The notes under the pieces: model-generated | What the model was told of the DNA's origin: nothing | Database searches by the model: none | What the model saw: only the letters and a program-made list of their open reading frames with translations | Program-made: the position numbers and the translations under genes | DNA from: Bacteroidota bacterium | GTDB lineage: Bacteria; Bacteroidota; Bacteroidia; Cytophagales; Cyclobacteriaceae | Assembly (NCBI GenBank): GCA_039198955.1 | Contig: JBCCTI010000031.1 | Location: 2,046 to 66,045 of the forward strand | Direction: 5' to 3' | DNA length: 64,000 bases | Part shown: one piece after another, positions 1 through 64,000 of the stretch | How positions within the stretch are numbered: position 1 is the first letter of the stretch | Layout: each line of letters opens with the position of its first letter

Positions 1-268
1 CAGAAATCTTTGCCTTCGCCGGAAGCGTGAGGTCAAAATGCTCAATTACCTTCTTTTCCAACTCGCGTCTTCGGTCAACCTGCGCTTTCTCTAAAAGGTT
101 AGGAAACTCGTTACGCAGTGGTGAGGGTAAAGGGGTCCGCTTGATAACATTCACAAAATGAACGTATTCTGCCGACCCGGTTCGGGCTAAGAACGAAGCA
201 AACTGGATGAGTGAGGTATCCATCTCAGTGTTGTCTAGCCCTACCATAATTTTTCGTACAGGGTCCAT
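1..268 (-). CDS. Universal stress protein family, N-terminal part (runs off the window edge)
   Basis: Manual translation from ATG at 268: MDPVRKIMVGLDNTEMDTSLIQFASFLARTGSAEYVHFVNV..., matching the Usp-type start (kILVglD ... i.lvhV). Not in the supplied ORF track. Confidence 0.65.
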   Translation of the reverse strand, partial: MDPVRKIMVGLDNTEMDTSLIQFASFLARTGSAEYVHFVNVIKRTPLPSPLRNEFPNLLEKAQVDRRRELEKKVIEHFDLTLPAKAKIS

Positions 269-457
269 ATAATTCAATTCTCCTTTATGATTTACAAAAC
301 TGTTAGTCTTTGTGGTTATCATGGTAAATTACGTGACGTTTCACAAGAGTGAAAAATGAATAAACACCTTCTGGGTATACGTGTAAGAAAAATAAGCGTT
401 ATGTTTATTCAAAGATTTATTTTCCTTTAATAACGTACAACTTATTTACTGATTTTT

Positions 458-1534
458 TTATGAGATTGCACTTATTTTATCGATTAATAGTATCATTTGT
501 TCTTTAGAGTGTGTAGGGAAATTGGCAATTCTGATATGTTTGCTCTTAAAATGACCATAGCCCTTACCAATTACTAGATTATCCGTCTGAAGTTTTTCCA
601 TAACCTCTGACGACGGTTTTTTCGTCTCGGCAACAATAACCGTCTTAGACCGATACTTCTCATTTCTTACAAATGGGGTAAAATCCGGATGCTCTAATAG
701 CGTTTGGTACATCATACCCGCCTTGAACTTAGTTTCGTTACGGATCATTTCCATCCCTTTCGTCAGCATATCTCCCGCCACTTTAGCTAACAGATAGATG
801 CCCAACACATTTGGAGTCTCAGGAGTTTGCTGCTTTCGGGCTTTTTCCAATAAAGATGGTAACGAATGATAAGAGCCAATGCTTTGTTTCTGCACTAACT
901 GTTCTGCTTTGGCTAAGCATCGGTCATTTACCAACCATACTCCCAATCCGGCGGGTAGCCCAAAACCCTTTTGAACCGAAAAGTAAGTTGTATCAATTTG
1001 CGCGTAATCCAGATCGATATACGGTAGGGTCGAGACGGCATCTACCGCAATAATAGCGTTAGGGTGACTTTTCCGTATCCGATAGATATCTTCTAATGGT
1101 TGGGCGGCCCCAGTACTAGTTTCGTTTTGGGTAAAGGCGACTAACTCAGTATCAGTCGGAATCTGGTCGGGATCAACAATTGCACAGTCTCCCTCCTCGG
1201 CAGCCTGGGCAATAGGTGATCTTCCTAATTCTTGGGTAATCTTGTAAAAACGATTTGAAAAAGCCCCATTTACGTAATGGTAACTTTGTTCGGCTACCAG
1301 GTTCTGAATAAGCCGCTCCCAAATCTCGGTAGCTGAGCCAGTAAAAAACACGTAGTAATTATCGGGCAGCCCCAGTAAGTTCCGAAGATTTTCTTCAGCC
1401 TCCTGAAAGATTGACTGAAAACGGGTACTCCGGTGCGAAATAGAGGGCACTTGTTCGGCTAAAGCTTTCTTTACATGACTTTCTACCGTAAAATACAGCT
1501 CGGCGGGGCCGGGGGTAAAAAATATTTGTTTCAT
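458..1534 (-). CDS. serC: Class V PLP-dependent aminotransferase, phosphoserine aminotransferase-like
   Basis: FTPGPA N-terminal motif, TGSAT, QNETSTG, DAVS and SVQKGFG (PLP lysine). ATG at 1534 preferred over GTG at 1540. Confidence 0.75.
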   Translation of the reverse strand: MKQIFFTPGPAELYFTVESHVKKALAEQVPSISHRSTRFQSIFQEAEENLRNLLGLPDNYYVFFTGSATEIWERLIQNLVAEQSYHYVNGAFSNRFYKITQELGRSPIAQAAEEGDCAIVDPDQIPTDTELVAFTQNETSTGAAQPLEDIYRIRKSHPNAIIAVDAVSTLPYIDLDYAQIDTTYFSVQKGFGLPAGLGVWLVNDRCLAKAEQLVQKQSIGSYHSLPSLLEKARKQQTPETPNVLGIYLLAKVAGDMLTKGMEMIRNETKFKAGMMYQTLLEHPDFTPFVRNEKYRSKTVIVAETKKPSSEVMEKLQTDNLVIGKGYGHFKSKHIRIANFPTHSKEQMILLIDKISAIS

Positions 1535-1549
1535 TATCACTGGTTTTTC

Positions 1550-1557
1550 TACCTTTG
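1550..1557 (+). promoter_or_regulatory. Bacteroidota primary-sigma -7 element TACCTTTG
   Basis: Exact TAnnTTTG match 45 nt upstream of the ORF at 1603. Confidence 0.55.
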
Positions 1558-1602
1558 TTTTAAATCCAACATTCGTTTACCAGATTTGTCTATTAGTAGG
1601 TT

Positions 1603-2394
1603 ATGAACCCTGCAATGTCATCACTGCCTCCTACATTGGCAGCATTTCGCCCCGTCATTGAAAAGTCGCTTCGTCCCTACATCCGAGTTCAAGCGCAAAT
1701 TGACGAAGATGTTACCATTATTCAAAGTAAATTCGGTGGATTACCGTATTTACCCTCTGATGTGGATTATCCGACTGATGAAGATGGAAACCCGTTATTC
1801 TTACTAGCACAGATTAATTGTGAAGATTTGCCGGAGTTAGAAGATTTCCCTCAGCGAGGAATTCTACAATTTTATATTGCCGATGATGATATGTACGGCC
1901 TGGATTTGGACGAACCCACCGATCAGCAAAATTTTCGGATACTGTATTTTGAGGAAGTAGATGAAGGGAATCGACAGCGTGATTTTAGTTTTCTCCCAGT
2001 ATTTGAAGAAATGCCCTTTGAAGAAAAATATACGCTCACGTTTACTTCAGAGACTGGAGCCGTTTCTCCTGAAGATATTCATTTTGATGAAGCCTTTGGT
2101 GAGGCACCTCATACCTTTTTCGATCAGTTTGGAGCTGATGCCGACCCGGTTCGCCGTGAGTACCGTCGGTTTGCTAAGGGGGCTGGACATAAAATGGGTG
2201 GTTACGCCCACTTCACGCAGGAAGATCCTCGCTTCGAGATCGATGATTTTGCTGAAGCCGTTCTACTACTCCAAATCGATTCTAAAAATGATATTGAGTG
2301 GGGCGATGCCGGAATAGCTAATTTCTTTATCCTTCCCGAAGACCTCCGCAACCGTGATTTTAGCAATGTGATGTACAACTGGGATAGCCTTTGA
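1603..2394 (+). CDS. YwqG/DUF1963 family protein
   Basis: SKFGGLPYLP, LFLLAQINC, GILQFYI, HKMGGY, LLLQIDS and WGDAGIANFFI...DFSNVMYNWD motifs. Confidence 0.85.
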   Translation: MNPAMSSLPPTLAAFRPVIEKSLRPYIRVQAQIDEDVTIIQSKFGGLPYLPSDVDYPTDEDGNPLFLLAQINCEDLPELEDFPQRGILQFYIADDDMYGLDLDEPTDQQNFRILYFEEVDEGNRQRDFSFLPVFEEMPFEEKYTLTFTSETGAVSPEDIHFDEAFGEAPHTFFDQFGADADPVRREYRRFAKGAGHKMGGYAHFTQEDPRFEIDDFAEAVLLLQIDSKNDIEWGDAGIANFFILPEDLRNRDFSNVMYNWDSL

Positions 2395-2565
2395 CAGTTG
2401 ACAATTGATAGTGGATAATTAAAAATATGAGATGTGAAAAGCGGCAGCCACGCTGTCGGAAGACCGAAGTCCGGAGACAGAGAACAATGAGCAATGAACA
2501 ATTTGTAATTTTTCAATTTGTAATTCCCTTAATCAACAACTAGCAATCGAGCATTCAAGCAACCG
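2391..2565. repeat. Mosaic of degenerate heptamer tandem repeats
   Basis: TTGACAG TTGACAA TTGATAG TGGATAA (2391-2418); AGACCGA AGTCCGG AGACAGA GAACAAT GAGCAAT GAACAAT (2461-2502); TTGTAAT-type and TCAACAA/CTAGCAA-type units; small hairpin CGGCAGC-CAC-GCTGTCG at 2442-2458. Confidence 0.8.
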
Positions 2566-2570
2566 AAAAT

Positions 2571-3101
2571 ATGATCTTTACTGAAACCAAACTGGCGGGA
2601 GCCTTTATTATCGATCTGAAAAAAATTGAAGACGATCGGGGTTTCTTCTCGCGGGCATTCTGTGCCAACGAATTTCGTGAGCATGGGCTAAACCCAACGG
2701 TAACTCAGTGTAATTTGTCACTATCTAAGGTCAAGTACACACTACGAGGATTTCACTATCAGGTAGAGGGTGCCGAGGAAGCAAAGACGGTTCGTTGCAT
2801 CCGAGGTAGTGTTCTAGACGTAATTATTGACCTGCGGAAAGATTCACCTACCTACTGTCAACATGTTGCGGTAGAATTGTCGGCCGAGAACCATCGGGCG
2901 TTATACGTACCCGAGCATTTTGCTCATTCGTTTATCACGCTAGAAGATAACTGTGAAGTTTTTTATCAAGTATCTGAATTTTATTCTCCCGGAAAAGAAC
3001 GAGGCATTCGCTGGAATGACCCGACATTTGAGGTAGACTGGCCCACCCAGCAACCCATCGTTTCTGAAAAGGATGCCAATCATCCCAACTTCCATCCTTA
3101 A
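2571..3101 (+). CDS. rfbC: dTDP-4-dehydrorhamnose 3,5-epimerase family
   Basis: DDRGFFSR, LRGFHYQ, KTVRCIRGSVLDVIIDLRKDSPT, YVPEHFAH, GIRWNDP and SEKD. Confidence 0.9.
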   Translation: MIFTETKLAGAFIIDLKKIEDDRGFFSRAFCANEFREHGLNPTVTQCNLSLSKVKYTLRGFHYQVEGAEEAKTVRCIRGSVLDVIIDLRKDSPTYCQHVAVELSAENHRALYVPEHFAHSFITLEDNCEVFYQVSEFYSPGKERGIRWNDPTFEVDWPTQQPIVSEKDANHPNFHP

Positions 3102-3123
3102 CCAATCTTGATTTGCTGGCTGC

Positions 3124-4107
3124 TCAAAGTGCTTGGGCGGGCTGCGTATACGGTTCCTGCTGTTGGAAGTAGTATTTGACCAATCCGTAGCCGTAGCCCA
3201 AAAACACAGTAAACGCTGTGAAAATACTTAAAAAACCTACTGACAAGGACTTATAGCGTACTGCACCTTCCAGGAAAACCGCAATAGCATATAGGCCTAA
3301 AGAGGCGGCCAGCCATCTTCCCAAGGCTGGTTCAATGATTGATAAAATCAGGGTAAGGAACAGATAGGCGTAGAACAAAAGGGGAAGAAAATACATAGGC
3401 TTTAAGCTACCGGGAAACAACCGAGCCAGATTAATACGGGACTTGCCAAACCACACCATCTGCTGCCAAAAACCTTTCAAAGTTTTCTTCCGCTTGTGAT
3501 AGATATATGCCTCTGGAATTAGCCCGACCTTAAACCCTTGCTGCTGAATGCGGATGCTCAGATCAATATCTTCCCCACAGTTGGGTAGCCGATAGCCCCC
3601 CGTAGCTTCGTATACCTGACGGGAGAAGCCCATATTGAAACTACGAGGGTGGTACTCTCCTACTTGTTTCTTTCTTCCTCGGGTTCCAGCCGTGGTTAGA
3701 AAAGAGGTCAGGGCAAAATCTACGGATTTTTGCATGGGGGTAAATGAAGAATGCCCCCGGTCTGGTCCACCAAACGCGTCTAGTTTCTGCTGCTGAATAC
3801 CTTGGTGGACATGTTGCAAATAGTCGGGCGGAACGATAATATCAGAATCTAGAATAATCAGATAATCACCCCGAGCCTGCTCCATACCAAAGTTACGGGA
3901 AAAGCCTTGTCCGTGATTGCCCGTATACGCGTAGTGAATATTTAACTGATTTTGGAAATCAGTCACTACCCGGTCAGATTTTACGGTCGAGCCACTTTCT
4001 ACCACAATTACTTCAAAATTCGTATACGTTTGCTGTACCAGCCCCTCCAGTACCTCCCGAATATCATCGGGGCGGTTGTACACTGGAATAACCAAAGAAT
4101 AAAGCAT
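3124..4107 (-). CDS. Glycosyltransferase family 2 with C-terminal membrane segment
   Basis: SLVIPVYNRP, RNFG, ILDSD (DxD), GEDIDLS and HKR motifs. Confidence 0.85.
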   Translation of the reverse strand: MLYSLVIPVYNRPDDIREVLEGLVQQTYTNFEVIVVESGSTVKSDRVVTDFQNQLNIHYAYTGNHGQGFSRNFGMEQARGDYLIILDSDIIVPPDYLQHVHQGIQQQKLDAFGGPDRGHSSFTPMQKSVDFALTSFLTTAGTRGRKKQVGEYHPRSFNMGFSRQVYEATGGYRLPNCGEDIDLSIRIQQQGFKVGLIPEAYIYHKRKKTLKGFWQQMVWFGKSRINLARLFPGSLKPMYFLPLLFYAYLFLTLILSIIEPALGRWLAASLGLYAIAVFLEGAVRYKSLSVGFLSIFTAFTVFLGYGYGLVKYYFQQQEPYTQPAQAL

Positions 4108-4109
4108 AC

Positions 4110-5087
4110 CTACACCATTTTACCCTCCAGTGGCTGCGTTTGTTCGGCAACTAGATAATCATTCTTCTGACCTGAGTTGATGGTAATCATCTCGCCCAAA
4201 AATCCCGCCAGAAAGAGCTGGACCCCCACAATTAAGGCAACCAGTGCCAGATAGAACAATGGCTGTTCAGTAACTTCCCGTACTACTAACTCATTATGAA
4301 TTCGGTAGATTTTATCAGCGATCAGCCAAATAGTAACAATTAAGCCAAATAAAAACGATAGTGTACCCAAAGTGCCGAAGAAGTGCATGGGTCGCTTCTT
4401 GAACTTGGAGACGAAGTTGATAGATAGCAAATCCAGAAAACCGAAGACAAATCGTTCCAGACCAAATTTGGTCACCCCGTACTTACGCTCCTGATGTTGC
4501 ACCACTTTTTCACCAATGCGGGTATAGCCGTTGCGGGCGGCAATCATCGGAATATAGCGGTGCATTTCACCGTACACTTCAATATTTTTGATTACTTCTT
4601 TCCGATAGGATTTTAACCCGCAGTTGAAATCGTGTAGCTTTACACCTGAAATCAAGCGAGTAACCGCATTGAATAGCTTGGAAGGAATGGTTTTACTGAT
4701 AGGATCATAACGTTTCTTCTTCCAACCTGATACTAAATCATAGCCCTGCTCCTGAATCATGGCGTATAGTTCCGGAATTTCATCGGGACTGTCTTGCAAA
4801 TCGGCATCCATCGTAATTACTACATCACCTCGTACGTGCTCAAAGCCCGTTTGCAGTGCGGCTGACTTACCGTAGTTACGATTGAGGCGTAGCCCCAGCA
4901 CATTGGGGTTTGCCCGGGCGATTTCCTGCACTACCCGCCAGGAATGATCGCGACTGCCATCGTCTACCAACAACACCTCGTAACGAAGGTTGTGCTCGTC
5001 CATTACCTGGCTAATCCAGGCACACAATTCTACCAAAGATTCTTCCTCGTTGTACAAAGGCACTACGACGGATACATCCTTCTTCAT
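4110..5087 (-). CDS. GT2 polyprenol-phosphate glycosyltransferase (ArnC/DPM1-like)
   Basis: VVVPLYNEEE, VDDGSRD, RNYGKSAAL, TMDADLQD, GEMHRYIP and two C-terminal TM helices. Confidence 0.88.
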   Translation of the reverse strand: MKKDVSVVVPLYNEEESLVELCAWISQVMDEHNLRYEVLLVDDGSRDHSWRVVQEIARANPNVLGLRLNRNYGKSAALQTGFEHVRGDVVITMDADLQDSPDEIPELYAMIQEQGYDLVSGWKKKRYDPISKTIPSKLFNAVTRLISGVKLHDFNCGLKSYRKEVIKNIEVYGEMHRYIPMIAARNGYTRIGEKVVQHQERKYGVTKFGLERFVFGFLDLLSINFVSKFKKRPMHFFGTLGTLSFLFGLIVTIWLIADKIYRIHNELVVREVTEQPLFYLALVALIVGVQLFLAGFLGEMITINSGQKNDYLVAEQTQPLEGKMV

Positions 5088-5605
5088 CAGTCAAATTCTG
5101 GTTCCTTTTTCTTAACAATTGCTCCAATAATCAGTGAGATAATTCCCCCGCCAATAAGCGTGGTAGTAAAATAGCCTATCAGTAAGTTTTCTACCCCAAA
5201 ACTGTCTTGGGATTCTATACCAGCTACTGCTTCATCAATTTGCTCATCGCTCATACCAAAACTCTCGAGTGTACCTACCGTGTTGTTAACCACACTTTCA
5301 GTAATGGTTTCTTTCAGCTCTGGATTAATCATATTAAACTGAACAATGGAATACAAGGTAGAAATAGCGGTACCGATGGCAATAATAATCAGGGTAGAAA
5401 GAAACGCATTTTTAAAGCTGAGAAACCCACCTTGCTGCTTACGAAGTTCCAGTCCGGCCACAATTAATATTGTCGCGCTAATGCCTAAATTTACTAGTTG
5501 AAACCAGGAAGCCACCATCAGAGTGGGGTCAATCATGATGATTGCCAGACTGATAGCAATACTAATAAACCCCAGGAACAGTCCGTACTTTAGATTGTGT
5601 GCCAT
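5087..5605 (-). CDS. DUF4199 family membrane protein
   Basis: KYGL start, four hydrophobic helices and GGFLSFKNAF motif; TGATG overlap with the downstream GT2. Confidence 0.75.
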   Translation of the reverse strand: MAHNLKYGLFLGFISIAISLAIIMIDPTLMVASWFQLVNLGISATILIVAGLELRKQQGGFLSFKNAFLSTLIIIAIGTAISTLYSIVQFNMINPELKETITESVVNNTVGTLESFGMSDEQIDEAVAGIESQDSFGVENLLIGYFTTTLIGGGIISLIIGAIVKKKEPEFD

Positions 5606-5628
5606 ATTCAGTAGCAAATTAGTTTCTG

Positions 5629-5636
5629 CAAAGATA
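5629..5636 (-). promoter_or_regulatory. -7 element TATCTTTG (internal promoter)
   Basis: Exact TAnnTTTG on the minus strand, 23 nt before ATG 5605. Confidence 0.5.
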
Positions 5637-5643
5637 ACAGAAC

Positions 5644-6216
5644 TTATGAGTTAGATAGGCGGCGGGCACGCAAAGATGAAATTACGCTAAATGCTATCGC
5701 CAGCGTAGATGTCAGGAAAAAACCAAGCAGCAACTTCTTGAGCAAATCGTCTAGCGCAATACCAGTTGCTGTAATCGAGACCACCGCTTTCTGGGTTTCA
5801 TTATACCGATCTGCCCCAAACTGTTCCAGGAATTCCTCCTGCCGACTTTCCAGGGATTGCAGGGACACTTCACGGTACGAACTTACCAGACTATCATCCA
5901 ATTGCATAACGAGTGTAGCGACTAAAAAAGTACTCAGGCAGATAGTTCCGTACACAGCAATTCCCAGCAGCAACCCGTACCAAAACTTCCACTTGCCTAC
6001 CCAGTGGTAGCGACGAAACTCTACCAAGGCGAGCAGGGAAAAAGCCATAAAGATGACGGAGTATGCTATCAGTTTGGGGGCACTCCAGATCATGGGATTT
6101 TCGCCCAGTCCCTGCATGGCAAAAAACAACCCAATGGCAATAACGCTACCCACCAAGCCGTACTTCAACCCTACGGAGAGAACAACTCGGATTAATGAGG
6201 TGGCTGGTTCGCTCAT
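5644..6216 (-). CDS. DUF4199 family membrane protein (second paralog)
   Basis: VGLKYGL start and four TM helices. ATG 6216 overlaps the upstream stop (ATGA), so it is preferred over the longer ORF-track start. Confidence 0.65.
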   Translation of the reverse strand: MSEPATSLIRVVLSVGLKYGLVGSVIAIGLFFAMQGLGENPMIWSAPKLIAYSVIFMAFSLLALVEFRRYHWVGKWKFWYGLLLGIAVYGTICLSTFLVATLVMQLDDSLVSSYREVSLQSLESRQEEFLEQFGADRYNETQKAVVSITATGIALDDLLKKLLLGFFLTSTLAIAFSVISSLRARRLSNS

Positions 6217-7511
6217 GGCGCAATGTAGTGTTGCCCAGCATTGAATACCGCCCGTACCTGTCCAGTTAGGGTTTTGCCCCACCAGGGATGGTTGCTAGAC
6301 TTAGATGGGCTGGTTGACTCGTTGAACTCCCAGTGAGCTATGGGGTCAAATACGGTGAGGTTAGCGATTTCGCCCTCGGCGATTTTGGGCAATGGTAACT
6401 TTAGTAACTTCCGAGGCAGATGAGTACACCGATTGAGTAGTAACCACCAAGGTAAAGATTCTGAGACTACTTGGGTAAGCATAGGCAAGAAAGTGGGTAA
6501 GCCTAGCATTCCAAACTCGGCTAGATCAAACTCACAGCGCTTGCTCTCAATATCTTGGGGCTGATGGCTGGAGACAATCACGTCAATAGTCCCATCTTTC
6601 AGCCCTTCCAGCAGAGCGAGGCGGTCGGCTTCGGTACGCAGTGGCGGGTTCACCTTGTAGTTGGTATCAAAATCAGCCAGCAGTTCGTCGGTCATCAGTA
6701 GCTGGTGAGCCGCTACGTCGCAGGTAATGGCTAAATCCTGTTGTTTTGCTTCACGAATTAACGCTACCGACTCGGCCGCCGAAATATTGCTTAGGTGCAA
6801 CCGGGGCGGATGATCATAAGCGTATTCACCGGCGTACTGTAGCAAGCGAATGTGCTGCTCAACCGCCAACGTTTCCGACAGGCTAGACATACCTTTCATG
6901 CCGAGCAGCGTGCTCTGTACCCCCTCGTGCATCACTCCAAACTGGGTGAGTTGAGTATCTTCGGGGCGATTTATCAGTAACCCGCCGAACTTCTGAACGT
7001 ACTGAAGGGCTTTCAGCAGCACTTGCCGATGAGTGAGTGCGTTTAGCCCATCCGAAAAAGCGACGGCACCTGCCTGCTGCAAGTCAATCATCTCGGTAAG
7101 CTCGTGCCCGTTTACCCCTCGGGTGACGGCTGCCAACGGATGAATTTTCACTAATCCCTCCGAATGACCTAGTAGATAGTGCAGATCATTTTTAGTATCT
7201 ACTACTGGATCGGTATTGGGAAGTAGTACCACTTCAGTAAATCCCCCGGCGGCAGCGGCCTGACTACCTGAGAATAAATCTTCTTTATGCTCCAACCCAG
7301 GGTCGCCAAAGTGCGTCTGCATATCCAGCCATCCCACAGATACCAACACCTCGTCGCCCTCAATTACCCGATCTGCCTGAATGTCAGGTACAGTAGTAGT
7401 CGCTGCTTCCAAGCGAGTGATTACTCCTTCTTGAATAAATAGATGTACTTTTTGCTGATGAAAAGGCGAGGAAGGTTCGAGAAGCGTGACAGACTTTAAC
7501 CAGATGTTCAT
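6213..7511 (-). CDS. pyrC: Dihydroorotase-like amidohydrolase, probably catalytically inactive PyrC'
   Basis: Type I DHOase scaffold (AAAAGGFT, PNTDPVVD, GAVAFSDG, KVNPPLR, DGTID), but the metal and catalytic ligands are substituted (DMQTHFGDPG, NRPED, LHLSNIS, SSHQP). Confidence 0.75.
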   Translation of the reverse strand: MNIWLKSVTLLEPSSPFHQQKVHLFIQEGVITRLEAATTTVPDIQADRVIEGDEVLVSVGWLDMQTHFGDPGLEHKEDLFSGSQAAAAGGFTEVVLLPNTDPVVDTKNDLHYLLGHSEGLVKIHPLAAVTRGVNGHELTEMIDLQQAGAVAFSDGLNALTHRQVLLKALQYVQKFGGLLINRPEDTQLTQFGVMHEGVQSTLLGMKGMSSLSETLAVEQHIRLLQYAGEYAYDHPPRLHLSNISAAESVALIREAKQQDLAITCDVAAHQLLMTDELLADFDTNYKVNPPLRTEADRLALLEGLKDGTIDVIVSSHQPQDIESKRCEFDLAEFGMLGLPTFLPMLTQVVSESLPWWLLLNRCTHLPRKLLKLPLPKIAEGEIANLTVFDPIAHWEFNESTSPSKSSNHPWWGKTLTGQVRAVFNAGQHYIAP

Positions 7512-7532
7512 AGGAAGATTAATGACTGCCGA

Positions 7533-7540
7533 CAAAGGTA
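7533..7540 (-). promoter_or_regulatory. -7 element TACCTTTG
   Basis: Exact TAnnTTTG 21 nt upstream of ATG 7511; supports this start over 7535. Confidence 0.55.
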
Positions 7541-7555
7541 GTGGTTTCTTACTAA

Positions 7556-7712
7556 TAGTCCACAGCTTATCAGTCCATGGTCGACAGATTATAGTTCACA
7601 AATTTCTAGTTGAAATAAATAGACAGCAATAACCAGTAATTCTAGCTGATGAGAAGTGAATGCAACGCTAAACGCTACTATCTATGGACAATGGACTGTC
7701 GTCTGTGGACTA
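7556..7712. repeat. Inverted heptamer-repeat arms around a ~110-bp core
   Basis: TAGTCCACAG (7556-7565) is the reverse complement of CTGTGGACTA (7703-7712); CAGTCCAT (7571-7578) is the reverse complement of ATGGACTG (7691-7698). Confidence 0.75.
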
Positions 7713-7735
7713 TTTCCCTAAAAAACATCAAGCAG

Positions 7736-7743
7736 TATATTTG
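7736..7743 (+). promoter_or_regulatory. -7 element TATATTTG
   Basis: Exact TAnnTTTG 19 nt upstream of ATG 7763. Confidence 0.55.
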
Positions 7744-7762
7744 ATCTAAAACTGCTCAGGCG

Positions 7763-8566
7763 ATGGCGCAAGATTATGACAAAATCCTGAAGGAAAATAT
7801 GGAAGCCCTTATTCTTCCGTTGGCAAAAAAGTTATTAGGATTATCTATTCAAGAAACAGAGGAACTCCCCGATGATTTACAAACTACCCTAGAACGAAAA
7901 CCCGATTTACTGAAGCGAGTTACAGCCGATGCAGACGGGCACTCATCTTACCTACTACATATTGAGTTTCAAGTGAAGGACGAAGCCACAATGATTAATC
8001 GTATGTTGCTCTACTACGCCATGCTCTGGGAAAAATACCGGGAACCGATAAAACAATACGTAGTTTTCATTGGGTCACGAAAGCCACGCATGACTACTAC
8101 TTTGAACCATGAACTGATCAATTACCATTTTTTGTTAGTTGATGTCCGCGAACTCGATTACCAAACATTGCTTAATAACGCTACTCAGCCCGAGGAAGCC
8201 GTCTTAGCCATTTTGAGTAATTTCAAAAAACAGGAAGTAGATACGGCGATTCCTGAGATATTGCAAAAGCTACAAAAGTTAGCTAAAGACGAACGAAAGC
8301 TAAGAAGATACGTTCGACAAATAGAGATATTAGCTAATTTACGCCATCTACAACCAAAAGTCATACAATATACCGAAGTCATGGCACTTACTTACGATAT
8401 TAAATCTGATGTCCGCTATCAGGAAGGAAAAGAGTCAGAAAAGAAAGAACTGATTATCTCTATGCTTAAGTCCGGATTGCTCACTGATAAGCAGATTGCC
8501 CAGATTGCAGATACTTCTCTGAAACAGATTCAGAAGATCAAAAAATCTATTGGGGAGCAGAAATAA
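7763..8566 (+). CDS. Rpn/YhgA-like PD-(D/E)XK nuclease family protein (putative transposase-like, possibly defence)
   Basis: DYDKILKE start, RKPDLLKRV...LLHIEFQ (PD...ExQ), RMLLY, YVVFIG, and a C-terminal YQEG...helix-turn-helix tail. Confidence 0.8.
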   Translation: MAQDYDKILKENMEALILPLAKKLLGLSIQETEELPDDLQTTLERKPDLLKRVTADADGHSSYLLHIEFQVKDEATMINRMLLYYAMLWEKYREPIKQYVVFIGSRKPRMTTTLNHELINYHFLLVDVRELDYQTLLNNATQPEEAVLAILSNFKKQEVDTAIPEILQKLQKLAKDERKLRRYVRQIEILANLRHLQPKVIQYTEVMALTYDIKSDVRYQEGKESEKKELIISMLKSGLLTDKQIAQIADTSLKQIQKIKKSIGEQK

Positions 8567-8605
8567 CCTTTACTTTGCTCTTTCTTTGGAGAAACCTTCT
8601 GACTT

Positions 8606-10756
8606 TCAAAGAAACCGAATCAATAGAATTTCTATTAAAAGGCATAGCAACGCCAATAACAGAGCGTACTTCCACAGAGCTACTTGATCGTTCTTAGATT
8701 GCATCAGAGCGGTAAATGCCTCCACATCTTCGGCTTCGTATAGAGAAACCTGCTCTAAATCGGTGATGCGCTGTTCCAGGTCAGCCACGGTGTACTGCTC
8801 CACCAGCGACTCAGTTTTGGTATTGTTAAATGAAAGGGATAGCAATCCTTCTTCTCGATTTACTGTCTCTGCTGATTCCTCGGTTCGTACGAGTTCATAA
8901 AAGCCGGCCTCGATGACATTCTGAGGTACTTCCATCAGTAAACGCCCGTTAACTACCCGTTGCGACGGGATCAATTCCTGCTCGTCGCGACGCAACTTGT
9001 ACAAATACCTTCCTCCACTTACCTCTCGACTAGCTGAGTCCAGTAAACGGGTGGCTTCCAGTGTAACCGTGTTTTCGTTCATAGGGTAGTATAGTGGTAC
9101 GTCTAAGGATTTGCTCATAGAGGCCAAGCGGTACATAACCGGAACGAAGATCGCGTGGCGGTACAAACTGGTAAACTCCTGTCGCAGCGGTGTGCTAAAT
9201 ACAAAAACCTGATTACCCGTAGCGAAAGGCGTACGTAGCGACAACAGGTAAGGATCACCCGTTTTATAGCTTAACAGGGAATTACCCCGCAAATTGTGGT
9301 TAACCAACGGTACCGCAAAGGGCATATCAAAATTATCAGCCTGCCCCTCAAACATATTATCGAAAAATGGATTCGCCAGGTCGGGGTTCGCTAGGGTAAC
9401 GGTCTGCACTCCGCTAGAATCGGCGTAGGTCTGGCGCTGAGCAACTAGCGAGGTGTTACGGGTAATCTCACTAAGAAAAGAAATATCACCGCTGGAAGGC
9501 AGAATAAACACAATATGTCCTTCGTTTTCCAGAAACTCCCGAATGTAGGGTAGCAGCACCGAGGCATTTTGGTTATTGCCCTCTATCTCGTTCAAAATCA
9601 GTAAATTGGTATTATCCAGCAAGCTATAATCCAGGTTATTGATGCTATACGATTGAAAGTTAAAAATATTCTCGTTGGCGTACACTCGTCCTACGTTGGT
9701 CGCACTATTCACCCGGTTGGCTGCCGGGTCGGAGGTTACCTCCAGAATATTAATTTTATCGCCCAGATTGAGGGTGAAGAAAAACTCATTATCAAATGTA
9801 ACTGGGTAGTCTTCAAACACAATCCGACACTGGTTCTGCGTCTGGAGGGGAAAATTAAGCGGAAAGCTGACAGTGTTAGTCGTATAAGCGTTGATATCTA
9901 CACTACCGCTGCCTACCTGTTGCTCATTTATCAACAGGCGAACAATTAGGTTTTCTACGGCTTCACTACCTTCGTTGCGTAGTGCCACCGCCAGTTCGTT
10001 TTCCTGCCCAGCCATAATAAAGGGATTAGCCAGATACATAGAGTCCACAAATACATTGTGCCGATACGACGACTGCACCGGAACTAGATTTGTCTGCAAA
10101 CTGGTATCTTGCCCCAGTTGGGTCATTTCACCAGAGGTCGACTTCTGAAAATCAGAAATCAGGTATACATCGGCCCGCTTGACCTGCTGACCTTGCAAAC
10201 CCGATAGTTGTACATCACCCTGAATTTTATGCAAAACCTCGTCCGTACTACGGGAGACCCCAGTAAGGGCTACGTTGGCTACCAGATCGGCCAGTTCGTC
10301 ACTACTTTTAGGCACTCGGGAAAAACTGCCGAAGCCATTGGTCAGTAATTTATACTGGGTATTGCGCGGGTAGTATGCGGCAATTTCATCGACGAAACTA
10401 ACGCCCTGATCAATACCCCGTACCCCACTCACTAGCTCCGAAGACATGCTGAGCGAATTATCCAAATAGAGATACACCAGTGGATTATTATCCGCCTCAG
10501 ACTCCTGACTGTTTTCGCCCGGTAGGTAGGGTTGAGCAAAGGTGAGCACCAGAAAAGTAATAAAAGCTAAGCGCGCCAGTAAAATCAGCAGATGTTTTAC
10601 TTTTAGCTTAGAGGTAGTGGTCTCCTTGACGTTTTTCAGAAACTGGTTGTTACTAAAGTATATTTTTTTAGTACGCCGAAAATTAAACAGGTGAATAATA
10701 ATCGGAATAGCCAGTGCTAACAGCCCCCACAAAAACCACGGATAAACAAAACTCAT
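8606..10756 (-). CDS. BatA-domain (N-terminal double TM) / vWA-like membrane protein
   Basis: MSFVYPWFLWGLLALAIPIIIHLFNFRR...FS..FL, YLDNSLSM (vWA DxSxS), ISDFQ and C-terminal LWKY..EILL. Confidence 0.85.
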   Translation of the reverse strand: MSFVYPWFLWGLLALAIPIIIHLFNFRRTKKIYFSNNQFLKNVKETTTSKLKVKHLLILLARLAFITFLVLTFAQPYLPGENSQESEADNNPLVYLYLDNSLSMSSELVSGVRGIDQGVSFVDEIAAYYPRNTQYKLLTNGFGSFSRVPKSSDELADLVANVALTGVSRSTDEVLHKIQGDVQLSGLQGQQVKRADVYLISDFQKSTSGEMTQLGQDTSLQTNLVPVQSSYRHNVFVDSMYLANPFIMAGQENELAVALRNEGSEAVENLIVRLLINEQQVGSGSVDINAYTTNTVSFPLNFPLQTQNQCRIVFEDYPVTFDNEFFFTLNLGDKINILEVTSDPAANRVNSATNVGRVYANENIFNFQSYSINNLDYSLLDNTNLLILNEIEGNNQNASVLLPYIREFLENEGHIVFILPSSGDISFLSEITRNTSLVAQRQTYADSSGVQTVTLANPDLANPFFDNMFEGQADNFDMPFAVPLVNHNLRGNSLLSYKTGDPYLLSLRTPFATGNQVFVFSTPLRQEFTSLYRHAIFVPVMYRLASMSKSLDVPLYYPMNENTVTLEATRLLDSASREVSGGRYLYKLRRDEQELIPSQRVVNGRLLMEVPQNVIEAGFYELVRTEESAETVNREEGLLSLSFNNTKTESLVEQYTVADLEQRITDLEQVSLYEAEDVEAFTALMQSKNDQVALWKYALLLALLCLLIEILLIRFL

Positions 10757-10759
10757 ACG

Positions 10760-11242
10760 TTAGCTGATTGGAAAGTATCGGTCTACTAATTCTCGGAAAC
10801 AGGCGTCGCCCCCCCGCCGTTCCAAAACGATATCGGCAACCTCGCGAATAGCCGGAGAAGCGTCAGCCGGACAGGCCGAGATGCCCACTTTCTGCATTAC
10901 TTCTCGGTCATTAATATCATCGCCCATAAACAGAATTTCTGAATATTGAATGTCCAACGTTTTCATCCAGCCCTCTAGTATTTGGGTTTTAGGGGCATGA
11001 CCCACGTAACAATATTCTACTCCTAGCATCTTAGCCCGAAGGGTAACAGTATTAGTACTAAGGCTGGCGCTGATGAACGCTACGGGCAGCCCTCGCCGAA
11101 TAAGTTTGGAGATAGCCATACCATCTTTGGCATTGTATTTTTTGAAAGAATCGCCTTTCTCAGTCACGTAAATTCCTCCGTCGGTGAGGGTTCCATCTAC
11201 ATCGAGCACAATTAAGCGAATCTTATCAGGATCAATATTCAT
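10760..11242 (-). CDS. kdsC: KdsC-like HAD phosphatase (KDO-8-phosphate phosphatase family)
   Basis: DVDGTLTDG, KDG and MGDDINDR...GISACPADA...GGDACFRE. Confidence 0.75.
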   Translation of the reverse strand: MNIDPDKIRLIVLDVDGTLTDGGIYVTEKGDSFKKYNAKDGMAISKLIRRGLPVAFISASLSTNTVTLRAKMLGVEYCYVGHAPKTQILEGWMKTLDIQYSEILFMGDDINDREVMQKVGISACPADASPAIREVADIVLERRGGDACFRELVDRYFPIS

Positions 11243-11246
11243 AAGT

Positions 11247-11316
11247 ATCAGGGTTTAGGGAATAGGTATTGGGCGTTAGATTCCAAAACCAAATCCCTGA
11301 TTCCCAACACCCAATA
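11247..11316. repeat. G-rich and C-rich heptamer arms with two cross-complementary blocks
   Basis: 11304-11316 pairs with 11267-11279; 11289-11301 pairs with 11247-11258 (see findings). Confidence 0.75.
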
Positions 11317-11397
11317 TAGTATTGCCTACCTGAATTAGTAACGATGGGTTGCTCTTTTCTAAATTCTGTACGAATTGTCTGGTTTTTTCTTTCCTAG

Positions 11398-12147
11398 CTA
11401 CAAAACCGCATCTACTGATTTACCAATAGGCAGAAAGTTTTCACCCACTTCAACATCTTCAGTATTGTACGAGCGCACGTGACGCTTATTTACAATATAC
11501 GACTTGTGAATGCGAACGAAGTCAGAAGGCAGTTCTTTTATGGCTTGTTTGAGACTAGCGTAGCGAATAAGTTTTTGCTGATCAGTAGTATGATAGGTAA
11601 TGTAGTTACCCATTCCCTCAATAAATAGAATCTGCTCGGGTTGTAGCCGAAATATCCGCTTATCAGCCTTAATCTCAATAACTGTCTGAGTGGTAAGTGA
11701 CTGATTATTTTTTCGTTCCTCAAAATAAAGGGTTAGTATTTTGAATGATGAAACGAACAATACAGTAGAGTTAATCAGAATAACCCCGCGCATAATCGGC
11801 CAGATCTCTAGCAGTTCGTTAATCGTCCACCCTGAGTTACCTTCGTAGAAATAATGACTGATTACTCGCTGCAAAATACCACATATCAGTATCAGCAACC
11901 CGTACTGAAGCCCGAAACGAAGGTATTTTTCTCGAAGCAGGCTACGAGGAATCAGCACGTAAATAGTAAGATATACCGCTGAAATACGGAGTGGTAGCAA
12001 GACAAACTCTAAGAAAAACGAATCGTAGTAGTCTCCATTGTAGCTCCAGATAAATCCGAAACTCACAAAATACCCCAGCCAGAATAGCACATGAGTGAGT
12101 ATACGCGAGCCAAATACATAGTAACTTCCCTGGTCTGAATAACTCAT
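11398..12147 (-). CDS. Membrane-anchored LytTR DNA-binding protein (TM region fused to LytTR, no receiver domain)
   Basis: Four hydrophobic helices, then IKAD...ILFIEGMGNYITYHT...FVRIHKSYIVN...LPIGKS (LytTR). Confidence 0.85.
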   Translation of the reverse strand: MSYSDQGSYYVFGSRILTHVLFWLGYFVSFGFIWSYNGDYYDSFFLEFVLLPLRISAVYLTIYVLIPRSLLREKYLRFGLQYGLLILICGILQRVISHYFYEGNSGWTINELLEIWPIMRGVILINSTVLFVSSFKILTLYFEERKNNQSLTTQTVIEIKADKRIFRLQPEQILFIEGMGNYITYHTTDQQKLIRYASLKQAIKELPSDFVRIHKSYIVNKRHVRSYNTEDVEVGENFLPIGKSVDAVL

Positions 12148-12168
12148 ATCCTGAATATAGGGATGATC

Positions 12169-12198
12169 GCATAAAAATACGTCTCGTTGGCATAAAAA
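12169..12198 (+). promoter_or_regulatory. Putative LytTR binding site: GCATAAAAA-N12-GCATAAAAA
   Basis: Two identical 9-mers at 12169 and 12190 (21-bp period), followed by a degenerate -7 box TATGCTTG at 12224-12231. Confidence 0.55.
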
Positions 12199-12243
12199 GC
12201 CCCCGCAACGGGGGATAATTGCCTATGCTTGTCCGAAAAACGT

Positions 12244-13554
12244 ATGAAGTATTTCCTTTCTTATTTCGCCGTAACTTTACTTTTCACCGTATCAGCCTAT
12301 AGTCAGGAACTCGGCCGACGGGCTAGTTGGCAAGCTCGAGTCAGTTATCCCGACGGAGGTATTCCCGGAGCAATTATACAAAGTGTAGAACCAGACTCGC
12401 CACTGGAAAAAGCTGGAATGCAATCAGGCGACAAAATCATCCGAGTAAATGGGATATTAGCAAAAGATGCCGAAGCCTGGACAGAAATCACTTACTCATT
12501 ACGAGCCGATACACCTGTTCACATTTTATTCAAGCGAAGAGCAGCAGAAAAATCACTCACCGTGAACCTTGGAGGACGACTGAAGGAAAAATACGTTGGG
12601 TTAGACACCTATTATGAATCAGTACTAAACGATTATGGAGTTCGACAGAGGGTGATTATTACTAAACCCCAACGCGAAGGTAAATTACCTGCCATGCTTT
12701 TCATCGGAGGACTGAGCTGTTCTACGCTGGAGCTTTCGCCTAACTCCACCAGTAATTGGGCAAAAGTAATTAGAGCATTGGTGGAGGAAACGGATATGGT
12801 GGTGATGCGGGTAGAAAAAGTGGGGGTAGGCGATAGCGAAGGGGACTGCTCTCAAACTGATTTCCTTACTGAAATGGCGGGTTACCGGGCTGCTTTGCAA
12901 GCATTGAAGCAAAAACCCTATGTGGATACTACTCAAATCATTATCTACGGGTCTAGTATGGGTAGTGCTATTGCTCCTACCCTAGCCAATGAGTTTAATC
13001 TGAAAGGAGTAATCTCTGATGGCACTTTCTTCAAAACCTGGTATGAGCATATGCTGGAGATTGAACGGCGTATCCGGCAAATGGAGGGTGATTCGGAGGC
13101 AGAGATTGTACGTAAAATGAATACTATCTACATTCCGCTCTACCACGGCATGCTGATTGAGAAGAAAACTTACGCCGAAGTGATCGATAAGTATCCGGCT
13201 TTGGCTGAATATAACTATCATGCTCCAGCTCATATGTACGGTCGCCCGGTGGCCTACTATCATCAACTACAAGATTTTAACCTAGCTAAGGGCTGGGAGG
13301 AACTTAAAGCTCCGGTACGCATTATGCGCGGTACCAACGACTGGATTATGTCCGCCTATGACAACGAGATGATTATGCAGGTACTAGAGGAAACCGGACA
13401 TCAGGATCACGAACTTTACCAATTTCCTGGCTTAGATCACTGGAACAAAATCCACGAAAGACCTAACGATTCTTACTTGGGTAAGCCCGGAAAGTGGAAT
13501 GAGCGAATTAGTGGTATTCTGGTTGAGTGGGCAAAAGAGTTAGTTGCCAAATAG
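12244..13554 (+). CDS. Secreted PDZ-domain alpha/beta hydrolase
   Basis: Signal peptide MKYFLSYFAVTLLFTVSAYS, PDZ (SPLEKAGMQSGDKIIRVNG), nucleophile elbow GSSMG and His in GLDH. Confidence 0.8.
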   Translation: MKYFLSYFAVTLLFTVSAYSQELGRRASWQARVSYPDGGIPGAIIQSVEPDSPLEKAGMQSGDKIIRVNGILAKDAEAWTEITYSLRADTPVHILFKRRAAEKSLTVNLGGRLKEKYVGLDTYYESVLNDYGVRQRVIITKPQREGKLPAMLFIGGLSCSTLELSPNSTSNWAKVIRALVEETDMVVMRVEKVGVGDSEGDCSQTDFLTEMAGYRAALQALKQKPYVDTTQIIIYGSSMGSAIAPTLANEFNLKGVISDGTFFKTWYEHMLEIERRIRQMEGDSEAEIVRKMNTIYIPLYHGMLIEKKTYAEVIDKYPALAEYNYHAPAHMYGRPVAYYHQLQDFNLAKGWEELKAPVRIMRGTNDWIMSAYDNEMIMQVLEETGHQDHELYQFPGLDHWNKIHERPNDSYLGKPGKWNERISGILVEWAKELVAK

Positions 13555-13686
13555 CGACTTGGTATCACTTTCTTGATTCGCGCTGCAAGATTTACACTTA
13601 GGTACCGTTTCTTCTATGTAATAAAAACGAAGTTTTCCCGCACGAAATCATTTTAGCCTTTCTTGAGTTTATAGTATATTCGTATC

Positions 13687-13921
13687 TGGAAATTTACAAG
13701 AAGGTGCAAACGTATGCATCCGTTCTTTTACATACTGAAGATTACCCGCTTGAGTCTAATCTCGTTTTCTAAATCCAACACTTAGACCAATACCGAGCCA
13801 AGTGTGCTACCAAAACCGGGCCTCACCCTAACTTACCCGTTAGGGCACTCTTTAAAAAGGAGTGTTAACAGTGGAGGGTTGCGATGGCGTAACAGCTCAA
13901 ATCCTGTTTATTATGGGATTT
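13687..13921 (+). ncRNA. Candidate structured small RNA, possibly 6S-like
   Basis: Lies in a 380-bp gap between convergent genes. Long-range pairings TTGAG/CTCAA and AACACT/AGTGTT; hairpins CCCTAAC/GTTAGGG, CACTC/GAGTG and terminal AAATCC/GGATTT; near-consensus -7 box TATATTCG just upstream. Ends and strand are estimates. Confidence 0.4.
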
Positions 13922-13937
13922 AGTAAAACCGACAGGC

Positions 13938-14522
13938 TCAAGTTGGGTTTTTTTCTAAAATTTCCTCCCGACCCTCTTCCAATCTTTTAGCTTCTTGCAG
14001 GGCTTCCTTTACCGAAACTCGTTCACCATCTACTTTGGCTACTACAAACGCATCCTGGATGCCCATTTGCTGAATATCTCTCTGAAACGCCAGAGCTTTC
14101 GGCAAGTCCCGAAATTTTCCGAGAGTGTATTGATCTAGCGGCCCGTTATAATCAATGTTCATCTTTACGAGATCTTCCTGATAGTCAGCCAGATCAAAGT
14201 TTTCAAATGCTCCAATCTGTACTTCGTAAAAAACCCCAGTGTAGTAGGGCGAAAGCTCCAGTAGCAAGTCATTTACTCGGTAAAGGCTATCAATCTGTTC
14301 TTTCAGATAATAGTTCTGGGCTTCAGCCCGATCCAACGACTTTTGTACTTGAGGCCAACGGCCAAACAGCGGGGTAAAAAACTCAATAAATATTAAGTAA
14401 CCAACTAACAGAAAAATGAGTCCTCCGCTAAATATCAGTCCTTGTTTGAGTAGTTTATTGTGCTGCTGTACCTGACTTTTCTGCTTACTAACTTGCTGAA
14501 ATTGTTCGGCGAGAGTTTCCAT
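13938..14522 (-). CDS. Single-TM coiled-coil protein with C-terminal SPOR-like domain
   Basis: TM helix, coiled coil, then FYEVQIGAF...YTLGKF...A..F...I..MGIQDAFVVAKVDGERV. Confidence 0.6.
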   Translation of the reverse strand: METLAEQFQQVSKQKSQVQQHNKLLKQGLIFSGGLIFLLVGYLIFIEFFTPLFGRWPQVQKSLDRAEAQNYYLKEQIDSLYRVNDLLLELSPYYTGVFYEVQIGAFENFDLADYQEDLVKMNIDYNGPLDQYTLGKFRDLPKALAFQRDIQQMGIQDAFVVAKVDGERVSVKEALQEAKRLEEGREEILEKNPT

Positions 14523-14612
14523 ATACTAAATTAAACTTTGTGGTTAATTACTGCAATTCGGCAGATTATCGGATAAATTTACGCTTCTATTGGTATTATC
14601 CGAACGGGCAAT

Positions 14613-14620
14613 TATATTTG
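14613..14620 (+). promoter_or_regulatory. -7 element TATATTTG, trp promoter
   Basis: Exact TAnnTTTG immediately upstream of the Trp-rich leader ORF. Confidence 0.65.
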
Positions 14621-14628
14621 CTACTGAA

Positions 14629-14694
14629 ATGGACACTAAATCAATCAATATGTTTACTTTCTGGTGGTGGCGCGTAGAATACTTCTTCGCGTGA
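14629..14694 (+). CDS. trpL: trp operon leader peptide (M)DTKSINMFTFWWWRVEYFFA; ATG 14650 is an alternative start
   Basis: Three consecutive TGG codons at 14662-14670, followed by a terminator and trpE. Confidence 0.85.
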   Translation: MDTKSINMFTFWWWRVEYFFA

Positions 14695-14730
14695 ACCAGA
14701 GGTAATATATTGTCAAAATAATTTTATGAT

Positions 14731-14763
14731 AGCCTACTGTTTACGCAGTGGGCTTTTTTTTTT
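14731..14763 (+). terminator. Attenuator terminator hairpin
   Basis: AGCCTACTG-TTTACG-CAGTGGGCT stem (one G-U pair) followed by a 10-T run; possible antiterminator 14689-14699 pairing with 14737-14746. Confidence 0.85.
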
Positions 14764-14785
14764 ACAAAATCTAACCGACAAGAAT

Positions 14786-16225
14786 ATGAATACTGATCTT
14801 TCTTCCTCCATCTTTCGGCTGACTACCCGTTCCGAGCGATTGCTAGCCGATACAGTCACCCCCGTAAGCATTTACCTAAAAATCCGTGACCGTTACGAGA
14901 ACCCTATTTTACTAGAAAGCTCCGATTACCACAGTAGTGATAATAGTTTTTCGTATATCTGTTGCCAACCGATCGCCTCTTTTTCGGTAAGTCAGCGAAA
15001 AGTAACTCAGGTACTACCAGATGGCAACAAAGAAGAGACTGTAGTGGAAAATCCTCAAGAAATTATCGGAATGCTCACCGAATTTGCCAGCCGATTTCAG
15101 AGCGAAGAGCACGCTTACCGATTTACCACCAATGGTTTATTCGGTTACATGGGCTACGATGCCGTACAGTATTTTGAGGATATTGATCTATCTTCAGACG
15201 AAAAAAGCCAGTATAACATTCCTGAAATTCACTACGCGGTGTACCGTTACGTAATTGCCGTAGACCATTTTCGTAATGAACTGTACGCTTTTGAGCATCA
15301 GCACGAAGGAAATAATAGCGAAGAAAGTGGATTGGCAAACCTGCTGGCACTTATCAATAATAAAAATATTCCTAGCTATCACTTCAAGCGTAGCGAAGCC
15401 GAAAGTAGCAATTACACCGATGAGGAATTTTTAGATATTATTGGCAAGGGACGCGAGCACTGCTTCCGGGGCGACGTTTTTCAGATTGTACTATCGCGCC
15501 GCTTCCAGACTTCTTTCAAGGGTGATGAGTTTAATGTTTATCGAACTTTGCGTTCTATCAATCCTTCACCCTACTTATTTTACTTCGACTACGGTAACTA
15601 CAAGCTGTTCGGCTCATCGCCCGAAGCCCAGATTGTAATTAAGGATGATACCGCCAGCATCTACCCCATTGCCGGAACCTTCCGCCGAACGGGCAACGAT
15701 GAAGCCGATGCCGAACTCGCCCGCAAGCTGATGGACGATCCTAAAGAAAATTCAGAACACGTGATGCTAGTCGATTTAGCCCGCAATGACTTAAGCCGTA
15801 ATGGTGATGATGTAACGGTAGAAACCTTCAAGGAGATTCAGTATTTCTCCCACGTTATCCACCTAGTTTCTAAAGTAACTGGAACCCTGTCGAGCGATAC
15901 TTCGCCCATTCGGGTGGTCGCTGATACTTTTCCCGCCGGAACGCTTTCGGGTGCCCCCAAACATATGGCCATGCAGCTAATCCATCGGTACGAAAGCACT
16001 CAACGAGGCTATTACGGCGGTGCTTTGGGTTTTCTGGGTTTCAACGGAGACTTCAACCATGCGATTATGATTCGCTCATTCTTGAGCCAAGATAACACAT
16101 TGTACTACCAAGCGGGAGCCGGCATTGTCGCTAAATCGGAAGTTGAGAAGGAGTTGCAAGAGGTAAATAATAAGTTAGCGGCTCTTCGAAAGGCATTGGA
16201 ACTAGCTGAATCAATTGCAAATTGA
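14786..16225 (+). CDS. trpE: Anthranilate synthase component I
   Basis: LLADTVTPV, LLESS, GDVFQIVLSRRF, NPSPY, PIAGT, EHVMLVDLARNDL, FPAGTLSGAPK and QAGAGIV. Confidence 0.95.
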   Translation: MNTDLSSSIFRLTTRSERLLADTVTPVSIYLKIRDRYENPILLESSDYHSSDNSFSYICCQPIASFSVSQRKVTQVLPDGNKEETVVENPQEIIGMLTEFASRFQSEEHAYRFTTNGLFGYMGYDAVQYFEDIDLSSDEKSQYNIPEIHYAVYRYVIAVDHFRNELYAFEHQHEGNNSEESGLANLLALINNKNIPSYHFKRSEAESSNYTDEEFLDIIGKGREHCFRGDVFQIVLSRRFQTSFKGDEFNVYRTLRSINPSPYLFYFDYGNYKLFGSSPEAQIVIKDDTASIYPIAGTFRRTGNDEADAELARKLMDDPKENSEHVMLVDLARNDLSRNGDDVTVETFKEIQYFSHVIHLVSKVTGTLSSDTSPIRVVADTFPAGTLSGAPKHMAMQLIHRYESTQRGYYGGALGFLGFNGDFNHAIMIRSFLSQDNTLYYQAGAGIVAKSEVEKELQEVNNKLAALRKALELAESIAN

Positions 16226-16673
16226 AAGATTACAAATTGCAGATTGAAAAATTGTAAGATTACAAATCGTTAAGGATGGCGAAGAAAATTGAGCAGTTTG
16301 AAGACTTACCGATCTGGCAGCAAGCGGTTGATATTGCTTCTGAAGTATATCTGCTAAGTAATCAAGACGAATGGAAGTATTCTTTTGGTATTAAAGACCA
16401 GATACAACGATCGGCATTGTCTATCTCCAGTAATATCGCTGAAGGTTTTGAGTATGACAATACCAAAGATTTTATCCGTTTTCTCCGGTACGCTAAAGGC
16501 TCAGCCGGAGAGCTACGCAGTCAACTATATATTCTTTATCGCTCAGAGATAGTCCAGCGGGCTGAATACGAAGCCCTACACACTAAACTTCTGGAAATGT
16601 CCCGTCAACTATCCGCTTTTATGAAATACCTGAAGTCACGCACCCAATAATTTGCAATTTTCCAATCTACAAT
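16214..16673 (+). mobile_element. Inverted-repeat-flanked four-helix-bundle cassette between trpE and trpG (mobility inferred)
   Basis: Arm 16236-16257 matches the reverse complement of 16652-16673 at 19 of 22 nt; both arms are built of ATTxxAA-type heptamers. Confidence 0.55.
16276..16650 (+). CDS. Four-helix-bundle protein (23S rRNA IVS-protein family)
   Basis: FEDLPIWQQA, KDQIQRSALSISSNIAEGF and FLRYAKGSAGELRSQL. Confidence 0.9.
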   Translation: MAKKIEQFEDLPIWQQAVDIASEVYLLSNQDEWKYSFGIKDQIQRSALSISSNIAEGFEYDNTKDFIRFLRYAKGSAGELRSQLYILYRSEIVQRAEYEALHTKLLEMSRQLSAFMKYLKSRTQ

Positions 16674-16678
16674 CAACC

Positions 16679-17251
16679 ATGAAAATACTAGTACTAGATA
16701 ATTACGATTCATTTACCTACAACTTGGTCCATATTCTGCGAGAGTTGGGAGTGGGTGAACAGATGGATATTATTCGCAACGATAAGATTTCAGTAGAGGA
16801 AGTAGATCGCTACGATAAAATTTTGCTTTCCCCCGGACCGGGTATTCCGTCTGAGGCAGGCATTATGATGGATGTAATCAAAACCTATGCTCCGAGTAAA
16901 AGTATTTTAGGTATTTGTCTCGGACATCAGGGAATTGCCGAAGCCTTTGAGGCCGATTTGTACAACATGCCATTGGTACTGCACGGTTACGGCGACAAGG
17001 TTTTTATTGAAGATGACAAAGAGTACCTGTTTGACGGAATTCCTACATCATTTAATGTGTGCCGTTACCATAGCTGGGCGGTGGTAGCTGATTCTATGAA
17101 TGAAAATCTGGTGGTAACTGCCCGGGACATTAAGGGAGAGATTATGGGACTTCGTCATCGGCAGTATGATGTAAAAGGGCTACAGTTTCATCCTGAATCC
17201 ATCTTAACCGAACATGGGAAGGAGATGATTAAGAATTGGTTAGGACGCTGA
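16679..17251 (+). CDS. trpG: Anthranilate synthase component II (glutamine amidotransferase)
   Basis: MKILVLDNYDSFTYN, SPGPG, GICLGHQ, RYHS and QFHPES. Confidence 0.95.
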   Translation: MKILVLDNYDSFTYNLVHILRELGVGEQMDIIRNDKISVEEVDRYDKILLSPGPGIPSEAGIMMDVIKTYAPSKSILGICLGHQGIAEAFEADLYNMPLVLHGYGDKVFIEDDKEYLFDGIPTSFNVCRYHSWAVVADSMNENLVVTARDIKGEIMGLRHRQYDVKGLQFHPESILTEHGKEMIKNWLGR

Positions 17252-17280
17252 TTGCTGAAAGCTGAAATTAATGAGGTGCG

Positions 17281-17661
17281 ATGAATAACAAGAAGCATTT
17301 ACAACTAAATGATATTGATGCCTATAAAGCTGCTTTTAGCTTGAGTAATAAGGTATGGAGCATCATAACACGGTGGGATCATTTTAGTAAAAATACTGTA
17401 GGCATTCAGTTTGTCCGCTCAGTAGATTCAGTATCCGCGAATTTAGCGGAGGGATTTGGACGCTACGGGAAGAAAGATAAAATTAAATTCTGTCGCTATG
17501 CTTTAGCCTCAGCGTACGAATCCCTAGATTGGAATGAAAAGTCTAAAGCAAGATGCTTAATTACAACAGATATATACGAAGTGAATTTCCTAGAGCTGCA
17601 AAAATTACCTAAAGCCATAAACGCTTTAATAAAATTCACCAACAGCCATTTGACCATTTAA
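17281..17661 (+). CDS. Four-helix-bundle protein (23S rRNA IVS-protein family), second copy
   Basis: QFVRSVDSVSANLAEGFGRY...KIKFCRYALASAYESLDW; flanked by short tandem repeats. Confidence 0.88.
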   Translation: MNNKKHLQLNDIDAYKAAFSLSNKVWSIITRWDHFSKNTVGIQFVRSVDSVSANLAEGFGRYGKKDKIKFCRYALASAYESLDWNEKSKARCLITTDIYEVNFLELQKLPKAINALIKFTNSHLTI

Positions 17662-17682
17662 CAATTCTAGCCATTTCGAAAA

Positions 17683-18684
17683 ATGAAATCCATCCTTAAC
17701 AATCTCATTGAATATAAATCTTTAGACAAACAAGCAGCTAAAGAGATCTTAGTCCGTTTAGCCCAAGGCGAATTCAACCAAAGCCAGATGGCGGCCTTTC
17801 TCACTGTATTTCTAATGCGGAGCATTACCGTAGAAGAACTGGAAGGCTTCCAAGAAGCAATGCTGGAGCTTTGTGTTCCTTTAAACATCGCTGAGTACGA
17901 TGCCATTGACCTCTGTGGTACAGGGGGCGACGGAAAAAACACCTTCAATATTTCTACTACGGCTTCTTTTGTAGTAGCGGGAGCGGGACAAAACGTAGCC
18001 AAACACGGTAACAACGGAGTATCATCGGTTTGTGGGTCGTCCAATCTACTAGCTCATTTTGGCTATAAGTTTACCAATGATACTAATATCCTGAAGCAAA
18101 GCTTAGATCAAGCCGGCATCTGTTTTTTGCACGCCCCGCTATTTCATCCGGCTATGAAGAATGTGGCTCCGGTACGCCGTGAGCTAGGGATGAAAACCTT
18201 TTTCAATATGCTCGGCCCGATGGTAAACCCTTCATTTCCGAAGAAACAACTGGTGGGGGTTTTTAATCTGGAGCTCGCTCGTTTGTATGCCTACCTTTTT
18301 CAGAAAAGTGATAAGCAATTTGTCATTCTTCACTCACTGGATGGCTACGACGAAATCTCACTCACGGGTCCGTTCCGCATGATTACTAACGAAGGCGAAT
18401 ACCTGCTGCGCCCTGAGGACCTAGGATTTCAAACCCATCGCTCAGAAGACCTATACGGTGGGGCAACGGTGGAGGATTCAGCTCAGATATTTCTGAATAT
18501 CTTAAATGGAAAGGGGACTCTGGCTCAGCGAGAAGCAGTTATAGCCAACGCGGGTATGGCCATTCATTGCGGTAACCCTTCGCTTACTTTGGAAGAAAGT
18601 ATCCAGCGCGCCCAGACTTCATTAGAATCAGGTAAAGCTCAGCAAACCTTCCAACGGTTAGTGGGTAATCATGCTTCAGCCTAA
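17683..18684 (+). CDS. trpD: Anthranilate phosphoribosyltransferase
   Basis: DLCGTGGDG, FNIST, KHGN, FLHAPLFHPAMK, TFFNMLGP and DGYDE. Confidence 0.95.
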   Translation: MKSILNNLIEYKSLDKQAAKEILVRLAQGEFNQSQMAAFLTVFLMRSITVEELEGFQEAMLELCVPLNIAEYDAIDLCGTGGDGKNTFNISTTASFVVAGAGQNVAKHGNNGVSSVCGSSNLLAHFGYKFTNDTNILKQSLDQAGICFLHAPLFHPAMKNVAPVRRELGMKTFFNMLGPMVNPSFPKKQLVGVFNLELARLYAYLFQKSDKQFVILHSLDGYDEISLTGPFRMITNEGEYLLRPEDLGFQTHRSEDLYGGATVEDSAQIFLNILNGKGTLAQREAVIANAGMAIHCGNPSLTLEESIQRAQTSLESGKAQQTFQRLVGNHASA

Positions 18685-19355
18685 TGTTATACTGGCTTAC
18701 CAATGAGTTAGTATTTCCTCCGGTAGAGCTTGCCGAGGATTGGGGTGGTCTAGCTTTAGGCGGTGACCTTTCCCCCGAACGTCTGCTACTGGCCTACCAA
18801 TCCGGAATATTTCCCTGGTACGAAGATGGTCAACCCATAATTTGGCACGCGCCTGATCCTCGCTTTGTATTATTCCCGCATAAGCTACATATTCCCCGCA
18901 GTCTGCGTCCCTTGCTTAATCAGAAGAAGTTTACAATTACCTACGACACCGCTTTCCGAAAAGTCATTCGGCAGTGCCAGCGGGTGAAACGTCCCGACCA
19001 GCCCGGTACCTGGATTACTGAAGAAATGCTGGAAGCTTACTGTAAGCTACACGAATTAGGTTACGCCCATTCAGTAGAAGCCTGGCAGCAGGATAAGCTC
19101 GTCGGCGGTCTGTACGGCATCTCCTTAGGCAAAGTATTTTTTGGTGAGTCTATGTTTTCCCTCGTCAACAATGCTTCAAAGGCAGCCTTTGTCACGCACG
19201 TTTTAGATTTGGCTAAGCAGGATTTCTTACTTGTTGACTGCCAGGTAGCTACTCCGCATCTACAACGCTTCGGGGCTGAAGACATTCCTCGCTCCCAATA
19301 CATGCAGTTACTTTACACTGCACTCCAGCCAAATGCATCTCATAACCGAGGCTAG
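18684..19355 (+). CDS. aat: Leucyl/phenylalanyl-tRNA-protein transferase
   Basis: GGDLSPERLLLAYQSGIFPW, TWIT, AHSVEAW, GGLYG, FFGESMF and ASK; TAATG overlap with trpD. Confidence 0.93.
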   Translation: MLYWLTNELVFPPVELAEDWGGLALGGDLSPERLLLAYQSGIFPWYEDGQPIIWHAPDPRFVLFPHKLHIPRSLRPLLNQKKFTITYDTAFRKVIRQCQRVKRPDQPGTWITEEMLEAYCKLHELGYAHSVEAWQQDKLVGGLYGISLGKVFFGESMFSLVNNASKAAFVTHVLDLAKQDFLLVDCQVATPHLQRFGAEDIPRSQYMQLLYTALQPNASHNRG

Positions 19356-19560
19356 CCTCATCAGAAACACCCTTTAAATACCGATTTTATTCGCATTTCC
19401 CCTTTCAAACTTACCTAAGGGAGGACTGACTAGCTTGCTATTAGCGCCAATTTGGGGATAAACATTACCTGCGACAGCTTTTGCCTAAAACCTACCGCGA
19501 ATACCAGTACTTACTTCGTAGATTTATTATTCTTTAATATGATGATAGTTTAATTTTTAC

Positions 19561-21795
19561 ATGCATCTATTTTCTAAGGCAGATATATTTGCTTCGTCTT
19601 CCCCAGAAGTACTAGATAGCCTACCTCTGCCTACGTTATTGGTAGATCCTACGGGTAGAATTGAGTACGTTAATCTTCCGGTTTGTGAATTACTGGAAGA
19701 AGAGGCTGGACACCTGATTGGCCGTCCTTTTCTGCAAGGTCCTTGGCTACTGATGCACCCTGATAATACCGCAATAGAGTCAGCTGTGGAGCTGATTGCT
19801 GACTTACCCCACACCCGAAAAACTATCAGTGGAAAAAAATTTGGTCTCATCTTCAAAACTGGTACGCTGTGGCTAGACCTTTACGCCCAACCCCAGTTTT
19901 CAGAAAATGATGACTATACAGGAGTAGTGATTACTCTGATAGATGTTACCGAAAGTACTGAAAAAGAATTGAGGTTCTCTCACCAGTCAGAGCGGTTGCG
20001 ATCAGTACCTGAGCACCAAACTCACTATATAATCCGCACCGACTTAGAGGGGAATTTCTTGTATCTTAACCACGCGGCTGCGACTCAGTTTGACCGAGGG
20101 GAGGAAGAAGATGTATTCCGCTCACTAAATTATCTTACTGATCCGGTATACGCTATCCGATGTATTAAGGCGGCCGCCTATTGCATAGATCACCCCGGCA
20201 GCCATCGGCATATTGAGATTCGATGCTACAATAAAGACCGCGAGTACTTCTGGACCGCCTGGGAACTGGTAGGCATTACGGATAAAACTGGTGAAGTTGT
20301 TGAAATTCAGGCAGTAGGACACGATATTTCTAAGAAGAAACGCATGGCCGATCTGTTGGGAGAAACCAGTCAGATGGCCCGGATCGGGGGTTGGGAGATC
20401 AGTAGTTTCGCTCAGAAAGTTAGCTGGACGCCTGAGACCTACCGCATTCACGATATTCCCGAGGGCACTCCTATTTCGCTGCGGAAAGCTATTGAATTTT
20501 TTGATCTTGAATATCAATCTGTTTTGCGCCAAGCCTACCGGAAGCTTATCACCAAAGGCGAACCGTTTGACCTTCGTTTGAAAATGCTAACGGCACTGAA
20601 ACGAGAGTTGTGGGTACGGGTAATTGGTCAGCAGGAAAGCGTACACGGCAATTTTGTGCGGGCTTACGGCGTGATACAAGATATTACTGAGGTTCAGCGC
20701 TCTAAGGAAAAAATCAAACACCGGGAATGGCTATTTCAGTCGGTATTTAACAGTACTGCCGATGCTTTGTTCATTATCAATGAATCCTACAAAATTATTG
20801 ACTGCAACCAAAATGCTTTACGCATGCTGGAGGTTGATGATAAAGAAACACTGCTGGGCACTGACGCCACTAGCTTTCAGAAAGAACCTTATCAGGAGGA
20901 TACCATAGCGACTATTCGGAAAACAATTAGTAAAACGGGGGTATGGACTAATGAGGTTGAGTTTATATCTAAGCAAGGACGGCTTTTTTGGGGCAGTCTG
21001 GCGATTACTACTTTTCCTAAGATGGGCTATAGTGTAGTACGGGTCACAGATATTACCGATAAGAAGGAAGCGGAGGCTTTGCTGGTAGAAAGTAATCAAA
21101 ATCTACTCAAAGCCAATAAAGAGCTAGACCGCTTCGTATACAGTGTCTCGCATGATCTTCGGGCACCGCTTACTTCAATACTGGGGCTCATTAGCCTGAC
21201 TGAGATGGAAAATATGAGTGATCAGGTTCGGGATTATCTAAAGCATATGGAGAAAAGTGCTCATCGCCTAGATGATTTCATTAAAGACCTTACCTATTTT
21301 TCGCGCAACGCCCGCTTACAAGTACTCTCAGAACCTATTGAAATCGAAAAGCTTATCAACGAACTTTTTGAGCAGTATCAATTCATGGATTTTCACTCTC
21401 CGGTAAAAACCTATCTAGAGATAGACCAAGGTTGCGTTTTCCATTCTGACCGAAGCCGCTTGCAAATTGTGTTAGGTAACATCATTTCCAATGCGATGAA
21501 ATACCGGATGGAGCGCAAAGACACTGAGTCATACGTAAGGGTCAACGTCAAAATTAACGAAAGAGAGGCGGTCATTCACATTGAAGATAACGGAATAGGC
21601 ATTCCCGATGAGCACCAGCCTAAGGTTTTTGATATGTTTTACCGAGCCGACGATTATAAACCGGGGTCAGGCCTGGGGCTTTATATTGTCAAGGAAACCA
21701 TGGATAAACTACAAGGTTTGATTACGCTTACTTCTGAGCAAGACCAAGGTACATCATTCACCTTACGCCTACCCCAACTTTCCCTTACACCCTAG
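19561..21795 (+). CDS. Cytoplasmic multi-PAS sensor histidine kinase
   Basis: Several PAS/PAC repeats, FVYSVSHDLRAPL (H-box), NIISNAMKY, DNGIGI and GSGLGL. Confidence 0.9.
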   Translation: MHLFSKADIFASSSPEVLDSLPLPTLLVDPTGRIEYVNLPVCELLEEEAGHLIGRPFLQGPWLLMHPDNTAIESAVELIADLPHTRKTISGKKFGLIFKTGTLWLDLYAQPQFSENDDYTGVVITLIDVTESTEKELRFSHQSERLRSVPEHQTHYIIRTDLEGNFLYLNHAAATQFDRGEEEDVFRSLNYLTDPVYAIRCIKAAAYCIDHPGSHRHIEIRCYNKDREYFWTAWELVGITDKTGEVVEIQAVGHDISKKKRMADLLGETSQMARIGGWEISSFAQKVSWTPETYRIHDIPEGTPISLRKAIEFFDLEYQSVLRQAYRKLITKGEPFDLRLKMLTALKRELWVRVIGQQESVHGNFVRAYGVIQDITEVQRSKEKIKHREWLFQSVFNSTADALFIINESYKIIDCNQNALRMLEVDDKETLLGTDATSFQKEPYQEDTIATIRKTISKTGVWTNEVEFISKQGRLFWGSLAITTFPKMGYSVVRVTDITDKKEAEALLVESNQNLLKANKELDRFVYSVSHDLRAPLTSILGLISLTEMENMSDQVRDYLKHMEKSAHRLDDFIKDLTYFSRNARLQVLSEPIEIEKLINELFEQYQFMDFHSPVKTYLEIDQGCVFHSDRSRLQIVLGNIISNAMKYRMERKDTESYVRVNVKINEREAVIHIEDNGIGIPDEHQPKVFDMFYRADDYKPGSGLGLYIVKETMDKLQGLITLTSEQDQGTSFTLRLPQLSLTP

Positions 21796-22742
21796 CTTTT
21801 TGGTAGAAAGACTTCGGCCATCATACACCGGGCACTACCCCCACCGCAGGACTCAATGGTGTTAAGCGGGCTGTGTACAATGTCAGTATATCGCTTAATT
21901 TGCTTAATTTGTTCTTGATTAAGTGAATTGTACGCCTGTTCAGACATTACTAATAACTTCTCGCCCTGCTGATTCTTTACTTGCAGCATATTTCCCGCAA
22001 ACTGGTTGCACTGCTCTTCGCTAATCAGGATGACTTCTTTATCCGTATCCTGAATAATTTGTAAGATATCCTTTTGCTCCCAGGTATTTTTCAGGGCATC
22101 AGCGCAGAATATGGCGAAGTCTTCCCCGATGCTCATCATCACGTTAGTATGATAAATTTCGGCAAAGCCATCATCGATCATTTGGGAAGCAATAAACACA
22201 ATGGGGCGATAGCCAAACTCCTGGCAAAACTCAGAAAGTAAATGCAGATGGGTCCGGGGCGAAACGCAGGCGTAGGCGATTCGGTTCTTACGGTCGAGGA
22301 CCATGCTACCGGTTCCTTCCAGAAACTTTTCTTCCGCCTCAAAATAGGAATAATCAATTTTCCGCCGAATAGAATACCTGTGTTGTTGGATGAGGGGCGA
22401 TAAAATATCGTCGCGCCGCTCTTTCCGGCGGTTGGGTGCCCACATGGGATAGGTAACCACTGTACCATCCTGATGAAAGGAAATCCAGTTATTGGGAAAG
22501 ATAGAATCGGGCGTCTCTTTCTCGGCGGTATCATCTACGGTAATTACCTTCACCCCGCGCTGAGTGAGCGTATTTACCAACTGATTAAATTCCTCTAATG
22601 CCCGATACTGAATTTCTTCTGGAGGCACATCGCCCAACTCCCGTTGGTAATGATTATTTACTGCAGTCTCTACATTGTACCCGAACTTCACCGGGCGGAT
22701 CATCAGAAGTGTATCGGTAAGTTGTTGATTATCTTTTGTCAA
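21792..22742 (-). CDS. ctlX: Citrulline utilization hydrolase CtlX (amidinotransferase superfamily)
   Basis: LMIRPVKFGYN.ETA.NN, TPDSIFPNNW, LEGTGSMVLDR, YHTNVMM and GGGSARCMMAE; TTG start. Confidence 0.85.
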   Translation of the reverse strand: MTKDNQQLTDTLLMIRPVKFGYNVETAVNNHYQRELGDVPPEEIQYRALEEFNQLVNTLTQRGVKVITVDDTAEKETPDSIFPNNWISFHQDGTVVTYPMWAPNRRKERRDDILSPLIQQHRYSIRRKIDYSYFEAEEKFLEGTGSMVLDRKNRIAYACVSPRTHLHLLSEFCQEFGYRPIVFIASQMIDDGFAEIYHTNVMMSIGEDFAIFCADALKNTWEQKDILQIIQDTDKEVILISEEQCNQFAGNMLQVKNQQGEKLLVMSEQAYNSLNQEQIKQIKRYTDIVHSPLNTIESCGGGSARCMMAEVFLPKS

Positions 22743-22839
22743 TGGTTCGATTGTTGGATTGCCCTATTACTCGATGGCTAAATTGCTGATTGCTGAAGTT
22801 GTTCTTAGTTCTCACCTTTCTCCCTTCTCCCGTTTTCCG
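22743..22839. repeat. Intergenic spacer made entirely of 8-mer and 7-mer repeat arms
   Basis: AATGGTTC GATTGTTG GATTGCCC ... GATGGCTA AATTGCTG ATTGCTG, then CTCACCT TTCTCCC TTCTCCC GTTTTCC. Confidence 0.8.
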
Positions 22840-24327
22840 TCAAACCACCACATCTAAATCATCGCGTAGCAGTGGCATACTCATGCAGTGGGTGCCACCC
22901 CGGGCCCGGGAGAGTTCGCCGGAGGGTAATAAAATCAGCGTATCCCCGGTCACAACCTCATCGACAGACTTGCCTTGTTCTACCTGCTCAATAATCTCAG
23001 CAGAGCGCATCACAGCAAAGCCCCGCTTACGAAACTCTTCTTCGGTCTTGATATTGCGGTCGTAGCCGATGATGACGCCTTCTCGAACGGCTAAAAAGTT
23101 ACAGGCATCAGTCCACTGTTCGCGCTCACTGTAAGGAAACTCCCCACCTGCACTCGGAATAATCTCACAAGTAGTTGCCCCGAAATCCTCTCGGCTAATT
23201 TGCCTCAGCAAGTCATCCAGGTAATCCATCCGGTTGGTAGCAATACTGTAAGTGCCTCCTGCCTGTTCCTGACGGACAAATTGTACTACCTCTACTTGGT
23301 GAGTGGGTTCAATGGTTTGTTTACCCTGAATGGCTCCGGTCACATTGAAGCCTAAATTACGATTGATTTCCTGCTTGGTAAACGGACTAAAGACAATCCA
23401 GGTATCTCGCTTTACCTGGGTAAAAACCGTATCAATATGCATGTAGGCCCGACGACGGGGAATTTTGATCACCGAAATTTTCTGTACCAAATTACGCTGA
23501 AAAAGTTTCTCAACCAGTTGTTCAACCGCAGGTAGCGAAGTGCGTTCGCTCAACCCTACCAGCAAGTGCCCCGGACTAATCATCATTATATCGCCTCCCT
23601 CTATAGTCACTACCTTTTGCTGGGTTTCTTCTTCGCTGGAAATATAGAATAAATTGGGCTCCTGTAACTCAATTACTTGTTGCGCTAGTTCATCGGCTTC
23701 CTGACTAGTTTTTTGCCGCAACAGTTCAAAGTGGGCTATGTATTTAAAAATTAATGCTTCGCGGTCGCGGGCATCTTCGTAAGGTTTACTGAGCAAAATA
23801 TGGTCGTGAACAGTAATACCGATATCACGGGTAAAGATCAGGTTGGGCACCGGCGGAAACAGGATAATTTCCTGCCCATTTTTATCTCTCAGGATACCGG
23901 TAATCAGTACCGAAGCCAATTGCTCCGGGCTCATACCCAGCAACTGCTTCTGGGTACGCAACCCACATTTTTCCAGAGCGCATACTGAAGGAACTAGCAG
24001 ATATTTTATGTCTTCGTACTGAAGGATTCGCACCAGCATTTGCTCTACACTCAGCACTTTATCAGACTCAAACCAGTTATTTTTTACCGATAATTGATAG
24101 TCAGGATCACTGGCTTTGCCCTGGATTTTTTCCGGATCGAGAAAACACAGCAATACTCGCAGGTACTCGCTGTACTCCTGCTGCATCTTGTCTAGGTACA
24201 CAATGTCGTCGTACAGTAGCTGGTCTTTAATACGGGGAACAATCTTACCAATTCCCGCATCAGGACTGTGAATAAGCAGGCGTTTCAGTCGCCCAACTTC
24301 GGATGTTACGTGAATATCATGAACCAT
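22840..24327 (-). CDS. arcA: Arginine deiminase family protein
   Basis: VTSEVGRL, L.DDI, PNLIFTRD, IEGGD, MHIDTVF, EQW.D..N and RARGGTHCMSMPL. Confidence 0.85.
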   Translation of the reverse strand: MVHDIHVTSEVGRLKRLLIHSPDAGIGKIVPRIKDQLLYDDIVYLDKMQQEYSEYLRVLLCFLDPEKIQGKASDPDYQLSVKNNWFESDKVLSVEQMLVRILQYEDIKYLLVPSVCALEKCGLRTQKQLLGMSPEQLASVLITGILRDKNGQEIILFPPVPNLIFTRDIGITVHDHILLSKPYEDARDREALIFKYIAHFELLRQKTSQEADELAQQVIELQEPNLFYISSEEETQQKVVTIEGGDIMMISPGHLLVGLSERTSLPAVEQLVEKLFQRNLVQKISVIKIPRRRAYMHIDTVFTQVKRDTWIVFSPFTKQEINRNLGFNVTGAIQGKQTIEPTHQVEVVQFVRQEQAGGTYSIATNRMDYLDDLLRQISREDFGATTCEIIPSAGGEFPYSEREQWTDACNFLAVREGVIIGYDRNIKTEEEFRKRGFAVMRSAEIIEQVEQGKSVDEVVTGDTLILLPSGELSRARGGTHCMSMPLLRDDLDVVV

Positions 24328-24331
24328 GTGG

Positions 24332-24339
24332 CAAAGGTA
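24332..24339 (-). promoter_or_regulatory. -7 element TACCTTTG, 4 nt before the arcA ATG
   Basis: The minus strand reads TACCTTTG CCAC ATG. Confidence 0.55.
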
Positions 24340-24344
24340 ATTAA

Positions 24345-24370
24345 CAATGGGCAATGGGCAATGGGCAATG
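24345..24370. repeat. Perfect heptamer tandem (CAATGGG)x3.7
   Basis: Directly read; further TCAA(C/T)-type degenerate heptamers extend to about 24460. Confidence 0.9.
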
Positions 24371-24561
24371 CATGTTCTGGCTGGTCGGCATTCCGATTGA
24401 CTGGAAAACCATCGTGAGTTGATAGCGCACGGTGCCCGATTGACGAGGGATAGTTGAAATCGGAAGACACAAAAAAGAAAAGGGTTTTGGCAAATGAGTT
24501 ACGAATTTGTTCATAGCACTCACTAATGGTAAATACTTTATAACTATCAATTTTCCAAACC

Positions 24562-25404
24562 ATGAAAAAGAATCATCAACACCCCTCACTATCATTACTT
24601 AGCACAATCGTATTTGCTGTCATAATTTTGGTAGCGAGCTGCTCGCAAGAAAGCGACACCATTACCCCCCAGGAATTACCAGATAGTTCTGGAAAAGAGC
24701 TTTCACTATCGGTTCAAGCCCCGACTGCAGCCCAAAGTCCAGTTTTATCGCAAACCCATGAAGTAACTGATCTGCTACCATTCCCTGGTAAATCATCTTC
24801 TAGTTTCAGTGCTAGAACCGACGGCTACGGCGTGACTGATTACGTAGACTTTAACGATGAAATGGCCCTGATGATTATTCCTGATCAGGCCAAGTTCACA
24901 TTTGCCCCCGCTCCCTATTATATTCAGAAGGTAGGAAACGCTTGGGTGCACGTGAAGGAAAATAGTGGCCCTGGCTACAATCCGGCATTTACCAGCGATT
25001 ATAAGCATTACCATCTTAGCTACAGTGGTGAGTTTTGCATCACCCCCAACGGCAAGCCCGGAAAAATGGTGAACGGGAATTGTGTAGAAATCAGTAATCC
25101 CACCAAAGAACCCCGTTCTTTAGATACTCACGCCGAAGATCAGTGGATAAAAATATACGCGTACGACTATAATAGTTCTCAACGAGTATTTGACCTACTC
25201 AGTATTAAAATTACGAATGGCCCAGTTCAGCTATGGTTCAAAAAAAAGAACGGGGGTTGGCTACGCTGGTCAAGCTTAGGGACAGGCACCTGGAACCTTT
25301 CTTCTTACTGCACCGATATTACCCAAGTACTTATTTCGGCCAGCAACGGTACTTACGGTAGCGTTGGGTTTGACAATGTGAAAGTAAAGATGCCCTACAA
25401 CTAG
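24562..25404 (+). CDS. Uncharacterised lipoprotein
   Basis: Lipobox LVASC, low-complexity linker, then an aromatic- and Gly-rich, probably beta-rich domain. Confidence 0.7.
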   Translation: MKKNHQHPSLSLLSTIVFAVIILVASCSQESDTITPQELPDSSGKELSLSVQAPTAAQSPVLSQTHEVTDLLPFPGKSSSSFSARTDGYGVTDYVDFNDEMALMIIPDQAKFTFAPAPYYIQKVGNAWVHVKENSGPGYNPAFTSDYKHYHLSYSGEFCITPNGKPGKMVNGNCVEISNPTKEPRSLDTHAEDQWIKIYAYDYNSSQRVFDLLSIKITNGPVQLWFKKKNGGWLRWSSLGTGTWNLSSYCTDITQVLISASNGTYGSVGFDNVKVKMPYN

Positions 25405-25424
25405 TATACTAACCAAACAACTCG

Positions 25425-25472
25425 ATCCAGGTGGCCATTTACTACTGAGAAGCTACCTGGATTCTTTTTTTT
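25425..25472 (+). terminator. Rho-independent terminator
   Basis: ATCCAGGTGGC...GCTACCTGGAT stem followed by a T-run. Confidence 0.75.
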
Positions 25473-25660
25473 GATGCCTTTGATTTTCGCCTTTTTTCTC
25501 ATGGGTTTGATCAGAAACCGAAATCGATGAATTGCTACGCCTACTTTACTTTGGTTTTCCTACCTTTACCAAATTAACCTACTATTGGAATTGATTCATA
25601 AAATAGTTTCGGACAATATTTTATTCGTTATCAACTTTCCATTTTCAATTATTAGCTGGT

Positions 25661-26464
25661 ATGAGCATTCTCAATACTATTGTCGCGCGAAAAAAGGAGG
25701 AAATAGCCGAACGGAAAACGCGGCTTGGTACGACTGAACTAGAGAAAAGTCCCTTCTTTCATCGGGATACATATTCTCTTTCCCAATCCTTGCGAAAAGC
25801 GAGTCCGGGCATCATTGCTGAATTTAAGCGTAAGTCGCCTTCCAAGGGCATTATTAACGATCAGGCTGATGTAGCAGAAACTACGCAAGGCTACGTACAA
25901 GCCGGGGCAGCCGCCCTCTCGGTACTTACTGATGTTGATTTTTTTGCGGGCAATGACGGAGATCTTTGTATTGCCCGTGCTCGTAACCAAGTGCCTATTC
26001 TTCGCAAGGATTTTACCATTGATGAATATCAGGTAGTGGAAGCTAAGGCGTTGGGTGCAGATGCTATTTTACTGATCGCCGCCATTCTCCCACCACCCCG
26101 AGTACTGGCGTTGGCTCAGCAAGCCCATCAGCTAGGCTTAGAAGTATTATTAGAAGTCCATAACGAAGAGGAATTACGTCAGACAGCCCTCAACAAAACG
26201 ATCAGCCCGTTTCTGGATGTGGTCGGCGTGAATAATCGTGACCTAAAAACGTTCAACACGACTATTGAAACCTCCATACGGCTAGCGGAATTAATGCCTA
26301 ATAACCTGGTAAAAATCTCTGAAAGTGGTATCAATGCCCCCGCTAATATCCGCACTTTAATGGAGCATGGATACCAGGGCTTTCTGATTGGTGAATACTT
26401 TATGAAACAAAATAATCCCGCTCAGGCCTGCGGTAATTTTATTCAAGAACTAACGGCAAATTAA
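25661..26464 (+). CDS. trpC: Indole-3-glycerol-phosphate synthase
   Basis: IIAEFKRKSPSKG, LSVLTD, LRKDF, GADAILLI, LEVH, GVNNRDL and SESGI. Confidence 0.95.
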   Translation: MSILNTIVARKKEEIAERKTRLGTTELEKSPFFHRDTYSLSQSLRKASPGIIAEFKRKSPSKGIINDQADVAETTQGYVQAGAAALSVLTDVDFFAGNDGDLCIARARNQVPILRKDFTIDEYQVVEAKALGADAILLIAAILPPPRVLALAQQAHQLGLEVLLEVHNEEELRQTALNKTISPFLDVVGVNNRDLKTFNTTIETSIRLAELMPNNLVKISESGINAPANIRTLMEHGYQGFLIGEYFMKQNNPAQACGNFIQELTAN

Positions 26465-26469
26465 GAAAA

Positions 26470-27039
26470 ATGCAGAGCTATATTGACATGGCAGAGAAAA
26501 ACGGGGTTACGCTCTATAGCGAAGGTTCGTGTCAGTTTTGTGGGGCAAACACTACCCGTGGCGTTCACGAGTGCGTTGAAATCTTCAGCCTAGGTTTCCA
26601 ACTGATTGATTATTATAAGCCAGAAAATCATATTTATCGCTTCCTCAGTGTTGATGCTCATACGCTTCAACACTCCGAAATTCACGGAAGGTGGAACAAT
26701 CACTTTCACCTCACTCGGCAACACCTAATTTTTGAGTATAAAGTTGCTTGGAACTACGGCTTGTCACCAAAACTTAGCGACCATTTAAATGCGTATAAAG
26801 CTAACAGAGGTGATGAGTTTTTAGATCCCCCCAAAGTTTCAGAGCGAGGGTCGGTTACTACCACTGATGTTCGCGATAATGCTACGAATGAAGCCGAGTG
26901 CCAAACGATGATTGAAACGTGGGGACAGGAGGTATATCGGTCTTGGAACCAGTACCATGCACTAGTTGATAAAATTGCTCAAGGGTTCATAAATAAGAAT
27001 AGCAGCAAACTTCCCAGGAGGAAATTACCTTTAGAATAG
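26470..27039 (+). CDS. DUF5946-like hypothetical protein inserted between trpC and trpF
   Basis: CxxCG...EC and VDAHTLQH motifs. Confidence 0.55.
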   Translation: MQSYIDMAEKNGVTLYSEGSCQFCGANTTRGVHECVEIFSLGFQLIDYYKPENHIYRFLSVDAHTLQHSEIHGRWNNHFHLTRQHLIFEYKVAWNYGLSPKLSDHLNAYKANRGDEFLDPPKVSERGSVTTTDVRDNATNEAECQTMIETWGQEVYRSWNQYHALVDKIAQGFINKNSSKLPRRKLPLE

Positions 27040-27074
27040 TCACACAACCTTTTATTGATAGACACACCTGCGGT

Positions 27075-27716
27075 ATGAAACTCAAGATTTGCGGAATGAA
27101 GTACGCCGATAACCTGCGGGAAGTAGCTGCCCTTCAGCCAGACTATCTGGGTTTTATCCTCTACGAAAAATCACCCCGATATATGGCAAGCAGTCTTAAT
27201 CCTGAAGAACTGGCGGCTATTCCCGAGCGGATCCAGAAAGTAGGGGTGTTTGTCAATGCCACAAGTGAATATATGATTCATGGAGCCGAACGTTTTGGCT
27301 TAAATGGATTACAGCTACACGGCGATGAACCTCCTGAGCAGTGTCAGAAACTGAAAGATGCAGGCTACTTCGTGATAAAAGTATTCCGACTAGGTAACGG
27401 ATATTTTGATTTCTCTCAGCTGATGGCTTATGAAGCTTACGTTGACTATTTTTTATTTGATACCCAAACCCCAAATTACGGTGGCTCTGGTCATACTTTT
27501 GATTGGTCGCAACTTGAAGAATACACTCTCACTACTCCCTTTCTTCTCAGCGGTGGCATTAGTCTAGAAAATTTAGAAGAGGCTCTCGAGCTAGATCATC
27601 CTCAATTCGCTGGTTTGGACGTTAATAGCCGCTTTGAGATTGAACCGGGACGAAAGGATATTGATCGATTGCAGAAGTTAGTGAATAAAATACATAGAAT
27701 CCGCTTAGAAGGTTGA
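27075..27716 (+). CDS. trpF: Phosphoribosylanthranilate isomerase
   Basis: MKLKICGMK, GFI.Y..SPR, VGVFVN, QLHG, LFDT, GGSG..FDW, LSGGI and DVNSRFE. Confidence 0.93.
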   Translation: MKLKICGMKYADNLREVAALQPDYLGFILYEKSPRYMASSLNPEELAAIPERIQKVGVFVNATSEYMIHGAERFGLNGLQLHGDEPPEQCQKLKDAGYFVIKVFRLGNGYFDFSQLMAYEAYVDYFLFDTQTPNYGGSGHTFDWSQLEEYTLTTPFLLSGGISLENLEEALELDHPQFAGLDVNSRFEIEPGRKDIDRLQKLVNKIHRIRLEG

Positions 27717-27749
27717 TTAGATGTACGACAAAATGCAGGTTTTCTTACT

Positions 27750-27821
27750 GGATGAGCAAAGCGAATTCCGGTATCTCTGTACTTATTACCAGTGAGACCC
27801 CGGAATTCGCTTCGCTCATCC
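27750..27821. repeat. REP-like inverted doublet between convergent genes
   Basis: GGATGAGCAAAGCGAATTCCGG (27750-27771) vs CCGGAATTCGCTTCGCTCATCC (27800-27821): 21 of 22 nt complementary, 28-nt spacer. Confidence 0.8.
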
Positions 27822-27905
27822 GGGGAGAGATTTATATTTTTCTACATTTTGTCGCACACTCGGTTGATTCGCCAATTTTTGATAGAGAAGATGGTTTAGC
27901 CATAG

Positions 27906-30512
27906 CTACTCGCTCCGCAAGCTCTTCACTGGATTTACGGTGGAAGCTTTAATGGTTTGATAACTTACTGTCAACAAAGTAACCAATAAAGCCCCCAAAG
28001 CTGCGATAGCAAATACCCACCAGTTTAGATCGGTACGGTACTCGTAATTCTGTAACCAATCGCGAGCAAAGTAGTAGGCGAGCGGAATGGCTACCAGACA
28101 GGCAATTAGAATCAAGCCCAGAAATTCTTTAGAAAGCAACTGCCATAGATTGGTTACCGAAGCCCCCAACACCTTGCGAATACCGATTTCTTTGGTTCGT
28201 CGTTCGGCCACAAACGAAGCCAGTCCAAACAAGCCCAGACAACTGATAAAAATAGCCAGGATAGCGAAGAAACCCGATAGCTTGCCTACCCGAATTTCAG
28301 TACTAAATTTTTGAGCGTACTGTTCATCGGTAAAGTTGTACTCAAATGGATTGACCGGATCAAATTTTTTGTAAACAGATTCAATATCCGCCAAGGCTTG
28401 CTTCGTACTTACATCGGGTTTTAGTTTGATGTTGAGAACGTCAGATCGGTTGTAGTCAATAAAGAAAATCATTTGCCTCACCGGAGCGTAGGGCGACTGG
28501 GTAACCATATCTTCTACCACCCCAATAATGGTGTAGGTTCCATTGTCACCCCAATCTACCTGCTCACCAACCGGGTCATCAAAACCCATATATTCGGCGG
28601 CAGTTTCATTAATCACAAAGCCCAGAGAATCGGTAGCGAAATCGCGAGAAAAATCGCGGCCTTCTACAATATTCCAGTCGATGGTTTTACCGAACTCGTG
28701 GGTAGCCCGCATAGTGACAAATTCGTCCTGCATGCCAGCGGGTTTGCCCCGCCAGTCAAGACCACTGTTAGTCGTGCCCATCTGGGTAATAGGAGATGCC
28801 GATTTAGCTACCTCCTCTACTACTCCAGTTTGTAATAATTCGTTTCGAAAAGCATTGAAACGTTGATTTACTTCGCCTCTTGCCGGAACAGTAAACAGAC
28901 GATCAGTATTGTATCCAATTGGGCGATTTTTAACAAATTGGATTTGCTGGAAAACGATCATTGTACCAATAATCAGACTGACCGAAACGGCAAACTGGGT
29001 GACCACCAGCATTTTACGCGGTAGGGCAGCCAACCGTCCGGTTCGGAAAGTTCCTTTCAGCACGCGCACGGCTTTTAGCGAAGAAAGATACAGTGCCGGA
29101 TAGCTTCCTGCTAATGTTCCGGTGAGCAGAACAAAGCCTAACCCGACTAGCCAAAATAAGGGGTTAGACCATAGAATACTTATTCCTTTATTAGCTACTT
29201 CATTGAAAGCAGGAAGAATTAACCACACCAGCAAGATGGCAACCACAAACGATAAGGCGGCGATCAGCATAGACTCGGTGAAGAACTGATGAATCAATTG
29301 ACTACGTAGTGAACCGATAGCTTTGCGAACGCCTATTTCCTTCGCTCGTTTCTCTGAGCGGGCTGTACTCAGATTCATAAAGTTGATACAAGCCAGCAGT
29401 AGCACAAACACTCCAATGATGCCAAACAACCATACGTATTGAATCCGACCACCTACACTCGCTCCTTCTTTAAAATCTGAATGCAGATATACTCTCGACA
29501 TAGGATGCAGAAACAACTCAGGATTAAACCTTGCCCCTTCATCCTCGTTTACCCGTTTCTTTTTTGCATCTTTAATCGCTACCGAGACCTGCTCCATATC
29601 AGCGTGATCAGCAATTTGCACCATCGTTTGAAACCAACTATTCCCCCAACTTAGCCAGTCTGGTAAATCTTTCAGGTACAATTCCCACGGGGCAATAAAC
29701 TCTACCTCGCCAAAACTAGAGTTATCAGGAATGTCTTCATACACGCCAGTAACTTTCACTTCTCTGTTGCTTACTAACAAAATCTGATTAATCGGGTCTT
29801 GATCGCCAAAAAAGGCTTGTGCGGCTGATTCAGCCAGTAGAACAGAATTAGGTTCTACCAAACCTTGCTGAGTACCACTGAGCATTTGTAATGTCAGCAT
29901 TTCTGGAGCAGTTGCTTCCATGAACATACCCGTTTTAGTCAATGCCTTATCGTCCTTTCGCAGTGTGCGGTCTTGCTGAAAACTCGCCATGATGATGTGC
30001 TCAAAGTGTGTTCCGTAATTTTCTCTTAGTTCGGGAGCCAATTGCTTCGCCTGCGACCACCAGGTTCGAGTTTCCCCCTCAAAATTTTGGTTCTGCATCA
30101 CCCAGGCAATACGGTCGTAGTTCTGGTGATATTTGTTAAACGATAATTCGTCATGCAGCCAAAGACCGATGAGCAGGGCAACGGCCATACCGACGGACAA
30201 CCCACTGATGTTAATTAGCGAGTAGCCTTTGTGTTTTAAAATATTTCTCCAGCCAATTTTAAAATAGTTACGGTACATAGTGTAGTAATTTGGGTGATAT
30301 AATGTTGATAAATTTCTTATTGCGAAGGGGCGCAGATAATGGAAGACCTGGTACCAGTAGTTTCGTCTGGCTTTAGATACTGAATGCTCTTCCAGTGTTT
30401 GATAAAACTTCTCCTCTAAATCCCCTTCTACCTCCTCAGCTAGTTCATTCCGGAGAAACCAGTGCAGAAATCGCTGGGCAGACTTGGGGGGATTGTATTT
30501 ATGCGGTTTCAA
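27906..30512 (-). CDS. MacB/FtsX-family ABC permease with N-terminal permease-prefix domain
   Basis: LLACINFMNLSTARSEKRAKEIGVRK, ERRTKEIGIRKVLGAS and NPVKSLRSE; TTG start, internal ATG at 30278. Confidence 0.9.
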   Translation of the reverse strand: MKPHKYNPPKSAQRFLHWFLRNELAEEVEGDLEEKFYQTLEEHSVSKARRNYWYQVFHYLRPFAIRNLSTLYHPNYYTMYRNYFKIGWRNILKHKGYSLINISGLSVGMAVALLIGLWLHDELSFNKYHQNYDRIAWVMQNQNFEGETRTWWSQAKQLAPELRENYGTHFEHIIMASFQQDRTLRKDDKALTKTGMFMEATAPEMLTLQMLSGTQQGLVEPNSVLLAESAAQAFFGDQDPINQILLVSNREVKVTGVYEDIPDNSSFGEVEFIAPWELYLKDLPDWLSWGNSWFQTMVQIADHADMEQVSVAIKDAKKKRVNEDEGARFNPELFLHPMSRVYLHSDFKEGASVGGRIQYVWLFGIIGVFVLLLACINFMNLSTARSEKRAKEIGVRKAIGSLRSQLIHQFFTESMLIAALSFVVAILLVWLILPAFNEVANKGISILWSNPLFWLVGLGFVLLTGTLAGSYPALYLSSLKAVRVLKGTFRTGRLAALPRKMLVVTQFAVSVSLIIGTMIVFQQIQFVKNRPIGYNTDRLFTVPARGEVNQRFNAFRNELLQTGVVEEVAKSASPITQMGTTNSGLDWRGKPAGMQDEFVTMRATHEFGKTIDWNIVEGRDFSRDFATDSLGFVINETAAEYMGFDDPVGEQVDWGDNGTYTIIGVVEDMVTQSPYAPVRQMIFFIDYNRSDVLNIKLKPDVSTKQALADIESVYKKFDPVNPFEYNFTDEQYAQKFSTEIRVGKLSGFFAILAIFISCLGLFGLASFVAERRTKEIGIRKVLGASVTNLWQLLSKEFLGLILIACLVAIPLAYYFARDWLQNYEYRTDLNWWVFAIAALGALLVTLLTVSYQTIKASTVNPVKSLRSE

Positions 30513-30536
30513 TAGCTAACCATTTATTTTTCTATA

Positions 30537-33137
30537 TTACTCGGATCGCAGGCTTTTTACTGGGTTCATCAGGGCGGCCTTTACTGTTTGATAGCTAACT
30601 GTGGCCAGCGTAATCAGTAAAGCTCCCAAGCCTGCCGCAGTAAAAACCCACCAGCTTAGCTCAATGCGGTAGTCGTATTGCTGAAGCCAACGCTGCATCG
30701 CATAGTAAGCCAACGGAATAGCAATAAAGCAGGAAATGAGTACTAATCTCACGAAATCTTTGGATAGCATTCCCCATAGTGATACTACCGAAGCTCCCAG
30801 TACTTTTCGGATACCTATTTCTTTAGTCCGTCTTTCTGCCAAGTAAGAGGCCAATCCAAACAATCCCAGCGCACTGATGAATATCGCCAGTGCAGCAAAA
30901 ATACCCGCGAGTTTTCCCACCTGGTTTTCCATCGCAAATTTTTCATTGAACTCCTCATCCACAAAACTATACTCGAACGGAAAGGCCGGATTATGCGTCT
31001 CAAAAATGGGTTGGATAGATGTCAGTGCCTCTTGTACGCTCACTCCTGATTTTATCCGAATCAGTATATTACTAGCAATATCAGGAGTGAACATAATAAC
31101 TCCTGGTGCTACCGTCTCAAAGGGATTCAGCATTAATACATCCTCTACCACTCCCACAATCGTCATCTCGCGGCCACCCGAGGTCATGGTTCGGCCAATC
31201 GGATCATCGTAGCCAATGACATCTAAGGCTGTTTCGTTGAGGATCACCGCATTAGAATCCGTAGAAAATTCTGGTGAAAAGGGCCTCCCCTGCCTAAAGG
31301 TGAGTCCCGCAGCTTGTTCGTAATCCCATCCGGTCATTAACGCTTCCAAAGCAATACGGGATTCAGGATCTTTGCCTTCCCAGGAAAAGTCACTCCATTT
31401 ATTGTACACTTCAGTCATAGGACTCGATGTTCGGGCCACCGCCTCCACGTATCCGGTATTTAACAGTGCTTGCTTCAAGGCATTAAAGTTTTGGGCAATG
31501 TCTTCGCTTCCTTGAATAGAGATCAGGTTATCTGGATTGTAGCCGATGGATCGGTTTTTCGCGTAGTTGATCTGGTGAAAAACCACGAGAGTCCCGATGA
31601 TCAACCCGACGGAAATGACAAATTGGAATACCACTAACACTTTCCGAAATACTACTGGTCCTCGACCTTGTGTGAAAGTACCTTTAAGAATCTTGACGGG
31701 TTGGAATGAGGAAAGATACAAGGCTGGATAACTCCCCGCGATCAGCCCAGTGATGAGACAAATACCAAATCCAATCACCCAGAGGAAGCGACTACTTACA
31801 TCTAGCGTGATATGTTCAAAGCCAAGATCTCTTAAATAAGGAAGCCCTATGAACACTAATCCTATTGAGAGTAGAAATGCCAGCAAAGCGATCATTACCG
31901 ACTCACTAAAAAACTGTAAAATGAGTTGGGTTCTGAGTGACCCAATCGCCTTGCGAATGCCCACTTCTTGAGCCCGCTTCTCCGAGCGAGCGGTAGAAAG
32001 GTTCATGAAATTGATACAAGCAATTAGTAGTACCAATACTCCAATAATGCCAAATAGGCGCACGTAGGCAATTTTACCGCCTGCATTCTCCCAGTTTTCG
32101 TACTTATCGTACAAATGAAATTGACCGAAGGGTTGAATACTCAGCTTTTGTTCCGGCGACGCAGGGTCGTTTTCCCGGTTGATAAGGCTGATCTTATCCG
32201 AGAATGCATCCATGGCTACACCTTCATTCACTTCCAAAAATGTCCAGATCACATTACTGCCCCAATTGTCCTGGTACCTTTGTAGAGAGCTATTGGCTAG
32301 GGGGTATTCAAATGGCGCTAAAAACGTGATGTAACTGAAAAATGAGTTTTCTGGTATATCGTTCATTACTCCGGTTACCTGGGCGTCGTACTCATTATTG
32401 ATTCTCACTATCTTACCCATCGGACCATCATCGCCAAAGAGAATTTCAGCTAGCGATTCGGTTAGCACGATGGATTGAGGATCATTCAGAGCAGTCGCAC
32501 GATTACCCTCTATCAAAGGAAAGGAGAACATCTCCAGGAAGTCGGGGTCCACGTATTGACCGATTTGTCGAACCTTCCGTTCATCTGCTATCAGGCTTAC
32601 ATTACCGCTTTTAAAGCGAGTGATATGCCTAATTTCAGGGTAATCATCACTCAAAACTTCGTACAGGGGCAATGGCACAAACAGTTGCGTATCTTTCGTA
32701 TCATTAAAAAGGGTATGTTTTCTGATGATTCCAATACGATCCAGGTTTTCATGAAAAGAATCCGTACTCGTTTCGTAGTGTATCCATAACCCAATGAGCA
32801 AGGCTACCGCCATTCCCACTCCTAGTCCACTGATGTTGATCAGCGAGTATCCTTTATTTTTCAACAGATTTCTCCAGGAAATTTTTACGAAATGATTAAA
32901 CATAGCGTACTGAGTTGGGTGGTGTAATGACGTTAAATTCTTTATCGCGAACGGACGTAGATAATGAAAGACCTGATACCAGTAGTTGCGCTTAGCCCGA
33001 TGTAGTGAGTGTTCTTGTATCGTTTGATAAAATTTCTCTTCCAAATCCCCTTCTACTTCTTCTGCTAATTCATTCCGAAGGAACCAGCGAAGAAACTTCT
33101 GAGCAGACTTAGGAGGGTGTCGGGATGGCGATTTCAA
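30537..33137 (-). CDS. MacB/FtsX-family ABC permease with permease-prefix domain
   Basis: Same signature motifs; TTG start, internal ATG at 32903. Confidence 0.9.
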   Translation of the reverse strand: MKSPSRHPPKSAQKFLRWFLRNELAEEVEGDLEEKFYQTIQEHSLHRAKRNYWYQVFHYLRPFAIKNLTSLHHPTQYAMFNHFVKISWRNLLKNKGYSLINISGLGVGMAVALLIGLWIHYETSTDSFHENLDRIGIIRKHTLFNDTKDTQLFVPLPLYEVLSDDYPEIRHITRFKSGNVSLIADERKVRQIGQYVDPDFLEMFSFPLIEGNRATALNDPQSIVLTESLAEILFGDDGPMGKIVRINNEYDAQVTGVMNDIPENSFFSYITFLAPFEYPLANSSLQRYQDNWGSNVIWTFLEVNEGVAMDAFSDKISLINRENDPASPEQKLSIQPFGQFHLYDKYENWENAGGKIAYVRLFGIIGVLVLLIACINFMNLSTARSEKRAQEVGIRKAIGSLRTQLILQFFSESVMIALLAFLLSIGLVFIGLPYLRDLGFEHITLDVSSRFLWVIGFGICLITGLIAGSYPALYLSSFQPVKILKGTFTQGRGPVVFRKVLVVFQFVISVGLIIGTLVVFHQINYAKNRSIGYNPDNLISIQGSEDIAQNFNALKQALLNTGYVEAVARTSSPMTEVYNKWSDFSWEGKDPESRIALEALMTGWDYEQAAGLTFRQGRPFSPEFSTDSNAVILNETALDVIGYDDPIGRTMTSGGREMTIVGVVEDVLMLNPFETVAPGVIMFTPDIASNILIRIKSGVSVQEALTSIQPIFETHNPAFPFEYSFVDEEFNEKFAMENQVGKLAGIFAALAIFISALGLFGLASYLAERRTKEIGIRKVLGASVVSLWGMLSKDFVRLVLISCFIAIPLAYYAMQRWLQQYDYRIELSWWVFTAAGLGALLITLATVSYQTVKAALMNPVKSLRSE

Positions 33138-33168
33138 TGGTAAGACGCTTGTTTCGTTATCAATTATA

Positions 33169-35835
33169 TTACTCTGATCGTAGATTATCGGCAGGATTAA
33201 CCAGTGCCGCTCGAATGGATTGATAGCTGACGGTAAGCACCGCGATTGTAATAGCTATTAAACCGGCTAAAGCAAATACATCCCACTCAATGGGTATGCG
33301 GTATTCATAATCTTCTAACCAGGTCTGCATGAAATACCAGGCAATAGGAATGGCGATTACCAGCGATATCAAAATGAGTATTAGGTAGTTTTGGGTGAGT
33401 AGGCGGAAGATTTGTCCGAAAGACGCTCCTAAGACTAGCCGGATGCTAACTTCTTTTCGACGTTGTTCCGCCATGAAGGCCGACAGAGCGAATAGGCCAA
33501 GGCAAGCAATGACAATCGCCAGGATAGCAAAACTGGTAAAAATTCGCCCCATGCGTTTTACATCGGCGTACATCATGGCAAAACTCTCATCCAGAAAGGT
33601 GTAACGAATACCTTGGTTAGGAGAAAAACGATCCCACACCGCCGTTACGGCTTCTATTGTTTCTGGCATATCAGCGGTATTAACCTTCACTGATACCACC
33701 GAAGGGCTGTTGCCTAATACCAGGCAGAGTGGGCGAATTTTTTCTTTTAGCGATTGATAATTGAAATCCTGCACCACTCCGATAATCTGCCAGACATCGC
33801 CGCGGTTGGTAATTCGCTCGCCGATGGGATTATCCAACCCCAATTCCTGCGCCATTCGCTGGTTAATGATTACTGCCTGAGAGTCACTAGCCATCTCAAT
33901 ATTGAAGTTTCGCCCTTCCACAATGTTCATACCTATTGTCTGCAGGTAGTCTTCATCCGTACGCCATATCTGGGTTCCTACTCCTACGTCCTCATTTACT
34001 TTTCCCTCTTTCCAAAAAGAATTCTGATTTCTCTTCGTACCAGCAATGGGTAAGTAGTCGCTAACGGATACTTGTTTTACATCTGATAATTGCTGCAACT
34101 CGCTTTTAAAAGCAGGTAGCTGGTTCTCTAAAGTATTAGCACCCTGAAGCAGTATTACCTGTTCTTTATCAAAGCCCACATCTTTAGTGAGGATAAACTG
34201 CATCTGTTGGTAGACGATAGCAGTACTAATAATTAATATGATGGAGGTAGCAAACTGAAAAATAACCAGAGCGCTACGGAGCTTAGAGCTTTTACTACCT
34301 CGAGTCACTTCTCCCTTTAGTACCTGGGCAGGTTTAAAGCGGGAAAGATACACTGAGGGATAAAGCCCGGCTAGAATGCCAATAACTACGGCTAGTGCTA
34401 CTAACACCGGTAAAAACCACCACGCCTGCCAAGGGAAAGTTAAGGTTTTGGCTGATAAATCGTTGAAGTATGGCAGCAGTAAGAATGCTAACAATATCGC
34501 TAAGACAAATGACAAAAAGCTAATTAATAGCGACTCGGTTAGAAACTGATGAACTAGTTGACGGCGAGCCGAACCAATCGCTTTTCGTAGTCCTACTTCC
34601 TTGGCGCGATTGGCCGACTTAGCGGTAAAAAGATTGACAAAGTTAATCCCGGCAATGAGCAAAATAAAGCCCGCAACTGCACCGAATAGCCAGACAAAGC
34701 GTATATCACCGTGATTAAGGCGATCTCTAATACCGTTTGAGTATAAATGGATATCACTGATAGGTTGTAACTCTACGCTTAGGTTTGAGGCAAACGCTTC
34801 AGCATTCACCATACCTCCTTCTTGGAAGCTGGGCAAGAAATAGTTTTGAATGATCCCCTTCGTCAGCTTGGCTTCCAATGCATCAGCCTCGGTTCCAGGC
34901 TGAACCCTAATATAAGTATGGTAGTTGCTCGATCCCCAAGAGGTTTGTTCACCCTCCCAAAATTCCCGACCAGTCATTGTAATTAGAAAATCATATTGAA
35001 AATGAGAGGTGGCCGGAAAATCTTCAAAGACTCCGCCTACTTTGTAGAGCTGACTTTCATCGTTACCAAGTACTAGCGTCTGGCCTAAAGGATTTTCATC
35101 AGGAAATAATTTATTGGCTTGGCTCTGAGAAATGGCGATAGTATTAGGCTCCGCTAAGGCTCTTGGTAGTTCGCCCTGAACAAAGTTGGGCCGGAGTATC
35201 TCTAGCAACTCCTGATCGGCGTAGACAAAACCTTCTTCGTAGATATTCTCAGCCTGATCCGCCCGACGCACTTCTCTACCACCAGCACCAAATAATTCGC
35301 TGGCGTTTATCCTGCCCGAGGCTTCAATTTCTGGAAAGTCGTCTTTTAGTACACTAGCCATTGGGGGTGGAAAATGTATTCCTTTTCGAATCTCCCCCTG
35401 ATCGTTGAATACACCAACTACTCGGTAAATACAATCACCATCCGAATAGTGCTGATCGTAGCTAAGTTCATGCTGAATAAATAAGGTAATTAACAAACAG
35501 GCCGTAATGCCCAGGGCAAGCCCGCCAATCTTAATCAAAGAGTAAGTTTTCTGCTTCCTCAGGTTTCTCCAGCCAATTTTAACATAGCTTTGGTACATAG
35601 CACGATGGGTTAAGTTGTAAAATGTTGTTAGATTACGGATAGCAAATGGTCGTAGATAGTGAAATACCTGATACCAATAATTGCGCTTAGCTTGACCTAA
35701 CGAGTGTTCTTCCAGCGTTTGGTAGAACTTCTCTTCTAAATCCCCTTCTACTTCTTCGGCTAGTTCGCCCCGAAGGAACCAGCGGAGAAAGCGTTGAGCG
35801 AGTTTGGGTGGTACATTGTCAGGATCAGGATTCAC
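33169..35835 (-). CDS. MacB/FtsX-family ABC permease with permease-prefix domain
   Basis: NFVNLFTAKSANRAKEVGLRK and NPADNLRSE; GTG start, internal ATG at 35598. Confidence 0.9.
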   Translation of the reverse strand: MNPDPDNVPPKLAQRFLRWFLRGELAEEVEGDLEEKFYQTLEEHSLGQAKRNYWYQVFHYLRPFAIRNLTTFYNLTHRAMYQSYVKIGWRNLRKQKTYSLIKIGGLALGITACLLITLFIQHELSYDQHYSDGDCIYRVVGVFNDQGEIRKGIHFPPPMASVLKDDFPEIEASGRINASELFGAGGREVRRADQAENIYEEGFVYADQELLEILRPNFVQGELPRALAEPNTIAISQSQANKLFPDENPLGQTLVLGNDESQLYKVGGVFEDFPATSHFQYDFLITMTGREFWEGEQTSWGSSNYHTYIRVQPGTEADALEAKLTKGIIQNYFLPSFQEGGMVNAEAFASNLSVELQPISDIHLYSNGIRDRLNHGDIRFVWLFGAVAGFILLIAGINFVNLFTAKSANRAKEVGLRKAIGSARRQLVHQFLTESLLISFLSFVLAILLAFLLLPYFNDLSAKTLTFPWQAWWFLPVLVALAVVIGILAGLYPSVYLSRFKPAQVLKGEVTRGSKSSKLRSALVIFQFATSIILIISTAIVYQQMQFILTKDVGFDKEQVILLQGANTLENQLPAFKSELQQLSDVKQVSVSDYLPIAGTKRNQNSFWKEGKVNEDVGVGTQIWRTDEDYLQTIGMNIVEGRNFNIEMASDSQAVIINQRMAQELGLDNPIGERITNRGDVWQIIGVVQDFNYQSLKEKIRPLCLVLGNSPSVVSVKVNTADMPETIEAVTAVWDRFSPNQGIRYTFLDESFAMMYADVKRMGRIFTSFAILAIVIACLGLFALSAFMAEQRRKEVSIRLVLGASFGQIFRLLTQNYLILILISLVIAIPIAWYFMQTWLEDYEYRIPIEWDVFALAGLIAITIAVLTVSYQSIRAALVNPADNLRSE

Positions 35836-36330
35836 TGGATGATAAGATTATCAGGATTTTACTTTCTGAATGATTAACTTTTTGCTTTATGTTCTTTACT
35901 GAATAGACGCTTAACCTCGAGGCTCCGCGCCCCAAAATTGATGAGTAATCCTTTATCTATCTTATAAGCTTGTAGATAATTAAGTCCTTGTGCTAGATGA
36001 GCGTCTTCCAGCTGGATGACTGCCTTTAGCTCCACGATTACTTGGTTTTCTACTATAAAGTCAGCCCTTCTAGTACCTACCTGTATATCTTCGTAATAAA
36101 TAGGCATTTCCAACTCCCGCGCAAATCCTAACCCTTGCTTCTCCATTTCAATCGCTAAACACCGTTGGTAAATCACTTCTTGAAACCCGTTGCCCAAAGT
36201 ACTATGAACTTTCGTAGCACACCCGATAATCTTATATGTCAAAGGATCGTTAATATCTTCTTTCATCTTCCAAATTTTTTTAATCGCTAGGTTATAATCC
36301 TGCTAATCCCACCATCCCGTGAATCCTGAT
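35824..36330 (-). mobile_element. GxxExxY cassette bounded by 38-bp imperfect inverted repeats (mobility inferred)
   Basis: 35824-35861 vs the reverse complement of 36293-36330: 32 of 38 identical. Confidence 0.6.
35874..36266 (-). CDS. GxxExxY protein (PD-(D/E)XK nuclease fold)
   Basis: IIGCA..VH..LGNGFQEVIY, RADFIVE...IVELKA, AQ.LNYL and GLLINFG. Confidence 0.92.
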   Translation of the reverse strand: MKEDINDPLTYKIIGCATKVHSTLGNGFQEVIYQRCLAIEMEKQGLGFARELEMPIYYEDIQVGTRRADFIVENQVIVELKAVIQLEDAHLAQGLNYLQAYKIDKGLLINFGARSLEVKRLFSKEHKAKS

Positions 36331-36345
36331 ACTGACATTATAATC

Positions 36346-36675
36346 TCACAATCCAGACCATCCCGGTCGAAACTGTCGCCATAGAGATACTTTCAGATCG
36401 CGAGAGATTTCCAGGGCGCGCTGACCGTAGGCTGTGATAGTGTAAATGCGCTTACGGCGCCCGCCCCGTTCGGCAGTAGCTTGTCCCATTTCGGAAGTGA
36501 GAAAGCCTTTATCCTCCAGTCGACTTAGCGTAGAGTGTACCGCGCCAATAGAAACCGACCGGCCAGTTTGAGATTCAAATTCTTCGGCTAGCTTGAAAGC
36601 GTAAGCTTCCTTACCCAAAATGCCTACCAGCAGCAGAACGGTTTCTTCAAAGTCACCTAAACGAGATTCTTTCAT
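36346..36675 (-). CDS. PadR family transcriptional regulator (short subfamily)
   Basis: LGDFEETVLL, SIGAVHSTLSRLEDKG and GGRRKRIYTITAYG. Confidence 0.9.
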   Translation of the reverse strand: MKESRLGDFEETVLLLVGILGKEAYAFKLAEEFESQTGRSVSIGAVHSTLSRLEDKGFLTSEMGQATAERGGRRKRIYTITAYGQRALEISRDLKVSLWRQFRPGWSGL

Positions 36676-36680
36676 ATGAT

Positions 36681-36735
36681 ACTAAATTGTAGATCAAATA
36701 TAAAAATAAAAATTTTATTTATTCTACAATCTAGT
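36681..36735 (-). promoter_or_regulatory. padR promoter (-7 TATATTTG at 36695-36702) bracketed by two inverted putative operators
   Basis: ACTAAATTGTAGA (36681-36693) and TCTACAATCTAGT (36723-36735) are complementary at 12 of 13 nt. Confidence 0.6.
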
Positions 36736-36808
36736 AACAAATTATTTCAAAACCCTCGTCGAGCGGTCGGCGTTCTGATAAAGCTGAAGGCAAAAAGTGA
36801 AGTAACTA

Positions 36809-37663
36809 CTAAAAGGCGATAGTATCTGGGAGATATTTGGATGCTAAATCTTCGTAGTAAGGCCGTAGCTCTTGTACGTTCGGGGCTTGAGGGGATTTAG
36901 TGTACAGATCGTAGGGGTTAAACGTATCTACCCACTTAAACATAGCATGATCATGCTCACTCATTAGATGATCATAGGCTCCTTCCCGGTGCTGGGCGTA
37001 GAAGGAGTGGTAACGCATAATGTAAAGGGCAGGTTCTGGCATGTAGTCCTTCATGGCGGTATACATATACTCATCGTGCCCCCAGGACATATGCACACTG
37101 TCTAACCCACAATTAGGCTCGTAGATTCCGTACTTGGTATTATAGCGCTCATTGTCAATATCAGGATTATCCTGGAAGAACTCCGGGTAGACAATCTTAT
37201 CAGAAAAACGACAGCCAACTGGAAAAGTATCGCCCACCACAGCCCACTGCGGTTCGCCGTACAGACAGAGAATTTTACCCAAATCGTGCAAAAAGCCCGT
37301 CAGCACAAACCAGTCGGGGTGACCGTCCGTCCGGATCGCTTCGGAAGTTTGTAGTAGATGCTGGGTCTGATCCAGGTCAATATCCGGGTCAGAATCATCA
37401 ATGAGGGTATTCAGAAATTCAACGGCCTCCCAGAGCGTCATTTTCCGCTTTTGCAGTTTTTTGTACTCCGCTTCTTTCGCCAGCACAAAATCGTAAGACT
37501 GGTACGTATGGTTGAGGCGGTAAAACTCCCGCACCGTATCCCGTCCGGGATTATCGTAGTTGCGGAATTCCTCCTTTTTCTTTTCCCCGGTTTCAGGATA
37601 GCGTTCTAGCAAATCCTCCTCCCACAGTTCTTCTATATCTAATGTTGGTTTTGTGTCTTTCAT
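36809..37663 (-). CDS. myo-Inositol oxygenase (MIOX)
   Basis: FRNY, VREFYRLNH, DDSDPD, HLLQTSEAIR, HDLGK, QWAVVGDTFPVG, SWGHDEY, RYHSFY and FNPYDLYTK. Confidence 0.92.
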   Translation of the reverse strand: MKDTKPTLDIEELWEEDLLERYPETGEKKKEEFRNYDNPGRDTVREFYRLNHTYQSYDFVLAKEAEYKKLQKRKMTLWEAVEFLNTLIDDSDPDIDLDQTQHLLQTSEAIRTDGHPDWFVLTGFLHDLGKILCLYGEPQWAVVGDTFPVGCRFSDKIVYPEFFQDNPDIDNERYNTKYGIYEPNCGLDSVHMSWGHDEYMYTAMKDYMPEPALYIMRYHSFYAQHREGAYDHLMSEHDHAMFKWVDTFNPYDLYTKSPQAPNVQELRPYYEDLASKYLPDTIAF

Positions 37664-37687
37664 GAGATTAGTAGTCAGTTAAACAGA

Positions 37688-38176
37688 CTATTTAGTAATT
37701 GTAAAATAGCGCCGCTCAGGATAGTTTGCACCATTCACGCTCCATACTTCTTGACTATTATAAGTTATTCGAGTGGTAACCATATAATGTTTCCCAATAG
37801 CAAACTCACAAGCCACAGTATCGATATCATCTTCATTCCATTCAATAAATGTGATAGAGGTGCTCTCATTAGGATTTTCATTCGGGCCTAACGTCATGAC
37901 ATAACGATCAGTCAGTTCGTCTACTCCTATTGAGAAATTTTCCGGAAGATCGTAATTTCCGTTGTATACCTTTCTCTTTTCTCCTTCGATCAAATAATAA
38001 ATATCAATCTGGTGTGCTTCAAAAGCATCAGAATTAGCTGGATTAAGCAGGCTCTCGCCATTAGTATTATGCATTTCAAAACGAAATTCGGTATCAAGAT
38101 TATACCCTATATCATCTTCTTGACAAGACATAATGATTGAAGCTAAAAAACAATAACCAACGAGTTTATTCTTCAT
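37688..38176 (-). CDS. Small uncharacterised lipoprotein between the symporter and MIOX genes
   Basis: MKNKLVG...IIMSC lipobox; AT-rich; ATG 38176 avoids overlap with the upstream stop. Confidence 0.65.
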   Translation of the reverse strand: MKNKLVGYCFLASIIMSCQEDDIGYNLDTEFRFEMHNTNGESLLNPANSDAFEAHQIDIYYLIEGEKRKVYNGNYDLPENFSIGVDELTDRYVMTLGPNENPNESTSITFIEWNEDDIDTVACEFAIGKHYMVTTRITYNSQEVWSVNGANYPERRYFTITK

Positions 38177-38193
38177 TAGTTTCTTTACATTAC

Positions 38194-39768
38194 TTACTGT
38201 CCTAACCAAATATATAGTGCAATAATTACAATGGTTAGTACGATACTAAACGGTTTGGCGTGCTTCCAGGGTTGCATATCCAGAATGGTTTTATCAGATG
38301 ACCAGGCGGGACGATTATTAGGGTAAAAATGTGATACACCGAACATCACCGCCATATTCAATAGAAACTCAATACCCCAGATATGCACAAAGTGCGTATC
38401 TATCTTAAATATAAATGTTGCGAGGATGTAAAACAATAGTCCAACAAACAATGCAGCTTTCGCCCCAACCGCTGAAATACGGGAGATAAACAGTCCAGCG
38501 ATCATGATAGAAGCAATCGGGATAAAGAAAATACCGTTCAACTGTTGCAATAATTGATACAGTCCTTCCGGAGCACTTGCTACCAAGGGTGCTGCCATGA
38601 TCGCTACAAGTGCCAAAATAGCCGAGCAGACTTTCCCCACCCGCACTAGTTGGCGGTCAGAAGCCGTGGTATTGATCAAGCGTTGGTAAATACCTACACT
38701 AAAAATCGTAGCCGCACTATTGAGTACGCTGTTAAAGGTACTGAGTACTGCTCCCATCACTACGGCTGCAAAAAATCCAACAAAGCTCAACGGCAGCACT
38801 TTTTTGATCAGCTCGGGGTAGATAGTATCTTGATTTTCGTAAAACCGATCACCAAAGTAGTAGTAGGCAATCACGCCGGGTAGCACGATGATGAGGGGCA
38901 CCAACGTTTTTAGCACTCCGGTATACAGTAATCCTTTCTGCGCTTCTTTCAAGTTCTTAGCTCCAAACGCCCGCTGGATTATCGTCTGATTCATCCCCCA
39001 GAAGTAAAGTTGATTAATAATTAAACCCGTAAACAATGTGCTAAACGGCAACACTGAGTCGGGTGCCCCGATCACATTAAATTTCTCAGGGCTATTTTCG
39101 TATACCCGAGACAAACCCGTGAACATATTGCCATCTCCGATATCCAACAAAGCTAATATTGGAACGGCTAAGCCGCCGATGAATAATCCAATGCCGTTAA
39201 TCGTATCCGAATAAGCCACTGCTTTTAAGCCCCCAAAAATAGCGTAACCTGAGCCAATCAATCCAATCACCACCACCGTAATCCACAGTCCTTCGCTTTG
39301 GGATACTCCCAAAACTCCCGATACATCAAAAATGCTTTCCAAGTTGATTGCTCCGGTGAACAGCACAATTGGTAGCAAGGTTACGACAAAGGAGATCATC
39401 AGAAATAGGGCTACCAGCGTACGGGTCATGCTATCGAAGCGCTCTTCCAGGTACTGCGGAATAGTGGTCAGACCCATCTTCAGATAGGTAGGAACGAAAT
39501 AGAGTGCTGCTACAATCAGTGCCAGAGCCGAGGTTATCTCCCAGGCAATAATAATGAAGCCATTCTTGTAGGCCGATCCGTTTAGGCCAATTAAATGTTC
39601 CGTAGAGATATTAGTCAGCAGCATCGATCCGGCGATCACTACCCCAGTAAGGCTGCGGCCACCCAGAAAGAAGCCATCGCGGGAGGATAGGGATTCTTTA
39701 CGAAGGCGATACCAGGAGTAAAAAGCGACAAAGGCTGTAAAGCCCAGAAAGGAAAGTAGGGTTTGCAT
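38194..39768 (-). CDS. Sodium:solute symporter (YidK-like), probably myo-inositol uptake
   Basis: FFLGGRSL, SMLLTNISTE, AYSDTING, YFWGMNQTIIQR and STFNSVLNSAAT; adjacent to MIOX. Confidence 0.85.
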   Translation of the reverse strand: MQTLLSFLGFTAFVAFYSWYRLRKESLSSRDGFFLGGRSLTGVVIAGSMLLTNISTEHLIGLNGSAYKNGFIIIAWEITSALALIVAALYFVPTYLKMGLTTIPQYLEERFDSMTRTLVALFLMISFVVTLLPIVLFTGAINLESIFDVSGVLGVSQSEGLWITVVVIGLIGSGYAIFGGLKAVAYSDTINGIGLFIGGLAVPILALLDIGDGNMFTGLSRVYENSPEKFNVIGAPDSVLPFSTLFTGLIINQLYFWGMNQTIIQRAFGAKNLKEAQKGLLYTGVLKTLVPLIIVLPGVIAYYYFGDRFYENQDTIYPELIKKVLPLSFVGFFAAVVMGAVLSTFNSVLNSAATIFSVGIYQRLINTTASDRQLVRVGKVCSAILALVAIMAAPLVASAPEGLYQLLQQLNGIFFIPIASIMIAGLFISRISAVGAKAALFVGLLFYILATFIFKIDTHFVHIWGIEFLLNMAVMFGVSHFYPNNRPAWSSDKTILDMQPWKHAKPFSIVLTIVIIALYIWLGQ

Positions 39769-39772
39769 AGGT

Positions 39773-39900
39773 TAATGATTGATGATGAATGAGTGATGAC
39801 TAATGATGAAAAGCGTATTATTAATCATCCGCGCCACGCGGTGGGCGCCCACCGCGTGGCGCGGCGGCCGCAATCATTATTCATTCATCATCATCGTAAT
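39773..39900. repeat. Heptamer arms enclosing a perfect 36-bp GC-rich palindrome (39829-39864)
   Basis: CCGCGCCACGCGGTGGGCGCCCACCGCGTGGCGCGG equals its own reverse complement; the flanks share GATGATGAATGA / TCATTCATCATC. Confidence 0.9.
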
Positions 39901-40908
39901 TTACGCAAAAAACCAGAAATCCCGCCTTGGCTCTTTTTCCCAACTAGCCAACTGATTCTGTATCCCAGGCAACATCGGGGGCGAGGTGACCACAACTAAA
40001 ATTTGCGGATAATCTAGTTCAGGAATTACTTCGACAGATTCTAGCTTTATCCCGTAAATCCCCTTCCCTATTTTCCGGGGATTATTGCACACCCAATGAA
40101 AACGCTCTTCTCGCTTTAACAGTAACTTAGCCAAGTCTTTCCCCTTTTTTCCTGCTCCCCAAAGTACTAAGGGACGATTCGGATCACGATCAAGATCGTA
40201 GAAATAGCGTGTTTTCAGATCAAAGAAACGATTATCCTGATAGTCATCATCATTGCGGGAGGTGCGATCCGGGCGGTCACGACAATAATTCAGGACTTTA
40301 TCTATCCCAACTATGTGCAGCTTTTGTTGGTAGAACCGGAAACATAAATCATAATCTTCGGGGTACACTTCCGGCGTAAACCCTCCTGCTATCTCAAAAT
40401 CATCCCGGTGCAGCAGCCAGCACTGCGAGGGGATCACACACTCGCGGTAAATTTCATGGTAATAGGTCTGATCTTTCGCAATCTGATTCAACCATCGCGC
40501 GTACCGCCGAAAACCATCACCTATTTCCTCACCGTCCATAAAGTACTCCATCCCTCCGGCCACTATAGTTCCTTTACCATGCTGCTGCCAGATACGGTGC
40601 ATCACTTCTAGTTTATCAGATGGCATAATATCGTCCGAATCCATGCGAGTGATTAATGTACCTCGTGAGTGTCGGTAAGCATTTTGCAGCGCGGGAATCA
40701 GCCCAACTCGATCAGTATCAAACACCCGAATCCGAGAATCTCGCTGGCTATACTCCGTCAGTATTTCTTTGGATCGATCCAAAGAATCATTATTCACCGC
40801 CACTAACTCCCAGTCAGAGTACGATTGGGCAATGATAGAATCCAGGCACTCGGGCAGATACCGTTCAGTGTCTCGTACTGACATGAGGATGGAAATAGTT
40901 GGGTTCAA
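39901..40908 (-). CDS. Glycosyltransferase family 2
   Basis: ISILMSVR, NNDSLD, TRMDSDD and PEDYDL. Confidence 0.85.
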   Translation of the reverse strand: MNPTISILMSVRDTERYLPECLDSIIAQSYSDWELVAVNNDSLDRSKEILTEYSQRDSRIRVFDTDRVGLIPALQNAYRHSRGTLITRMDSDDIMPSDKLEVMHRIWQQHGKGTIVAGGMEYFMDGEEIGDGFRRYARWLNQIAKDQTYYHEIYRECVIPSQCWLLHRDDFEIAGGFTPEVYPEDYDLCFRFYQQKLHIVGIDKVLNYCRDRPDRTSRNDDDYQDNRFFDLKTRYFYDLDRDPNRPLVLWGAGKKGKDLAKLLLKREERFHWVCNNPRKIGKGIYGIKLESVEVIPELDYPQILVVVTSPPMLPGIQNQLASWEKEPRRDFWFFA

Positions 40909-40990
40909 GTGTTATGATATTATGGTGTTCAAGTTACCAAAATTGATAAATCTGCTGTAAACCTATAGGCTGTAACCAGGACGATTTCAC

Positions 40991-41560
40991 GGTAGTGTAC
41001 TTTAGATAAGGATGGGAGAATTAAAAATTTGGCACAGACTAGTGCGTATTATTGGATTCGTCGCGCTACGATGGCCAAAACCTATATAATTATGACTACG
41101 TGTCCGCATTGCCAAAGCGGAGTGCCGCCCAGTCCTAAGATCGTCAAAAACGGGTTAACCAGGCCTCGACGGCATACCACGAAAAACAGAATTGCCGCTG
41201 TCGCCAATGTAACCGTCAGGCAGTAGAAAGAAAGCCCCCTGCTATGTTTAGGCGAGAAGAACTACTAAGACAACTCTCGCTAGAGCGTGTCTCGCTGCGG
41301 GCTAGTGCTCGTACATTACATGTGAGTGTAAACTGGCCGGCACCCTTTAGGTTTGTAGGAGCGAAAGGTTGCCCTGAGTGGGTATGACTGGCCATAGAGC
41401 GACGTAGTAGACTTGTTGTTGGCTTTCATATTGGGGGCGGTGACAGGATGGTGCGTTAGGACTATGGCTCAGTATCCCCGAAGAACTACGCCTCAGAGCA
41501 CTAGTCTTTACAGATGATTGAGCGGCCTATGCCAGTGTTTTTGCTAAAGGGCAGCATGGG
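40991..41560 (+). pseudogene. Degenerate IS1-family element (InsA/InsB remnant)
   Basis: Possible left end GGTAGTG at 40991; MTTCPHCQS..IVKNG from 41092; after a frameshift KQNCRCRQCNRQ...LERVSLRASARTLHVS; then FVGAKGCPEWV*LAIERRSRLVVGFHIG and VFTDD*AAYASV..GQH with nonsense codons. No right end found. Confidence 0.85.
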
Positions 41561-41927
41561 ATGCCCCGCATCAAGCAGAAGGCAAAAAGCAGACTGTGAA
41601 GTATGCTTCGCCAGCGATGAACCCCGAAGCCAAAGCAGATAATTTTTACAGCCCCACTACTGGCTGGAGTGGCTCCCCTGATATATTAGAACCAGAATAT
41701 TTACTATTAGATAAAGTCAATACTAATATTAACTGGGAGGGGTGTGAAAATGCGGTTGGATCGTTCGAGTTCTAGTTTTTCAATGTAGAGAGGGAGACTT
41801 GGTTCCAATAGTGTGATACCAAGCCCCTCTTTTTTCATATATCGACAGTTTATTATTACTCCCGAGGAGGTACTTAGGTTGCCTTCTTTAAGGAAGTTTC
41901 TGTCAGTATTGTAGAGGCTTCCTATTA

Positions 41928-42077
41928 TCAGGCTGAAACTACAATACCTAGTACTTCCAGCAACTGAGGATTGTCTTTGAGTGCCATCTTGGCAACCCAG
42001 CTAAAATCCGGCTGCCAAGTATATAATTCGGCTAATGCCTCATTACGCTTTTGCACAGGAGATTCCGCTGTTATTTC
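41928..42077 (-). pseudogene. C-terminal fragment of a conserved Bacteroidota hypothetical protein
   Basis: ...QKRNEALAELYTWQPDFSWVAKMALKDNPQLLEVLGIVVSA* resembles a family tail I recall (..RD.A...L..W..DF...AK.AL...PQLLE.LGI); in-frame stop upstream and no start codon. Confidence 0.55.
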
Positions 42078-42137
42078 TTAGCAAAGCTTTAGGAAGATTG
42101 ACTGAGTATTTTGTAAGTTGCTCTTAATATGAATCAT

Positions 42138-42194
42138 GTAATGTAAGTTACTGCTAACTGTACATCAACGTAGAATAATTAGCAGTTACATTAC
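42138..42194. promoter_or_regulatory. Two-block inverted repeat 12 nt upstream of the nuclease-ImmA gene
   Basis: GTAATGTA/TACATTAC and ACTGCTAA/TTAGCAGT. Confidence 0.55.
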
Positions 42195-42206
42195 TGTGAA
42201 TTAAAG

Positions 42207-43487
42207 ATGTCAGAAAGAACTACATTAGAAAAAGGAGATGATTTTGAGAACCGTTCTAGGCAAATAATAGAACGTATGATTGACGAATCTCAAATTCCTC
42301 ATTTACGCGAATACATAAAGGTTTACGGACGAAAAGAAAAAGGGTATTACTCTAAATCCCGTGAAAAGAATATATATTTCGATTTAAGCATTGAGGTGTG
42401 GCCTCCTAATGCACAAAGGGCCTCATTCACGTATTTCATTGAATGTAAAAATTATGGAAAGTCTATTCCAGTCGATGATGTAGAAGAATTTCATGCAAAA
42501 GTTCGTCAAGTCAGTGGCTTAAATGTGAAAGCTATATTTATTGCTAATGCTCCTTTACAAGAAGGTGGATATAACTTTGCGAAGAATGAAGGGATTATGT
42601 TCGTACAGGGAGAATCATCCGAGAATTATCAAATCATTTTACACAAGTCGAGTATTTCTGATAAGGAAACTAAAATACCAACTGTAAAATCTTCAGCTAA
42701 TGAGAATATCGTTAATGAAGAGAGTATACCGCTTGTAAAACTTGTTGATTCAGTTATTCTCAGCGCATTTGAGAAGATAGAAAAAAACAATCGTATCTCA
42801 TACAGCATTGATAAACTGAGTCGAAACAGAATCATTGAAATAGCAGAACAGGAACTTCCCCAAATCAGTCCTTACATTTTCGAGGAAGGGCGCCCCTTAA
42901 CTGTTAAAAAGCTAAAGGAATATCTAATCTCACAATATGGCATAAAAGTATTTGAAATTGCTTCTAGCTCAGATTTGCTAGGTAGTTTTAATAGAAACGA
43001 TCGGCTAATTTCTATTAATAGCTCAATTGTTGATACAGGAAGAGAATTGTTTATTCTTGCCCATGAATTTGGTCATTTTGTTTTGCACAGTAAACTTCAA
43101 ATCGGACAAATAGCTTACGAAAGCTTCGAGGATTCAAAAATCAACTTTAGAACTGGAAAGTACGATCTGCGGAATCCAAAGAATTGGATTGAATGGCAAG
43201 CAAATCAGTTTGCCTCCTCTTTAGTATTGCCTAGAGCCTGTGTTTTGGCACGGCTTCGGCAGTACCAATATAAGAAAGGGTTAAGGGGTGAGAAATTATA
43301 TGTAGACGATCAATATGACAATCAGAAGACACTCTCAGAGATAATCAAACAACTAGCTTATATTTTCAGTGTGACTCAAACTTCTATTATTTACAAGCTT
43401 CGAGAGATGAAGCTGCTAGAAGAGAATTCTCGTCTAAAGTCAATAGGGCAAATTATTGCTGAGTATGACGATGAGTTAATAATTTGA
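42207..43487 (+). CDS. Restriction-endonuclease-like (Mrr-type PD-(D/E)XK) domain fused to ImmA/IrrE-family metallopeptidase
   Basis: N-terminal KGDDFE...FDLSIE...FIECKNY...DDVEEF...GGYNFAKNEGI; C-terminal ELFILAHEFGH (HExxH) and EWQANQFASSLVLP; AT-rich. Confidence 0.8.
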   Translation: MSERTTLEKGDDFENRSRQIIERMIDESQIPHLREYIKVYGRKEKGYYSKSREKNIYFDLSIEVWPPNAQRASFTYFIECKNYGKSIPVDDVEEFHAKVRQVSGLNVKAIFIANAPLQEGGYNFAKNEGIMFVQGESSENYQIILHKSSISDKETKIPTVKSSANENIVNEESIPLVKLVDSVILSAFEKIEKNNRISYSIDKLSRNRIIEIAEQELPQISPYIFEEGRPLTVKKLKEYLISQYGIKVFEIASSSDLLGSFNRNDRLISINSSIVDTGRELFILAHEFGHFVLHSKLQIGQIAYESFEDSKINFRTGKYDLRNPKNWIEWQANQFASSLVLPRACVLARLRQYQYKKGLRGEKLYVDDQYDNQKTLSEIIKQLAYIFSVTQTSIIYKLREMKLLEENSRLKSIGQIIAEYDDELII

Positions 43488-43511
43488 TTTACAGACTATT
43501 CAAGACAAAAA

Positions 43512-43814
43512 ATGCCAAAGCTCTACGAATATTTGGGGATCATTATTTTTTTCTACTCCAATGAGCACGAACCTATCCATGTGCACGCTCGCTACAGTGA
43601 GTTTGAGAGTAAGGCGGAAATTATTGTAGTGGATGGAATCGTTGAGGAGATTATCATTACGAATGTGAGGGGAAGAAAACCACTAAAAAGAAAGGAGTTA
43701 AACAATTTAAAGAAATTTCTAGGGCATTATTCCGACGCCATTGTAGACAAATGGGTAGACTATTTCGTATATCATAGGGGAATAGATTTTGAGAAGATTA
43801 CGCAAAGATTATAA
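43512..43814 (+). CDS. DUF4160 family protein (putative toxin)
   Basis: MPKLYEYLGIIIFFYSNEHEPIHVH. Confidence 0.8.
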   Translation: MPKLYEYLGIIIFFYSNEHEPIHVHARYSEFESKAEIIVVDGIVEEIIITNVRGRKPLKRKELNNLKKFLGHYSDAIVDKWVDYFVYHRGIDFEKITQRL

Positions 43815-43817
43815 CTC

Positions 43818-44132
43818 ATGAAAATCACTGAGCAATATACCGAACAGCAAAAGCAAGAAAGTCTCTCTATTATCAAAGCAAACTACATCGGTGACTTCGC
43901 CATTCGTTTATTCTTTAACGATGGGCACCAAAGGCTGGTGGATTTTAAGCCTTTTCTAGAGCAAGCTACGCATCCGGCTATCAAAAAATACTTAGACGAA
44001 AAGTTATTCAGAACCTATCAAATAAAAGACGGTAACCTGGACTGGAATGATTTTGATTTATGCTTTCCGCTGGAAGATCTTTATCAGAATCGCCTACTAA
44101 AGAATGAAGAAGCGACTATAAATGCTAATTAG
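43818..44132 (+). CDS. DUF2442 family protein (putative antitoxin)
   Basis: Y.I.L.FNDG...VDF..FL...L..F......L.WND.D motif; adjacent to DUF4160. Confidence 0.8.
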   Translation: MKITEQYTEQQKQESLSIIKANYIGDFAIRLFFNDGHQRLVDFKPFLEQATHPAIKKYLDEKLFRTYQIKDGNLDWNDFDLCFPLEDLYQNRLLKNEEATINAN

Positions 44133-44168
44133 CTATCCGTTACTAACTAACTCACAGTTAAAGTGATT

Positions 44169-45218
44169 ATGAAATTGATTCGTCTTGTGCTACTTCTTTT
44201 ACTTTTAGTAGTCTCAGCTTTAGGGGGAGGCTATTTTTGGTTGCAGCGTGCGCTGAACACGCCAATAGCCCACGATTATTCTTCTGAGTACATTACCATT
44301 GAGCGAGGAATGGCTTCTAATCGTATTTTAAGGGAATTGGAAGACTACCAAATCATACAGACCCCGTTGGCTACCAAACTGTATCTGCGGTTTTTTGCTA
44401 CCGACTTACAACTAGAAGCAGGAGATTATCTTTTTCCTTCACCTATTAGCCCGAAAGAAGTTTTAGCTACCCTAGAGAATGGGAGAAAACGTTCTAAAAC
44501 ACTAACGATTCCCGAAGGGTGGTCGAGGTTTGAGATGGCGGAACGTATCGCTGCCCAGTTTCCAATAGAACCTGCGCTAACAACGGAAGAGGTACTAGCC
44601 ATGATGAATGATACGAGTCCTATTCAAGATTTTGATCCTCAAGCTACCAACCTAGAGGGTTACCTCTATCCTACTACCTACGATTTTGAAATGGACACTC
44701 ACCCTAGGGCAGTAATAGAGCGAATGGTTCAGCAATTTAAGCAGGTATGGCAACCGGAGTGGGATCAACTGGCGAAAAATATGGGCAGAGAAAAGCACGA
44801 AATCATTACTATTGCGAGTCTGATTGAAAACGAGTCTCAAGTAGATAGCGAGCGCGCTTTGGTCGCCTCAGTAATTTATAACCGACTGGAGAAAGAGATT
44901 CCCCTCGGCATTGATGCCACCAACGTATATATCGCCAAGCTACTCAACCGCTGGGATGGGATCATCCACAAAAGTGATGTTGAAGTAGATCATCCTTATA
45001 ATACTCGCCGAATACGGGGGCTACCTCCCGGGCCAATATGCTCGCCCAGCAAATCAGCTTTAGAAGCTGCCCTAAATCCAGTATCTACCGATTATTTGTA
45101 CTACGTATTGAATGTAGAAGCAGGCGATGGTTCCCACAACTTTTACGCCGACGCAGCCGGGTTTGCCCGAGGAAAAGCTGAATATCAACGATGGCTATCC
45201 CGGCAACGGAAGAATTGA
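44169..45218 (+). CDS. mltG: Endolytic transglycosylase MltG
   Basis: N-terminal TM, TIPEG, LEGYLYPTTY, IASLIENE, YNT...GLPPGPI.SP and YLYYV. Confidence 0.9.
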   Translation: MKLIRLVLLLLLLVVSALGGGYFWLQRALNTPIAHDYSSEYITIERGMASNRILRELEDYQIIQTPLATKLYLRFFATDLQLEAGDYLFPSPISPKEVLATLENGRKRSKTLTIPEGWSRFEMAERIAAQFPIEPALTTEEVLAMMNDTSPIQDFDPQATNLEGYLYPTTYDFEMDTHPRAVIERMVQQFKQVWQPEWDQLAKNMGREKHEIITIASLIENESQVDSERALVASVIYNRLEKEIPLGIDATNVYIAKLLNRWDGIIHKSDVEVDHPYNTRRIRGLPPGPICSPSKSALEAALNPVSTDYLYYVLNVEAGDGSHNFYADAAGFARGKAEYQRWLSRQRKN

Positions 45219-45345
45219 TCTAAGTCCTATTTGGCGTATTGCAAATGTGTATGAATTTCATCCGAATATTAAGGGGATACTAAAAGGTGAATGATGTAAA
45301 CCGACTTCTGGTATCAACTTATCGGCAGTAAGAAAAGAGAACCCC

Positions 45346-45360
45346 TGACAGAAAATGTCA
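45346..45360. promoter_or_regulatory. Palindrome TGACA-N5-TGTCA, putative WYL regulator site
   Basis: TGACAGAAAATGTCA; a second copy is at 46082. Confidence 0.65.
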
Positions 45361-45391
45361 TATTCAGTTGGTAACTTCACCAATAAAAACC

Positions 45392-46084
45392 ATGAACCAT
45401 CTGGCGAGGCTTCTATCCATTCTCACCATCTTAAAGTCAAAGAGAATAACTACCGGGGGTGAGTTAGCTAAAAAGTTTAATGTAAGCTTGAGAACCATCT
45501 ACCGGGATATTAAAAAGCTAGAGGAGTCGGGCGTTCCCATCATCACCATTGAGGGAAGGGGATACTCGATTATGGATGGCTATAAGGTAGCCCCTATTAT
45601 GTTTGATGAAGCCGAAGTGAGTGCTCTGATTACGGCGGAGCAACTCATTGCCAAAACCAACGACGACTCACTGATTCAGCACTTTGAGCAAACATTGCAG
45701 AAGATAAAATCCGTATTCAAGAGCTCTTTACAGTCGCAGGGCGAGATGTTAAGCAGCAAAATGCTGGTGGTGAAAAGCAAGACCGATGAAGTGAAGACTG
45801 ACTCGCTCTCGTATATACAAATGGCAATTATCAACTTCAGAGTTACTGAGCTAGCCTATCAAGACAAGCATAAAGCAACCACCCGCCGAAAGATAGAACC
45901 GCTAGCAATTTTTTGCTTCGACGAAATGTGGATTGTGGTAGGTTGGTGTCGTCTGCGGCAAGACTACCGATCATTCCGATTGGATAGAATCCAACACTTC
46001 AAAATTTTAGAGGAGACGTTTGAAGACCGCCGTTTTGATTTAGGAAAATTTTTATCCTGCGACGAATTTAATCACCACCCCTGA
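45392..46084 (+). CDS. YafY-type HTH-WYL transcriptional regulator
   Basis: RLLSIL, LAKKFNVSLRTIYRDI, G.GY, RKIEP, W..VGWCRLRQDYRSFRLDRI. Confidence 0.92.
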   Translation: MNHLARLLSILTILKSKRITTGGELAKKFNVSLRTIYRDIKKLEESGVPIITIEGRGYSIMDGYKVAPIMFDEAEVSALITAEQLIAKTNDDSLIQHFEQTLQKIKSVFKSSLQSQGEMLSSKMLVVKSKTDEVKTDSLSYIQMAIINFRVTELAYQDKHKATTRRKIEPLAIFCFDEMWIVVGWCRLRQDYRSFRLDRIQHFKILEETFEDRRFDLGKFLSCDEFNHHP

Positions 46085-46115
46085 CATATTCTGTCATTCG
46101 CCCCCGCTACCTTTG
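46082..46115 (+). promoter_or_regulatory. TGACA-N5-TGTCA site plus -7 element TACCTTTG (46108-46115)
   Basis: TGACATATTCTGTCA overlaps the regulator stop codon; an 11-nt gap separates it from the -7 box. Confidence 0.7.
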
Positions 46116-46146
46116 GGCTATTGTCTAACTAAAAATAGTATCACCT

Positions 46147-46515
46147 ATGTCAACACAAGAAATTGCCAACCAATGGGCCGAGTACTGCCGCCAAGGTCAG
46201 TGGGGTAAAGCCCAGGAAGAATTATACGATGCTAATTGCGTCAGCCTTGAAATGGAAGGTGCCCAAGTTTCCTCCCAAAAAACAGAGGGGTTAGAAGCTA
46301 TTAGAAAGAAAGAACAGCAGTGGAGCAACATGGTAGAAGAGTTTCACGGTATAGAAATTGAAGGACCAATAGTAGCGGGCGATCATTTTACAGCTTCCAT
46401 GAAAATGGACATTACTATGCAAGGGCGACCCAGAAACACCGATGAAGAAGTGGGTGTATTCCGAGTAGAAAATGGTAAAATTGTTTCCGAACAATTCTTC
46501 TACGCAGTAGACTGA
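46147..46515 (+). CDS. SnoaL-like (NTF2-fold) small protein
   Basis: IANQWAEYCRQG...ELY...VSLE, GDHF...M.MD and E..V.RVENGKIVSEQFFY. Confidence 0.8.
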   Translation: MSTQEIANQWAEYCRQGQWGKAQEELYDANCVSLEMEGAQVSSQKTEGLEAIRKKEQQWSNMVEEFHGIEIEGPIVAGDHFTASMKMDITMQGRPRNTDEEVGVFRVENGKIVSEQFFYAVD

Positions 46516-46533
46516 CCAATTTGAGTCCTCACT

Positions 46534-46563
46534 ATGGTAGTGTTCCAAAGGGTTCACTACCAT
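46534..46563. terminator. Hairpin between convergent genes
   Basis: ATGGTAGTG-N12-CACTACCAT. Confidence 0.5.
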
Positions 46564-46637
46564 TCGTTGTATCCGTTAAGTTGTTCTGGCAAAACTGATT
46601 TCTGTCGCTTCAATATCCAACCATCTTAATCAAGAAT

Positions 46638-48035
46638 TCACTCTAAAACTTCTGGAATACCGTAGGGACCGTCTTTCAGTAGTACAATGGATGGATTGGG
46701 GGCGTTAGCCGAGCGAATGGCGTGTTGGATAGCCGCTTCGGTTATTTGGGTAATTTTTTCTTCATCGGTTACGCTTTGTGATTTGGACTGATCCAGCAGT
46801 TGGAAGCCAGGAACGCCCGGTAAATGTTCGTATTCAGCATCGGGAATTTCCAGAGCACAGTAAATCAGGTTATCTTCCCGCTCAATACGGGTGAGTACCT
46901 TACTCCACATTTGTACCTGCCACTGTTCTTGAATCATCTCCCACTGGGAGTCGCTAATCATTCGCAGAAACTCTGCCTTACCGTGCTTTGCTAGCAATTT
47001 TAGTGACTGTTTGTAACCCCTCCCCCCTACTGGATCAGTATCAGTATTTTTGGCGACGATAATAATTTGTCCACCCAGCTTTACCGCCCGAGCCGCTTCA
47101 ATGGCCGCCTTCCCTGCCTGATAATGGTTAATTCCCACAAAACCTGCCGGAATAATTACAATATCGTAGTGTTGCTCCAGTGGAACCACCACATACTCCC
47201 GAATTTTTTGTACCGCTGCCTGATGGGCTGCTACCAAATCACCCGCGTACACTCCGGTCATTCGTTTGTCGGCATCTAGCGTGGTATTCACTAAGAAGTC
47301 ACAGCCGGCCATCTGCGCCACCTCCAGCGACTCGTCGTTGAGCGGATTGCCTTCCAGTACCAAATCAGCCGCCTTCGCCGAGCTGAGAAACTTAGCTCCA
47401 TGAAAAATCTTCAGCGTCTTGATTCCCACAATGCCCGGACAGATACCTTTGCGCCCACCGGATGCCCCCGCCATAAAGTGGCTTTCTACCAGCCCAGTCA
47501 CAATCTTCAGGTCAGCTTCGTAATACTGCCGATTAACGGTTACTTCTGAACCTCGCGAGGTAGTTCCCAAATAAATTAGATGATCGTCGTTATCGTACTC
47601 ATGGTTAGTTACGTTTACTTCCGCGAAACCAGACTCTTGCAAACCTAGCATGGTTTCAATTTCATCCGCTTCCATATTCCGGTGCGAGCCCGCCCCAATA
47701 ATGACCGTAACTTGCGACTGAGCAAACCCGGCTTCCAACAAGGTACGGATAATATAGCGCATAATACCGTGCTCACCTCGGTAGGGCACCGGACGGGTGT
47801 TATCCGATACCACAATCACTGCTTGGGCATTAGCATTCTCAACAATCTTCTGCTTGCCAATTTCCAATAGTGAAGGAGAATTGATAGGATTCTCTAAAGC
47901 ATCGGTAATTCCTTTGGGTAATGCTATCGCCTCCGGGTTTCCCGCCATCCCCCGCACATCTACCGAATGATCGCAGTTGACATCAATTAATCCTTCGCCG
48001 TATTCTATTTTTAGGTTCATCTTTTGTTTAATCAT
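46638..48035 (-). CDS. LarA-family (nickel-pincer-dependent lactate racemase-like) alpha-hydroxyacid racemase/epimerase
   Basis: SDNTRP, GAGSH, ESHFMAGASGGRK.ICPG, IFH and HYQAGKA, matching the positions of LarA active-site residues. Confidence 0.85.
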   Translation of the reverse strand: MIKQKMNLKIEYGEGLIDVNCDHSVDVRGMAGNPEAIALPKGITDALENPINSPSLLEIGKQKIVENANAQAVIVVSDNTRPVPYRGEHGIMRYIIRTLLEAGFAQSQVTVIIGAGSHRNMEADEIETMLGLQESGFAEVNVTNHEYDNDDHLIYLGTTSRGSEVTVNRQYYEADLKIVTGLVESHFMAGASGGRKGICPGIVGIKTLKIFHGAKFLSSAKAADLVLEGNPLNDESLEVAQMAGCDFLVNTTLDADKRMTGVYAGDLVAAHQAAVQKIREYVVVPLEQHYDIVIIPAGFVGINHYQAGKAAIEAARAVKLGGQIIIVAKNTDTDPVGGRGYKQSLKLLAKHGKAEFLRMISDSQWEMIQEQWQVQMWSKVLTRIEREDNLIYCALEIPDAEYEHLPGVPGFQLLDQSKSQSVTDEEKITQITEAAIQHAIRSANAPNPSIVLLKDGPYGIPEVLE

Positions 48036-48058
48036 AAACCTTTACTGTAGCCAGTGGC

Positions 48059-49084
48059 TTAAAGTAATCGCTTCCGAATGGGAAATGCCTCAGCAGGGTT
48101 CTTTACTAGCAGTTGATCAATGTCGGCTTGGCTGAAGCCGAGCTGTTTTAGTTCAGGGACGAATTTATCGAACAGTACGGCATAACCGCGGTAATTACCG
48201 CCGTTGGGTTCGCCTACGTAGTACCAGCCGGCATCGCCAGAGACGAGTACTTGTTTCAGATATCCAGCTTCTTTCAGGTCGCGTACTTGTTGGGCATAGT
48301 CGGCGTAGTTGCTTTCGCTAATGCCATCAATCTCTACCCAGGCCCCTTGCTTCGCGGCTCTCACATGATTGTCGTGACCCTGGTTCTGAGCATGTACCCA
48401 AATATATGCACTGGGGTGTACATTAGCCGCCTGGATAATTTCTAGTTCTTCCATCGCTGCCGATGCATCACCGGTGTGTACTGCGATGGTCAGGCCGGTC
48501 TCCCGATGGGTGAGGGCAGCCGCTTCTACCAACTTTCGACCGTAGTCCTCCAGTGGCCCGTTGTCCACCCCAATTTTGATAAATCCCGGACGGATGCCCG
48601 TTCCGTCAATACCTTCTTCAAATTCTTTGATCCAACGCTGGGCAAGCTGTTCGGGCGTTTCCCGGGCTACGTAGGTAGGAAGATAAATACCATTTCGGGC
48701 ACCGTAGAGTCCGGTGTTGGTCAGAATTTGCAGTCCGGTAGCTTCGGATAGGCGTTGCAATAAGCGAGCATTGCGCCCTAGATAGTTGGGAGTACACTCC
48801 ACAAAGGTCTGGCAACCTAAATCCTGAATTTCTTGCAAGTAAGGAAGGATTCTCTCAAAAGCCTTATCAGCATCGTAACGGTCAGGGTTTACTCTATGAG
48901 CTCCTATAAAATCTACCAAAACATGCTCATGGGCTAATGTTACACCCATCTGAGCCGGAGTAATTTCCTGTTGAACCGTCTGCACCAGGGCATCATCGGT
49001 AAAGAGGAACGAAGAAGGCACTGTAAGTCCAGCTATCCCAGCGAGAGAAGATGTTTTCAGGAAATTTCGGCGAGATAAATGCAT
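48059..49084 (-). CDS. Tat-exported phosphotriesterase-family metallohydrolase/lactonase
   Basis: SRRNFLK twin-arginine signal; TLAHEH, FIKIG, AVHTG, WVHAQ and SGDAGW metal ligands. Confidence 0.88.
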   Translation of the reverse strand: MHLSRRNFLKTSSLAGIAGLTVPSSFLFTDDALVQTVQQEITPAQMGVTLAHEHVLVDFIGAHRVNPDRYDADKAFERILPYLQEIQDLGCQTFVECTPNYLGRNARLLQRLSEATGLQILTNTGLYGARNGIYLPTYVARETPEQLAQRWIKEFEEGIDGTGIRPGFIKIGVDNGPLEDYGRKLVEAAALTHRETGLTIAVHTGDASAAMEELEIIQAANVHPSAYIWVHAQNQGHDNHVRAAKQGAWVEIDGISESNYADYAQQVRDLKEAGYLKQVLVSGDAGWYYVGEPNGGNYRGYAVLFDKFVPELKQLGFSQADIDQLLVKNPAEAFPIRKRLL

Positions 49085-49149
49085 GAACGAATGGTACTTT
49101 TAGAACGTTCAAATTATTGTTTTCTTCGCACAATCACTAACCTAGCTAG

Positions 49150-49395
49150 ATGAGCACACTTCCCGAATATACTATTCAGCAGTTGGCTTTACGCAATGGG
49201 CAAGACCGAGAGGAAGTTTGGTGTGCCTACCAAGGCATTATCTACGATGTGAGTGAATCGAGATTGTGGCGGGATGGAAAGCACTACGAACATTGGGCGG
49301 GGCAAGATTTAACTTCTGAATTGAACAATGCTCCGCACACCAACTCCGTATTTGATCGTTTTAATCCGGTGGGTCAACTTAAACCGTCACGCTAA
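49150..49395 (+). CDS. Cytochrome b5-like heme/steroid-binding protein
   Basis: L...NGQD...W.AY.G.IYDVS.S.LW..G.H..H.AGQDLT.EL..APH. Confidence 0.85.
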   Translation: MSTLPEYTIQQLALRNGQDREEVWCAYQGIIYDVSESRLWRDGKHYEHWAGQDLTSELNNAPHTNSVFDRFNPVGQLKPSR

Positions 49396-50024
49396 TGCGA
49401 ATTCGTCGCGCTATTGCCCTACTACTTTTGTTAGGTGTACCCTTTTTGGTAGGCTACTACTGGCAACGCTGGACAGAACCCACGGTAGTTGAACCTACTG
49501 CGGTAGAAGTCAAAACAATGTTAATCACCGAAGTGGAAGCTTTAGGCAAAATGGAGCTGGTAAAGTACCAATTTCAGGAGGTGACCGAAGTAAAAGAATT
49601 AAGCCCCGAGTTTTTGAACATACTGAAGCTGGATACCGATGCTAAGGCCATCTTAATTACCCGGGGCGAAGCAGCGGGCTGCCTAGATTTGCTTAAGATC
49701 AGTGCTGATGACGTAGAGATATCAACCGATACCGTATGGATGCAATTACCTGAACCAGAAATCTGCTACTACAAACTAGATTTAGAAAAGACGAAGCTTT
49801 ATTCAGTAGAAACCGGACTGTTTACCGACCGCGATCAGTTTATTTCCCGAGCCTACCGCCAGGCCGAACGTCAAATTCGCAATGCCGCTAACAACTCAGG
49901 CATTCTGGAAGAAACGGAAGTAAACGCCCACCGCATTTTGCGACCGATGCTGGAAGAGCTATCGGGTAAGACCATTATCTTTACTGAAAAGATTCCCGCC
50001 GCGCGGATTACTCCAGTTGATTAA
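49395..50024 (+). CDS. DUF4230 family protein
   Basis: N-terminal TM, LGKMELVKY, G.A..C.DL, LPEPEI and A...GIL. Confidence 0.8.
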   Translation: MRIRRAIALLLLLGVPFLVGYYWQRWTEPTVVEPTAVEVKTMLITEVEALGKMELVKYQFQEVTEVKELSPEFLNILKLDTDAKAILITRGEAAGCLDLLKISADDVEISTDTVWMQLPEPEICYYKLDLEKTKLYSVETGLFTDRDQFISRAYRQAERQIRNAANNSGILEETEVNAHRILRPMLEELSGKTIIFTEKIPAARITPVD

Positions 50025-50031
50025 ATTTTAT

Positions 50032-50457
50032 TCAGGTAGGTCGTCTATCTGGAAAAATATTGGTAAGAAACTGGTTCCGAATATCACGGTAGATATAGAA
50101 GTCAGAATCAATACTAGCGATCTCAGTAATCCCATAATTTTTAGAAGCAACAATTAGGGAAGCATCTGCTAAGTCCACAGGGACATCTGAGAATTGCTGA
50201 CTTAGTTCAATTAAACGAGCTATATGTGATTGGTCTAGCTCGGCAATTTCAATTCCGCCCCGACGAATCCACTCTAAAAAATTGATTTGTACATTAATGC
50301 TAAAATCAAGCATGTGCGAAGTTTCTGTAATGACGGGCCAGGTTGTTAATAATCTCCTGGGATGGTTCTTCAAAAACTCAATAGCTGTAGCGTGAAATTG
50401 ATCGCGCTTGTCGAATAGCGCAATCAGTGGACCAGCATCAACGAGAATACTTTTCAT
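50032..50457 (-). CDS. PIN-domain (VapC-like) toxin
   Basis: ILVDAGPLIA, WPVITE, DLADASL and ASIDSDF.IYR. Confidence 0.9.
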   Translation of the reverse strand: MKSILVDAGPLIALFDKRDQFHATAIEFLKNHPRRLLTTWPVITETSHMLDFSINVQINFLEWIRRGGIEIAELDQSHIARLIELSQQFSDVPVDLADASLIVASKNYGITEIASIDSDFYIYRDIRNQFLTNIFPDRRPT

Positions 50458-50686
50458 GGAGCTTTTCTTTCAGCCTGCTCTTAAATTTGATAGAGCCTTC
50501 GGTTCGGCTACTACCTTCCTGCCCAAACAAGTCTTTCCCTAAGTCATAGGGACTATGAGCCGCTTCAGCTTTCTGCAAGTACGCAACTAGTGCTTCCTTC
50601 ACTACTTGTGATTTGGTTTTTTGCTGCTGTTGGCAAAATTCACGCAATTTCTCTTCGGTCTCATTAGATAAACGAACGGTCAACAT
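50438..50686 (-). CDS. Ribbon-helix-helix (CopG-like) antitoxin
   Basis: MLTVRL...EEKL......KTKSQVVKEAL..YL; overlaps the toxin start. Confidence 0.85.
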   Translation of the reverse strand: MLTVRLSNETEEKLREFCQQQQKTKSQVVKEALVAYLQKAEAAHSPYDLGKDLFGQEGSSRTEGSIKFKSRLKEKLHEKYSR

Positions 50687-50701
50687 ATCACAATTCTTGT
50701 T

Positions 50702-50719
50702 GTATTACAAGTGTAATAC
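50702..50719. promoter_or_regulatory. Perfect palindrome GTATTACA-AG-TGTAATAC, putative TA autoregulatory operator
   Basis: 15 nt upstream of the antitoxin start codon. Confidence 0.65.
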
Positions 50720-50838
50720 GTTTGAAGAAACTATTAGGTTCTACACACAGCAAATTAGATCAAAAAATCGTCCTATATGTTTACATCTTCTCTTTCAGTA
50801 GTACTAAGCAGTATACAGCTTAACCAAAATGCCTCATT

Positions 50839-51621
50839 ATGTACCCTTACTTGAAAAAAAGAAATCGTCTGCCTACCGTTACCGCTGCTCAGATTTTACT
50901 CAACCGGGCTTTACGCCGAGGCGAAACTATTGCCGTAGATGGCGATTTCGGAAGAAAAACCCGCGAGGCAGTGATTAATTTTCAACAAAATCACCATCTC
51001 AACGACGATGGAATTATCGGGAAAAATACCTGGGCAGCCCTGGTTCGTGGTCAGGGATTACAAGTTATTGATACGGTTGATGTAGCCGAGGTAGCTGATA
51101 TCGGCTACGAAGACCAAGACATTCGTGATGCCGGAGGCAACCCAATTGTTAACCACGGCATGAGTGGTGGATTACGGGTAGTACTCGATCAGATTCTGGC
51201 TCGGGGGCAACTTGGTCGCGTGGTACTACTGCGTTTTCACGGACATGGCTCACCAGGAAATATGGGATTATCAACAGGTACTCGATCAGACGTACCTTCT
51301 TCCGAATTTACTGCTGATTACTTTAGAATAGAACGCTTCCGAAACTTTCTAGCTCGCCTTGCTCCTCTTTTCTGCCCATTTGGCAGTGTAGAATTCCACG
51401 GTTGTCGAGTAGGCGGAGGGCAAGCTGGGAAGAAGTTTGTAGAAGGGTTTGCCAAAGTACTTAAAGTTCCGGCAACGGCGGGCAAGCAAACGCAATACGG
51501 TGGTGGTCGCTCTACTTTTCGCTTCGAGGGAGCTATCCGAACGGCTTTTCCCGGAGGAAAGACATTGAAAGCCTGGTCGGCCTCTCAAGCTGAAGCTGGA
51601 CAGATGTCGGTTTATCGCTAA
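50839..51621 (+). CDS. Peptidoglycan-binding domain fused to a DUF4347-like (caspase/C80-fold) domain
   Basis: AQILLN...VDGDFG.KT..AV..FQ....L..DGIIG..TW.AL; C-terminal FHGHG.PG and FHGC.VG. Confidence 0.7.
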   Translation: MYPYLKKRNRLPTVTAAQILLNRALRRGETIAVDGDFGRKTREAVINFQQNHHLNDDGIIGKNTWAALVRGQGLQVIDTVDVAEVADIGYEDQDIRDAGGNPIVNHGMSGGLRVVLDQILARGQLGRVVLLRFHGHGSPGNMGLSTGTRSDVPSSEFTADYFRIERFRNFLARLAPLFCPFGSVEFHGCRVGGGQAGKKFVEGFAKVLKVPATAGKQTQYGGGRSTFRFEGAIRTAFPGGKTLKAWSASQAEAGQMSVYR

Positions 51622-51671
51622 ACCTAGCTGGAGATAGCTATCTCAGGTATTGTAAAAATTATGGACGTGCC

Positions 51672-52424
51672 CTAGTTCTTATCCTCTTTAGAAAAATCGG
51701 TATAACAGCGGTTGATGGCAAGAACTAGGTCGTACTGGCTAGATCGTTCAATAAAATCTTCTTCGAAGCGACAGAAGATCATAAAATTATCTAGCAATTC
51801 TTCAGTCAGCCCCGTGATTTTACCTACCATTTCGCGATTATACTTGCGGGAAAGCCGCTGACGGCGGTCGTAATCCTGCTGGGCTTCCCGAGCCATGCGT
51901 TCATACTTCGCCCGACGGTTAAACCGACTGGCAATAAACGAAACCGGGTTTAACGGGCTGACCTTAGGCTCCCGGCGAGGTCCATCGTAGGAACCCGGAA
52001 CGACAACCTTAGGCGATTCTTCTGGTAGGTCATCCAGTGCCAACACCGCCCGCTTGAAAGATTCTACATCTTTGAAAGCAAACACCGTAACGTTTTCTAG
52101 CTCGTAAGTCTGTTCGCTCATTCTAACTTGCAAGTCATAATTGCTCACCTGAGCGGTATCACCGAAGAACAAAAATGCCGATTGGTAGCCTACCGAGGAA
52201 ATACGAATGGTATCGCTCCGCTGAAAGGTCAAATAAAAAAATCCGTCTTCATCGCTAATCACCCCAGTTTCAGTCGTCAGGTTGGTAACCGTAGCAAAAG
52301 ATAGTGGCTCATCCTGGTCATTAACAATGTTTCCCGAAACCTGAATACTTCCTTCAGGAGTACTTTGGGCTAATGCGCCAAGGGCAAGCAACCAAAAACT
52401 GAGGATGAAGAGAAAAGATTGCAT
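51672..52424 (-). CDS. Carboxypeptidase-regulatory-like domain protein
   Basis: Signal peptide, then VSG.IV....EPL.FATV.N...TGVISD..G.F, D.IRISSVGY and L..V.V. Confidence 0.8.
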   Translation of the reverse strand: MQSFLFILSFWLLALGALAQSTPEGSIQVSGNIVNDQDEPLSFATVTNLTTETGVISDEDGFFYLTFQRSDTIRISSVGYQSAFLFFGDTAQVSNYDLQVRMSEQTYELENVTVFAFKDVESFKRAVLALDDLPEESPKVVVPGSYDGPRREPKVSPLNPVSFIASRFNRRAKYERMAREAQQDYDRRQRLSRKYNREMVGKITGLTEELLDNFMIFCRFEEDFIERSSQYDLVLAINRCYTDFSKEDKN

Positions 52425-52489
52425 AACTAAATATCTAAATTACTGAAAAGCTAAACAATACACCAGTGATTAACATTTTTTAACTTCAA

Positions 52490-52627
52490 AGATTGAAGGG
52501 GTCAATGATAGTGACCATGCATGGCTAAATTGCTGATTGTTATCTACTCTTTCACTTTTTTCCACCTTCCCTTCTCAGTTTTAAGCTATCAATTATTGCC
52601 TGTCAATTATTCTACTTCCACTTGATA
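52490..52627. repeat. Mosaic of heptamer/octamer repeat arms
   Basis: Contains ATGGCTAAATTGCTGATTG (52521-52539), identical to 22774-22792, and TTGACAG/TTGATAG units (minus strand) like those at 2391. Confidence 0.75.
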
Positions 52628-52816
52628 TTATATCCAACACTGTTCGTGCTTAATGTGCTCTACATAAAGGCAGCGATTACAAATGAACATAATCACCGTA
52701 GCCTGTTTTCCTCGCACATTGGCAAGACTCAATGTTTTATCCAAGCGGGTATCAAGCAGGAAAGAATCAGGGGCAATAGTTTCTAAAGGCGTTAAGTTAG
52801 GTTCGGTAGTTGCCAT
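52628..52816 (-). pseudogene. Truncated thioredoxin-family (AhpC/TSA-like) gene
   Basis: MATTEPNLTPL.T.APD..L.DT...T.SL....G..ATVIMFICNRCLYVEHI matches the family N-terminus (ICNHCPYV) but stops after 62 aa. Confidence 0.7.
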
Positions 52817-52907
52817 AAAAAGTAGTTTTAGCGATTGCGAAAAAGTTTTGATATTTTACTCTCTACTATCGCTAACTAATAACCATTGAAAAAGATACTA
52901 CACTGTG

Positions 52908-54299
52908 ATGAAGCACAACCTACTTCTTTTGATCTTGCTGATAATAGTCGGCTCGGCGACGGCTTTGTTTTCTCAAAGTTCAGTTACTCGTCCCAATATT
53001 GTGATTATTTACGCCGATGACATGGGATACGGCGACGTAGGCTGCTACGGAGCCACCGACATCAAAACTCCCCACATGGATCAGATTGCCCGAAATGGCA
53101 TCAGATTTACTGAGTTCTACTCAGTCTCGCCCGTATGCAGTCCCTCCCGCTACGGATTAATGACCGGACGCTATCCGGCTCGAGATGGTATTCACGGGGT
53201 GTTCTTTCCCGAAAGCTGGACCGGCATGGATACTGCCGAAGTCACCATGGCTGACATGCTCAAAGAAGTGGGCTATGCTACCGGAGTAGTTGGCAAATGG
53301 CATCTGGGGCACAGACGCGAATATCTACCTTTACAGCGAGGCTTTGATTACTACTTTGGCATTCCGTACAGTAACGATATGGAAGCAGTGGTTTACCTAG
53401 AAGGAAATAAACTGGTGGAAGAAGATGTAGATCAGCGTTATACTACCCGAACCTATGCCGAAAAAGCCGTTCAATTTATTGATGATCATCAGGATGAACC
53501 ATTCTTTCTATATATGCCCCACTCCATGCCGCACGTACCATTGTACGTATCCGAAAAATTTGACGGTTCGTCCGAACGAGGTTTGTACGGTGACGTAATT
53601 CAGGAACTAGATTGGAGTGTAGGTGAGGTATTGAAGAAATTACAGGAGGTAGGCGTGGAAGAAAATACCATTGTGGTTATATCCAGCGACAACGGTCCCT
53701 GGCTTACTATGATTGATCACGGCGGCTCAGCGGGTCCACTGCGTTGCGGTAAGCAGACAACCTTTGAAGGAGGCATGCGCGTACCCTGCGTGATGCAATG
53801 GAAAGCCCAAGTAAAACCAGGACAAACCATTGATGGGATGCATAACATGATGGACTGGTTTCCTACCTTTGCCACAATTACCGGAGCTTCCTTACCGGCT
53901 GACCGACCCATTGACGGTGAAGATATTGCGCCCGTATTGCTGGAGGGGAAAGAACGACAGGGAGATCGATTTATGTACTACGCGAACCGCACTGGAGAAA
54001 TAGCGGCTTACCGCAAAGGCGATTGGAAACTTAAGCTCCCGATGGAACGACCCTACCAGGGGCGCTATACCTATCCCGGTGAAGAGTCCCATGGAATTCT
54101 ACTTTTTAATTTAGCCGAAGACCTGGGTGAGCAAAATAATTTGGCGGATCAACACCCTGAAAAAGTAGCGCAGATGCAGCAGGAAATCGAGCAATTTAAG
54201 CAAGAATTAGGCGAAACCCGGGAAACGCACCGATTCAAGCCAGCAGCAGATAAGAGCCATCATGAATATCTCAAGGAAAAATATGGTGGCAGCCAATGA
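52908..54299 (+). CDS. Formylglycine-dependent sulfatase
   Basis: PNIVIIYADDMGYGD, CSPSR (CxPxR), GKWHLG and SDNG. Confidence 0.92.
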   Translation: MKHNLLLLILLIIVGSATALFSQSSVTRPNIVIIYADDMGYGDVGCYGATDIKTPHMDQIARNGIRFTEFYSVSPVCSPSRYGLMTGRYPARDGIHGVFFPESWTGMDTAEVTMADMLKEVGYATGVVGKWHLGHRREYLPLQRGFDYYFGIPYSNDMEAVVYLEGNKLVEEDVDQRYTTRTYAEKAVQFIDDHQDEPFFLYMPHSMPHVPLYVSEKFDGSSERGLYGDVIQELDWSVGEVLKKLQEVGVEENTIVVISSDNGPWLTMIDHGGSAGPLRCGKQTTFEGGMRVPCVMQWKAQVKPGQTIDGMHNMMDWFPTFATITGASLPADRPIDGEDIAPVLLEGKERQGDRFMYYANRTGEIAAYRKGDWKLKLPMERPYQGRYTYPGEESHGILLFNLAEDLGEQNNLADQHPEKVAQMQQEIEQFKQELGETRETHRFKPAADKSHHEYLKEKYGGSQ

Positions 54300-55873
54300 T
54301 TATCCGCCTTACCTTTCTGTCTCTTTGGCTGGGCTTACTTGCTTGTCAAGAATTACCTACCCTGAAAGAAGATAACCGCCCCAACATCGTCATTATCATG
54401 GCAGATGATATGGGCTATGCTGACCTGGGTTGCTTTGGCTCGGAAATCAACACACCCAATATTGACCGATTAGCTAACAACGGTCTAATAATGACTCAGT
54501 TTTATAATGCGGGTCGGTGTTGCCCTACCCGGGCGTCTTTACTGACCGGATTATACCAGCATCAGGTAGGTATTGGGCACATGGTGGGCAATATGGGTCG
54601 TCCGGCCTATCAGGGCTATCTTAATAACCAGTGCGTTACTATCGCTGAGGTGCTTAAGGAGGCAGGCTATAGCACACTGATGACCGGGAAATGGCACGTA
54701 GGCAGTGCCCGAACGCAATGGCCTCACCGACGGGGTTTTGATCGATTCTACGGTGTTCCGCGGGGCGGTGGAATGTACTATTACCCTTTCATCCAGCGTG
54801 GAAGGCGGGATGTAGTACTGGACAGCACCGAAGTTAAGCCAGATAGTGTCAATTTTTATTCTACTATCGCGTTCAACGAGTACGCAGTGAAATTTTTGGA
54901 AGAACAACGCAATTCGCCTAATCCATTTTTTCTGTATGTTGCTCATATCGCCCCCCACTTTCCGCTGATGGCGCCTGACTCAGCGGTCGCTAAATATCGG
55001 GGAAAGTATCGGGCAGGTTTTGAGCAAATTCGGCGGCAGCGTTACCAGAAAGCCCAAGAGCTTGGAATTATTCCAGAAGGACTGAGGATGTCGCAACCTG
55101 ATAGCCTGGTGTGGCAGTGGGACAGGCTAACGCCCGCTCAGCAGGATACGATGGACTTAAAGATGGCGGTCTACGCCGCCCAGGTTGATATTATGGATCA
55201 GGGCATTGGTGACATAATCAACAAACTAGAAGACCTGGGAGAGTTAGATAATACCGTTATTATGTTTCTCTCCGACAATGGGGCTACCCGCGAGTATATC
55301 GACCAAAACCCTAGTCCGGCCGATACCGCTGCGATTGGCAGTCGGTTTAGTTGGACTTCTTACACTGCTTCCTGGGCTAATGCCAGCAATGTCCCGTTTC
55401 GACTCTACAAAAGTTGGGTACACGAAGGTGGTATCGCCACTCCGTTCATCATTCATTATCCTCAGCAAATTAAACAGCACCGCATCGATCGACAGGTTGG
55501 TCACATCATTGATCTGATGGCTACTTGTACCGACTTAGCCCAAACTGAATATCCGCGGCAGTATCAAAATCAAAAAATATTACCTACCGAAGGTATTAGT
55601 CTGGTTCCAATCATTCAGGGTGACTCAGTTAACCGTACCCAACCTTTATTCTGGGAGCATATAGGTAATCGAGCTATTCGGGACAGCGATTGGAAACTAG
55701 CTGCTCCCGGCCCTAACCAAGACTGGGAACTATACAATATAGTTACCGACCGTTCTGAAACCCAAAACCTGGCTGGCCAATATCCTGAAAAAGCCACAGA
55801 ACTAGCCCAAAAATGGCAAAATTGGGCAGACCGAGTAGGAGTAGTTGCCTGGGAAGAATTGACTAGTCATTAA
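54296..55873 (+). CDS. Formylglycine-dependent arylsulfatase (lipoprotein)
   Basis: LLAC lipobox, PNIVIIMADDMG, CCPTR, GKWHVG and HEGGIATP; ATGA overlap. Confidence 0.92.
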   Translation: MIIRLTFLSLWLGLLACQELPTLKEDNRPNIVIIMADDMGYADLGCFGSEINTPNIDRLANNGLIMTQFYNAGRCCPTRASLLTGLYQHQVGIGHMVGNMGRPAYQGYLNNQCVTIAEVLKEAGYSTLMTGKWHVGSARTQWPHRRGFDRFYGVPRGGGMYYYPFIQRGRRDVVLDSTEVKPDSVNFYSTIAFNEYAVKFLEEQRNSPNPFFLYVAHIAPHFPLMAPDSAVAKYRGKYRAGFEQIRRQRYQKAQELGIIPEGLRMSQPDSLVWQWDRLTPAQQDTMDLKMAVYAAQVDIMDQGIGDIINKLEDLGELDNTVIMFLSDNGATREYIDQNPSPADTAAIGSRFSWTSYTASWANASNVPFRLYKSWVHEGGIATPFIIHYPQQIKQHRIDRQVGHIIDLMATCTDLAQTEYPRQYQNQKILPTEGISLVPIIQGDSVNRTQPLFWEHIGNRAIRDSDWKLAAPGPNQDWELYNIVTDRSETQNLAGQYPEKATELAQKWQNWADRVGVVAWEELTSH

Positions 55874-55925
55874 AATATCAGGTGTAATGAAATTAAAGAG
55901 AACCAGCTTCAACGATTAGTTCATT

Positions 55926-56393
55926 ATGTGTTTTAGAGTTACGTCGTTGGTACTGATTATTGTTAGCTTGAATTGCTGCGAAAGTAGGCGAGATTTTGAC
56001 CGCAAACTTTGGCTTAAATATAGTAATCCTAGTGGCTTGAGTAATCCGAGAGTATCCATGGTAGATGATCTAATGCAGAACTATTTGAAACCAGGTTTAA
56101 CTAGAGACTCAATAATTTCCTTATTAGGTGAGCCACAGGTAGACGGAGTAGAACAACGGCTTCCTAAAGGATTCGTTGAGCCAGATTCCATTACTTTTCA
56201 GAGTGACTCTTCCTCCAACCCTGGATATTCCGAAAGGTGGAATCAGCGGGTTAATCAGTATTTTGTCGCCCATGCCCAACCCGACACGCTTATGTCGTAT
56301 TTCGTAGGATGGTCTACCATGGATCATATGTATTTAGTTGTAAAACTTAACCCCGATAGCGTAGCTTATGATTATTGGGTAGAGCAGCACTAG
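55926..56393 (+). CDS. Hypothetical exported protein or lipoprotein
   Basis: Hydrophobic N-terminus with Cys; FD...W...R..MVDDL...L..G.T...I..LLGEP. Confidence 0.6.
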   Translation: MCFRVTSLVLIIVSLNCCESRRDFDRKLWLKYSNPSGLSNPRVSMVDDLMQNYLKPGLTRDSIISLLGEPQVDGVEQRLPKGFVEPDSITFQSDSSSNPGYSERWNQRVNQYFVAHAQPDTLMSYFVGWSTMDHMYLVVKLNPDSVAYDYWVEQH

Positions 56394-56556
56394 AAAACCA
56401 GTTAGTCTTCGCGCGAAACATGGGATTTTAAAGTTTAGATATACTCTCGTTCCAAGAACTTAAACCAAGGGAAGCAAGATCATTAATGATAAAATAGACT
56501 CCATCGGCTGATAATCATTTTTATATCTTCTGAGCATACCAGGATATCGAGGGTTC

Positions 56557-56598
56557 TGACAATCTGTCATAGCACTATGGCTTGGCATACCCATTGAT
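56557..56598 (+). promoter_or_regulatory. dnaK upstream: TGACA-N3-TGTCA palindrome plus sigma54-like TGGCA-N6-TTGA
   Basis: TGACAATCTGTCA at 56557-56569 and TGGCATACCCATTGAT at 56583-56598. Confidence 0.5.
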
Positions 56599-56644
56599 AA
56601 CGTAAGATTGATAACTTAGAACTCCAACTTTATAAAATATATTT

Positions 56645-58588
56645 ATGGGAAAAGTAATAGGAATAGATTTAGGAACAACCAACTCCTGCGTAGCAGTGAT
56701 GGAGGGCAATGAGCCCGTCGTCATTCCCAACAGTGAGGGTGGTAGGACGACTCCTTCCATCGTAGCCTTCCTGGATAACGGAAACGGCGAGCGAAAGGTA
56801 GGAAGTCCGGCAAAACGACAAGCAATTACGAATCCGCAGAACACCATCAGCTCGGTAAAGCGGTTTATGGGTAAAAAGCACTCCGAAGTCTCCGAAGAGA
56901 TGAAGAATGTCTCTTACCAGATAGAGAAAGGAAATAACGATACAGTACGGGTGAAGATTGGCGACCGCGTGTATACCCCACAGGAACTTTCGGCCATGAT
57001 TCTGCAAAAAATGAAGTCTACTGCCGAAGACTATCTCGGAACTACCGTGACCGAGGCAGTAGTAACTGTTCCTGCTTACTTCAACGATGCTGAACGTCAG
57101 GCTACTAAGGAAGCTGGACAAATTGCTGGGTTAGAGGTAAAACGGATCATTAACGAGCCTACTGCTGCAGCACTGGCGTATGGTTTAGATAAAAAGAATC
57201 AGGATCTTACCATTGCCGTGTACGACTTAGGAGGAGGAACCTTTGATATCTCGGTTCTCGAACTGGGTGATGGCGTATTTGAGGTAAAATCTACCAACGG
57301 TGATGTGCACCTAGGTGGTGATGACTTTGATGCCCGCATTATTAACTGGTTAGCCGACGAGTTTGAAAAAGAAAATAGCATTGACCTGCGGAAAGATCCG
57401 ATGGCGTTGCAACGCTTAAAGGAGGCTGCTGAGAAAGCTAAGATTGAGTTGTCAAGTGCTACTAGCACCGAGATCAATCTGCCCTACATTATGCCAGTAG
57501 ATGGTATCCCCAAGCACTTGGTACGGAGCCTGAGCCGATCTAAGTTTGAGCAGTTAGTTGATGACTTAGTACAGCGAACCCTGGAGCCTTGCCGACAGGC
57601 TATTAAGGATGCTGGAATTTCCGCTTCTGAGATCAATGAAGTGATTCTGGTAGGGGGTTCTACTCGAATTCCCAAGATTCAGGAAGAGGTAGAGAAGTTC
57701 TTCGGTAAGAAGCCCTCCAAAGGGGTAAACCCTGATGAAGTTGTAGCTCTTGGGGCAGCTATCCAAGGTGGAGTATTCAGTGGTGATGTGAAAGACGTAC
57801 TACTGTTAGATGTAACTCCGCTATCATTAGGAATTGAAACCATGGGTAGCGTATTCACTAAGCTGATTGAATCCAATACTACAATCCCTACCAAAAAGTC
57901 GGAAACATTCTCGACTGCTTCGGACAACCAGCCTTCGGTAGAGATTCACGTACTACAGGGTGAGCGGCCTATGGCTAAGGATAACCGAACCATCGGACGT
58001 TTTCACTTAGACGGAATTCCACCGGCACCCCGGGGTGTGCCTCAGGTTGAGGTAACCTTCGATATAGATGCTAACGGTATCATGAACGTATCAGCCAAAG
58101 ATAAAGGCACTGGTAAAGAACAGAAAATCCGTATTGAGGCTTCCTCGGGACTTACCGACGAGGAAATCGAAAAGATGCGTAAGGAAGCTGAGGCCAACGC
58201 TGAAACCGATAAGCAAGAGCGTGAGAAGATTGAAAAAATCAATGCTGCTGATTCGCTGGTCTTCCAAACAGAAAAGCAACTCAAGGAATTTGGTGATAAG
58301 TTGTCGGAAGGTAACAAGAAACCTATCGAAGATGCGCTTGCTGAGTTGAAAACAGCTCATCAGTCTCAAGATGTGAATGCTATTGATGCCGCTATGGAGA
58401 AGCTAAATGCCGCTTGGCAAAATGCTTCTCAGGAGATGTATCAGGCAGCTGGTGCTGACGCCTCCGGAGCTGGTGCCGACCCTACTGCTGGTGCCACTAA
58501 CGGCGAACAGGCCAGTGCCGAGAGTTCAGACGATGCTGATGTTTCTGACGTAGAGTATGAAGAAGTGGACGATAAGGACAAGCAATAA
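56645..58588 (+). CDS. dnaK: Chaperone DnaK (Hsp70)
   Basis: [33 protein letters not shown] and DVTPLSLG. Confidence 0.99.
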
Positions 58589-58619
58589 CGGTCTTCCCCT
58601 TATTCTTACCTCAGACTTT

Positions 58620-58643
58620 AAAGCCCCAATTGGGGCTTTTTTT
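58620..58643 (+). terminator. Rho-independent terminator
   Basis: AAAGCCCCAATTGGGGCTTT palindrome plus T-run. Confidence 0.85.
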
Positions 58644-59189
58644 ATTACTATTTTTCCCAGCTTATCTACTAACATAGTATTTCTTACATATCAACCATCG
58701 ATGAAATATCACCAGAGGTTTTGTAAAATTATTTCCTCTCTAGGCCTGTATTTAGCTGATTTACCCCTTCCTGAGCTTTACAATTATTTCATTCTCCGTC
58801 ATTTTATTGCCATGTAATGAAATAGGTTATTTACACCATTTTTTTTACCTGCCATTACATAGGTTTATCATAAGGATATGAGTGAAACTATCTACCAGAA
58901 ATAATTATATCTCAGTCAGTAAAATTGAAATAAGTTGCCTGATTCGTACAAAATAGTATGAGTCCATTCATTATCCACTAGTGCTAGTACAAGAGTAATA
59001 GATTGAGCAAGGCGAGCGAATAATTACGTAAGGAAAATAGATTTTCAACTGAGAATAAGTAACAGCAGCTTAACTAATATACATATTTCCTCTTTTTCTA
59101 ACATAGGTATAATACGAAACCTGCTATCAGTATAGCTATTTGAAGCTAACTTGAGCGTTAAATAGCTGTGATAGAAAGTACGTGACATT

Positions 59190-61682
59190 ATGAATACGAT
59201 TTTAACTACTATAACGGGCCTGCTCAGTGTCATTGGGATTACCCCCTACGATTACTGCTATTTTTCGCAGCCCGCTACACATTGGCTACAAACCCTACCC
59301 GACGGACTGATCAACACCGTATACTCGATTATTCCGTTTACTATCTTTTTACTTGTAGGGAAACGCCAGAGTACCCAGAGTACCAAAGCGGTGCTTTACT
59401 TATTTCTACTTTTTTCTTTGTCTAATGGGTTTATTCTACTCACTGAGATATACGCAATTTGGTATCCAACTTATCAGGTTCCTTCTTGGGTTAAAATACT
59501 TAACATTTCTGTTCTCTTCGCTACTACCTTGGGGCTGTGGCCTCACATCGTTCGGCTACTGAGAGGGACTTCTACCATCATTTCATCCCAAGTCGGTGAT
59601 GAGAGTGAAACCACCCGAGAGCGTGAGTTACAATTGCGGGAAGATAATCTGGAAGAACTGGTAAATAACCGCACTAAGGACTTAGAAAACACCTTACTTC
59701 AACTTAAGCATGAAGCCCGCGACCGACAAAGGGCACAGGATCAAGTGAAGTTCCAAACCTCCTTGCTCGATCAGGTAGATAGCAGCATCATTGCAACTGA
59801 TACTCATCGAAAAATTGTGTATTGGAACCACCATGCTGAACAATTATTTGGCTGGACAAAAGAAGAAGCCTTAGGTAGGAAAACGTCAGAATTATTCAAA
59901 GATAAACAAGCTGCTAACGAGACCTACTACCGTGAACTTATCCAAAACAATCACTGGGAGGGCGAAATTATGATGCGGCACCGTAGCAATAAAATGTTTC
60001 CGGTTTATACCAGTGCCGCGGCCCTAACGAATGAAAACGGCGACCCTATTGGCTATTCAATGGTCTGCTTTGATATGACCAATCAGGCTAAGCAAGCCAG
60101 TCGGTTGCGCCGCGATAAAGAGAAAGCCGAACGGGCGGCCTTGGCCAAACAGGACTTCTTATCTACTATGAGCCACGAAATACGTACCCCCTTAAATGTG
60201 GTGGTAAATATGGCTCGGCTACTCATGGACGAAAGCCCTCGGGCCGACCAGCTAGAATACATGAAAAGCCTGCAATTTTCGGCTAATCACCTGCTAGTTA
60301 TTATCAACGATATATTAGATTTTGCTAAAATTGAGGCTGGTAAGATCAAGCTGGAAGAAATCAGTTTCAGTCCGAGGGAGGTGGCCGAAGGTATTACCAA
60401 AGCCTTCCAGTTTCGGGCCAAAGAAAAGAATATTAGCCTCCGTCTGGATTGGGGCTCTAACATTCCCGAATATATATTAGGCGACGAAGTACGTCTTACT
60501 CAGATTCTCAATAACCTGGTTGGAAACGCTATTAAGTTCACCGAAAAAGGATTTGTGTCAGTACATACCGAGCTTCTGAGTAAGCAGCATGATAAGTACA
60601 AAATCAGATTTGAGGTACGGGATACCGGAATCGGTATTCCGGCGGACCGAATGAAGTCGATCTTTCAGGATTATACCCAGGGAGGTGATGATACTACCCG
60701 CAGGTTTGGTGGAACCGGGCTGGGGTTAACCATCTGCAAGCGGCTGATTGATATGCAGAATGGCAAACTGTCTGTTCGTAGTAAAGAAGGCTGGGGTAGT
60801 AACTTTAGCTTTGTGCTTACCTACCAACACGACGCTAAATCTGGATCGTTGGCATCGGCCTCAGCCAAAGAAAGAATTGATACGAGTAAGCTGAGCGGTA
60901 AGAAACTCTTATTAGTAGAAGACAATCCATCGAACCGAATGGTTGCCACTAGCTTTCTGGAGAAAGTAGGCATCCGGGTATCCACGGCAGAAAATGGAAA
61001 GCAGGCCATAGACAGAGTGCAACAAGAACCGTTTGATATTGTGCTAATGGATCTTCAGATGCCTGTTATGAATGGCTGTGAAGCCTCTCAGGCGATTCGG
61101 AATTTAGGTGAGGATTATCAGAAGCTACCCATTATCGCCCTCACGGCTGACGTGGTGCAAGGAGTAAAAGACCGGGTTCGTGAATGTGGCATGAGTGATT
61201 ATTTACCCAAGCCTTTTAATCCCGATGAACTACACTATAAAATCGCTCTCAATCTTGGCCTAATTTCCCCTCAGGAAGCAGACTTTGCCACAGCCGAAGA
61301 GAAGAGCGATATAATGCAGTTACATCGACTAATTGATCAGTACAACGATGACGTTAAGTTTGTAACGAACTTACTAGATTCCCTGCGCCAAAGTTTTCAG
61401 TTGCTTACTGAGCAGGTAGCTAGTTCAGCCGATCAGAAGGATGTGTATGAGTTGCGCCGTCTGACCCATAAGTTACTGCCTTCTATCAAAATGGTCGGTA
61501 ATCATGAGTTGCACACCCACCTCGATGGGTTAAAAGAGGCTCTCGCCGACGACAAAATTGACGAGGCTGAGGTTGCCCAATTGATTAAAAAGGTTCAGAA
61601 CTCGTCTACCAAGTCTATCAACTACATAGATGAGTTGGTTACTAACATGAAAGAACACAGAGGGCAGCTTACTTCTTCCTAA
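59190..61682 (+). CDS. Hybrid sensor kinase: degenerate ethylene-binding-like TM domain, PAS, HisKA, HATPase, REC and Hpt-like tail
   Basis: FLSTMSHEIRTPL, NLVGNAIKFT, DTGIG, GGTGLGL, LLVEDN, MDLQMP, KPF and L.HKL.PS. Confidence 0.9.
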   Translation: MNTILTTITGLLSVIGITPYDYCYFSQPATHWLQTLPDGLINTVYSIIPFTIFLLVGKRQSTQSTKAVLYLFLLFSLSNGFILLTEIYAIWYPTYQVPSWVKILNISVLFATTLGLWPHIVRLLRGTSTIISSQVGDESETTRERELQLREDNLEELVNNRTKDLENTLLQLKHEARDRQRAQDQVKFQTSLLDQVDSSIIATDTHRKIVYWNHHAEQLFGWTKEEALGRKTSELFKDKQAANETYYRELIQNNHWEGEIMMRHRSNKMFPVYTSAAALTNENGDPIGYSMVCFDMTNQAKQASRLRRDKEKAERAALAKQDFLSTMSHEIRTPLNVVVNMARLLMDESPRADQLEYMKSLQFSANHLLVIINDILDFAKIEAGKIKLEEISFSPREVAEGITKAFQFRAKEKNISLRLDWGSNIPEYILGDEVRLTQILNNLVGNAIKFTEKGFVSVHTELLSKQHDKYKIRFEVRDTGIGIPADRMKSIFQDYTQGGDDTTRRFGGTGLGLTICKRLIDMQNGKLSVRSKEGWGSNFSFVLTYQHDAKSGSLASASAKERIDTSKLSGKKLLLVEDNPSNRMVATSFLEKVGIRVSTAENGKQAIDRVQQEPFDIVLMDLQMPVMNGCEASQAIRNLGEDYQKLPIIALTADVVQGVKDRVRECGMSDYLPKPFNPDELHYKIALNLGLISPQEADFATAEEKSDIMQLHRLIDQYNDDVKFVTNLLDSLRQSFQLLTEQVASSADQKDVYELRRLTHKLLPSIKMVGNHELHTHLDGLKEALADDKIDEAEVAQLIKKVQNSSTKSINYIDELVTNMKEHRGQLTSS

Positions 61683-61749
61683 AAAACCTTCTACGCCTAG
61701 GTTCTTGCTTTAGTAGTATTTTCGTAGATTAGCGAAAATCACTACACCT

Positions 61750-62565
61750 ATGAACCGAATTCTTGCCTTTTTACTAACTCCCTTTTTGTTTATTGCTTGC
61801 CAGCCGCAACAAACCACCGAAGAACAAGTCGCTGAGATAGATGGTGCCAGTCTGGCCTATCCTAACCCTCCTGCTGAGGGTTTTAATGAAGCCGCCTCCG
61901 ATGAAAAAGCCATTGCGATTGCCGACAGTGTAATGCAGGCCATGGGAGGCCGCCAAGCTTGGGATACTACCCAATACGTAAGTTGGAATTTCTTCGGGGC
62001 TCGAACGTTGCTTTGGGACAAACAGTCGGGCGACGTGCGGATTGAAGTACCCCGCGATTCGGCTATCTACTTAATCAATGTGAATTCTGATCAGGGGAAA
62101 GTAGCAATGGGTGGGGAAGAGATCACTGATACTGATTCTTTATCAAAATATGTAGAGCGGGGAAAGAGTATCTGGATAAATGATAGCTACTGGTTATTTA
62201 TGCCCTTTAAGCTGAAAGACTCGGGCGTGACGCTGACGTATGCCGGGGAAGATACTATTCAGGGAGGCGCGTCCGCCGAGGTGCTCGAATTACGCTTTGA
62301 AGGCGTAGGTGTTACTCCGCAGAATAAGTATCGGGTGTACGTAGACCCCAACGACTATATGGTAGAGCAGTGGGCTTACTATCCTGAAGCCGAAATGGAT
62401 ACTCCCCGTTTCATCACTCCCTGGGCTGAATACGAAAAATACGGAGCACTCATGCTATCGGGCGACCGGGGACAACGAGATATTACCGACATTGAAGTGA
62501 TGGAAGCTGTACCAGAAGGCACGTTCTCCAGTATCGAAGAATTTCAGTTATTAAAATCATCCTGA
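61750..62565 (+). CDS. Conserved hypothetical lipoprotein
   Basis: FIAC lipobox; AD.VM.AMGG..AW, WINDSYWL.MPFKL and GVTPQNKY.VYV. Confidence 0.7.
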   Translation: MNRILAFLLTPFLFIACQPQQTTEEQVAEIDGASLAYPNPPAEGFNEAASDEKAIAIADSVMQAMGGRQAWDTTQYVSWNFFGARTLLWDKQSGDVRIEVPRDSAIYLINVNSDQGKVAMGGEEITDTDSLSKYVERGKSIWINDSYWLFMPFKLKDSGVTLTYAGEDTIQGGASAEVLELRFEGVGVTPQNKYRVYVDPNDYMVEQWAYYPEAEMDTPRFITPWAEYEKYGALMLSGDRGQRDITDIEVMEAVPEGTFSSIEEFQLLKSS

Positions 62566-63845
62566 AATACTACTTCTTGGTCTTTGTCCAGTAGACGAAC
62601 GTAATCTACTGAACCCGTACCTTGAAATCGGTACCGGATTCCGGCTACTTTTCCGGCATCCTCTTCAAGAGTAGTCTGAAAAATTAGCTGCTCATTGCGG
62701 TATACCGACAGTTGTTGTTGCTTAACTGTTAGGCGGATATGCTGCCATTCGGAAAGATTGCAGCCAAAAGCTGATAAATCCGCCCTCTGTCCCTCAAGAT
62801 ACTGTTCGCTGGCAGCTAAGTAGATTTTTCCCACACAACCAGGGATTGACCAAGGAATAGCGATACGCCCCTTTGAGCAAAGTACTGATACCTGGCTCTC
62901 TTGGCATACGGCTTCTCCCTCGCTGTAATCACTTCTGATAGCGGTTTCTAACGTAAAGTTACCGGAAGAGATTTCACCAAAGTCTTGTACATTATAGTAC
63001 GCTAACCCAGGTGCCGATTCTCCATTTAAAAAACCTAGCTGCTGTAATCGTTCGGGAGAGACCGTAAGCGTACCGTTTTGCTGGATTTTTTCATCTAAAT
63101 AATGTGGAATGGATTCATCCTCTACTAGAGCTAACCACCCATCGGAGGTGACGTATACATCGTGCTCTTTCACTACCTGCTCTTCTACCAGCAGCTTGGC
63201 TCGGAAGTAGCCTGGGTAGTAGTAAGTAGTGGTGAAAACCTTGTTATCCTTATCCACCTCTTGGCGCAATCGCGAATCCCACGACTGTTGTATTTCTATC
63301 TGATCATAAGGAAGTTTGGATACATCGTAGTGAAAAATTACCGTATTCGGTAGTCCTTCCGTAACTGGCTCACTGGAAAATGTGACTTGCGAAGTATCCA
63401 TCTCTAGCGGGCGATTAACCCAACGGTTAAATCCAAGAATTAGCAGTACCAATACCGGAATTAGTAGTAAGAGAGCTAGTTTTTTACTGACAGCCGGAGA
63501 TGTCGCTTTTTGCCTCGAAAGTTCTTTTTCAGTAGTATGAGAGACGTAAGATTGGCTTCCCACAAAGTCACGCCAGTGCTCATAGTCAGCAAACTGAGCT
63601 AAAGCATTCAGAGTATTAGTGGTGGGCTGGCTTTGGTAGTTTACTTTACCCCATAACCGCTTCAGGGTAGTAGCACTCAGTTTGGTTTGGGTTTTCTGCC
63701 AGATCCGTTCACTCAATTGCTCAAAGTCCTGGTGCGTCCATTCCTGGCTATTACCCCAGGCTACCTCATTCTCAATGATTTGCTTGAGAAGCTCTATATA
63801 GGTTGTTTCTTTGTTAGTCGCCTCCATGATGCTTGGCTGTACCAC
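62544..63845 (-). CDS. Predicted bitopic protein with an N-terminal HTH-like region and a periplasmic beta-sandwich region (start may be 63827)
   Basis: W...DF..LS..I...T...LS.TTLKRLWG...Y...TLN.LAQF..Y..W.DF; single TM; Y.YPG.F.AKL. Confidence 0.65.
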   Translation of the reverse strand: MVQPSIMEATNKETTYIELLKQIIENEVAWGNSQEWTHQDFEQLSERIWQKTQTKLSATTLKRLWGKVNYQSQPTTNTLNALAQFADYEHWRDFVGSQSYVSHTTEKELSRQKATSPAVSKKLALLLLIPVLVLLILGFNRWVNRPLEMDTSQVTFSSEPVTEGLPNTVIFHYDVSKLPYDQIEIQQSWDSRLRQEVDKDNKVFTTTYYYPGYFRAKLLVEEQVVKEHDVYVTSDGWLALVEDESIPHYLDEKIQQNGTLTVSPERLQQLGFLNGESAPGLAYYNVQDFGEISSGNFTLETAIRSDYSEGEAVCQESQVSVLCSKGRIAIPWSIPGCVGKIYLAASEQYLEGQRADLSAFGCNLSEWQHIRLTVKQQQLSVYRNEQLIFQTTLEEDAGKVAGIRYRFQGTGSVDYVRLLDKDQEVVFQDDFNN

Positions 63846-63933
63846 GAAGATAACGACTTTTTGTCTATTCTGTGATAAAGATGCAAGGCTTGTTCATAAA
63901 AAAGGGAAAGAATGAAAAGTGCGCGGAGAATGA

Positions 63934-63941
63934 TAATTTTG
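63934..63941 (+). promoter_or_regulatory. -7 element TAATTTTG
   Basis: Exact TAnnTTTG 16 nt before an ATG at 63958. Confidence 0.45.
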
Positions 63942-63957
63942 AAGTGAACTAAACAAC

Positions 63958-64000
63958 ATGATTATCATGCACACTTTTCAAAAAATGAAATTACGACCTA
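63958..64000 (+). CDS. Start of a CDS running off the window edge
   Basis: Open frame from ATG 63958 to the end of the window, downstream of a -7 box; too short to identify. Confidence 0.35.
   Translation, partial: MIIMHTFQKMKLRP

Follow-up and report, generated by a model that had tools for sequence, protein, structure and literature searches.

Several kinds of small bacterial repeats bear on the locus described here. The small dispersed repeats SDR1-8 of Nostoc punctiforme and its relatives, reportedly described by Elhai et al. in 2008, are said to be tens of nucleotides long and lineage-restricted, to lie often within tandem heptamer arrays, to be nested at times in their own copies, and to share small hairpins, with no linked transposase. 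How such tiny repeats could spread without an enzyme has been a question since these cyanobacterial repeats. Template-switch mutations associated with quasipalindromes are said to have been described by Ripley in 1982. The conversion of quasipalindromes into perfect palindromes by template switching has been documented by the Lovett laboratory (PMC7202029), and there are accounts of the expansion of inverted repeats by template switching (PMC13100816) and of perfect inverted repeats in Proteobacteria (PMC5941160). Direct repeats of the heptamer TAACTGA are known from Beggiatoaceae, Cyanobacteria and five Bacteroidetes, where they occur near start codons and place stops in all frames, with one inverted case in the BOGUAY genome (MacGregor 2015, PMC4679880); no nested GC module is reported in that paper. 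REPIN families consist mostly of doublets (PMC3116915); both this paper (as its reference 43) and PMC5861425 cite Elhai et al. (Genome Res 18:1484, 2008) on small dispersed repeats.

Here we describe a perfect GC-rich palindrome between two genes of a member of the order Cytophagales (phylum Bacteroidota), and compare it with these systems. The best explanation of the palindrome is an inverted duplication private to this locus, set within a family of small repeats that is itself a new, genus-restricted version of kinds already known. More specifically, we assign a probability of about 0.6 to the reading that it is a private mutational product, lying in a three-layer nest of non-coding repeats, of a template-switch replication error. 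The window (the whole stretch of 64,000 nt that was analysed) is part of contig C31 of the source genome, G000, a 186-contig draft assembly of 7.03 Mb with 44.8% GC. Further genomes carry other G-numbers, and the genus set comprises 16 genomes, namely G000 and 15 congeners.

The palindrome occupies positions 39829-39864 of the window, where it is evident from the sequence, a palindrome scan and a DNA fold, and it consists of CCGCGCCACGCGGTGGGC followed directly by GCCCACCGCGTGGCGCGG, that is, 18+18 nt with 100% complementarity, zero spacer and 89% GC. An earlier reading made from the sequence only had claimed exact 36-bp self-complementarity without a spacer, and this is what we find. The palindrome is not a chance occurrence, because only 0.02 matches to its half-site are expected in the window and because such structures are rare genome-wide: the 7.03-Mb genome contains three perfect spacerless palindromes of at least 28 bp, and the one in the window is the sole GC-rich example. 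The other two are a 36-bp palindrome with 50% GC (TTAGGTACGGTAGAGTCGCGACTCTACCGTACCTAA) at C38:45996-46031 and an AT-rich 40-bp palindrome at C153:144-183, which resembles a bidirectional terminator. As a DNA hairpin the 36-mer has a predicted folding energy of -25 kcal/mol (z = -6.3), and the 151-nt transcript-sense RNA one of -69 kcal/mol (z = -8.0). The 30-mer and 16-mer consensus sequences of the repeat family to which the palindrome belongs (see below) are predicted to fold much like shuffled sequences (z = +0.55 and +0.46, respectively), so the extreme structure is private to the window copy. The sequence-only reading had also called the persistence of such a palindrome notable, which is an overstatement: strong palindrome instability applies well above 100 bp, and 36 bp is far below that size.

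Both genes flanking the palindrome lie on the minus strand and are separated by a gap of 132 nt (39769-39900). On the transcript, the gap is preceded by an open reading frame (ORF) for a family 2 glycosyltransferase (GT2; 39901-40908, minus strand, 335 aa; Pfam PF00535, E = 4e-27), whose stop codon is the TAA at 39901-39903, and followed by an ORF for a sodium:solute symporter (SSF; 38194-39768, minus strand, 524 aa; Pfam PF00474, E = 1e-54). The symporter is 82-89% identical in amino-acid sequence to its nearest relatives, which come from MAGs of Cytophagales that carry the labels Cyclobacteriaceae and Porifericola. A 173-aa ORF and then a myo-inositol oxygenase gene (36809-37663; PF05153, E = 1e-108) come after the symporter. 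Elsewhere in the window, positions 42207-43487 (plus strand) hold a 426-aa ORF with Mrr-like restriction endonuclease and ImmA/IrrE (Peptidase_M78) domains.

The gap is taken up by a long hairpin, the parts of which were delimited from the sequence and by comparison of repeat families, without assignment to a strand. Its left arm, at 39772-39809, consists of tandem TAATGAN-type heptamers (ttaatgattgatgatgaatgagtgatgactaatgatga); it forms the 3' arm on the transcript and stops 3 nt short of the symporter ATG. Positions 39810-39828 hold a locus-specific loop (aaagcgt) and then the first right-arm units (attattaatcat). Next comes a GC-rich core of 44 nt at 39829-39872, which family comparison resolves into CC-GCGC-CACGCGGTGG-GCGC-CCACCGCGTG-GCGC-GG-CGGCCGCA, and the right arm continues at 39873-39895 with TCATNNN-type heptamers (atcattattcattcatcatcatc), which on the transcript begin 5 nt past the GT2 stop codon. 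Positions 39780-39799 pair with 39874-39893 over 20 nt at 90%, including the 12-nt stretches GATGATGAATGA and TCATTCATCATC. Thus both of the earlier statements about the arms hold: they are AT-rich with 12 bp perfect and extendable, and the ORF coordinates place them from just past the GT2 stop to just before the symporter ATG. In the predicted minimum-free-energy RNA fold (39760-39910, minus strand), the structure is closed at its base by pairing between UUUGCGUAA, from the GT2 stop region, and UAUGCAAA, from the symporter start region, and the palindrome is predicted to form a side branch. Both UUUGCGUAA and UAUGCAAA are conserved in congeners that have just a 35-nt spacer at this junction.

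Hairpins of this type constitute the outermost layer of the nest and are common in the source genome, which contains about 65 of them. ATGA occurs in 95 arrays with a 7-nt period, compared with 0-6 for most control 4-mers and with 14 and 19 for the overlapping 4-mers AATG and CATT, respectively. Altogether there are 69 clusters of hairpins or arrays, mostly of the form (NAATGAN)n - unique loop - (NTCATTN)n, and 66 of the 67 elements that were scored are intergenic. Against a background taken from crude ORF calls covering 87.5% of the genome (2263 tandem, 509 convergent and 689 divergent junctions), the hairpins fall at 38 tandem, 22 convergent and 6 divergent junctions, an enrichment at convergent junctions. 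The TAATGA unit holds TAA, TGA and ATG, so that every reading frame meets stops within an array. The hairpins appear to be tolerated at gene junctions, because 9 of the 38 at tandem junctions, and about half of those at convergent junctions, leave 10 nt or less to the ORF at either end of the gap. This filling of the gap from stop to start, together with the stop/start pairing in the predicted RNA fold, suggests that hairpins may be tolerated in operons since their stems could bring stop and start codons together.

Heptamer arrays are present in 14 of the 15 congeners, one of which has about 240, and are rare outside the genus. The dominant heptamer is species-specific: in G009, G011 and G027, which comprise some congeners as well as a further family of this order, dozens of period-7 arrays of the reversed motif AGTA replace those of ATGA. 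At C19:73465-73653 of the source genome, a GC-rich segment of about 75 nt, possibly a tRNA as judged by eye, lies between two heptamer hairpins.

Lodged in the right arm near the tip of the window hairpin is the second layer, a genus-specific dispersed repeat of 15-17 nt, the short form of which is CCGCGCGGCGGCCGC(A). The window core is an expanded copy of this repeat, whose family includes a 16-nt short form and a 30-nt consensus long form. The usual long form, with about 12 copies, reads CC-GCGC-CACGCGGTGG-GCGC-GGCGGCCGCA; in the 16-nt short form (CCGCGCGGCGGCCGCA) the middle 14 nt are absent. In the short form two perfect palindromes, CCGCGCGG and GGCGGCCGCC, overlap; this form has 39 copies at no more than 1 mismatch in the source genome (about 0.1 expected), 26 of them intergenic. 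As the sequence-only reading had anticipated, the 18-nt half of the palindrome also recurs, with about 17 near-copies at no more than 3 mismatches, mostly within heptamer arrays. Once the core is masked, the flanks of the 39 short-form copies are mostly unrelated, with similarity in a few local or sub-family cases, and the repeat is therefore the short unit itself. Of the 16 genus genomes, 15 contain the exact 15-mer, each with 1-27 copies (0-1 for a reversed control); in 119 of 120 further genomes drawn from across the order there was at most one copy.

These cores are placed within the hairpins with some regularity. Inside TCAT/ATGA heptamer arms there are 12 cores of family A and 4 of a subfamily B, in which CCAC-GCG-GTGG is replaced by CCAT-GCG-ATGG, a compensatory change. 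All 12 family-A cores lie near the tip, 7-16 nt from a locus-specific loop, and they occur in both orientations relative to the arm. The loops differ among all core-bearing hairpins. The TCAT (or ATGA) motifs on either side of the core are 21, 35 or 49 nt apart in 10 of these 12 hairpins, such that the 7-nt register is kept; the other two cores are visibly truncated copies. Conserved register and proximity to the tip are not predicted by a simple replication error, and hint at a directed process.

Several candidate origins were rejected. Selection for a short motif, in the manner of HIP or uptake sequences, is not supported, as none of the unit's 8-10-mers is enriched by itself in the source genome. 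A cyanobacterial source, which the heptamers might suggest, is contradicted by the lack of HIP1 enrichment in this genome and by the Cytophagales relatives of its symporter. Unrelated flanks exclude the short form as the end of a larger MITE or IS, and the unique loops together with flanks that are not close exclude copying of whole hairpin-plus-core units. The hairpins themselves are not MITEs, given their locus-unique loops, flanks that are not closely similar, and arms that are degenerate tandem arrays without defined termini. We also observed the half-site in a non-heptamer setting, as part of a larger conserved repeat (C146:156 in the source genome, L095 and L106 in G010, L086 in G013 and L115 in G004) with the layout ...agtacccagccaaattaaagtatcacttttccatacgtca-CCGCGCCACGCGGTGGGC-GATCACGCGGTGAGC-GGGACTTTGCGAAGCGGTCTCC... 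and a second CACGCGGTGA-type unit.

The third layer is a 14-nt unit, composed of a 10-mer and GCGC, that is present 0, 1 or 2 times inside the repeat: the short form plus 14 nt equals the long form, and the long form plus 14 nt equals the window core. In the window the extra 14 nt (GCCCACCGCGTGGC) can be placed at 39847-39860, one of the equivalent placements, where they are the exact reverse complement of 39833-39846; removing them gives back the 30-nt family consensus. Both junctions of the insert (core offset 18) are GCGC. When we simulated a switch by copying the consensus up to the second GCGC, then 14 nt backwards, and then resuming, the 44-nt window core was obtained letter for letter. 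Direct tandem units are found on contig C20 of the source genome and in the congeners G005 and G013. Adjacent half-sites on opposite strands occur at the window locus only, among the 16 genus genomes and about 50 copies of the family. In metagenome contigs there are no exact matches to the 24-nt inverted junction; the 18-nt unit has at least 120 matches, which are uninformative, as among the matches listed nearly all are coding and from high-GC genomes. The window core has a single GGCGGCCGCA tail rather than two, which rules out a head-to-head doublet of complete elements.

Comparison of orthologous sites provides a view of how the layers combine. Within-genus comparisons are the informative ones: 80 species-level relatives chosen by symporter homology showed neither the synteny nor the element. 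The GT2-symporter junction is kept in several congeners, with a plain 35-nt spacer in G004, G005 and G015, a TAATGAN-type hairpin without the GC core in G012, and (CAATGTG)x16 plus an imperfect complementary arm in G013 (L118). Hence G013 and G000 differ in both heptamer type and array length at this junction. The core is present here in G000 only, among the genomes compared. At two more junctions, where the source genome (contig C70) has core-bearing hairpins, the hairpins of G013 and G015 are coreless. Thus at all three sites compared, which were picked for a core in G000, the core is missing from the orthologous hairpins, indicating that its gain or loss was independent of the hairpin that hosts it. 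The most parsimonious reading is a gain in the G000 lineage, although sites ascertained in this way fit precise loss elsewhere equally well. At the G005 orthologue (L119) of C70:26295-26400, a short-form variant (GGCCGCTGCGCGGT) lies in a different type of repeat arm from the TAATGAN hairpin that holds the long-form core in G000, and it looks as though related cores were acquired independently at one and the same site.

A replication error at GCGC would account for these forms in the following way. A TAATGAN hairpin occupies the GT2-symporter gap, with the GC-rich repeat sitting near its tip in heptamer register. In the window copy alone, the 14-nt unit would have been duplicated in inverted orientation, converting an imperfect hairpin into the perfect 36-bp palindrome. 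Because GCGC is self-complementary, a nascent 3' end that stops there could pair with the same-sense strand and copy backwards. Having switched template in this manner, the strand would copy 14 nt (CCACCGCGTG-GCGC) before rejoining the original template at the next GCGC(GG). Since priming within one strand is impossible for a fold-back that lacks a spacer, the switch would have to take place between strands or across the fork, on no more than 4-6 nt of microhomology, which is plausible. Ordinary slippage between GCGC motifs 14 nt apart would yield direct tandem duplications and the unit-less short forms, such that slippage and switching at GCGC could together explain all observed forms without an enzyme. 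The 30-nt precursor core is absent from the GT2-symporter junction of the congeners and is present only as paralogous copies, and the ancestral state is therefore deduced from paralogues. An alternative formal description, namely insertion of a 10-nt unit with duplication of the 4-nt GCGC, fits equally well, and the 14-nt increment equals two heptamers.

That second description leads to the principal competing explanation, in which either the 14-nt unit, as a 10-mer with a GCGC target duplication, or the whole core is an ultra-small mobile element capable of nesting in itself. It would insert at its own palindromic GCGC or into heptamer arrays, facing either way, and the copy in the window would have gained a second, reversed unit. 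The existence of copies with 0, 1 and 2 units, each bounded by GCGC, would fit such an element, as would a core present or absent independently of its hairpin at three orthologous sites, insertion in both orientations 7-16 nt from the loop with the register kept in 10 of 12 cases, and unrelated short-form flanks; it would also resemble the self-nesting small dispersed repeats reported from Nostoc. Nevertheless, we could link no candidate enzyme to it, the three RAYT-like genes of the genome having purely local repeats of their own, and no unit was found at GCGC sites outside the family. In addition, the 8-10-mers of the unit are not enriched alone, a single inverted pair occurs in 16 genomes, and slippage with template switching at GCGC suffices without any enzyme. 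We consider such a mobile unit unlikely. A broader form of the idea, according to which 'nano' mobile elements of 15-44 nt are placed near the tips of heptamer hairpins, in register and in either orientation, and the palindrome is a self-nested insertion, strikes us as possible if doubtful. Were it true, these elements would have neither terminal repeats nor a linked transposase and would be the Bacteroidota equivalent of the small dispersed repeats of cyanobacteria, with host hairpins tolerated in operons as their stems set the stop codon beside the next start.

The template-switch reading, by comparison, treats the palindrome as incidental, and two further explanations have to be weighed against it. 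One holds that the structure is selected, as a stabiliser, processing site, attenuator or uncoupler on the GT2-symporter transcript or as the site of a dimeric protein. Its very high predicted stability (-69 kcal/mol as RNA, -25 kcal/mol as DNA) and its position exactly between a stop and a start codon are in keeping with this, and the compensatory change of CCAC/GTGG to CCAT/ATGG in subfamily B is compatible with selection on a small hairpin, but changes of compensatory appearance can also result from template switching. The arrangement is moreover restricted to a single locus of a single species, the consensus cores show no unusual degree of structure, and congeners make do with a 35-nt spacer or a coreless hairpin at the same junction. 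In RNA the palindrome would add a very stable side branch to the hairpin joining the GT2 stop to the symporter start. The sequence-only reading had proposed that a strong RNA stem uncouples the inositol genes from GT2; such a stem is predicted, but the proposed uncoupling finds no terminator signature, as the minus (transcript) strand has no Rho-independent terminator, the stem being followed by AUGAUUAAUAAUACG with no U-tract, and Rfam returned sub-threshold chance matches only. Selection on this structure thus seems improbable. Since the congeners do without the core, and some even without the hairpin, the palindrome probably has no dedicated function. The other explanation is technical: the inverted 14 nt could be a fold-back or chimeric-read error, with a true core of 30 nt. 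The assembly is a draft in 186 contigs, and the palindromic form was seen nowhere else in the 16 genus genomes or in metagenome contigs. Fold-back errors, though, usually arise at contig ends and involve much longer inversions, whereas this palindrome, at 36 bp, is shorter than typical assembly k-mers. It is an internal feature of its contig, which exceeds 66 kb, and the unique sequences on either side of it are conserved in congeners. It is this combination of small size, interior position and conserved flanks that makes an artefact highly improbable.

The sequence-only reading had further suggested a REP-doublet-like insert. The cargo between the heptamer arms is indeed repeat-derived, but what is doubled in inverted orientation is the inner 14-nt unit alone. 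As in REP families, the repeat is a short, extragenic, imperfect palindrome, in modest number (39 short-form and about 12 long-form copies). REP sequences are expected mostly as inverted doublets, which here amount to the window copy only among the 16 genus genomes, and beside a cognate RAYT gene flanked by the same repeats. Three intact RAYT-like Y1 transposase genes of 180-182 aa are encoded by the source genome, at C11:57628-58176 (minus strand), C68:16785-17327 (plus) and C94:4976-5524 (plus), in line with an earlier suggestion to look for one; none, however, is flanked by the core or a heptamer array, neither of which occurs within 3 kb of any of the three. Each gene is adjoined by GC-rich inverted repeats of its own. 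Those of C11 and C68, when searched genome-wide, occur only beside their genes (2 and 4 copies, respectively) and have therefore not spread as REP families; those of C94 were observed locally, outside the genome-wide count. With two defining features lacking, doublets and a cognate RAYT, membership of the REP/REPIN-RAYT class is not supported.

While the palindrome is modest on its own, the nested repeat system that surrounds it is of more interest. It may be viewed in layers, wherein junction hairpins extend from stop to start, a genus-restricted double palindrome of 15 nt comes and goes independently of them, and a 14-nt module within that palindrome varies in number and orientation. Finding tiny repeats of this kind in a second phylum allows replication-error and enzyme-based models of their spread to be tested against each other, and the clean 0-, 1- and 2-unit forms, together with empty and filled orthologous sites, provide the material for doing so. 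If the template-switch reading is correct, the locus illustrates, in nature, how a palindrome can grow when sequence is duplicated in inverted orientation at a self-complementary microhomology of 4 nt. In addition, junction hairpins could alter operon expression and mislead predictions of terminators and small RNAs in Bacteroidota.

Set beside the known systems, the locus shares features with each. With quasipalindrome template-switch mutations it has in common that the new sequence would be copied from the complementary arm, with microhomology at the junctions; documented bacterial cases correct a few bases, whereas here 14 nt have been added with no spacer, as judged from sequence alone. Like REP/REPIN sequences (PMC3116915), the repeats are short, GC-rich, extragenic and palindromic and enriched at gene 3' ends, in a genome that, as REP/RAYT genomes do, encodes RAYT-like Y1 proteins. 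They differ in being singlets, in numbering tens rather than hundreds of copies, and in having no GTAG-type 5' motif. The heptamer arrays fall among intergenic heptamer tandem repeats (LSSR/TAACTGA-like/STRR): as in TAACTGA-like/STRR repeats, 7-nt units containing TAA and TGA are nearly all intergenic, abut start and stop codons, and have a sporadic, lineage-specific distribution. Unlike direct TAACTGA arrays, they form paired inverted arms that make long, gap-spanning hairpins, a subset of which carry a nested GC-rich module. It is this module, a dispersed unit with unrelated flanks embedded in heptamer repeats, that corresponds by description to the small dispersed repeats of Nostoc. The likeness, drawn from description only, spans Bacteroidota (order Cytophagales) and Nostocaceae, and the present repeat is distinguished by a unit of 15-17 nt made of two overlapping perfect palindromes, by its 14-nt add-on, and by host arrays that are inverted hairpins.

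Follow-up and report, generated by a model that had tools for sequence, protein, structure and literature searches.

In the window, i.e. the whole stretch of 64,000 nucleotides of a Bacteroidota genome (Cyclobacteriaceae) that was analysed, all features described below lie on the forward (+) strand. Positions 59,190 to 61,682 hold the complete gene of a hybrid histidine kinase (830 aa, stop codon included in this range), recognised from the open reading frame list and Pfam domains. Its translation is identical to the one quoted in the first-pass annotation, in which the segment 59,241-59,565 corresponds to residues 18-125. The conserved upstream neighbour is dnaK (56,645-58,588, from the open reading frame list), which serves as a marker of orthology across the genus and is likewise found upstream of the kinase in the genomes G004 and G014 and in a second strain of the species. 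The predicted order of the protein is an N-terminal domain with three transmembrane (TM) helices, a helical linker, PAS, HisKA/HATPase, a receiver and an HPt-like domain.

The cytoplasmic PAS domain (59,760-60,089, approximately residues 191-300) is matched by PAS_9 (53.6 bits), PAS (47 bits) and PAS_4 (46 bits). The kinase core (60,144-60,821; HisKA 64 bits, HATPase_c 96 bits) possesses intact boxes, namely H329 in HEIRTP, N446, DTGIG at 478 (G1) and GGTGLG at 507 (G2), with the phospho-acceptor His329 encoded at 60,174-60,176. It is followed by the receiver (60,909-61,244; Response_reg 97 bits) with Asp621 (61,050-61,052) and Lys674, and by a C-terminal helical bundle (61,260-61,679; AF2 pLDDT 84.8) with His760 at 61,467-61,469. 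The best Foldseek matches of this bundle are HPt domains (3myf, ArcB 1a0b, Ypd1, HptB), all of them weak (E 0.014-0.1, TM 0.5-0.63), and Pfam Hpt (PF01627) scores 14.9 bits, under its cut-off of 24.6. H760 and K761 are invariant among the orthologs, His760 is invariant in THKLLPSIKMVGN, and the signature residues of the kinase, receiver and HPt parts are invariant in the alignment of 14 orthologs. The PAS-kinase-receiver-HPt-like output proposed by the first-pass annotation is supported by Pfam domains and, for the HPt-like part, by the Foldseek matches, the sub-threshold Pfam score and the invariant His760. A phosphorelay would run from His329 to Asp621, His760 and finally a response regulator.

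A second assembly of the species possesses the same kinase with 828 of 830 residues identical. Between the two strains there are 11 synonymous and two non-synonymous substitutions, none of them within the first 265 codons, so that the identical N-terminus is uninformative on recent selection at the sensor domain. Sequencing error is excluded as the source of the peculiar N-terminus, because the substitutions involve several bases, no frameshift is present and the second assembly has the same N-terminus.

Residues 31-125 (59,280-59,564) match positions 3-96 of the 97 positions of the Pfam model ETR1_N (PF25487), the ethylene-binding domain (EBD), with 51 bits and an E-value of 1.8e-13 for the full protein, 55.4 bits for the isolated N-terminus and 56.1 bits in a six-frame search of the genome; the curated gathering score is 27 bits. 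Judged by these profile scores the N-terminal resemblance is true homology, with chance ruled out, and the relationship to ETR1-type sensor domains that had been suggested by eye is borne out. Hydropathy predicts TM segments at residues 38-58, 65-91 and 103-124, and the AF2 model of the domain (pLDDT 74.5) has helices at 28-58, 63-91 and 99-139. The loop connecting TM1 and TM2 contains the basic residues K58, R59 and K66. The window protein accordingly combines three N-terminal TM helices with a cytoplasmic output. A sequence search of the PDB with a profile of 25 EBDs did not find a solved EBD structure.

The domain is strongly divergent. Across 400 sampled genomes of the phylum, the remaining ETR1_N matches all lie at 96-142 bits, compared with 56 for the window, and in a HMMER search of 1.84 billion proteins with the isolated domain the top match has only 61.6 bits and 30% identity. 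The best matches outside the genus all belong to Bacteroidota. A word-indexed homolog search with residues 1-140 returned solely the 99%-identical protein from the second assembly, and a comparison of the locus across named genomes returned solely distant kinases, matched via their cytosolic domains. A six-frame profile search of the window's genome yielded no other ETR1_N domain.

The residues of ETR1 involved in ethylene binding reportedly include Asp25, Tyr32, Ile35, Pro36 and Ile62. Cu(I) is coordinated in ETR1 by Cys65 and His69, with Asp25, and the polar pair Asp25-Lys91 passes the signal to helix 3 (PMC10266040). We checked the equivalent positions of the window protein in three alignments, comprising 24 EBDs of relatives, 14 orthologs of the genus, and 150 representatives plus ETR1; the representatives are the best 150 of 1407 matches at E<=0.001 from 1.84 billion proteins. 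All three alignments show that the window protein has lost both copper ligands, as the first-pass annotation had stated: Asn79 (AAT, 59,424-59,426) stands at the position of Cys65 and Leu83 (CTA, 59,436-59,438) at that of His69, in columns with C and H, respectively, in 148 of the best 150 representatives each. Ser76 (TCT, 59,415-59,417) occupies the position of Ile62, a column with I in 148 of the same 150 and in all three-TM orthologs of clade A. The ligand motif reads SNGFIL, compared with SCGLTH in the syntenic ortholog of G004, and helix 2 is left with no sulfur or imidazole side chain.

Helix 1 retains all four ethylene-relevant residues, in agreement with the Asp, Tyr and Ile-Pro reported as kept by the first reading, which also listed the Lys. 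Asp38 (GAC, 59,301-59,303; D in 145 of the best 150 representatives) corresponds to Asp25, Tyr45 to Tyr32 and Ile48-Pro49 to Ile35-Pro36, i.e. four of the five non-ligand ethylene-binding residues are present, the exception being Ile62 (Ser76). Lys102 (AAA, 59,493-59,495; K in 147 of 150) corresponds to Lys91, which is proposed to form a polar bridge with Asp25, and the Asp38-Lys102 pair is consequently present in the window protein. The PHGHC motif, near-invariant in bacterial EBDs and located before TM1, is reduced to a remnant (Y20-D-Y22-C23, 59,247-59,258), identified from the representatives and the ortholog table. The region reads P-Y-D-Y-C and does not match the motif, with both His replaced by Tyr and the Cys kept; among the 151 sequences (the best 150 and ETR1) the first His is H in 147 and the Cys is C in all 151. 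The substitutions Ile62 to Ser76 and PHGHC His to Tyr20 and Tyr22 do not appear in the first-pass annotation.

The dnaK-linked kinase is present in 15 of the 16 genomes of the genus. The states at the Cys65 and His69 columns were taken from 14 aligned orthologs, while G014 was read separately and G006 is placed by a weak ETR1_N match only. Both ligands (C/H) are found in G004, G005, G013, G012 and G001, one of them fully canonical and four more with both ligands; G004, with dnaK upstream, has the canonical PHGHC...SCGLTH. The His is lost in G003 (C/Y) and in G015 (C/L), the latter sharing the Leu with the window, and the Cys is lost in G010 (S/H). The N/L state occurs in the window's species (G000) alone. 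Seven species (G002, G007, G008, G009, G011, G014 and, on its weak match, G006) combine N/Y with a deletion of TM1, and retain a highly conserved kinase.

A tree of the cytosolic columns, either unrooted or midpoint-rooted, places G000 and G015 as sisters (100/100) nested among intact forms and requires a minimum of three changes in each ligand column. Distant EBD kinases were dropped as outgroups, being non-orthologous and having an identity of only 18-20%. Read from these columns, the number of independent loss lineages is at least three. Asn at the Cys65 column arose twice, as AAT in the window and as AAC in the TM1-deleted clade, where it was probably reached via an AGC Ser as in G010. A conserved Cys/His-less subfamily, for which a survey had been suggested, does exist by these alignments, and it is the two-TM Asn/Tyr form of the sister clade; the three-TM Asn/Leu form of the window is a separate lineage known from one species only and forms no such subfamily. 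Within its clade the Asn/Tyr module is 77% conserved (TM2-TM3), compared with 80% for PAS, which indicates that a copper-free module can be under real selection. That the window's N-terminus was exchanged by a domain swap or replaced horizontally was considered and rejected: G015 is still the nearest relative of the domain (48%), both proteins begin with the same seven residues (MNTILTT), and proteins from outside reach at most 38% identity.

The PAS, kinase, receiver and HPt-like parts are strongly conserved. Identity of window and G015 is 48% in the EBD, as against 81-96% in the cytosolic domains (81% in PAS), and in the pair G000-G015 TM1 (36%) is less similar than TM2-TM3 (53%). dN amounts to 0.47 in the EBD and 0.087 in the cytosolic part. 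The ratio of EBD to cytosolic branch length is 6.1 for G000 and 5.3 for G015, compared with 1.1 for G004 and 0.9 for G005, i.e. the EBD evolves at 5-6 times the cytosolic rate in the window lineage and its sister. dN/dS of the EBD is at most ~0.2-0.3, a value to be read as an upper bound, as dS is saturated at >=1.6 (pS 0.6-0.9 in all informative pairs) and the pairwise comparison gives usable relative dN and a bound on omega only; the cytosolic value is ~0.05.

Arabidopsis ETR1 shares with the window protein the EBD fold and the equivalents of Asp25, Tyr32, Ile35, Pro36 and Lys91, but differs in the PHGHC region; the window protein is a bacterial hybrid kinase with an HPt-like domain and has no CTR1/EIN2-type pathway. 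The dominant insensitive ETR1 alleles are said to include etr1-1 (C65Y) and etr1-4 (I62F), and the classic etr1 mutations eliminate binding and leave the receptor locked in the unliganded signalling state. The window substitutions sit at these same positions, but they are natural and fixed instead of induced. SynEtr1 (slr1212) of Synechocystis is a proven ethylene receptor, so EBDs are functional in bacteria; it is an EBD-containing bacterial kinase like the window protein, but possesses a canonical copper site and a phytochrome-like photosensory module, both absent here. The ortholog of G004 (locus L002/L036) agrees in gene position, architecture and 67% of all residues, but has PHGHC, Ile, Cys and His (SCGLTH) intact where the window has YDYC and S..N...L. 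The two-TM Asn/Tyr orthologs share the EBD ancestor, the kinase, the lack of copper ligands and the Asn at the Cys position with the window, but have lost TM1 with its Asp as well as the Lys, and form a conserved subfamily, whereas the window form is fast-evolving. AzoEtr1 of Azospirillum brasilense likewise has a three-TM ETR1_N domain followed by PAS and histidine kinase (PMC11819568). Bacterial EBDs predicted to be functional are recognised by seven conserved residues (PMC11819568); AzoEtr1 is one of them, has all seven and binds ethylene. The window protein lacks the equivalents of Ile62, Cys65 and His69, and possesses a receiver and an HPt-like domain in addition.

With the ethylene-binding residues of helix 2 and the PHGHC histidines gone, no Cu(I) or ethylene binding of the known mode is to be expected, and from its residues the window EBD is almost certainly incapable of either. 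We consider it probable that a degenerate EBD is retained here as a membrane anchor and transmission scaffold, and that it is most likely no gas sensor. The N-terminal domain would descend from a canonical copper-dependent EBD whose helix 2 has been stripped of all three ethylene-binding residues (Ile62 to Ser76, Cys65 to Asn79, His69 to Leu83), and would represent one stage of a genus-wide erosion on the dnaK-linked kinase. After this loss it may serve as membrane anchor, dimerisation element and signal-transmission scaffold; still in place are the three helices, Asp38-Lys102, Ile48-Pro49, Tyr45 and the loop E-I-Y-x-I-W-x-P-x-Y. The conserved cytoplasmic PAS domain would then most likely be the entry point of regulated input. 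The fast EBD rate, the variety of replacements (N/L, C/L, C/Y, S/H, N/Y) and the TM1 deletion fit a scaffold better than a new binding site. Against a mere anchor stands the observation that the EBD is not neutral and that its constraint exceeds what a purely arbitrary anchor might need, an argument tempered by the fact that hydrophobic helices are always constrained. The intact helix-1 residues and Asp-Lys pair, the convergent Asn and the conservation of the Asn/Tyr module also speak against it.

These same features would suit a three-helix bundle that has gained a new, copper-free input, as favoured by the first-pass annotation. A hydrophobic ligand, some property of the membrane or a different ion might be sensed through a polar network of Asp38, Asn42, Ser76/78, Asn79, Lys102 and Asn105 and signalled to the kinase. 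An EBD dN/dS below 1, the persistence of the Asp38-Lys102 transmission pair, Tyr45 and Ile48-Pro49, the Cys to Asn change in two lineages and the stable Cys/His-less two-TM module of the sister clade point in this direction. Nonetheless we regard such a repurposed ligand or membrane-state sensor as unlikely, and the claim stays unsupported: both G000 and G015 show the 5-6-fold EBD rate after their split with no newly fixed site to be seen, the replacement residues differ lineage by lineage, the TM1 deletion in seven species of the sister clade destroys the bundle, and the window form is confined to a single species. A wider version, in which the copper-free forms are a new selected class of intramembrane sensing and transmission module derived from the ethylene-binding fold, is given a slim chance. 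The Asn at the old Cys position would here replace the metal as organiser of helix-helix contacts. With this Asn, and with the Asp-Lys pair in those forms that keep it, the kinase would be able to respond to a cue from the membrane or the periplasm without any cofactor. If true, a single orthologous kinase would display, within this genus, the complete natural range between a gas receptor that depends on a metal and a sensor that needs none.

ETR1 C65S keeps a basal Ca2+ current and loses its modulation by ethylene (preprint, 10.1101/2025.10.20.683334). Together with the three helices and the polar Asp, Lys and Asn retained in the window, this result would agree with a scaffold in which the EBD fold is still active independently of any ligand, e.g. 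by basal cation (Ca2+) permeability, an activity for which the copper site is unneeded. We judge this very improbable, since the claim is recent and concerns plant proteins, ion conduction by any bacterial EBD has no support, and a conserved pore fits poorly with the rapid divergence and with orthologs that have deleted TM1. Continued Cu(I)/ethylene binding through substitute ligands, e.g. Cys23, Asp38 and His119, is more improbable still. Cys23 and Asp38 are indeed present, and the ETR1 C65S/H69A mutant, which loses most copper binding, keeps a residual part that depends on Asp25 (PMC10266040), but in the window both ligands, Ile62 and both PHGHC histidines are absent and helix 2 has no sulfur or imidazole side chains, and loss of Cys65 alone abolishes ethylene binding in ETR1 according to work cited in PMC10266040 and 10.1101/2025.10.20.683334. 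That the fast-diverging N-terminal domain marks the whole gene as an incipient pseudogene is barely credible, given the open frame in two strains with 11 synonymous against two non-synonymous differences, the intact catalytic motifs, and cytosolic domains 81-96% identical to G015 at a dN/dS of ~0.05.

Bacterial EBD homologs with all conserved residues are usually called predicted receptors, and the literature searched hardly touches on natural EBDs devoid of a copper site. The present case cautions that an ethylene receptor cannot be predicted from a Pfam ETR1_N match alone. As the sole ETR1_N domain of the window's genome is the one free of copper ligands, EBD-type ethylene sensing is probably absent from this genome altogether. 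The degenerate EBD belongs to a graded series on one orthologous kinase, comprising a fully canonical form, forms with the N-terminal Cys lost, with one ligand lost, with both lost (the window) and with TM1 deleted, which offers natural positive and negative controls for binding assays. As read from the orthologs, the copper/ethylene residues of helix 2 go first, and helix 3, the Asp-Lys pair and the TM2-TM3 loop persist longest. This order of loss separates two roles of the fold, copper/ethylene binding on the one hand, and scaffold and signal transmission on the other.

The hybrid histidine kinase gene (59190..61682, plus strand, 830 codons in the ORF list) encodes an N-terminal ethylene-binding domain (EBD; Pfam ETR1_N, PF25487) at residues 31-125, followed by PAS (residues 191-300, 47-54 bits), HisKA (319-384, 64 bits), HATPase_c (431-544, 96 bits) and Response_reg (574-685, 97 bits). 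The ETR1_N match reaches 51 bits against a cut-off of 27, 55 bits for the N-terminus on its own and 56 bits in a six-frame profile search of the 7.0-Mb genome, which revealed no second ETR1_N domain. These scores bear out the homology to ETR1-type EBDs claimed by the first-pass annotation for 59241-59565 (residues 18-125), and its quoted peptide is correct. Three hydrophobic helices are kept according to hydropathy and also appear in the AlphaFold2 model of the N-terminal domain (pLDDT 74.5); a PDB sequence search with the EBD profile found no experimental EBD structure. Upstream on the same strand lies dnaK (56645..58588, plus strand). The spacer between dnaK and the kinase (58589-59189) is AT-rich, measures about 600 bp and contains no credible ORF; one of 62 aa on the minus strand (59045-59233), overlapping the 5' end of the kinase gene, is probably spurious.

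The domain was aligned with 24 EBDs of related genomes, with 13 orthologs of the genus, and with Arabidopsis ETR1 plus the best 150 of 1407 family matches in a library of 1.84 billion proteins. In all three alignments, the three critical positions of helix 2 are replaced: ETR1 Cys65 by Asn79 (AAT, 59424-59426), His69 by Leu83 (CTA, 59436-59438) and Ile62 by Ser76 (TCT, 59415-59417), each in a column where 148 of the best 150 representatives possess the ETR1 residue. Four helix 1 residues are retained, Asp38 (ETR1 Asp25; D in 145/150), Tyr45 (Tyr32; Y in 150/150), Ile48 (Ile35; I in 144/150) and Pro49 (Pro36; P in 140/150), as is Lys102 of helix 3 (Lys91; K in 147/150). The loss of both ligands and the retention of Asp, Tyr, Ile-Pro and Lys thus stand as originally claimed. 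The PHGHC motif before TM1 reads PYDYC, with the Cys kept and both His lost; among ETR1 and the 150 best representatives, the first His is present in 147/151 and the Cys in 151/151. In ETR1, Cu(I) is held by Cys65 and His69 with Asp25, C65S/H69A abolishes most copper binding, and an Asp25-Lys91 polar bridge is the proposed signal route to helix 3 (Azhar et al. 2023, PMC10266040). Judged by these roles, the window domain has lost the binding half of the copper site and retains the proposed transmission pair.

Of the genus's 16 genomes, 15 contain one clear ortholog of the full-length protein, with dnaK upstream in every ortholog locus checked (G004, G014 and a second strain of the window species). 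G004 is fully canonical, with PHGHC intact and Cys/His at the ligand positions (SCGLTH). Cys65 and His69 are also kept in G005, G013, G012 and G001 (L037, L033-L035), where the PHGHC Cys is replaced by R, Y, S and S, respectively; erosion seems to begin at this motif, whose Cys may serve in copper loading or in a disulfide. PHGHC is eroded in G003 (C/Y, Asp25 to Asn) and in G015 (C/L, Asp25 to Glu; 79% identical overall to the window protein), the window protein itself is N/L, and G010 is S/H, its PHGHC region not being aligned. G002, G007, G008, G009, G011 and G014 are N/Y, have lost PHGHC and, by deletion, TM1, and measure about 790 aa; G006 is placed with them on a weak ETR1_N match alone. 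In this 2-TM form of seven species (L023 in G014, L024-L026, L039-L041, L043-L045), the module corresponds to approximately residues 60-125 of the window protein. Its helix 2 reads L-N-A-I-L-Y, with Asn for Cys and Tyr for His, and Lys91 is missing. The G014 match L043 (G014:C8:3158276-3160576, minus strand) contains one in-frame TAG toward its C-terminal part, which may reflect pseudogene status, a sequencing error or an alignment that runs too far. Within its clade, the 2-TM module shows 77% identity, nearly as much as its PAS domain (80%); it is thus a stable state and the conserved Cys/His-less subfamily for which the first-pass annotation had suggested a survey.

In a maximum-likelihood tree from cytosolic columns only, the window protein has G015 as its sister (100/100), and the pair falls within the intact-ligand forms. 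Each ligand column changes at least three times on this tree; given that both Cys and His are the ancestral state of the entire family, at least three to four independent lineages of loss are indicated. The codons of the second clade suggest a path from TGC via AGC (Ser, G010) to AAC (Asn); the Asn codon of the window is AAT, of independent origin.

Identity to G015 is 48% in the EBD, 81% in PAS, 96% in HisKA, 91% in HATPase, 85% in the receiver and 81% in the C-terminal domain. Over the first 125 codons, Nei-Gojobori dN between the two is 0.47, and over the cytosolic part 0.087; the canonical pair G004/G005 has 0.116 and 0.094. With the topology fixed, EBD/cytosol branch-length ratios are 6.1 (window), 5.3 (G015) and 3.4 (their stem), against 1.1 (G004) and 0.9 (G005). 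Since synonymous sites are saturated, EBD dN/dS has only an upper bound of about 0.2-0.3. Evolution of the EBD is relaxed, but not neutral.

The cytoplasmic signatures are intact (H-box His329, N, G1 and G2 boxes, receiver Asp621 and Lys674), and the kinase and receiver signature residues are invariant in 14/14 aligned orthologs. The C-terminal 140 residues are modelled as a confident helical bundle (pLDDT 84.8), for which the top-ranking PDB structures are HPt domains (3myf from a Shewanella hybrid kinase, ArcB 1a0b, Ypd1, HptB) with weak scores (E 0.014-0.1, TM 0.5-0.63); the Pfam Hpt model gives 14.9 bits, below its threshold, and His760 in THKLLPSIKMVGN is invariant among orthologs. Of the proposed PAS-kinase-REC-Hpt-like output, Pfam thus confirms all but the last part, which is probably HPt-like. 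No response regulator adjoins the kinase. Downstream lie a lipoprotein-like ORF of 271 aa (61750-62565; weak DUF6503 match whose 20.9 bits miss the cut-off) and a convergent ORF of 433 aa (62544-63845; C-terminus weakly 3-keto-disaccharide-hydrolase-like), both also adjoining the kinase in the second strain.

ETR1_N occurs in 21 of 400 sampled genomes of the phylum, scoring 56 bits in the window and 96-142 bits in all others; the best match to the window domain in the representative library has 61.6 bits and 30% identity. Both ligands are missing in just one of the best 150 representatives, P0070 (S/S); single ligands are lost in P0019 (C/N), P0126 (S/H), L020 (His to Tyr; G016, a different genus of the family) and L030 (Cys to Gly; G055, a different family of the order). 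Copper-free EBDs thus turn up sporadically elsewhere. In the searchable literature, predicted receptors are defined by the presence of all conserved residues (PMC6324907, PMC11819568), only Asp25Asn variants are noted (PMC10266040), and no description of natural EBDs without copper ligands was found.

A shorter, fully canonical second EBD protein exists in G011, G008, G009, G004 and G003 (L015, L016, L017, L028, L029; frames of 397-552 aa, MPHGHC...CG.TH), including some species whose dnaK-linked copy is truncated. In species that have it, this paralog may have taken over ethylene-type sensing, if any; it is absent from the window genome in the six-frame ETR1_N search.

The data are most simply explained if a canonical bacterial EBD kinase lost its ligand function within this genus. 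The membrane domain would persist as anchor, dimerisation element and transmission scaffold, decaying at unequal speeds among species, while the cytoplasmic PAS and phosphorelay remain under strong selection. The window substitutions hit positions that are also altered in the classic dominant ethylene-insensitive alleles etr1-1 (C65Y) and etr1-4 (I62F). Both alleles lock ETR1 in the unliganded signalling state; by analogy, the window domain would be held in a single state whether or not ethylene is present. In its architecture the kinase closely resembles AzoEtr1 (EBD-PAS-HK), a proven ethylene receptor (PMC11819568).

The repurposed copper-free sensor proposed in the first-pass annotation is doubtful. 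Arguments for it are an EBD dN/dS under 1, survival of the Asp-Lys pair, convergence on Asn at the Cys position and the conserved Asn/Tyr subfamily; however, replacement residues vary from lineage to lineage, no newly fixed residue constellation is visible, and TM1 identity to G015 is just 36%. Residual copper or ethylene binding by the window domain, with both ligands replaced, is unlikely. Decay of the whole gene is also unlikely: in a second assembly of the species (GCA_039027375.1, also run SRR22824308) the kinase is identical at 828/830 residues and throughout the N-terminus, and gene order is alike (L126/L127 versus window 55190-64000). The 13 nucleotide differences comprise 11 synonymous and two non-synonymous ones, none in the first 265 codons, with both amino-acid changes (Q634H, S669N) in the receiver. 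The gene is thus alive, and the substitutions are no assembly errors. Ligand-independent activity of the EBD fold, for which a preprint reporting basal Ca2+ permeability in ETR1 C65S (10.1101/2025.10.20.683334) can be cited, is a long shot.

The kinase belongs to a known domain family as a variant, and is no new kind of system. Its chief value is as a natural allelic series of one orthologous kinase, with the caution that an ETR1_N match does not imply ethylene sensing.
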